Virus record (IMG/VR): IMGVR_UViG_3300031857_000972
Location: 1 to 29,896 of that record
DNA from: a virus
Lineage: Duplodnaviria; Caudoviricetes
DNA length: 29,896 bases
Reading direction: 5' to 3' (one strand)
Shown here one piece after another: positions 1 through 29,896 of this stretch; positions within the stretch are counted from its first letter, which is position 1; each line of letters starts with the position of its first letter. The position numbers and the translations under genes are program-made. Under the pieces are notes generated by a model that was not told the DNA's origin, searched no databases, and saw only the letters and a program-made list of their open reading frames with translations.

Positions 1-1
1 G

Positions 2-160
2 CCACGTGATGAACATGACTTGGAAGCTGCCAGATTGTTAGAACGCATGGCACTGGTTTACGACGTAGCACAAGAGATGGTGTTTGCCCGCACAAACGAG
101 CATAGCCGCGCGGCTTACGCTGAGATGATCGACTTAATCAAGGGGAAGCAAATTGACTAA
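2..160 (+). CDS. Hypothetical phage protein, 5'-partial
   Basis: Frame 2 is open from the window edge (PRDEHDLEAARLLERMALVY...IKGKQID) to TAA at 158-160 and overlaps the next gene start. Confidence 0.6.
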   Translation, partial: PRDEHDLEAARLLERMALVYDVAQEMVFARTNEHSRAAYAEMIDLIKGKQID

Positions 161-428
161 GCATAGACACGCTGATCTCATCAAAGCATGGGCTGACGGG
201 GCTGAGATAGAGACATATTCCAAACGGCATCAGCGGTGGATGCACACACCACGCCCTGCATGGCACGAGGACTCTGAATATAGACTTCAGCCTTCAGCGA
301 TTATCTGGGAGGCGCGCATGGAGTATCGAAAGGATGTAGTCCATGCGTTTATATACGACGTTCCGAATCTTAGATTGTCCTTTGACCGAGATACTAAAAA
401 ACTTATAAAAGCGGAGGTGCTTGCGTGA
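153..428 (+). CDS. Hypothetical phage protein (KHRHADLIKAWADGAEIE type)
   Basis: 91 aa, TTG start after AGGGGAAG; the stop overlaps the polymerase start (GTGA). Confidence 0.75.
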   Translation: MTKHRHADLIKAWADGAEIETYSKRHQRWMHTPRPAWHEDSEYRLQPSAIIWEARMEYRKDVVHAFIYDVPNLRLSFDRDTKKLIKAEVLA

Positions 429-2269
429 ACATACTTACAGTCGATTTCGAGACTTACTACGACAAGGATTACTCCCTGTCCAAAATGCAGACTGATGAGT
501 ACATACTAGACCAGCGGTTCGAAGTCATCGGTGTGTGCGTAAGTGTTAACGATGAAGAGCCTGAGTGGTTCTCTGGTACGTTCGACGAAACCCATGACTG
601 GCTATGGGGTAACTTCGACTGGGTGAACTCTGCCGTGCGCTGCCACAATACACTGTTCGATGGGTTCATCCTGACGCAGCGGTTCGGCATTCGTCCTAAG
701 CTCTGGATGGATACATTGGCACAAGCTCGGATGATAAAGCCTTACCTGCCATCTCACTCACTTGCTGCCATGGCGAAGTACTACAAGCTGCCCGACAAGG
801 GCAACGCTGTGATGAATGCTCTGGGTGTTAATCGTGAGATGTTTACCCCTGCAGGGATCAGGAACTACGCCGAGTACTGCGTTCACGATACGATTCTCTG
901 CCGTGAGATCGGGCTTAGGATGGACCCGTTCACACCGCCACTGCACGCGCGACTGATCGACATGACGGTGAGGATGTTTACTGAGCCGCTGTTCGTCGGA
1001 GACGAAGCCAAGATGCAGGAGTTGTTTGATAAGGAAGTCCGGCGCAAGGACGATCTGCTGGCTGAGGCCGGTACGACTCGTGAATCGCTGATGTCCAACG
1101 GCTTCTTCGCAGACTTACTCAGGCAATATGGTGTCGAGCCGCCGATGAAAACCAGCAAGACGACCGGCAAGCCTACGCTGGCGCTGGCCAAGTCAGACAA
1201 GGAATTCACCGACCTGCTAGACCACGACAACCCACAGATTCAAGCACTCGTCGCCGCACGTCTGGGTGTCAAGACAACGATCGCTGAGACGCGCGCCGCC
1301 AAGTTCGTCAGCATGGCCAAGCGAGGCCCACTGCCGGTGTATTTGAACTTCTGGGGCGCCAAGACCACCGGGCGGTACTCAGGGGGCAATCAGGTGAACT
1401 GGCAGAACCTGCCGGCGCGTGGCCCCAGTGCGGGGCTGCGGGAGGCTTTGCTGGCTCCGGCGGGGCACTCTGTGCTGGTGGGCGACTCGTCCAACATCGA
1501 GCTACGCACGGTCATGGCTCTGGCCGGGCAGACCGACGTGCTGGATAAGCTACGCAACGGTGTAGATTTGTACTGCGACTTTGCCAGTCAGTTGTTTGGC
1601 AGGACGATCACCAAGGCAGACAAGGCTGAACGCTTCCTCGGCAAGACGGCGATGCTCGGGCTGCAGTACGGCGCAGGAGCCCCACGGTTCAAGGAAATGG
1701 TACGTCTCGCCGCGCGCACAGACCCGTCGATTAAAGAAATCGACATCAACGAGGCGTACAGGGTTGTTGATCTGTATAGGAACGTCCACCCGCAGGTCGT
1801 CGCATTATGGGAGCGGTGTCAGCAGGTCATCTTGCCGGATATTGCAAATGGGTGTAGTCTTACTCACGTCGATGTCAACGGCTGGTTTATCACCCAGAAG
1901 GATGGCTTCGGCAGACCGGGGGAACCCGGCGTTGTTTACAAAGACCTGCAGTACAGCCACAGTGCAAAAGAGTGGACGTACCAGATGGGTAGACAACGAG
2001 TACGCATTTACGGACCGAAAGTGGTCGAGAATTTGTCGCAGCACGCGGCTATGTTGATCGTTATGTGGCAGACCGCACGCATTAACGAGAAGCTGCCGAT
2101 CAAGCTGTCAGTCCATGATGAAGCGGTGACGATCGTGAAAGACGATGTATTGACTGAAGCTCGCGCCTATATGGAAGAGTGCCTGTCAATGGCTCCCAAG
2201 TGGTGTCGTGATGTGATTCCAGTAGCGTGCGAGACAGGTGTAGGTAAAAGCTATGGAGACGCGAAGTAA
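425..2269 (+). CDS. polA: Phage family A DNA polymerase with 3'-5' exonuclease domain
   Basis: Exo I DFET, Exo II HNTLFD, Exo III YCVHD, TTGRYSG, motif A GDSSNIELR, motif B RFLGKTAMLGLQYG, motif C SVHDE. Confidence 0.95.
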   Translation: MNILTVDFETYYDKDYSLSKMQTDEYILDQRFEVIGVCVSVNDEEPEWFSGTFDETHDWLWGNFDWVNSAVRCHNTLFDGFILTQRFGIRPKLWMDTLAQARMIKPYLPSHSLAAMAKYYKLPDKGNAVMNALGVNREMFTPAGIRNYAEYCVHDTILCREIGLRMDPFTPPLHARLIDMTVRMFTEPLFVGDEAKMQELFDKEVRRKDDLLAEAGTTRESLMSNGFFADLLRQYGVEPPMKTSKTTGKPTLALAKSDKEFTDLLDHDNPQIQALVAARLGVKTTIAETRAAKFVSMAKRGPLPVYLNFWGAKTTGRYSGGNQVNWQNLPARGPSAGLREALLAPAGHSVLVGDSSNIELRTVMALAGQTDVLDKLRNGVDLYCDFASQLFGRTITKADKAERFLGKTAMLGLQYGAGAPRFKEMVRLAARTDPSIKEIDINEAYRVVDLYRNVHPQVVALWERCQQVILPDIANGCSLTHVDVNGWFITQKDGFGRPGEPGVVYKDLQYSHSAKEWTYQMGRQRVRIYGPKVVENLSQHAAMLIVMWQTARINEKLPIKLSVHDEAVTIVKDDVLTEARAYMEECLSMAPKWCRDVIPVACETGVGKSYGDAK

Positions 2270-2961
2270 TGACCAAAGTAATGCCCTTGTCTTTCAGTAG
2301 GCTGTCTACGTTTGAGCAGTGCCCCGCGCAGTTCGATTACCTGTATGTATCCAAGCGGGTAGTCAATGAGAGCAATGAGCACTCTGATTATGGCGACCGT
2401 GTGCATAAGGTGTTGGAAGCCAAAGGTAAGGGCACGCTTGACGAAACAAAACTAAGCGCAGAAGAGTGGAGTTCCCTGCTGAGATGGGGGCATATCGTAG
2501 ATAAAATTATCTCTATACCGGGAGACAAATACTATGAACACCAAATGGCGGTTAATCGTAACCTCACACCCGTTGGATGGTTCGACTCCGACGTATGGAT
2601 TAGGTCTATTGCCGATGTGCTGGTTGTGGACGGCGCAACAGCGTATTGCCTTGACTATAAGACGGGCAAAGTTAAGGAAAACCCAACGCAGCTTCAGTTG
2701 TTTGCGGCAATGGTTTTCTGGCATTTTCCCGAAGTCCAGACGGTTAAGACTTCTTTTATCTGGCTCAAGTTTGACGAAGTAACCAACGCCAAATACGAGC
2801 GACGCTTTCTGGGCGCACTGTGGGGCGCACTGGAGCCAAGGTTTACCAAGGTGCAAGAGATTATCGACTTGGGCGTGTTCAATACCAAACCATCCGGGCT
2901 GTGCCCGTGGTGTGCTGCAAAAGACATATGCCCTGACGCAAGACTGAAAGGAAGACGATGA
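2269..2961 (+). CDS. Cas4/RecB-like PD-(D/E)XK exonuclease
   Basis: SFSRL..FEQCP, G.RVH, IADVL...DYKTGK, QLQLF and C-terminal CPWCxxxxxCP; TAATG-coupled to the polymerase. Confidence 0.9.
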   Translation: MTKVMPLSFSRLSTFEQCPAQFDYLYVSKRVVNESNEHSDYGDRVHKVLEAKGKGTLDETKLSAEEWSSLLRWGHIVDKIISIPGDKYYEHQMAVNRNLTPVGWFDSDVWIRSIADVLVVDGATAYCLDYKTGKVKENPTQLQLFAAMVFWHFPEVQTVKTSFIWLKFDEVTNAKYERRFLGALWGALEPRFTKVQEIIDLGVFNTKPSGLCPWCAAKDICPDARLKGRR

Positions 2962-3272
2962 GAGCAGAATTGAAGAAAGAAGCTGATGTAAAGAAAATAG
3001 TCAAAGACGCCTTAAGAGAAGTTGAGAAGTGTTACTGGTTTATGCCCCCGGCGAACGGGTTCGGTCGTGTAGGAATCCCAGACTTTGTTGGCTGGGTGAA
3101 CGGCCATGCGTTTGCGATCGAGACAAAGTACGGCAAAGGTGAATGCACACCGAACCAGTTGCGAGAAATCCAAGCGGCTACTCAGTGCGGCGCGCAGGTG
3201 TGGATTGTGCGGGAGACTTCAGTAGAAGCGTGGGTTAGTGAATTTAAAGGATGGGCAGCACTATGCTCGTAA
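2958..3272 (+). CDS. VRR-NUC domain nuclease (putative resolvase)
   Basis: E.DV, GIPDF, AIETK and TPNQ motifs in 104 aa, located between the exonuclease and helicase. Confidence 0.9.
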   Translation: MRAELKKEADVKKIVKDALREVEKCYWFMPPANGFGRVGIPDFVGWVNGHAFAIETKYGKGECTPNQLREIQAATQCGAQVWIVRETSVEAWVSEFKGWAALCS

Positions 3273-4816
3273 TACCAGACAAACGTAAGATTATTATCAA
3301 CAGCAGCGAGAACTCTGCCATCGCGCAGTTTATACCCCATGCCAAGACATTCCAGCATAACGGCGACAGTCTCGTTGCCCTGCCTTATGGCGTTGATGAG
3401 TCTATGGTTCTTCGCAACCTTGGTTTTCACGTGCCTGCGCCTATTCTGCAGTACTACCAGTGGCCGGGGCGGTTCGCCCCGATGGATCACCAGAAGGAAA
3501 CCGCAGCGTTTCTGACGACTCATCGCAAAGCGCTGTGCCTTAACGCGCCGGGTACTGGCAAGTCGATCAGTTCGATCTGGGCTGCTGACTTCTTGCTGGA
3601 AGAGGGCGTGGCTAGGAAGGTGCTCATCATCGCTCCGCTATCTACACTGACGGTTGTCTGGGGCAGAGAACTGAAGCACCACTTGCCACACAGAAGTTTT
3701 GTTATTTGCACAGGCAACAAAGAGAAGCGGCAGCGGCTGCTAGAGCAGCCCGGCGTGCAGTACGTCATCATCAACCATGACGGCTTTACCAGTATGCACA
3801 AGGAACTGACTGGCTTTGATGTTGTGATCTACGACGAGGCTACAGCACTGAAGTCGCCGAGTTCTCAGCGGTACAAAATATTTTCTCGTTGGATGCAAGA
3901 GCACCAGCCGTGGCTGTGGTTGCTGACCGGCACACCGATCTCTCAAACGCCTGCTGACGCATGGACGCTGGCTAGGTTGGTGGGTTCGCCTACAGTGCCC
4001 AAGAGTTTCACCACGTTCAAAGACTTGGTGATGAAGAAAGTCACAACCTTCCGGTGGGTGCCACGCGAAGATGCGCTGGAGACTTGCAAAAAAGTGCTAC
4101 AGCCGTCGATCAGGTTCTCGCTGGATGAATGCAAGGATTTGCCGGATACTAACTTCGTCGGACGCAAGACTGAGCTTACCAAGCAGCAAGAGAAAGCGTT
4201 CAAGGAAATGAAGGACAAGGCGGTGACTGTATTCGCTCAAGGCGAGGTCGCTGCGCCCAACGCTGCGGTGATGCTGTCGAAGCTTTTGCAGATTAGCTGC
4301 GGGGTTGTGTATGGGGATGTCGGTCCAATTGCAGTAGACGCGCAAGAGCGGTATAATACGCTTACTGAATTACTTGAAGAGATTGGCGACAAGGCCATTA
4401 TCTTCGTGCCGCTCAAAGGCGTGCAGTTGTGGCTACGGGATAAGCTAATTGCGGACAAGTTCGACGTTGCGATGGTCAACGGCGACACATCCAAGAACGA
4501 GCGTAACCAGATATTTAATGACTTCCAGCACACTGACACACCCAAGATACTGCTAGCACATCCGAAGGTGGCCGCGCACGGACTGACGTTGACCCGTGCC
4601 AGAGACATCATCTGGTTTGCGCCGATCTATTCGTTGGAGCAGTATGAGCAGGCTAACGCAAGGATTCGTCGGTTGAACACAACCGGCAAAACGACTGTGT
4701 GGCACATCTACGCCACCAGCTTCGAAGCAGAGCTATACCGCCGGCTGCGTGCGAAGCAAAATACTTTGGCGGAGTTTTTGGCGCTGGTGCAAGGCGTCAA
4801 CAGTGACGACGAGTGA
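3251..4816 (+). CDS. SNF2-family SF2 helicase/ATPase
   Basis: Walker A APGTGKS, Ia IIAPLS, Walker B IYDEAT, III TGTP, V HGLTL, VI QANARIRR. The start may instead be the ATG at 3263. Confidence 0.93.
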   Translation: MGSTMLVIPDKRKIIINSSENSAIAQFIPHAKTFQHNGDSLVALPYGVDESMVLRNLGFHVPAPILQYYQWPGRFAPMDHQKETAAFLTTHRKALCLNAPGTGKSISSIWAADFLLEEGVARKVLIIAPLSTLTVVWGRELKHHLPHRSFVICTGNKEKRQRLLEQPGVQYVIINHDGFTSMHKELTGFDVVIYDEATALKSPSSQRYKIFSRWMQEHQPWLWLLTGTPISQTPADAWTLARLVGSPTVPKSFTTFKDLVMKKVTTFRWVPREDALETCKKVLQPSIRFSLDECKDLPDTNFVGRKTELTKQQEKAFKEMKDKAVTVFAQGEVAAPNAAVMLSKLLQISCGVVYGDVGPIAVDAQERYNTLTELLEEIGDKAIIFVPLKGVQLWLRDKLIADKFDVAMVNGDTSKNERNQIFNDFQHTDTPKILLAHPKVAAHGLTLTRARDIIWFAPIYSLEQYEQANARIRRLNTTGKTTVWHIYATSFEAELYRRLRAKQNTLAEFLALVQGVNSDDE

Positions 4817-4828
4817 CTAGGAGGAAGT

Positions 4829-5221
4829 ATGAATTACGAACTTGCCGCTGAGCGGTATATCAACGTGCGCAACGCTATCGACAAATTGGAGCGTGAGCAC
4901 AAGGCAGCAAAAGCCGAACTTGCTGAGAAGCTTGCCATGTTAGAGAACTGGTTCACTGCCAAGGCGCAGGAGGACGGGTTGGACTCTATCAAGACATCGT
5001 ATGGCACGGGCTACTGGTCTACGCACCACACTGCGACCGTTGCTTCGCGCGAAGAATTCTTTGGCTATTGCAAAGAAAATGACACATGGGATTTGGTCGA
5101 GGCCCGTGCGTCCAAGACTGGGGTTAAGAGTTTCATCGAAGGGCATGGCACTCCGCCCCCCGGTATTAACTTCTCGTCCACCCGTGTTTTTAATTTCCGT
5201 AAAGCTCAGAGCAAGGAGTAA
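4829..5221 (+). CDS. Gam/Gp157-like coiled-coil protein
   Basis: Strong SD (AGGAGG), N-terminal coiled coil, KTSYGT strand and C-terminal PPGI. The family call is tentative. Confidence 0.6.
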   Translation: MNYELAAERYINVRNAIDKLEREHKAAKAELAEKLAMLENWFTAKAQEDGLDSIKTSYGTGYWSTHHTATVASREEFFGYCKENDTWDLVEARASKTGVKSFIEGHGTPPPGINFSSTRVFNFRKAQSKE

Positions 5222-5224
5222 ATA

Positions 5225-6160
5225 ATGAGCAACGTAACTACAGTACCAGCACACATCGCCGCCCGTATTGCTGCGCGCCAGCAAGCGGGTACTAAATCAA
5301 GTGTTGCAGCGGCTATCGTCAGCGACGGCCCAAGCATCCCGCGTATCTCCATCCGTGCCGGTCGTTATCGTCTGGTCGAGGATGGCGTCGAAACCCCAGT
5401 GGGCGTGACACTGGACACCATCATCGTCGGTGCTAATCCGCGCGTATCGAAAGTGTTCTATGGCAAGCAGTTCGATGCCTCGGCCTCTGACGTGCGTCCG
5501 GATTGCTGGTCGAACGATGGCTTGAAGCCCGACGTGTCTGTGGATAAGCCTGTGCACACCAGCTGCGCCGACTGCCCGCACAATGTTCTGGGCTCCAAGA
5601 TTCTGCCCTCGGGTGCGAAGTCGAAGATGTGCTCCGACCAGCGCCATCTGGCAGTTGTGCCAGCGGCTGACCCGACCAAGGTATACAGCCTGACCGTGCC
5701 GGTTTCCGGCATGAAAGCTCTGCGTGAGTATTTCAAAGAGCTAGGTAACTATGGCATTGGTCCTGAAGAGGCGATCACTGAGCTCGGCTTCGATGACACC
5801 GCGAGTTATCCAAAGATCACGTTCAAGCAGAAAGGCTATGTGCCTGAAAAAGCTATGGCGCGTGTGGATACCATGTTGGACAGCGATCCGGTGAAAGTGG
5901 CTACTCGCCAAATCGCCCCGTCACAAGCAGGACCTGCACTTGCTGCGCCGCAGAAAGCAACCCAGATCGCCGCCCCAGCTACTTCAGCTGCGCCTCAACC
6001 TGTTGATGATGCGTATGAGGAAGAAACTCCAACGCCTGAAGTCGCTGCTGCCCCACCTGAGCAAGTGACTCCAAAGTCAGCAAAAGAGAAGCCGTCGGTT
6101 GCCCCAGTAAAAGCGTCGGATGAATTGTCCGCAAAGCTCGACAGCCTGTTCGACGAGTAA
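5225..6160 (+). CDS. Putative ssDNA-binding/annealing protein
   Basis: SD AAGGAG; four Cys (CWS, CADCP, KMC); Pro/Ala-rich linker; acidic-aromatic tail LDSLFDE; replication context. Confidence 0.65.
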   Translation: MSNVTTVPAHIAARIAARQQAGTKSSVAAAIVSDGPSIPRISIRAGRYRLVEDGVETPVGVTLDTIIVGANPRVSKVFYGKQFDASASDVRPDCWSNDGLKPDVSVDKPVHTSCADCPHNVLGSKILPSGAKSKMCSDQRHLAVVPAADPTKVYSLTVPVSGMKALREYFKELGNYGIGPEEAITELGFDDTASYPKITFKQKGYVPEKAMARVDTMLDSDPVKVATRQIAPSQAGPALAAPQKATQIAAPATSAAPQPVDDAYEEETPTPEVAAAPPEQVTPKSAKEKPSVAPVKASDELSAKLDSLFDE

Positions 6161-6166
6161 TAGAAT
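6138..6166 (+). promoter_or_regulatory. Putative sigma70-type promoter upstream of the primase-helicase
   Basis: TCGACA (6138-6143), 17-nt spacer, TAGAAT (6161-6166); each hexamer matches consensus at 5/6. Confidence 0.45.
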
Positions 6167-6180
6167 AGGTTCACGGGACC

Positions 6181-6204
6181 CCCCGGCTTAGGCCGGGGTT
6201 TTTT
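6181..6204 (+). terminator. Rho-independent terminator
   Basis: CCCCGGC-TTAG-GCCGGGG (7-bp GC stem) followed by TTTTTT, 20 nt after the SSB-like stop. Confidence 0.88.
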
Positions 6205-6214
6205 ATCTGAGGGC

Positions 6215-9178
6215 ATGGAATTGGATACTAAAAACTTTCTTACTCGCGTATTCGCCCAACGAGATGAACTAGTTGTAGCAACATGGAAGCCAGACCCTGC
6301 AGGTAATCTGAAGAACGGGTTCTTCTGGAATCGTGGTTCATTCTCGAATATTGATGACGCCGTTGCAGCCATATCGCAATGGGATCAAGAAAAAGAAACG
6401 ACAGTCTATTTCGGCGTAGGCGCATTTGCAGGACATGACTATGTTGACGTTAATGGAAGAAAAAAGTGGAGACGCACTCAAGACAAAGCGACTTGGTTTA
6501 AGGCGCTGGCGCTTGATCTGGATATTGGAAGCGATAAGCCATATGCCACCCAGAAGGAAGGATGGGCTGCGCTCAGACTCGCGCTTGCTGCGATCAACTT
6601 CCCAACACCCATGGTCATATCATCTGGTCGTGGGCTGCACTGCTATTGGCCGCTTACTACGCCGATTAGTGCGGAGCACTGGACGAAAGCTTCTACAGCG
6701 TTGCGTATCGCTCTGGAAGAAAATGACGTAGTAATTGACACTACAAAAATTCACGACACATCGATGGTGCTTCGCCCCGTCGGTACTTATCATAAAAAAC
6801 AACAGCCTTGGAAACTTGTTGAATGCAAACTCGACTGCCCCGACTACGATCCGATTCAGCTTTTCACTACGTTGAAGCCATGGTTCGGCAAAGCCACCAA
6901 ACAACGACCTACCCAAAAGACTACGAAGTCGTCGATTGCCTCCGCCGTTTTGAACACCAACGACGTGATCGTGTCCGTCGTAGGTCAGCACTGCAAACAA
7001 ATCCGAGCGCTACTTTCCAGTGGTGGGGTGACAGACGCATCGGGGAGCCCAGTGCAGGAGCCGATGTGGAGGGCGTCACTGGGGCTGGCTAAGCACGCTA
7101 CCGATGTCAAAGAAGCTGTCATTATGCTGGCGGGGAAACATCCTGACTTTGATCTGAATGACAGCATGAATAAGATGGCTGGGTGGAAAGGCACAGGTCC
7201 AACCACTTGCGCCAAGTTCGAACAGCTGTGCATGGAAGGATGCAAGGGATGCCCACACAAAGGCAAGATCACCAGCCCTGCGCAACTATCATCATCGCCG
7301 ACCAGCACCGTCATTGACGAACAAGGCGAAGCTATTGAAATCGAACTGCCCAAGCCATACGTAGAGAAAGACAACAAGATATTCAAAGAAGTAAGTATCG
7401 AGACTGAAGTCACAGACGCCAACGGCAATGCGGCAACAGTAACGACAACAGACTGGGAGTTGATATCGCCATATCCCATGCACATCACAGGTGTGTACAA
7501 AGATGGTGTATCAGGCAAGACAACATTCAGACTGGCTATTAAATACCCGATGACAGGGTGGCAGGAAGAAGATCACGAAGTATCAGTAATCGCTACGATC
7601 GGAAAGGATTTCGCAACCTTCCTACTCAATAGGCAGGTGTTTGGTTTAAAGGGCGTAGGCCAGCAGGAAAAATTACGAGGTTACTTAATGGACTACTTAA
7701 CAATGGTGCAGCAACAGTCTCCTACCGGCGTCGATTTTGTCGCGTTCGGCTGGCAGGATGACGAGTCATTTTTGTGTGGCGAGAAGATCATCAACTCGCC
7801 CACGGGCAGTACAGACCGCCGCCTGCGCGGCGCGGCTTCGCGCTACTCAGAGATCATCAAGCCACATGGCGACCGCCAGACGTGGATAGACGCGATGAAT
7901 ATGCTCAACGAGCCGGGCACACATACACTGCGCTCCGCGATCGTGCTGGCGCTCTCTGGGCTGCTGGGCAAGGTATCTGGCAATGCTTCGCTGGTTGTGT
8001 CGATCTACTCCACAGAGACGACCACCGGCAAGACGTTGGCGTTGATGGGTGCCAACAGCCTGATCGGCCACCCGCGCGACCTGTTCATGACTAAGCTGGA
8101 TACCAGCAACGCGCTGTTTAAAATACGTGGCGTGCTGAACAATCTGCCATGCACCATCGACGAGTTGACCACGGCATCTGACGAGGATGTGGCTGACTTG
8201 GCTTATAACCTGAGCCAAGGGCGTGAGAAGATTTCCATGTCCAAAGACCGGGAGATCAGAGAACCCGTCAAGTGGGATGGCCCCACACTGATTACGACCA
8301 ACATCTCGCTGCACCAGAAGTTCGACAACGTCCAGACCAGCAACGACCCGCTGCGCGCCCGGGTGATCGAGCTCCACCACCATGACCGCACATTCATCGA
8401 GACGGACGCCACCGGCTACAGCAACGGCTATCGGTTCTTCGACCTGATCGCCAAGAACAATGGCTGGGCGTACCCGGAACTGGTCGAGGCCGTGGTAGCC
8501 ATGGGTGGCCCTGAGCTTGTCTATAAGAAAGGCGTGGATGCTTTCCAGCGCCGGTTCAACTTCATGTTCGAGCCGCAGGAGCGGTTCTATCGATCGGGCA
8601 TCATCAACGGCTGGATTATTGCCAAGATCGGCCAGAAGCTCGGTCTGCTGCCGTTTGACGTGGACGCCACAACCCAGTACCTAATTGACTGCGTGAAGCA
8701 GACCCGCAAGGACACCGAGGCTAGCAAGCAGGATGTGTTCGACACCATCGGCCAGTTCCTGCAAGAGCATAACGACCAGCTGATCGAGGTCACTGAGGTC
8801 TACGGCTCGGCCAAAGAGCAGGTGCATATCCCGGCGCCTGAGCGGGCTGTGGCAAGGATTAAGGTGGTCTACGACAGCAACACCCCCGTCATGCCGGGCA
8901 GCAACCTGACGATCAATCTGTCGGCGCTGAAGAGGTGGCTGTCAAAGACCAGAGACGGAGTCGATCGAGTAGTGCGGGAGTTGGAGCAGAACGGGGCATT
9001 GATATCTGCACGTGAGCGGGTTACTATGTTCAAGGGATGTCATAACCGTAATCCCGGACAGGCACACTGCCTGATTGTTAACATCAACCACCCGCGCTTT
9101 GTAGATGCGCTGACTAGCACTTCAGCCAGATTACAGAGTCCCGTGGCGCTAGCAGTGCTGCAAGGTGGACAAACTTAG
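6215..9178 (+). CDS. Primase-helicase (AEP-like primase, Cys cluster, DUF927-like/SF3-type helicase)
   Basis: ALDLD, SGRGLHCYW and VLRPVGT primase motifs; CAKFEQLCMEGCKGCPH; Walker A-like STETTTGKT; Walker B CTIDE; ITTN. Confidence 0.88.
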   Translation: MELDTKNFLTRVFAQRDELVVATWKPDPAGNLKNGFFWNRGSFSNIDDAVAAISQWDQEKETTVYFGVGAFAGHDYVDVNGRKKWRRTQDKATWFKALALDLDIGSDKPYATQKEGWAALRLALAAINFPTPMVISSGRGLHCYWPLTTPISAEHWTKASTALRIALEENDVVIDTTKIHDTSMVLRPVGTYHKKQQPWKLVECKLDCPDYDPIQLFTTLKPWFGKATKQRPTQKTTKSSIASAVLNTNDVIVSVVGQHCKQIRALLSSGGVTDASGSPVQEPMWRASLGLAKHATDVKEAVIMLAGKHPDFDLNDSMNKMAGWKGTGPTTCAKFEQLCMEGCKGCPHKGKITSPAQLSSSPTSTVIDEQGEAIEIELPKPYVEKDNKIFKEVSIETEVTDANGNAATVTTTDWELISPYPMHITGVYKDGVSGKTTFRLAIKYPMTGWQEEDHEVSVIATIGKDFATFLLNRQVFGLKGVGQQEKLRGYLMDYLTMVQQQSPTGVDFVAFGWQDDESFLCGEKIINSPTGSTDRRLRGAASRYSEIIKPHGDRQTWIDAMNMLNEPGTHTLRSAIVLALSGLLGKVSGNASLVVSIYSTETTTGKTLALMGANSLIGHPRDLFMTKLDTSNALFKIRGVLNNLPCTIDELTTASDEDVADLAYNLSQGREKISMSKDREIREPVKWDGPTLITTNISLHQKFDNVQTSNDPLRARVIELHHHDRTFIETDATGYSNGYRFFDLIAKNNGWAYPELVEAVVAMGGPELVYKKGVDAFQRRFNFMFEPQERFYRSGIINGWIIAKIGQKLGLLPFDVDATTQYLIDCVKQTRKDTEASKQDVFDTIGQFLQEHNDQLIEVTEVYGSAKEQVHIPAPERAVARIKVVYDSNTPVMPGSNLTINLSALKRWLSKTRDGVDRVVRELEQNGALISARERVTMFKGCHNRNPGQAHCLIVNINHPRFVDALTSTSARLQSPVALAVLQGGQT

Positions 9179-9187
9179 GAGCTACCC

Positions 9188-9439
9188 ATGCCACGTAACT
9201 TCCGACAGGAATATGATCGATATCAAGGAAAGCCCGAACAAATAGCGAATCGCGCGAAACGCAACGCCGCACGTCGGGAGATGGAAAAGAAGGGCGCGGT
9301 ATCAAAGGGCGACGGGAAGGATGTGGATCACAAGACGCCCATCGCCAAAGGCGGTGGGAATGGAACAGGGAACCTGCGCGCAGTACCTAAGTCGGCGAAC
9401 CGATCGTTTCCTCGTACTAAACGCGCAGGTATGAAGTAA
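9188..9439 (+). CDS. Small HNH endonuclease
   Basis: SD AGGAG; DVDHKTPIAKGGGNGTGNLRAVPKSANR beta-beta-alpha-Me motif. Confidence 0.85.
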   Translation: MPRNFRQEYDRYQGKPEQIANRAKRNAARREMEKKGAVSKGDGKDVDHKTPIAKGGGNGTGNLRAVPKSANRSFPRTKRAGMK

Positions 9440-9598
9440 TCATTTACGGCGAGTGGCGGGGGTTTTCATAGGCTTTGCCTTACCCTTGCCAGTCATCTCT
9501 TTACCTACAGACATAGGCACGCCGACCTTCTTAGCGAAGGCCGGGCTATGCGCAACAGCCTGCATGAACTTCTCTTGCTTGGCTGACTTGGTAGGCAT
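9440..9598 (-). CDS. Small basic protein, 52 aa (not in ORF track)
   Basis: MPTKSAKQEKFMQAVAHSPAFAKKVGVPMSVGKEMTGKGKAKPMKTPATRRK; TAATG-coupled to the upstream ORF; its stop abuts the HNH stop. Confidence 0.8.
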   Translation of the reverse strand: MPTKSAKQEKFMQAVAHSPAFAKKVGVPMSVGKEMTGKGKAKPMKTPATRRK

Positions 9599-9765
9599 TA
9601 CTTCTTACCTTTCATCATCTTCTTTTCCATCATCTCGAATTTCTTCGACTCGCCTTTCTCGTGCTTCTTCATGGCCGACTTGGAAGCGTACTTCTCAGCG
9701 CCGCCATATTCTTTGACCATCTTGTTCTTTGCAGTCCGCTGACCGCGCATTGGCATACCTTTCAT
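9598..9765 (-). CDS. Small Lys/Met-rich protein, 55 aa (not in ORF track)
   Basis: MKGMPMRGQRTAKNKMVKEYGGAEKYASKSAMKKHEKGESKKFEMMEKKMMKGKK; SD AGGAG; ATGA overlap with the upstream ORF. Confidence 0.8.
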   Translation of the reverse strand: MKGMPMRGQRTAKNKMVKEYGGAEKYASKSAMKKHEKGESKKFEMMEKKMMKGKK

Positions 9766-9923
9766 TTCTTTCTCCTAGCTGCTCTCATGTTATCCACGAG
9801 ATTGGGGTAAGGACGGCCAGCCTTCTTTGCTGCTGACTTCGCAGCCGTCTTTTGCGAAGCCGATAGTTTCTTCGGTTTGCCCAACTCTTTGGGGCGGGGC
9901 TCTTCCCATACTGGTTTTTTCAT
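9762..9923 (-). CDS. Small basic protein, 53 aa (not in ORF track)
   Basis: MKKPVWEEPRPKELGKPKKLSASQKTAAKSAAKKAGRPYPNLVDNMRAARRKK; SD GGAGG 4 nt before the ATG. Confidence 0.82.
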   Translation of the reverse strand: MKKPVWEEPRPKELGKPKKLSASQKTAAKSAAKKAGRPYPNLVDNMRAARRKK

Positions 9924-9934
9924 ATATCCTCCAG

Positions 9935-10012
9935 CCAACAGGGGTGGGTGCTTACCGTCTTTCTCGTGACTGTGGTGCGTTCAGTCGTCCAGCAAACACC
10001 CACCCTTCTTGG
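9935..10012 (-). ncRNA. Putative intergenic structured RNA (long stem, internal loop, apical hairpin)
   Basis: 16 contiguous pairs (10005-9990 with 9942-9957, three G-U), basal CCAA/UUGG and apical GACUG/CAGUC; it fills the gap between a stop codon and the next SD. Confidence 0.6.
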
Positions 10013-10261
10013 TCAACATTTCCATTTTCTCAGCGCTTTATTTATTCTGCTATTAGGATCGTTCGCGGTTTTCGCACTGGTGTTTTTCTTTTTGTGTCCT
10101 TCCATCCGGGCACAGAATGAATCCCTGCGCTTACCACCTTCAGGTTGAGGGGCTTTGAGATTTCCACCCGTCGCTTTATTGTAGCTTGCTCTGCCCTTGG
10201 CGTTAAGTCCGCCGTTGGGGTTCTGGCCTTCCTTGCGCTGCCATGCCGGTGTCTTAGCCAT
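10013..10261 (-). CDS. Small basic phage protein (MAKTPAWQRKEG type, DUF6321-like)
   Basis: 82 aa, Lys/Arg-rich, with GGLNAKGRASY and RRDSFCARM motifs; TAATG-coupled to the giant gene. The family name is from memory. Confidence 0.8.
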   Translation of the reverse strand: MAKTPAWQRKEGQNPNGGLNAKGRASYNKATGGNLKAPQPEGGKRRDSFCARMEGHKKKNTSAKTANDPNSRINKALRKWKC

Positions 10262-13200
10262 TACTCTTCCTCTCCGCGAACTTCCGCGATTCGTTTATCC
10301 ATACGCTCTTGAAGTTTGTCCAACTCCGCATCTAGCGCTTCATAATCAGGATAGCCCTTGCGGTACTCGTCCTGCTTAGCTTTTTTCATAGCCGCTTTGA
10401 AATCGCGTTCAATACCTTTGACAACCTTGTCTTGAATAGCCAACGACTCATCGACGTTGTAGTCGTACAGCTTCAAACCCATCATACGGGCAAACACCAT
10501 GCTGCTAGGCTTGGCCCCGGTTATGCCTTCTTTCTCATCAATGATGTCTTTAACTTTTTTAATATTTGCACTGGATACGGCTGGTGGCATAGCGGTGTCG
10601 TAAGCAAACTTCGCCGAATTGAACAACTTGTCCCACTCAGAGTCCGTAGGCTTGTGTATATCTTTGCCACTATAAGGATCGACGCCTAGCAACAGTCCTG
10701 ATATTGCAGAGACGATCGGGCCGCTAGGTGTAATTACGCTGGGAATCCACGACTGTCCGAACAAACCATTAGGCAATCCTTTGGTTATAGACGCAAACGG
10801 TACATAGTCACCCAGCTTGTAGTACACCGGATTCTCGGCGTCGCCCATAAATGGGATACGAATGAACATATGAGGACCGAAGGGCGTACGCTCACGCATG
10901 TACTCAGGACCAGCTTTGCGAAGTTCATCGTCATCGCCATCACCCATCGAAGCCATAGCAGTTTCCAGCAGGTAATACGCCATCATGATGTTGGCGATCT
11001 TCCATGGCTGGTGCAAAGCAATACGGCCTAACACTGGGGCGATAGCGTAACCCCACGAGATAAACGGAATAAATGACTGTCGCAGAACCCGAACAGCTTT
11101 GGAGTCAATGTCGTAGTCCAAAAACGCTTTGCGGGCAAAGTCACCTGCGACACGCAGTTGCTCGGGCGTTGCTGTGGCAGTCTTTTCCTGCATCTGCAAG
11201 TCACCTGCTTTGGTAAGAAACGCCGCGAGTCGGAAGACGTTATCTTCAGCAGCATACAACTCGGTGGCGTAATGATCTGCTTTCTTGCCGATCTTCGTAG
11301 CCAGTTGCACAGCTTTCTGGGTTTTCGACTTCTCGTAGTTGGTAAACGCAGCAAGGCGCTTCATCAAAGAGTTGTCATTACCAGTGTCCATGTTGGTTTT
11401 CCAAGCGTCGTATAGAGCTTGCTTAACCTCAGAACTTGAGAAGTCACCTAGCATAGCGCCCGAGTTCATGAACGCAGACATCATGTCCAGTTCTTTACTA
11501 GACAGTGCTTTGGGATTGACTTCATATAGCGCGAAGATGCGCGCAGCGTTGCCCAGCGTAGCCATGGGAATGTCGTGCATCATGGCCAGCGTAATATTCG
11601 ACGCGACGTTCGTTACATGAGTGCCGGGGTTGTAGACCGTCTTGGACTTCTTGAACCAGCGCATACCAGTGTTGTATGCCTTCAGGTCAACCAGCGGACG
11701 ACGATCCGACATGTCGATCATGGCACTCCACACAGGACCGGGAATGTATTTGTTCGCCAGATCGCCATATGCAGTAGAGTTGGGCAGCTTCACCCAAGTG
11801 CCAGAGCGGCGGTACATACCGCGAATCTGTGGAGACTTGGACTCTTCTTGGCCGACATCCAGCACCAGAGACTCGTCAATTACGCGGCCAGTAAACTTCT
11901 GCACGTCTTCCAAGCTATTGAATGCTATGGTGTCGTCGGCTGCAATGGCTTTAGAAAACTGACGGCTGGCATAGTTGTTAGCTAATGCAGCCATGGTGTT
12001 GCGCATAGCATTTGCCAGTTCATCAATCTTGTTCTCTTCAAGCGCCTGTTTGGCTGTCATACTGGAAGAGAACTTGTAGCCTTTATCTGGGTCGTACTGA
12101 GATAGCCACCACTGACGAGTAGCGTCTACTTTGAAGCCATCAGGCGCACGGCGACCACGTTTCTCGAACTCGGAGATCGACATAAAGCCAGCGTGCTCAG
12201 GGCCCATATCGGGCTTTAAACCATCGCTCTTAAAGACTTGGTAGAAACGACCAGTCAGTTCTGGGTTGCCAGCCTCGTCTTTAGCGATCCAATCCATCGA
12301 ACCTTCGAGATTCAATTCGCCTTTGTGCTTTAGACCAAGGACGCTAGAGAGCTTGCGGGCACCGAACGTGGAACTAGCAACCTGCGCGCTCTTCGACGCA
12401 TATAGCAGCGACTCGGAAAACTTTCTGTTCTCAAAGAACGAACGCTCGGCAGCAGGTAGGTCAGCAACGTAGGTCTTGAACCAATCCATGACGTTGTCCG
12501 CTGTGCGGGCCATGATGCCTTTGTCTGCCATACCATCCAATGCTTTCTTGTTGCCGTCCATGTAATCGAACAGCGCACGCACTTGGTCAGCTGGGCGGTT
12601 CAGTACAAAGTTCGCCAACCGCTCCATCTGCTGATAACCAACGCTCTTGTTGACCTTGAAGTTCTCGATCTCTTCTTTGGTAGTCTCACCAGCACTGAAC
12701 GTAGAGTTGATATAAATCAAAAACCGCTCAAGCGCAGGAAAGTCTTTGCGGATAGCCTCAGCCATCTTACCAGTTACTTTTTGGAAGTTCTTAGATACAT
12801 TGTCATTCCAGTTCACCGCATCAAAGAAAGCCTTGGTGCTGATTGCTGCCGGCGCAACTCGTTTTGTGTACCCACGATAATCCTGCAGCGTAATACCAGA
12901 TGCTGTCTGCGTAGCTTTGTTCGACTGCACCGCTGCCTGCAGGGCTTTGCCGCTTAGCTGCTCAGGAATTTGCGCCTTGGTGGACTGCTCCAACAAATCC
13001 ATAGACGCTGACAACACATCGCTGGCGACATTCTCGCCAACACCCAACATGCGGCGCACGATGGCTTTGTACATCGCCCAGACAGAACGAATCGAGTCAA
13101 GGAACGACTTCGGCGCGTCGCCAGTCTTGATCTCCTGCATGGCGCGGCGGAACTCGTTTAGGGTAGCGGTGTAAGACACCAACTCCAGCACAGCGTCCAT

Positions 13201-16200
13201 GCCACGTTTCTGGTCAACAAGCTTTTGCAGAATCTGCTGAACTTCCAGAGCCTTGCCTTCCAGACCCTCAGCTTTCAGCGCGCGGTCAAGCGACTTCTGC
13301 AGCTGTGCGACAGCTGGAGCTTTAGGGTTCTGGTATACATACCACTGCAGCGCGGCGTGGAAAGCCTCGTGCAGAACGACCTCAGCCGACTGCTCTTCGC
13401 GGTTGATGTAGACCGTGTTGGTTTTGGGATCGTAGCGGGAGCCGGTCTTGTCAACGAATGCAATCTTTGCAGGATTGCTGGACTCAACCAGTGCGTCACG
13501 CAGCGCACGGGCAAGGACTCGACCCATGGGCGTAGTGTTAAAGCGCAGATACTGCAGCACGCCGGGCAGACCAGTGTACTTCTCACCTTTGCCTTGTGGG
13601 TTAACGTAGCCGTTCTTGGCCGCGTTTTCCAGCGCGGATACTGCTTTGCCCTTGGTCTTTTCTTGCATCTCAGACGATGGGCGAATCTGCTGGCTGCTGA
13701 CATCAGCCATGTCAGGCAGTTCCTTCATGAACGACTCGCGCTTCGCTGCAGCCCAGCCGGACGACAATGCAGTATCCAACGACTTGACCGCAGCAAGTGT
13801 CTCTGCCTTGGTTTTGCCGGGAGTTGCCAGTTTGCGTTGTGCAGCGTCTTTCACCACGCGGACAATCGCTTCTACGTTCTTGGCGTTGTTGTCTACCGAT
13901 TCGCCCAACCGGAACAAAGCGTTCTGCACATTCTTGGCCAATTCTTCCATCTTGGCGATACGCTCGTCGGCTTTCGCTTGGATGTTTTTCTTTACTTCAC
14001 GAGCAATATTAGCGCTGTAGTTAAGATAGGCGTCGTAGGCATTGCTAAACTCGCTAACGGCATCAACGACGCGCTGCTCTTTGCGACCGAACGCTTTAGC
14101 TACTTTGCCAGACTTGCGGAAGATGGCATCACGAATGCCCAATAGCGAACGCTGTGACAGCGAGACGCGCCCCGGAGCTTTGATCTGCTTAGCGCCCTGA
14201 ACTTCTGCGCCCAGCTTTTCCTTGTTGACTTCATTCAGGATGCCGGTAATACGCGCGGTGTCAGACTCGCGATCAGCCAGTTCAAGTTCTTCTTCCATAG
14301 CCTGTTCAATCGAACGAGCGATGGGCGTCTTTGCCGGCAGCGCAACTTTGGCTGGCGCGGCCTTTTTTGCTTTGCCCTTGGGGGCAGCGGCTGGTTGTAA
14401 AAGACCCCCAGCAGCCGGAGCTGCGGGGGAAACGGCAGGGGGGCTGCCGGAAGGAGCCGTTGTAGGAACAGGTGTAACCGCAGAAGTCAGAGCTGCTGGT
14501 CCAGCGGCTGCAGCTTGTTGAGCCGCACCAAGTCCCATCGCAGGGCGGGGGGTAGTTTGATCGACGGGGCCGCGCGCGGCCATGATTTGCGCCGGCGAGA
14601 GCGGCGGGGTACCACCCAGCGCTGCTTGTTGTGCTGGGGCCAAACCGCCCATAACTGGACGAGGCTGGCCTAGCGCTTCAGGGCCAGCAGCAAAAAGAGC
14701 ACGCTGGTCGCCTTGCAGCCCGGTAGAAACAGGAAAGCGCCAGATGCTAGGCGAGAGTGGGTCGTTCGCTGCCTGTCGGATTTCTGCCAGAATTTCTTTG
14801 GCTGTCTTGGGTTGTGAGTCAAGCAAGTCTGTGGCTGCAACGGGGTCAACGCTACGTGCTTGACGTTCCATGATCTCGCCCATCGTCAACTCACGTGGGG
14901 CTTGGGAGCCATCAGCTAGGGTTTCGTATGTAAACTGCCCACTAGGCTCGTTGAACGCTTCCTCGAACTGCTGGATATAAGATGCTTCATCTAGTCGTTC
15001 AGCGCCGATCCCCATGCGCTGCTCGATGCCGGCTCCAACTTCCAAAGCCTGCACAGCCTCTGTCATCCGGCGCAAAGCGTCGGTGCGGCGGTCTTCAAGG
15101 GCGATTTGCTCTTGTGTCCAACGACCAATGTCACGCGGATCGACACCTTGGCGCTGTGCTTCTACATTCACTGCAGCAATAGCTTGTGCGCGGACATCAC
15201 GCGGGACCAATGGGTCATCAGACAACGCCGTTTTTAGAGCAGATGCGTTATTCGATCGAGACACATGCGCGCCTAGCGCGAACGGCCCGAGTAGCAGTGT
15301 TAAGCCGGTGGCGCCCATGGCAGACTGTTTGGCAATATCGAACAAGTTCTCTTCTTTGCCGCCATAAGCGCGTTCCACCAACGAAGTGCCTACATCCTGT
15401 GCGATCTCGGTAGACGGCTGTACCAACAGATTTGTGGCCAACCCTTTTGTAAAGGGGCGCAGAACGCCAGTATCAGTCATCTCAGCAGCAACACCAGCGG
15501 TAGTGCCGCCACCTGCACGACCGAGCACAGGCTTGAACAATTTGCCGCCCACATAGGTAGCTGCAGCTTCGCCTGCGCCTTGAATCAATCCGGTGCGATA
15601 TGACGCTTGGCGCGCTTCCTCTTCGGACACACCTTGGGCGATTAATTTCTCGTAGGTGTCTTGCGCTTGCGACGTGCCGAACAACATACCAGCCGCAATA
15701 GGCATACCACCGGGTGCCATCGCCGCAGGAACAGTAGCAGCAATAGGCCCAACCGCACGAGCACCAGACAACAAAGTTTCCTGTACCAAACCACGACCAC
15801 GCATATCGGGCACATAGCTAGGTTCTGCAGCTGTGGCTTCTTCACGTAGTCTGCGGCCTGTCTCAGCAACAGCGCCGGACGGGGTGGGGCGTAGTCCTGT
15901 GGGGGCAGTAATCGCGCCGGGCTGCGCAGCGGCTTGCGCCTGCGCGCCAGCTTCAAAAGCTTCAGTAAGAAACGGCAGTTCGCGGGAGAGAAATTGCTGC
16001 CCTTGACCAATCATCTTGGGCACTTCTACGCGCAAACCGCCAACCAACTGCCTACCCATCTCCGAGACGAAGCCTCTGGGCTTTAGCCCCAGATAATCAG
16101 CAACATCTTCGAACGGTACGTTCTTGCGTTTGCTGTACTCACGTACAAGCTCGTCATCCGGCAACTCCCGCAGGTCCTGCGGGGCGGTTGAGCGTAGGTC

Positions 16201-16221
16201 TGCGAGAGAATAAATTGCCAT
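10261..16221 (-). CDS. Giant internal virion/DNA ejection protein, polyvalent-like, with HExxH domain
   Basis: 1986 aa; last of three ejection-type genes; Gly/Ala hydrophobic N-terminal region, Pro/Ala linker, VVLHEAFHAA and a helical C-terminal region. Confidence 0.75.
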   Translation of the reverse strand: MAIYSLADLRSTAPQDLRELPDDELVREYSKRKNVPFEDVADYLGLKPRGFVSEMGRQLVGGLRVEVPKMIGQGQQFLSRELPFLTEAFEAGAQAQAAAQPGAITAPTGLRPTPSGAVAETGRRLREEATAAEPSYVPDMRGRGLVQETLLSGARAVGPIAATVPAAMAPGGMPIAAGMLFGTSQAQDTYEKLIAQGVSEEEARQASYRTGLIQGAGEAAATYVGGKLFKPVLGRAGGGTTAGVAAEMTDTGVLRPFTKGLATNLLVQPSTEIAQDVGTSLVERAYGGKEENLFDIAKQSAMGATGLTLLLGPFALGAHVSRSNNASALKTALSDDPLVPRDVRAQAIAAVNVEAQRQGVDPRDIGRWTQEQIALEDRRTDALRRMTEAVQALEVGAGIEQRMGIGAERLDEASYIQQFEEAFNEPSGQFTYETLADGSQAPRELTMGEIMERQARSVDPVAATDLLDSQPKTAKEILAEIRQAANDPLSPSIWRFPVSTGLQGDQRALFAAGPEALGQPRPVMGGLAPAQQAALGGTPPLSPAQIMAARGPVDQTTPRPAMGLGAAQQAAAAGPAALTSAVTPVPTTAPSGSPPAVSPAAPAAGGLLQPAAAPKGKAKKAAPAKVALPAKTPIARSIEQAMEEELELADRESDTARITGILNEVNKEKLGAEVQGAKQIKAPGRVSLSQRSLLGIRDAIFRKSGKVAKAFGRKEQRVVDAVSEFSNAYDAYLNYSANIAREVKKNIQAKADERIAKMEELAKNVQNALFRLGESVDNNAKNVEAIVRVVKDAAQRKLATPGKTKAETLAAVKSLDTALSSGWAAAKRESFMKELPDMADVSSQQIRPSSEMQEKTKGKAVSALENAAKNGYVNPQGKGEKYTGLPGVLQYLRFNTTPMGRVLARALRDALVESSNPAKIAFVDKTGSRYDPKTNTVYINREEQSAEVVLHEAFHAALQWYVYQNPKAPAVAQLQKSLDRALKAEGLEGKALEVQQILQKLVDQKRGMDAVLELVSYTATLNEFRRAMQEIKTGDAPKSFLDSIRSVWAMYKAIVRRMLGVGENVASDVLSASMDLLEQSTKAQIPEQLSGKALQAAVQSNKATQTASGITLQDYRGYTKRVAPAAISTKAFFDAVNWNDNVSKNFQKVTGKMAEAIRKDFPALERFLIYINSTFSAGETTKEEIENFKVNKSVGYQQMERLANFVLNRPADQVRALFDYMDGNKKALDGMADKGIMARTADNVMDWFKTYVADLPAAERSFFENRKFSESLLYASKSAQVASSTFGARKLSSVLGLKHKGELNLEGSMDWIAKDEAGNPELTGRFYQVFKSDGLKPDMGPEHAGFMSISEFEKRGRRAPDGFKVDATRQWWLSQYDPDKGYKFSSSMTAKQALEENKIDELANAMRNTMAALANNYASRQFSKAIAADDTIAFNSLEDVQKFTGRVIDESLVLDVGQEESKSPQIRGMYRRSGTWVKLPNSTAYGDLANKYIPGPVWSAMIDMSDRRPLVDLKAYNTGMRWFKKSKTVYNPGTHVTNVASNITLAMMHDIPMATLGNAARIFALYEVNPKALSSKELDMMSAFMNSGAMLGDFSSSEVKQALYDAWKTNMDTGNDNSLMKRLAAFTNYEKSKTQKAVQLATKIGKKADHYATELYAAEDNVFRLAAFLTKAGDLQMQEKTATATPEQLRVAGDFARKAFLDYDIDSKAVRVLRQSFIPFISWGYAIAPVLGRIALHQPWKIANIMMAYYLLETAMASMGDGDDDELRKAGPEYMRERTPFGPHMFIRIPFMGDAENPVYYKLGDYVPFASITKGLPNGLFGQSWIPSVITPSGPIVSAISGLLLGVDPYSGKDIHKPTDSEWDKLFNSAKFAYDTAMPPAVSSANIKKVKDIIDEKEGITGAKPSSMVFARMMGLKLYDYNVDESLAIQDKVVKGIERDFKAAMKKAKQDEYRKGYPDYEALDAELDKLQERMDKRIAEVRGEEE

Positions 16222-16239
16222 GATGTTCTCTGTATCTAG

Positions 16240-17835
16240 TTACCAACCGCCGCCGGGGATAGGAGCCATGCGGAACTTCTCTGGGTCAAGATTAAATTTG
16301 CGCATAACCTTAGCTTGGTCAGCAGCAGTACGAGCGCGCTGCCACTCGTCGGACTCAAGCATCTTGCCGTAAGCGATCTCTTCTTGACGGGTAACGCTAG
16401 TCGCTTCCGCACCACGGAATTTCTTAGTGAAGTCTGCGTCCTGAATTGGCTTGCCGTCTCTACGACCGAAGTAACCTGTCTGGCGGTCGAACAGAATAGG
16501 CGTGTTGTCTTTGTCGAATCCGGCGACTTCAAACGATGATTTGCCGAGCCCACCACCTGCTCCATAGTACTGTGCAGCTGCGAAGTCTTTGGCAGCACCA
16601 GCTTGTTTGGAAAGAATGTCGGCCTGAGTCTTCTTCAGGTTCATTGTGTAGTCGAGCAAAGTTTCTGGAGCCGTAGCTGCAGTGCGCAAATACTTATCTA
16701 CCTCAGCTGCGCTACCTACAAAATCAGGCTTATCAGTCAGCCGCTGGCCAGTATTAGTGTCAACCAAATACAAAGAAATATTGCCTTTCTTATCAACTGC
16801 CTCTTCATAGTGTGCGCCGGGCGTGATATTAGGGTTATCTTTGTGTGCCTGCAAAAGCTGTTTGCGGTCTAGTCCAGATATTTGTTTAGTGATCTGAGTT
16901 TTGGCCAGATCGAGTTCACCTTGGGATACACCAGTCAATTGCTGAATAATCTCGCCACGTGCTTTCGGGCTCATTTTCAGTTCATCAGCTTTGGCAAAAA
17001 TATCCTTGGTAGACGCATTGGGATTTGCCGCCATGAAGTCAGTCAACGACCTAGTAGCTTTAAGGTCTTGCAAAGCAAAGCCTTTTGTCTCAAGATCGAT
17101 CTGCCCAGTGGCGATTTGCTGCCGTAAGTTCTGAAGTCTTAGCGGGGACTCTTCGGCTGCACGAGCTTCTTGCGCAGCCATAGTGCGAAGCTTCATACCC
17201 TCAATCGGGTCTTCTCGCGAAATAATATCTGCATACCGAGACATCAAAGCGGCGTCTCGTGCTTGCGGCGTTAACCCACCTTCGTAAGTCTTACCAAGAT
17301 ATTCAGTAGCCTTGGGGGCCATAGTCGTAGACTCGCCATAACGAGTCATTAACTGTCTATACAGATCAGACTCTTCTGGGCGCTGGCTTGGCAAAAGTGT
17401 AGGTGTGTAGTTGCCCTCGGAAACAGACAGGCCCCGTGCAGGAGCGTAGTTGGCGACACCCGTTAGATCAATGGGCCCTTCCATCGCGCCGCCCGGAGGC
17501 GTGCGGTACATTATGCTTTCTGGCGTACCCAAACCATAGCCGCTGAAGTCGGGTGTGTACTCCCCACGAGCTTGCATTTCGGGATAGGTTATTTGCTGGC
17601 GTTGATATGACGTAGAGCCCGGCTCGATTGTAAATCGGTACATCGGACGACCTTGTTCATCAACCATGGCCGCTTCCTGCTGCATCTGCAGGGCTTGCGC
17701 CGGCGTGTACTTCTGAAATTCTTTTTCCTGCTGAGCGGCCTCGAACTCGTCGCGCATTTGTTTGCGTCGCAGAGCCTCGCCAATCTTAATGCCGGTATCG
17801 AAACCAGATGCCAAACCGCGTGCAAAATTCGCCAT
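16240..17835 (-). CDS. Internal virion/DNA ejection protein
   Basis: 531 aa, no Cys, Ala/Gln-rich, amphipathic N-terminus MANFARGLASGFDTG; SD GGAGG; second position in the ejection trio. Confidence 0.65.
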   Translation of the reverse strand: MANFARGLASGFDTGIKIGEALRRKQMRDEFEAAQQEKEFQKYTPAQALQMQQEAAMVDEQGRPMYRFTIEPGSTSYQRQQITYPEMQARGEYTPDFSGYGLGTPESIMYRTPPGGAMEGPIDLTGVANYAPARGLSVSEGNYTPTLLPSQRPEESDLYRQLMTRYGESTTMAPKATEYLGKTYEGGLTPQARDAALMSRYADIISREDPIEGMKLRTMAAQEARAAEESPLRLQNLRQQIATGQIDLETKGFALQDLKATRSLTDFMAANPNASTKDIFAKADELKMSPKARGEIIQQLTGVSQGELDLAKTQITKQISGLDRKQLLQAHKDNPNITPGAHYEEAVDKKGNISLYLVDTNTGQRLTDKPDFVGSAAEVDKYLRTAATAPETLLDYTMNLKKTQADILSKQAGAAKDFAAAQYYGAGGGLGKSSFEVAGFDKDNTPILFDRQTGYFGRRDGKPIQDADFTKKFRGAEATSVTRQEEIAYGKMLESDEWQRARTAADQAKVMRKFNLDPEKFRMAPIPGGGW

Positions 17836-17837
17836 GA

Positions 17838-18866
17838 TTAAACTTCCTCCATTTCCATGCCGAGCATCGCGTAGTTAACCGTCTTGATGCCGTCGTGCAT
17901 TGTCTCAACTGCGTCAGGGAATACTTTCTCAACATCCTGCGCCATGACACCACGGAACCGCTTTTCGGGGATGTGGATGTAGTTGAACTCATAGATCGGC
18001 AACTGGGTGCGGAAGTGCGTACCGACGCGCTCAATGTTTTCTTTAACTCGGATGTCAGACAGACCTTTGAACCCGCCACCAGCCCAAGCCCCAAGGCCGG
18101 TGCCAACGATTTGCGCGAACGGATCACCAGCAGCCATCGACTGCCCGTACACTTGTCCTTGCGTACTGAGAATCTGGCCAAGTCCTTGGTTCTGCATATT
18201 AAGTCCTTGTCCAATCGTCTGCGCGCCCTGTCCAAAGATGTTAGCAAATTGATTACCCGGTGCCATGTAGGATTGGCCAGCAGCAGTGCCGGCGCCGGTC
18301 GCGCTTCCGTATGCAGCAGTCGAAGCGCCGGGGAGGCCACGACCAAGCCCTGTGACATCCAATTTGCGGGCGTAGCCCATTTGCTGAGCCTGCTGGCGTG
18401 TACCTGTCATAGCGGCGGCGCGTTGTGCTGCCAGCCCCAGATTGGCTTGGTTCTGCATACCAGCAAAGCGCCCAGAAGCAGGATTAACCCCCATCGCCCC
18501 CATGGCCCGTTGGCTCGCTGCTTGAGTGGCGGTAAATGCACGCCCTGCGTCTGCAGCTGCTTGTGCTGCCAATTGATCTCTATACGCCTCGGTATCAAAC
18601 CGCTGGGCTTCAGCAACTAGACCACGCTCAACCGGGCGGTAAGTAGACCGCATATAGTCATAATAATCGCGCGCTTGGTTCATCTGCTCGCGCTGCGCTT
18701 GCTGTTGCGTGTCAGCGATACCACGTAGGAGTGGAGATAGCTCGGCGTATTGTTGCCGACCAAACGCAAGCTGCTCTTTGCCAAGAGCGCCCATAATTTG
18801 CGCCGCTTCCCTACTTGCCTGCGCTAACGGAGCATAGTCCGGTGCCGGTGCTGATTTTCCGCCCAT
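17838..18866 (-). CDS. Internal virion (pilot-like) protein with C-terminal peptidase S74 chaperone domain
   Basis: MGGKSAPAPDY start, Gly/Ala/Gln-rich body, then SDIRVKENI...IYEFNY...GVMAQDVEKVFPDAV...VNY. Confidence 0.8.
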   Translation of the reverse strand: MGGKSAPAPDYAPLAQASREAAQIMGALGKEQLAFGRQQYAELSPLLRGIADTQQQAQREQMNQARDYYDYMRSTYRPVERGLVAEAQRFDTEAYRDQLAAQAAADAGRAFTATQAASQRAMGAMGVNPASGRFAGMQNQANLGLAAQRAAAMTGTRQQAQQMGYARKLDVTGLGRGLPGASTAAYGSATGAGTAAGQSYMAPGNQFANIFGQGAQTIGQGLNMQNQGLGQILSTQGQVYGQSMAAGDPFAQIVGTGLGAWAGGGFKGLSDIRVKENIERVGTHFRTQLPIYEFNYIHIPEKRFRGVMAQDVEKVFPDAVETMHDGIKTVNYAMLGMEMEEV

Positions 18867-18867
18867 A

Positions 18868-19287
18868 TCAATGTCCTCTCTTTAGCCAGCGGCACTTATC
18901 TGCCCACATGACCAAGACCATCAAATCCGCCCCGGGGGCGGCATCCTTCATTACAAATTCTTCTTCAAACCCAAGCTTCTTGTCGAACGCAATAATGTGT
19001 GGTTCGTTTGTGGGCACCATACCTGTCAGCCGCTTGAGCCCTAACTGCCTGAAGCAGTAGTCGCCCACTACGAAAAAGAGGGAGAACAAGGTCTTACCCG
19101 GCTTGTCTATTGCTATGTGGCAAATTGCGTTGGCTCCGTTAATCTGATGGACGACAACGCCAGCAACCAACTGCCCGCCTTGCTCTACCCCAAAAGCGTT
19201 ATACCCTTCCCACTGCACCTGCTGCCCAACCCTGCCGGCAACCCAATCCGCCACTCTTTCTCGATCGTAAAGTACAAGGTCTGCCAT
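18868..19287 (-). CDS. GNAT-fold protein (positional equivalent of P22 gp14 / T7 gp13)
   Basis: FRQLGLKRLTGMVPTNE...KKLGFEEE is the RimJ/RimL-like C-terminal motif; it lies just upstream of the ejection genes. Confidence 0.8.
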   Translation of the reverse strand: MADLVLYDRERVADWVAGRVGQQVQWEGYNAFGVEQGGQLVAGVVVHQINGANAICHIAIDKPGKTLFSLFFVVGDYCFRQLGLKRLTGMVPTNEPHIIAFDKKLGFEEEFVMKDAAPGADLMVLVMWADKCRWLKRGH

Positions 19288-19326
19288 GCGCCGTGTATAT
19301 CACAAGGTTAACAATATGTGAAGAGG

Positions 19327-19515
19327 TTACTCTGATAAATCTGGTTTCGGCGCGCTGTCTTTTACAGCCTTAATTGCATCGTAGAACTGTTGTACTTTTG
19401 GTAATTCCCCCCTGTCCATTGCGTGCCACAACATATCCAACTGGTCGGCAATTTTTGGGTACGTCCTAGCTCTAACCACCGAGTAGTCTGTGCGGTGAGT
19501 GATTTTGTTCGTCAT
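19327..19515 (-). CDS. Small tail-fibre-associated (chaperone-like) protein
   Basis: RARTYPKIADQLDMLWH...IKAVKD motif; ATGA-coupled; downstream of the fibre gene. Confidence 0.7.
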   Translation of the reverse strand: MTNKITHRTDYSVVRARTYPKIADQLDMLWHAMDRGELPKVQQFYDAIKAVKDSAPKPDLSE

Positions 19516-19862
19516 ACCACCACCTCGAAGTGTTTATCTAAGTAAGGGAAGCAGTACAGAGCAAAACGATTCACACCCGGACTGAAGTCAAGTTCAGTAT
19601 CCCCCGCCGCGATAGGGTATGTGGTGCCTTCGATGACAAGCTCGCCGGCTACTGGTACTCCAACGATCGTATTACCAACTACTTCGGCGGGGTTAGGTAG
19701 ACGCTCAAGTAACTCGCCGTTGTTTACATACTGTTTCCTCGGGTCGCCGACTAGCTCAATATACGGATACTGTTCATAGTCGGAAACATCAATATCAATA
19801 CCAGACGCGCTGTATGCGTAGACTATTCGCCCCTGTTGATCGTAGTATGTTTTCTCTTCCAT
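19512..19862 (-). CDS. Hypothetical tail-fibre-associated protein
   Basis: 116 aa, acidic and beta-rich; starts 1 nt after the fibre stop. Confidence 0.7.
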   Translation of the reverse strand: MEEKTYYDQQGRIVYAYSASGIDIDVSDYEQYPYIELVGDPRKQYVNNGELLERLPNPAEVVGNTIVGVPVAGELVIEGTTYPIAAGDTELDFSPGVNRFALYCFPYLDKHFEVVV

Positions 19863-19863
19863 T

Positions 19864-21321
19864 TTATTTCTTCAGAATAAACACAGCCCATTGAAAAGCG
19901 TCATACGGCAAAAAACCTTGGTTGTTAAAGTTTGTGGCATTGTATGAAATCTGTGCACCGGTACCGGTGTCTTGGAACGCCACAACCATATCCGCCCATA
20001 CCCTTGCCCACCCACCGTTGGGGTCTGGATAAGATACGCAAACAGGCGCTTGGGCATCGTCATAAACATTTCCATTTTTTCTAATACGTATGTAAGAAAT
20101 AGTAGACTGATTATCTTGAGCTGTTTCAGAAGCAAACCCCCTGCAAATAGCAAGGATGCTGGAGTTTGACGGCGGAGTAAAAGTAACTGTCGCACCATTG
20201 ACAAAGGTAGCCGCCGAAACCGCAAAGTCTCCGATCTTGGCTGTGGTGACTGCAAGATTGCCTATTTTTGCTTCTGTTACAGCCAATGAGGCAATCTTCG
20301 CCGAGTCAACAGCCAGCGCACCGATCTTTGCATTGGTTACAGCTAAATCAGCGATCTTTGCAGAATCAACAGCCAACGCAGCGATCTTTGCGTTGGTCAC
20401 AGCTAAATCAGCGATCTTTGCAGAATCAACAGCCAGCGCAGCGATCTTCGCATTGGTAACAGCCAAGTCAGCAATCTTTGCTGACTCCACAGCTAGGTTG
20501 GCGATCTTCGCATTGGTAACGGCTAAATCCGCAATCTTTGCTTCAGTTACAGCTAGTGCGGCGATCTTCGCGGAGTCAACAGCTAGCGCGGCGATCTTCG
20601 CGTTTGTTACAGCAAGATCATCGAGCTTTAAAGAAGTGACGGACAGATTTGCAATTTTTGCAGTATCTACCGCTAAGTTTCTTATTTTGGCATTGCCAAT
20701 TGTAGCGTCGGCGATCCATGCTTCTTTTATATAAGTACCGGCAGGGATCGTAACGCCGTTAATTACTGTCGGTGAATCGAGATGAAAAAATGGTGCCGGA
20801 CCTGTTACACCATACTCATCCGACAATACATTGATGTAGTACTCAGGGTCAGTGCCAGTTTGCCCCATCACCCCCACAGTGGAGTTATATGGGCCTGCTA
20901 GATTCTCTGTATTTACAAACCGAATCCAGTAGTATCTAGTAGCACTCGACCCAATAGCGTGGGTGAACGTAACTCCTGCAGACATCCCAACGAGAGCTTT
21001 TGCAGAAAAGTCGTTTGTAGCAGCAGCCCATACTTCTGTGTACGAATGCCCGTTGTAGTTAGGCGCGTTCCATGTAACGATGATATTGTCTAGCGCACCA
21101 GCCGCAGCTAAACCTGTAGGTACACCGGGCTCATCCACGGTGTATACCGTTGGCAACGTCAACGAACCACTAGGTGTAGTGCCAACAACTCCGCCGGCGC
21201 GTAGCTCTTTTACTGTTACGAATCGGTTCTCGTCTCCATTAGTGATGTATTCACGAACTTTATCAAGAAAGTTGCGAAGGTCATTAGGAATGGTAGAAGC
21301 TATTCGCGGCAGGCTACGCAT
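19864..21321 (-). CDS. Tail fibre/spike with FN3-like domain and decapeptide-repeat shaft
   Basis: PTGLAA...IIVTW...YTEVW...RYYWIRFVN (FN3-like), YIKEAWIADATIGNAKI, 16 xxLAVxxAKI repeats and a C-terminal globular domain. Confidence 0.82.
   Translation of the reverse strand: MRSLPRIASTIPNDLRNFLDKVREYITNGDENRFVTVKELRAGGVVGTTPSGSLTLPTVYTVDEPGVPTGLAAAGALDNIIVTWNAPNYNGHSYTEVWAAATNDFSAKALVGMSAGVTFTHAIGSSATRYYWIRFVNTENLAGPYNSTVGVMGQTGTDPEYYINVLSDEYGVTGPAPFFHLDSPTVINGVTIPAGTYIKEAWIADATIGNAKIRNLAVDTAKIANLSVTSLKLDDLAVTNAKIAALAVDSAKIAALAVTEAKIADLAVTNAKIANLAVESAKIADLAVTNAKIAALAVDSAKIADLAVTNAKIAALAVDSAKIADLAVTNAKIGALAVDSAKIASLAVTEAKIGNLAVTTAKIGDFAVSAATFVNGATVTFTPPSNSSILAICRGFASETAQDNQSTISYIRIRKNGNVYDDAQAPVCVSYPDPNGGWARVWADMVVAFQDTGTGAQISYNATNFNNQGFLPYDAFQWAVFILKK
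20233..20712 (-). repeat. Coding tandem repeat of 16 x 30 nt with a 60-nt higher-order period
   Basis: ADLAVTNAKI and AALAVDSAKI units alternate; 20341-20400 and 20401-20460 differ at only 4 of 60 positions. Confidence 0.92.
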
Positions 21322-23935
21322 TGGCTATTTCCTCCGCAGACTGCGCGACTACTACGCTAAATACCTGCGCGGTACCCTCAAGCTGCACTTCCCAATCTCT
21401 GCCCGATGTAGGCGGCAGTTTAAACATAGTTCGGCTTGTTACGGTCTGGGTATGGAATGGCGTAGTTGAGTTGTCGCAATAAAATCTAGCTGTGACTGGG
21501 TAAGATTCAGCCTCTACTTTGGCACAACCCAGACTCAACACTCGCGGCATCGTAAATATTTTTGAACGCCATGTATACGACAGATTGGTGCCATCGAACC
21601 ATTTTTTAATGGTGTTGTTCGCAAACGCCAAAAACAATTGGTCACGTAGCAAATCATTGAAACCTGCAGTAGCGTACAGATTATGAAAAATAAACTGTCC
21701 TGAAATAAGATCGTAGACAAACCCGCCCTGTACATCCCCAGTATCGTAGAACGCTACATACTTGTTATCGTGGGTGTAGGCATGAATTGACTCCGGCACG
21801 AGAGATTGCCACTGAGCGCGGGTAAACATGCCATCAGTAATGATTCGTGAACCGCCAGATGCCAACATAATTAGTCCATCTGGGCTGGCGTAAATTACAG
21901 AGCCATTCACACTAACGATGCTGCGCTTAGATGCGCAAGCTTGTTGCAGGTCTGACTTAACCACAACCATGCTGTCTGGGTGGGAGCCTTGTATAAAATA
22001 CGGCACGCCCTTAGTCAGCACGACCAACGTAGTATCCATGCGACCTAGACCAACCACCGGGTAATCTACTGTTTGCACATAGGATTGAGGCCAAGCATGA
22101 GGGTGGTATGGATCACAAAAATAAATATCTCGGCCAGTAAACCCAGCCATTATCCCATTAGGTAGGTTAATTAGCCCAGTCAAAGTCGCTGGCGGCTCAG
22201 ACCAACCAGTTACTATCATCTCTTCGCTCAAATCATCTGACGATATTTCATCAATATATGAAGTTTGCGCGGAAGGAATTTCAGCAACAAACAAATACAC
22301 GCCATTGACAGACCTGTATATTCTGCGGGCAGTAAGGATGTACCCACTATACAAACCTGCCGGTTCGAAGTTGCTTAGTGTGACAGTCTGGTCTTTGTAT
22401 ACATCAACAGCCAGCGATGCTTCTGCTGGGCCACTTTCAAATTCGAAACCAGACACTTTGCTGACCCAAGTGTAGGTGTATACACGAGTCTCGGGCACTG
22501 AGGTAGCGTCTTGGTATCCAGCTGCGGATAGAGTGAAATACGAGTTAGTAGAAGTTGTAGGGTACGTACCGCCCCTGAATCTAATATTAGATGTAGTGCC
22601 CCGCGTGATTGTCTCAATAAGAAGCGCAGAAGAGTCGTCACCGATCGGAGTGATGGAACAATTCGGTATATTCAAAAATAGTGTGGAGTTGCTTGGTACT
22701 TCCACCTTAGTCTCAGAACCGGAGTTCAGCGTAAGCGCGTAGAATTTGCCTTTCACATAGTCATTAAACTGGGACAGTGTGAGAATAATTCTGGCGGTGC
22801 CTGCTGTGTCCTTCGCAGCCGCTACTGGATATTTGGTTTCTTCTGGGGTGTCTGCTTCGCCCAAGATGAAATTAAGCTTGCCCACTACAGATGGAGAAGC
22901 AGTGCTCTGGCCATAAATCCCCGGAGTAACGACAACAGAGTTACCATAGGCTGCGACAGTTAGCGCGCCACTATACGGGTTGACAAAATTAGCGTTTAGC
23001 CAATTGGCAAAATCAGAAGCAGTGCTGAACGGCCCGGGGGCAAGTTGGTTGAACACAGTCGTCATAACACCAGACGTGTTCGTGGCTTGCAACCTAACCT
23101 GCAGAGTGCTATCAATAGACGCCCACTGACTTTGTTTAATTACATACAAAGGCTGATCGCGCGTTGTGCCTGTTGCCTGTAAGTCGAGGGCGTTGTAAGT
23201 AAAAAGCCCAGTTGTGTCGTATGAAGTGGCTGAGCCGGTAATCCCCCGGAATAAAATTGTAGCGGAGGTGCCAGTAGCGGTTGTAGTGACTAAAACATCA
23301 TTGAGATCAACAGTAGCAGTTACACCAACTACGACCGCGTTGATCCTATCTTTGACGTATGTAGCTCTGTTTGTGGCAGGGAGTGAAGGGAGTGTCACCA
23401 GCGTGTAGTTAGTCCCATCATCCAGACTTATTTCTAAGCCGGCGGTAGTTAGGTTCGCTAACGCAGACGCATCTAAAATCAATTCTGCTGCATACGCAGT
23501 AGGTGTAAACGTAGGTACGGTTGCTTGTAAAGCCGTCTTAGGGATAGGTACACCAAGCGGTATTGTCTGCGCAGGGTATGGAGAAGAAGCTAGCGCAATG
23601 GTGTTGTAGGTAGCTTTAGGCGGACCATCACCAGTGTAGAAAGTCCACTCCACAGGATCGCCAGCGATCTGCCCACGGCAAACATCCACATCGAAGTTCC
23701 AGCTGAACCAGTACCGCGCGTCCTCATCAACATCTTGGCCGTAGCGGTAAATAGAAGTAGGAGTGCCTGCGCTACTAAGTGTCGCCACTGCGGAAGCAGA
23801 AACACCGGGAAGCGGTACAAGCGCGCCGGCAAACACCGGGCAGTTAATAGCCACCTGAGCCTGAGAATCTTGCAGGTAACGTGGCGGCGTTTTGGGAGAC
23901 ACACCACCGAACGACTTGATTGCGAAACCTGCCAT
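21314..23935 (-). CDS. Tail tubular/nozzle (stabilisation-like) protein with a large central insertion
   Basis: MAGFAIKSFGGVSPK start, beta-propeller-like C-terminal half (PYHPHAWP, QQACASKRS, YTWRSKIF); SD TAAGGAG. Confidence 0.7.
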   Translation of the reverse strand: MAGFAIKSFGGVSPKTPPRYLQDSQAQVAINCPVFAGALVPLPGVSASAVATLSSAGTPTSIYRYGQDVDEDARYWFSWNFDVDVCRGQIAGDPVEWTFYTGDGPPKATYNTIALASSPYPAQTIPLGVPIPKTALQATVPTFTPTAYAAELILDASALANLTTAGLEISLDDGTNYTLVTLPSLPATNRATYVKDRINAVVVGVTATVDLNDVLVTTTATGTSATILFRGITGSATSYDTTGLFTYNALDLQATGTTRDQPLYVIKQSQWASIDSTLQVRLQATNTSGVMTTVFNQLAPGPFSTASDFANWLNANFVNPYSGALTVAAYGNSVVVTPGIYGQSTASPSVVGKLNFILGEADTPEETKYPVAAAKDTAGTARIILTLSQFNDYVKGKFYALTLNSGSETKVEVPSNSTLFLNIPNCSITPIGDDSSALLIETITRGTTSNIRFRGGTYPTTSTNSYFTLSAAGYQDATSVPETRVYTYTWVSKVSGFEFESGPAEASLAVDVYKDQTVTLSNFEPAGLYSGYILTARRIYRSVNGVYLFVAEIPSAQTSYIDEISSDDLSEEMIVTGWSEPPATLTGLINLPNGIMAGFTGRDIYFCDPYHPHAWPQSYVQTVDYPVVGLGRMDTTLVVLTKGVPYFIQGSHPDSMVVVKSDLQQACASKRSIVSVNGSVIYASPDGLIMLASGGSRIITDGMFTRAQWQSLVPESIHAYTHDNKYVAFYDTGDVQGGFVYDLISGQFIFHNLYATAGFNDLLRDQLFLAFANNTIKKWFDGTNLSYTWRSKIFTMPRVLSLGCAKVEAESYPVTARFYCDNSTTPFHTQTVTSRTMFKLPPTSGRDWEVQLEGTAQVFSVVVAQSAEEIANA

Positions 23936-23937
23936 GA

Positions 23938-23949
23938 CTACTCCTTATT
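23938..23949. repeat. 12-bp direct repeat, copy 1 (ctactccttatt)
   Basis: Identical to 25814-25825; contains the SD of the tail tubular gene. Confidence 0.6.
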
Positions 23950-24256
23950 TACCACCCCAAGTAAGACCGGTCTTGACTGAGAAGCCAAGCACCATCAATC
24001 CGAGCGCAGCGATCAACCCCCAGATGATGCCCTTGCGAATAAGCTCTTGTCGCAACTTTGTCCAGAACTCAGTCTGGGCTTTAGCTGCAGCAATCATCTC
24101 ATCGTGATACCGGCGATGCCCAAGGGTATCCACATTCCCAAACTCATCTTCTGGAAATGCTCCTTTGAGAATTTTCAAATCTGCAAGGGCTTCGTCCAAT
24201 TGCGCCTCTATGTGGCTAAGAGTTCGTTCGGTTCGGTCTGTTCTGAGTTCTGGCAT
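23945..24256 (-). CDS. Small membrane protein (coiled coil plus C-terminal TM helix)
   Basis: GIIWGLIAALGLMVLGFSV hydrophobic segment; start overlaps the end of the glycosyltransferase. Confidence 0.7.
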   Translation of the reverse strand: MPELRTDRTERTLSHIEAQLDEALADLKILKGAFPEDEFGNVDTLGHRRYHDEMIAAAKAQTEFWTKLRQELIRKGIIWGLIAALGLMVLGFSVKTGLTWGGK

Positions 24257-25317
24257 TGCTCCATCTCCGCCTTCATTTTCAATAGGTTGGCGGCGATCCG
24301 CCCGTCATTCGGAGCCATTTTAGCGGCTGTTTCGCAATAAGCAAGAGCCTCTTCTTTGAGGTCTAGATGCCACGCTGCGATCGATGCAAGGTCGTACAAA
24401 GGCTCTTCCCATACCCGAGGGTCGCAGGTGTAGACCAGTTGCTTATTCTCTATCGTCAAACCCTTGGCAGCTGCTGTCAGACACCCACCCCAGTCCTGAC
24501 GGTTGTGGTAAGCCAAAGCGAGGTCGTGCCACGGCTCACGGGTGTTCGGGGCTTCGGCGCAAGCTTGTTTGTACCATTCCAGCGCTTCTGCCGGCTGCTG
24601 CAGGGCGTCATAAGCTTTCCCCAGTAAGCGCATGGCGTAGCACCGCTCGTTCGGCCAGTCGGCCTTGGGGTTGTCTAGGTACTTCAGAAGGGCTACAGCG
24701 GCCTCGCCCCACTTGGAGTAGAACGTCAGTTCCCGAGCGAAATAGAAGGCGTTGCGCGGGCAGTGGGGGTCTTCCTTGACGGCGAGGCGCAGCAGGTCAA
24801 GATACTGGCCACGGCTCTTGGTGGGGTCTGGCAAATGGGACACCAACAACATATCGCTGTGTGCGTAAACTTCCTCTATGCGACCATCCGGGCGCGGGTA
24901 TTCATGGACCGGGTGATGGAATCGATACCCATGCCTAGAAAATATTTTTTCGTAAAAGAAACTAATACCACAACCCCAATCAAACTTGTATCGAAGCCGG
25001 GTAGTATTCTCTTTCCACACCCGCTCAATTTCCTGTCGCCATCCGAGTTCCAATACTTCATCCAGATCAAGACTAATCACTATATCGATATCTTTTGGTA
25101 AAAGAGCAATAGCGGCGTTTCTTGCTAGGTCAAACCGCCACGGCGATATACAAATCTCATGAACAACAGTTTTAGGATGGCGTCGTGCGCGAGCAACCGT
25201 GCCGTCAGTAGAGCCAGTGTCAGCGATTAAAATTAAGTCGGCATCTGCAGCAGACGCGCAGAACCGGTCAACAAACTGTTCTTCATTTTTTGAAATAGCA
25301 TTAACGGCGATTTTCAT
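24208..25317 (-). CDS. GT2-family glycosyltransferase with C-terminal TPR repeats
   Basis: MKIAVNAISKNEE, DTGSTDGT, FDLARN, DxD motif LDLDE, HHPVHE, then TPR-like helices. I moved the start from 25365 to the ATG at 25317, where the GT2 fold begins. Confidence 0.9.
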   Translation of the reverse strand: MKIAVNAISKNEEQFVDRFCASAADADLILIADTGSTDGTVARARRHPKTVVHEICISPWRFDLARNAAIALLPKDIDIVISLDLDEVLELGWRQEIERVWKENTTRLRYKFDWGCGISFFYEKIFSRHGYRFHHPVHEYPRPDGRIEEVYAHSDMLLVSHLPDPTKSRGQYLDLLRLAVKEDPHCPRNAFYFARELTFYSKWGEAAVALLKYLDNPKADWPNERCYAMRLLGKAYDALQQPAEALEWYKQACAEAPNTREPWHDLALAYHNRQDWGGCLTAAAKGLTIENKQLVYTCDPRVWEEPLYDLASIAAWHLDLKEEALAYCETAAKMAPNDGRIAANLLKMKAEMEQCQNSEQTEPNELLAT

Positions 25318-25795
25318 CTCTAGCCCATTCTCCAAAGTATTTTTGTTCTGCTTCTTTTCTAGCAACTACTGCGTCTTCAAACCTAGTAAATCTCCCTAAG
25401 TTTATTTGCTTGTGGTTAACTTTTATACTAGCCCGCCATTTTCTATTTGCTATATCAAAAGACACCCCAACAACACCAGATTTGTTACGACGAGACTTAG
25501 GTAGATTTTTCCCATTTTGTGCGTTAGTAGCTTCACGCAAATTATCTATTCTGTTGTCTGTTTTATCTCCGTTAATATGGTCTATCTGCTCTAAGGGCCA
25601 AACACCGTGGTGTAGCACCCATGCAATTCTATGGGCTTGGAACCGCCTACCGTTGATTAAAACCCCTCTGTAGCCACTATGAAGCAAAGTACCAGCAGGG
25701 GCTTTTTTTATCTTCCCTTTCCCTTTTGCTACCCAATACAGATGTCCTGTTTCTGGGCAATACCGTAGGAGTTGCTGAAGTTCATGTATATTCAT
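25301..25795 (-). CDS. HNH-AP2 free-standing homing endonuclease
   Basis: AHRIAW, IDHINGDKTDNRIDNLREAT..QN, then AP2-like SGVVGV...KWRASI...LGRF...AVVAR; low GC (38% in sampled line 25441-25500). Confidence 0.92.
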   Translation of the reverse strand: MNIHELQQLLRYCPETGHLYWVAKGKGKIKKAPAGTLLHSGYRGVLINGRRFQAHRIAWVLHHGVWPLEQIDHINGDKTDNRIDNLREATNAQNGKNLPKSRRNKSGVVGVSFDIANRKWRASIKVNHKQINLGRFTRFEDAVVARKEAEQKYFGEWARDENRR

Positions 25796-25813
25796 GCTTC
25801 GATATATACCACG

Positions 25814-25825
25814 CTACTCCTTATT
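25814..25825. repeat. 12-bp direct repeat, copy 2 (ctactccttatt)
   Basis: The last four codons of Rz (AAT AAG GAG TAG); identical to 23938-23949. Confidence 0.6.
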
Positions 25826-26284
25826 AAGCAACTTTTTTATTTGGTTGTACTGGGCGACGCAGTGGTTGAGTTCTTTTTGGAGTCGGTCGGCGTCGGCACT
25901 GTACCTTGCAAGAAACTCTCCATCTCCTTTTGCCAGCTGCGCTCCGGAGGCTGCACTACAAGTTCCGGAATCCTTGGACACTCCACCGTCCTTGGGGCGC
26001 TCGGGGCGGTCGCGCAGGCTGTTAAGAAGAGCGGCGCTACGAGCATTAGCTTCACGTATCTCACGATCTTTTTGCTCCCGTGTTTTGTCAGCAACGGACT
26101 GCGCTTCGCGTTCCTTCTCCCGTTGCTCCTGAAGGTTTTTGGCGTATTCCTCAGCAAGACGGGCCTTGTCCTTATCCCACAACTGCTGGACATGGGCTTG
26201 CCCTGCCTCGTCGCCTTTCCAATAGCCAACACCGCCGGCGATGCCGACGGCGAGAACTGCGCCTAGAAGAAAGTAGGGGTTCAT
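25814..26284 (-). CDS. Rz: i-spanin (Rz-like)
   Basis: Start moved to the ATG at 26284 (ATGA overlap): TM MNPYFLLGAVLAVGIAGGVGYW, then a coiled coil and two Cys; contains an embedded lipoprotein gene. Confidence 0.85.
   Translation of the reverse strand: MNPYFLLGAVLAVGIAGGVGYWKGDEAGQAHVQQLWDKDKARLAEEYAKNLQEQREKEREAQSVADKTREQKDREIREANARSAALLNSLRDRPERPKDGGVSKDSGTCSAASGAQLAKGDGEFLARYSADADRLQKELNHCVAQYNQIKKLLNKE
25837..26064 (-). CDS. Rz1: o-spanin (Rz1-like lipoprotein), fully embedded in Rz
   Basis: GTG start after GGGAG gives MRYVKLMLVAPLFLTAC (lipobox LTAC) and a Pro-rich mature part with a second Cys. Alternative starts are 26055 and 26046. Confidence 0.8.
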   Translation of the reverse strand: MRYVKLMLVAPLFLTACATAPSAPRTVECPRIPELVVQPPERSWQKEMESFLQGTVPTPTDSKKNSTTASPSTTK

Positions 26285-26445
26285 TTTTTGGGCGGAATCG
26301 CGGTGCCTTCCAGCTTCTTGTGGACCTTGACCGTCTTGCACACTTCCTTCTTGGTCTTGGGGTCGGTGTCGCACACCTTCTTCATCTCGCCGCCGGCGAA
26401 GGATACCATCGGCACAAACGCCAGAGCCAACATTAGCTTTTTCAT
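26281..26445 (-). CDS. Small secreted basic protein, 54 aa, two Cys (not in ORF track)
   Basis: SD AGGAGG; MKKLMLALAFVPMVSFA signal peptide, then GGEMKKVCDTDPKTKKEVCKTVKVHKKLEGTAIPPKK; its stop overlaps the Rz ATG. Confidence 0.82.
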   Translation of the reverse strand: MKKLMLALAFVPMVSFAGGEMKKVCDTDPKTKKEVCKTVKVHKKLEGTAIPPKK

Positions 26446-26454
26446 ACATACCTC

Positions 26455-26922
26455 CTAGTCAATTTCAGGGTGGTTAGCTGGCGGCAAGGCTGGTTTACCC
26501 TTGAAGCCAAGTTCTACAGGTGGTGCAGATGATACTGGTGCAGGGGTGCTGATGGGGTCGAGCTTTGGTTCCGTGCGCTTAGCCGCTGGAGCAGGCGCTG
26601 CCGGTTTGTCGTCCCGTTCTTCTTTGGTTGACAGTCCGGGTGGCACAAACTGCGGCAGCGCGTCTTTGCCTTTTACAGCCAGTAGTGTAGCTAGACTGCC
26701 CAGTATGTATTTAGACATGTCAGACAGAATCAAAAAGAACTGCTTATCCGCCGGAGCCATGCCATTCATTGGCTGTGTCACGAACACTACCGAGTATAGA
26801 CTGACGCCGACCATGATGACCACAGTCATACAGAACGTCAGAGCGATACAAAACTTAATTACTGCATCGTGTTGCTCCTGCGTCAGTGCAAGAAACTGGC
26901 TTATCAACTTTAGCGGGTTCAT
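26455..26922 (-). CDS. Two-TM membrane protein with Pro-rich tail (holin candidate)
   Basis: Hydrophobic segments FCIALTFCMTVVIMVGVSLYSVVFV and YILGSLATLLAV; lies between the endolysin and spanins. Confidence 0.7.
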   Translation of the reverse strand: MNPLKLISQFLALTQEQHDAVIKFCIALTFCMTVVIMVGVSLYSVVFVTQPMNGMAPADKQFFLILSDMSKYILGSLATLLAVKGKDALPQFVPPGLSTKEERDDKPAAPAPAAKRTEPKLDPISTPAPVSSAPPVELGFKGKPALPPANHPEID

Positions 26923-27118
26923 AGGGTTCCACCTTTGCGTCTTCAGGTTTAGTCAACTGATCTGGGCAAGTTCCTGTCGCTGAACAATACGGCCTCTTGC
27001 ACTCTTTCTTTTCCCAGTTCTCCGGGTCCTGACAAGGGTACCGAAACCGTTCGCACCCACTAACCACCAAGAATATGAAGAAACTCAGTGTAATGTTTCT
27101 CGCGATCTGCCAAACCAT
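26855..27118 (-). CDS. Cys-rich lipoprotein
   Basis: SD GGAGG 5 nt before the ATG at 27118; signal ...LSFFIFLVVSGC (lipobox VSGC); six further Cys. Confidence 0.75.
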   Translation of the reverse strand: MVWQIARNITLSFFIFLVVSGCERFRYPCQDPENWEKKECKRPYCSATGTCPDQLTKPEDAKVEPYEPAKVDKPVSCTDAGATRCSN

Positions 27119-27686
27119 TGTAGCCTCCGTTAACAATTCTGGTCATGCCTTTGATGTCGCCCTTGTCAGCATACTTGTTCAAGTTCTTAACTTCCCAGAA
27201 CCAGCAAGCAGACTGCACCGCCCCTTCAAACGTACCCATATACTCACTGACTTCTGCGGCAGTTAAGCGAGGATCAAGACTGTCGCCGAACGCTTTATAG
27301 TTGTCATAAAAAGTCAGCTGGAAAATCCCGCGCCCACGGTAGCGATACCCATCACCACTGGCCTCGTCCCCATTGCCATAGCGGTTGGCGTAGACTCGAT
27401 TTGCGATTGCTTCCTGACGGTTCGGGCGGCTAGCATATTGTTTAGCAAGCTCATCAGTAGGGAAATACTTACCAAAAGTGCGGCGCAAACCAGCAGCAGA
27501 GTACTTAAGATTTTCTTCATATGCTGTGTAATTACCTGATTCATGGGCGCTCTGCGCCATAAACGCAGCCACACGTGGAATAGTGTTAATGTCATACTCA
27601 GGCAGAAGAATATGAAGAGGCTCATACCAGTGATCCAAGTATTCATTCTTCCCCAACATCTTTCGTAGGTGGTCTTTGGTCAACAT
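27060..27686 (-). CDS. GH19 (chitinase-like) endolysin
   Basis: AAFMAQSAHESG, EENLKYS, IANRVYANR.GN, GDGYRYRGRGIFQLT, VNGGYNGLADR; SD AAGGAG. Confidence 0.95.
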   Translation of the reverse strand: MLTKDHLRKMLGKNEYLDHWYEPLHILLPEYDINTIPRVAAFMAQSAHESGNYTAYEENLKYSAAGLRRTFGKYFPTDELAKQYASRPNRQEAIANRVYANRYGNGDEASGDGYRYRGRGIFQLTFYDNYKAFGDSLDPRLTAAEVSEYMGTFEGAVQSACWFWEVKNLNKYADKGDIKGMTRIVNGGYNGLADREKHYTEFLHILGG

Positions 27687-27972
27687 CTTTTAGCTCCTTC
27701 AAAACCTTAAGCCGCAATTCCTTCATTTTTTGTATCTGGTACTTGGCTTCCCACATGGCGTTGTTCATGTCCATATACATGACGCCCATTACCGGCAGGA
27801 CTATGACTAGCACAAGACACAAGACCAGAACGGTAACGAGAAGAGAGTATGGTATGTGTGGCTCAGACGGATTAGGATTAGGAGGGCGCTGAACCATGTC
27901 AGAACGAACACCACTGCCCCAATCCATACCGCCTTTGCTTTTAGGTCCTCCAGTGCCCTTACCCGTTGCCAT
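27643..27972 (-). CDS. Single-TM membrane protein
   Basis: LLVTVLVLCLVLVIVLPVMGVMY helix followed by a short coiled coil; overlaps both neighbours; start uncertain. Confidence 0.6.
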   Translation of the reverse strand: MATGKGTGGPKSKGGMDWGSGVRSDMVQRPPNPNPSEPHIPYSLLVTVLVLCLVLVIVLPVMGVMYMDMNNAMWEAKYQIQKMKELRLKVLKELKDVDQRPPTKDVGEE

Positions 27973-28529
27973 CTCGCTACCTGCGCCTTTCTCATTTCCT
28001 CAGCCAGTGCCGCGTTCTGCTCCTGTACGATCTGCTGCCACATCTTTTCAAACCGTGTCCACAGGTCGCCCAGTTCTGGCGGCGCGTTGTAGACCATCTG
28101 CTCGCGCACCTCAGCCAGCATGGAGTCCAGCTGGTGCCGTACCTTCAGCCGCTCCAGCGCACGCCTGGCCAGCGACATCTCGCCGCGGTACACCTCTTTG
28201 GCGTTCACCTCGCTGGCGATGTACGCCTTGACCATGATGTCGTACTGGTCAACGAACTGACCCAGGTTGTCCCAGACGGTGTTCAGCACATCAGCAGGCG
28301 CGGCCTTGGCCACCTCCTGCACACGTTTGACTTCCTCGTTGTACTGCTTCTTTTGCTCCGGTGTCGGGCTGGTGATCTTATGGAACTGTTCCTTCAGATC
28401 CTTGAGAATCCCGCCGACCTCGCCGCCCGTCTGCTTGATCTCTTTGTAAAGCGCGATCCCTTTCTTGGCCATGTCGATGGCCGTTGTCGCTGCCTTGTAC
28501 GCAGCGGCAATGGTGACGGGATCGATCAC
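27807..28529 (-). CDS. Coiled-coil protein with C-terminal TM helix
   Basis: (M)IDPVTIAAAYKAA start, helical body and AVWIGAVVFVLTWFSALLILI. Confidence 0.75.
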   Translation of the reverse strand: MIDPVTIAAAYKAATTAIDMAKKGIALYKEIKQTGGEVGGILKDLKEQFHKITSPTPEQKKQYNEEVKRVQEVAKAAPADVLNTVWDNLGQFVDQYDIMVKAYIASEVNAKEVYRGEMSLARRALERLKVRHQLDSMLAEVREQMVYNAPPELGDLWTRFEKMWQQIVQEQNAALAEEMRKAQVARWQRVRALEDLKAKAVWIGAVVFVLTWFSALLILIRLSHTYHTLFSLPFWSCVLC

Positions 28530-28530
28530 A

Positions 28531-28812
28531 TCAGGTCACATGCAGCTTCTGCTTCAGTTCCATAATCTCTTGGTGCAGCTGGTCGTTGCGCTCCTCGCAC
28601 TTGCGGTTCTGCTCCTCGACCGCAGCCAGGCGCTGCGACAGGCGCTCGACCTCCTCACGCAAGTTCGTAATCAGATGCTCGATGGCCTCGTCGTGCAGCG
28701 TCGCAACCTTGTCGTGACGCAGGTCAGCCAGTACCTTGCGGTACATCCCATAAGCACCAGCACCAATGCCTGCAACAGCCGCCCCCAGGGTTGTCCAGAA
28801 ACCGCTTTCCAT
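28531..28812 (-). CDS. N-terminal TM plus coiled-coil protein
   Basis: FWTTLGAAVAGIGAGAYGMY, then heptad repeats; SD GGAG. Confidence 0.75.
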   Translation of the reverse strand: MESGFWTTLGAAVAGIGAGAYGMYRKVLADLRHDKVATLHDEAIEHLITNLREEVERLSQRLAAVEEQNRKCEERNDQLHQEIMELKQKLHVT

Positions 28813-28856
28813 TTTTCACTCCAATTTATAACCAGTAGAATCTATTGGTATTTGTA

Positions 28857-29183
28857 CTATGGCGATAAGCCGCCGATCTGTTCTGAACTCATGGCGATAA
28901 CCTGGCTGCTGGCCAGCGCGTCAATCTGCACCGATTCCAACACCGGTTCGGCCTGGATCTCAACACCCGGCAGCTCGTACTCAATCCACTGCATTTGGTC
29001 GTGGTTCCATTTCCAGCGATAGCCTTCACGGTCTACAGGCTTAGGATCACGCACTACCCATTGCCAGTTAAGCCACACCACCTCTTTGCCTTCAGGAGTT
29101 TCAGGAGGCATAGGAGCTTCTATCCAGCCATCAGTTCCATCTGTCTCAGGCTTTGGGATTGATCCGTTTTTTGTATAGAGCAT
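28857..29183 (-). CDS. Hypothetical tail-associated protein (Trp/Pro-rich)
   Basis: 108 aa, SD TAAGGA, directly after the LamG gene. Confidence 0.7.
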   Translation of the reverse strand: MLYTKNGSIPKPETDGTDGWIEAPMPPETPEGKEVVWLNWQWVVRDPKPVDREGYRWKWNHDQMQWIEYELPGVEIQAEPVLESVQIDALASSQVIAMSSEQIGGLSP

Positions 29184-29192
29184 GGTCAGTCC

Positions 29193-29894
29193 TTATTGCA
29201 GAGCAAATGCCTGAGTTGGCGCAGTGAAGTTCGCGGTATACCTGGCGTAACCTTTAGTGATGCGGAGATCGTCTATGAAGCCGTTCAAATCGTGCGTCCC
29301 GGCAACGCGGCCTACTTGAACAGGATAAGTTCCACCATGAATAATGTCAGTTGCCATGTTGTACGTTGTGCCAACCTGCGTCCCGTCTACGAACAATCTC
29401 AGGTTTGCGCCATCTCTACACGCAGCAATGTGATACCACGTGTTAGTAGTAACGCTGATAGTTGCAACAGGGTTTATGCTTGTTGAACCGTTGGTCGTAT
29501 AGCTGAAATAGAGTTGGTACGTGCCAGCATTGTTGTAAACATACATGTACCAAGACTTCTGGGTTGATGCGTCCCACTTGCCAACTATTGCAGCAAAGCC
29601 ACTAGTTGCAGGAAGCACGGCAAACCTAACCCAACCTTCAACCGTAAAGTTTCCGCTACCAAATTCCAGCATTTCGGTGTCAGGAATTTGAAGCCCATCA
29701 CCAGTGCCATCAAACGCAATTGAGCTACCACCAAACTTACTCTGCGTCGTGCTGATCTGCGCGTTGCCGACAGTCTCCAGCACGTTCTTGGCAGTAGCGT
29801 CAGTGATGCCAGCGTTGGTGAAGTTGCATAGCAGTGAAGTGTTGGTTATGGCTGTAGGCGGCGCTGTAGGAATAGTAATTGTAGAGTTTGCAGC
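29193..29894 (-). CDS. LamG/concanavalin A-like tail protein, 5'-partial
   Basis: Frame is open to the window edge; SKFGGSSIAFDGTGD, NFTVEGW, NTWYHIA, LFVDG, GFIDDLRITKG.ARYTANF. Confidence 0.88.
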   Translation of the reverse strand, partial: AANSTITIPTAPPTAITNTSLLCNFTNAGITDATAKNVLETVGNAQISTTQSKFGGSSIAFDGTGDGLQIPDTEMLEFGSGNFTVEGWVRFAVLPATSGFAAIVGKWDASTQKSWYMYVYNNAGTYQLYFSYTTNGSTSINPVATISVTTNTWYHIAACRDGANLRLFVDGTQVGTTYNMATDIIHGGTYPVQVGRVAGTHDLNGFIDDLRITKGYARYTANFTAPTQAFALQ

Positions 29895-29896
29895 GT

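Follow-up and report, generated by a model that had tools for sequence, protein, structure and literature searches.

In most tailed phages, ions and polyamines are believed to neutralize the packaged DNA; the internal proteins of T4 are the main protein exception. Protamines and the adenovirus proteins VII and mu, likened by description only to the four proteins A–D treated here, share with them small size, basic charge and a proposed passage together with the genome; in adenovirus, the precursors are cleaved at sites of Gly-Gly type. The T4 internal proteins IPI–IPIII resemble the cassette described below in being a small, basic and variable gene set. Lysines of the T4 internal proteins are reported to touch packaged DNA (PMC3012670), and the head proteases of T4, phiKZ and SPN3US to cleave after Glu (PMC5694885). 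The fusellovirus SSV1 carries VP2, which was purified from virions and is reported to be DNA-binding, deletable and patchily distributed (PMC3367457, PMC9608457).

The window, i.e., the whole stretch of 29,896 nt that was analyzed, is a fragment of a freshwater tailed phage, of which 33 proteins were scanned. Replication genes (DNA polymerase A, exonuclease, VRR-NUC, SNF2 helicase and DUF927 primase) occupy the plus strand up to position 9439, and the lysis, tail and ejection-block genes occupy the minus strand down to position 9440. The tail/ejection block is closed by a giant gene of 1986 aa (10261..16221, minus strand) with one HExxH at residue 951. Its product matched nothing in Pfam or PHROG at E<0.05; the genomic position points to an ejection or polyvalent role, and LPD38 and ART-PolyVal were found in the counterpart of this gene in genome G006. 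The tail block also encodes a TPR-bearing glycosyltransferase (24208-25365), and the ejection block a GNAT acetyltransferase-like protein (18868-19287), for which Lys-rich virion proteins are conceivable substrates. The contig G001, near-identical to the window and about 60% complete, contributes the major head gene and a scaffold-like gene; its head module includes a Ferritin/Dps-like gene (phrog_858, L286:756-1136).

Behind the giant gene, the minus strand encodes A (82 aa, 10013..10261), B (53 aa, 9762..9923), C (55 aa, 9598..9765) and D (52 aa, 9440..9598). The K+R versus D+E counts are 20/5, 17/4, 18/6 (with 9 Met) and 13/2, respectively, the individual K/R counts are 13/7, 12/5, 16/2 and 11/2, and the pI values span 10.2-10.9. 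The ORF sizes, linking junctions and charge counts are all as given in the preliminary description of this locus, which had also regarded the four genes as tightly linked. The overlaps bear this out at three junctions, with TAATG at 10263-10259 (giant gene/A), ATGA at 9765-9762 (B/C) and TAATG at 9600-9596 (C/D), but not at the fourth, where 89 nt lie between A and B, which are thus uncoupled. This gap is occupied by a hairpin (9935..10012, minus strand; -37.7 kcal/mol, z -4.5), which none of 200 shuffles equaled in stability. It stops just ahead of the Shine-Dalgarno-like GGAGGA of B (9927..9932, minus strand), itself only 3 nt before the ATG, and is missing in close relatives where A directly abuts B (L005, L277, L278). 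At the same site, locus L276 instead carries a 208-aa gene. The hairpin could be a processing site, a stabilizer or an insertion remnant.

On its other side, the cassette borders a basic HNH-like gene of 83 aa (phrog_4590; 9188..9439, plus strand), the final gene of the replication arm, which meets D tail-to-tail with zero gap; a search for a terminator-like site at this convergent junction (9439/9440) found none. The N-terminal motif of the HNH-like gene also occurs fused into the DUF6321 proteins P0011 and L320.

Frame-preserving relatives were recovered for all four ORFs. For A, B and D, they are estimated to comprise 8,600, 3,100 and 750 stored viral stretches, respectively; for C, 31 viral loci were recovered. 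Contigs X9 and X11, from a study that bears no flag as the source, show 0-1 differences from the window over the A-B stretch. Computed with the six closest relatives, dN/dS was 0.05-0.14 for A, 0.06-0.18 for B and 0.12-0.22 for D; for C it was 0.04-0.06, computable for two of the six. In every pair, pN was below pS (209/209 for A, 81/81 for B, 28/28 for C, 107/107 for D), the pairs being non-independent and selected by protein similarity. Because such relatives exist and pN lies far below pS, A–D are real genes under purifying selection, as the tight spacing had initially led one to suppose.

By its sequence, A is a full member of DUF6321 (PF19846; E 7e-21, 75 bits against a cut-off of 28.5, model positions 2-72 of 72). 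It is present in 546 phage records, chiefly of cyanophages and SAR11 phages, and is 80-87% identical to the SAR11 or cyanobacterial phage versions. Its relatives in T4-like cyanophages, i.e., the T4-GC119 cluster (S-SM1, S-SCSM1 gp29, P-SSM2_123), share the family, the late-gene context and the predicted fold (TM ~0.9). A small four-helix fold is predicted for A with confidence (pLDDT 87.5). The model had no Foldseek match in the PDB at E<=0.001 and no chain at Z>=5 (best Z 4.2), which is no proof that the predicted fold is new. In the genomes of MinM2 and Greip, the DUF6321 genes (L002:8001-8246; H7) are labeled 'RecA-like recombination protein', apparently a misannotation.

B belongs to phrog_34011, and in its model (pLDDT 90.1) two predicted helices flank an invariant Pro/Asn/Asp motif. 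Histone-like rows for B among the viral models searched (E>=1.9, 26-29 columns) were dismissed as short-helix matches. C is Lys/Met-rich and has no family in Pfam or PHROG. D belongs to phrog_16759 and matches 132 records, including phiKZ gp165.1, EL, 201phi2-1 and phAPEC6-like phages, as well as the N-termini of two PHROGs labeled 'virion structural protein'. Its core is 60% identical to phiKZ gp165.1 over 42 aa and 60-67% identical to the versions in Pseudomonas and enterobacterial jumbo phages; it is shared with phiKZ gp165.1 (phrog_16759) and phAPEC6 gp161c (phrog_25121), and in fusions it stands at the N-terminus. In the ESM Atlas, the query modules formed clusters of their own families; DUF3008, a small basic bacterial family, occurs in 18% of the members of clusters near D, a possible link. 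A C-terminal Cys was noted in 104 of 120 long D-type proteins (P0123-P0242) and in most DUF6321 proteins; the latter also have an inner Cys, and these residues might serve in disulfide bonding or metal binding. The full-text literature search returned no paper naming DUF6321 or gp165.1 and no printed function; one text match to phiKZ with '165.1' was an accession-number coincidence.

The earlier idea of protamine-like peptides fits these families poorly. Protamines have Arg tracts, whereas A–D are Lys-rich with conserved uncharged motifs and are not Arg-dominated low-complexity sequences. The conserved positions of the A–D profiles are mostly uncharged, the invariant residues being mainly W, G, P, N, D and Q, and the models of A and B are helical.

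The composition of the cassette is variable. Within the fetched flanks (at most 6 kb, many contigs being short), A co-occurs with D in 75 of 80 loci, with B in 59 of 80 and with C in 20 of 31, in varying order. In four scans under the same flank limits, the complete quartet was recovered at 1 of 271 loci, from the near-identical contig, and the idea of a fixed four-gene unit was discarded. That of an obligate tie to the giant gene was discarded as well: a 1000-codon ORF directly precedes the first module in only 12 of the 152 loci that extend 3.3 kb or more upstream. The preliminary description had proposed that the set is dedicated and coupled to the giant protein; this does not hold as a rule, as the modules swap and relocate, and the conservation and co-occurrence analyses revealed conserved modules but a set that varies among relatives.

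Five relatives with the giant gene illustrate this variability: one reads A (frameshifted)-insert-B-D, with C supplied by the overlapping locus L039; two carry A-B-C and A-B-F-C; a fourth has A and another module before the contig ends; and the fifth bears a row of seven genes that shares with the others only D, an ORF resembling C and one weakly resembling DUF6321. In the near-identical G001 (L276:6940-7723), a deletion frameshifts A and a 208-aa gene is inserted, which may be an assembly error. This insert has no PHROG family, and the same gene family occurs within the G006 cassette (L385:13504-14154). A provisional DUF5872 label for modules in L279 and L280 was dropped, since Pfam did not confirm it; the module is phrog_17747. 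Downstream of the basic cassette, L277 (8948-9259) and L278 (9128-9439) encode a very acidic protein of 103 aa, which might be a DNA mimic or a chaperone.

The position of the cassette in the genome also shifts. In 65-kb relatives that share the replication module, it lies behind the major capsid gene, and the cassette of the T7-like P-SCSP1u is placed likewise. In T4-like cyanophages, DUF6321 genes are often found beside or between terminase genes. Unlike D, a cassette member, gp165.1 of phiKZ is a lone reversed gene outside any cassette.

One module absent from the window, F, may link the cassette to VP2; in L005 and L278, two of the closest relatives, it separates B from C. F is 40% identical to ORF9 of Thermus virus IN93 over 97% of its length, and in a single pairwise hhalign comparison its profile aligned with IN93 ORF9 at 97.1% over 58 columns. 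IN93 ORF9 itself lies above the cut-off of the VP2 family (PF25632, E 1.6e-14), as does phiFa_82. The direct Pfam VP2 rows of F, 17 of 21 listed, all fall under the cut-off (E 0.007-0.5), and the window's own A–D have no match to PF25632 at E<=0.05. Fusellovirus VP2 differs from the window in that A–D are unmatched and F occurs only in relatives. Points of likeness are the small size, basic charge and patchy occurrence of VP2, a dispensable protein of the virion for which DNA binding is reported, and the alignment of F to IN93 ORF9. These traits of VP2 match the behavior of the cassette.

The modules occur both as free genes and within longer proteins, where their placement is regular. Among the best 120 of 6,015 A-containing longer proteins, A is C-terminal in 117. 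Of the 119 that could be anchored (one was unanchored), 112 have Gly-Gly ahead of A, against a background of 6.8%. A T4-type query yielded 80 loci and 77 distinct proteins (3 unparsed), 74 of them fused; here, Glu lies within five residues of the junction in 72 of 74 and Gly-Gly in none. This query itself began with the Glu motif; therefore, ten isolates hand-picked from the search with the window's own A were checked, and the Glu junction was present in all nine T4-like isolates, the tenth, MaMV-CH02, being free-standing. In its minimal fused forms, A follows a leader of 10-25 aa ending in Glu (Syn1_112, L339, L358, L361). A T4 capsid-targeting-like leader pattern matches only 6 of 63 complete fusions. 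In long D forms, D is N-terminal in 117 of 118 anchored proteins, and Gly-Gly follows it after 12-30 aa in 115 of 118. D as a universal protease-removed tag was rejected, as D genes of jumbo phages are free-standing; of six such free genes in phiKZ-like phages, three (AH04, SXP01, Moabite) stop without a Glu-site extension.

In three complete 65-kb relatives, the Gly-Gly motif is enriched about fourfold over shuffles (17 vs 3.7, 16 vs 4.3 and 15 vs 4.1). Most occurrences fall in proteins of the cassette and the ejection block, and capsid, portal and scaffold have none. In the window phage it is at chance (2 vs 2.0), and so it is in MinM2. The pattern was derived post hoc from the data, overlapping stretches repeat a few counts, and the carriers share descent. 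A literature search with AxGG spellings of the motif returned unrelated papers only. From the junction sequences we infer that the fused forms may be cut there. No Gly-Gly protease was recognized among 30 late proteins, the giant protein giving only weak HExxH rows. As a side observation, an ejection-block protein of Gly-Gly-type relatives ends in a strongly conserved domain of about 90 aa straight after Gly-Gly (L386:9990-11726; L392:9002-10288). This domain has no Pfam match and is a candidate cutter or docking domain; lambda-like tape measure proteins have a similar arrangement.

Compared with these fused forms, the window phage stands apart. The DUF6321 protein of T4-like phages is usually the final module of a longer protein, whereas A of the window is free, with neither leader nor Glu junction. 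None of A–D has a capsid-targeting leader ending in Glu; each starts directly at the conserved module. The T4-like carriers of A thus share a T4 trait, the Glu junction, some of them with a short leader, while A–D have no sequence match to IPI–IPIII and no leader. T4 has gp21 processing; no head protease was recognized among the 33 window proteins or 11 head-region proteins of G001, the contig of about 60% completeness.

Published proteomics places some carriers of the modules in virions. T4-GC119, which occurs in 15 of 16 cyanophages surveyed, was detected with 13 peptides in S-SM1 virions (PMC3037559, Table S8) and was undetected in those of Syn9 (PMC3037559). The record of S-SCSM1 gp29 is labeled 'virion protein'; the corresponding paper includes virion mass spectrometry, and a search of its supplement gave no match for gp29 (PMC9602691). 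In phAPEC6, gp161c, with D at its N-terminus, is listed among the virion proteins with 6 peptides (PMC7247149). The carrier peptides detected may derive from regions outside modules A or D. Free-standing modules were not found in the virion lists examined. The record of 201phi2-1 gp383 (D) has no virion-MS label, unlike its neighbor gp382, nor has that of RaK2 ORF156; the sections consulted of the P-SCSP1u papers (PMC10575957, PMC9860041) contain no virion mass spectrometry. In phiKZ-infected cells, gp165.1 is translated at low abundance (4 peptides; log10 6.98 against the authors' threshold of 8) (PMC10914614). It was not found in the portion of the phiKZ tables examined from PMC10449902, and the main text of bioRxiv 2024.03.24.586471 does not mention gp165.

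Virion proteomics of the fused relatives, a putative VP2-family member of the cassette and the late-operon position lend indirect support to nucleic-acid binders that are packaged or co-ejected, and we consider A–D to be probably head cargo; if so, DNA binding would probably be their main job. The full reading, to which we assign a probability of about 0.5, is that A–D are head-packed, predicted DNA-binding, accessory and partly redundant core proteins drawn from a swappable cassette. Under this model, translational coupling of A–D to the last virion gene would make their products late, and these would be loaded into the prohead, where lysines on small folded scaffolds could bind the packaged DNA; the modules would then leave the head with the DNA and enter the cell, for which T4 provides a precedent (PMC3012670). 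Fused forms would be cut by the head protease, after Glu in T4-like phages and at Gly-Gly in the 65-kb relatives, and the single genes of the window phage would be the pre-cut equivalents. Redundancy among modules would account for the swapping, and hosts spanning cyanobacteria, SAR11, Pseudomonas and enterobacteria fit a universal ligand. The model offers no loading route for the leaderless modules of this phage.

The same cargo could instead act after injection, each module binding a specific host protein as T4 IPI* does in blocking GmrSD, with the basic charge merely helping it to ride along with the DNA. The invariant uncharged motifs and the defined folds modeled for A and B speak for such targets, as does the fusion of A to ART-PolyVal-domain proteins in 4 of the 120 best long matches, and the rapid swapping at one locus recalls the diverse internal proteins of T-even phages (PMC3012670). 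We nevertheless regard this as unlikely, given that A remains 80-87% and the D core 60-67% identical across differing hosts. Arms-race proteins directed against host defenses usually diverge fast and track the host. The neighborhood of terminase genes in T4-like cyanophages raises another option, namely late non-virion or transient assembly factors, helping in DNA packaging or in the prohead and cleared before maturation. Such a role would agree with the missing virion label of 201phi2-1 gp383, with the failure to detect T4-GC119 in Syn9 virions (PMC3037559) and with the solubility of gp165.1 in infected-cell lysate (PMC10914614), but the carriers detected in S-SM1 (PMC3037559) and phAPEC6 (PMC7247149) virions and the 'virion protein' label of S-SCSM1 make it quite improbable. 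Against it also counts that small Lys-rich proteins are easily missed in trypsin workflows.

The preliminary description had also considered ribosomal-protein-like peptides acting on host RNA; for a role on host rRNA or in translation, size, charge and conservation across hosts could be cited. This now appears very improbable: the A, B and C profiles had no match to PDB sequences at E<=10 and D had two chance rows. In the published phiKZ gradient data, which concern D only, gp165.1 is confined to fractions 1-3 with zero in heavier ones and is absent from the nine phiKZ ribosome-fraction proteins (PMC10914614), an argument that is weaker because of its low abundance. Near-neutral passengers drifting in and out of the operon end would explain the gain and loss of modules among close relatives and the frameshifted A with its 208-aa insert in the near-identical L276, itself a possible assembly error. 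Strong purifying selection by dN/dS and the occurrence of T4-GC119 in 15 of 16 cyanophages (PMC3037559) leave hardly any room for this explanation.

Together, these results indicate that A–D are likely a further case of small basic virion cargo, a class previously known. More tentatively, and with doubt prevailing, tailed phages may share a cross-realm, plug-and-play kit of core proteins, in which modules of 50-80 aa are used singly or as polyproteins and served by lineage-specific head proteases (a Glu-cutter in T4-like phages, an undescribed Gly-Gly-cutter in the 65-kb relatives), with one module homologous to the DNA-binding VP2 of archaeal fuselloviruses and one present in phiKZ. Exact cut sites and a Gly-Gly protease are predicted from the junction motifs, and the question becomes testable in cultured phages, i.e., with phiKZ gp165.1, P-SCSP1u and SAR11 phages. 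If A–D are head cargo, hypothetical proteins that are very common in aquatic phages would gain a role: DUF6321 by itself is estimated to match some 8,600 stored viral stretches, and one survey has it in 15 of 16 cyanomyoviruses.
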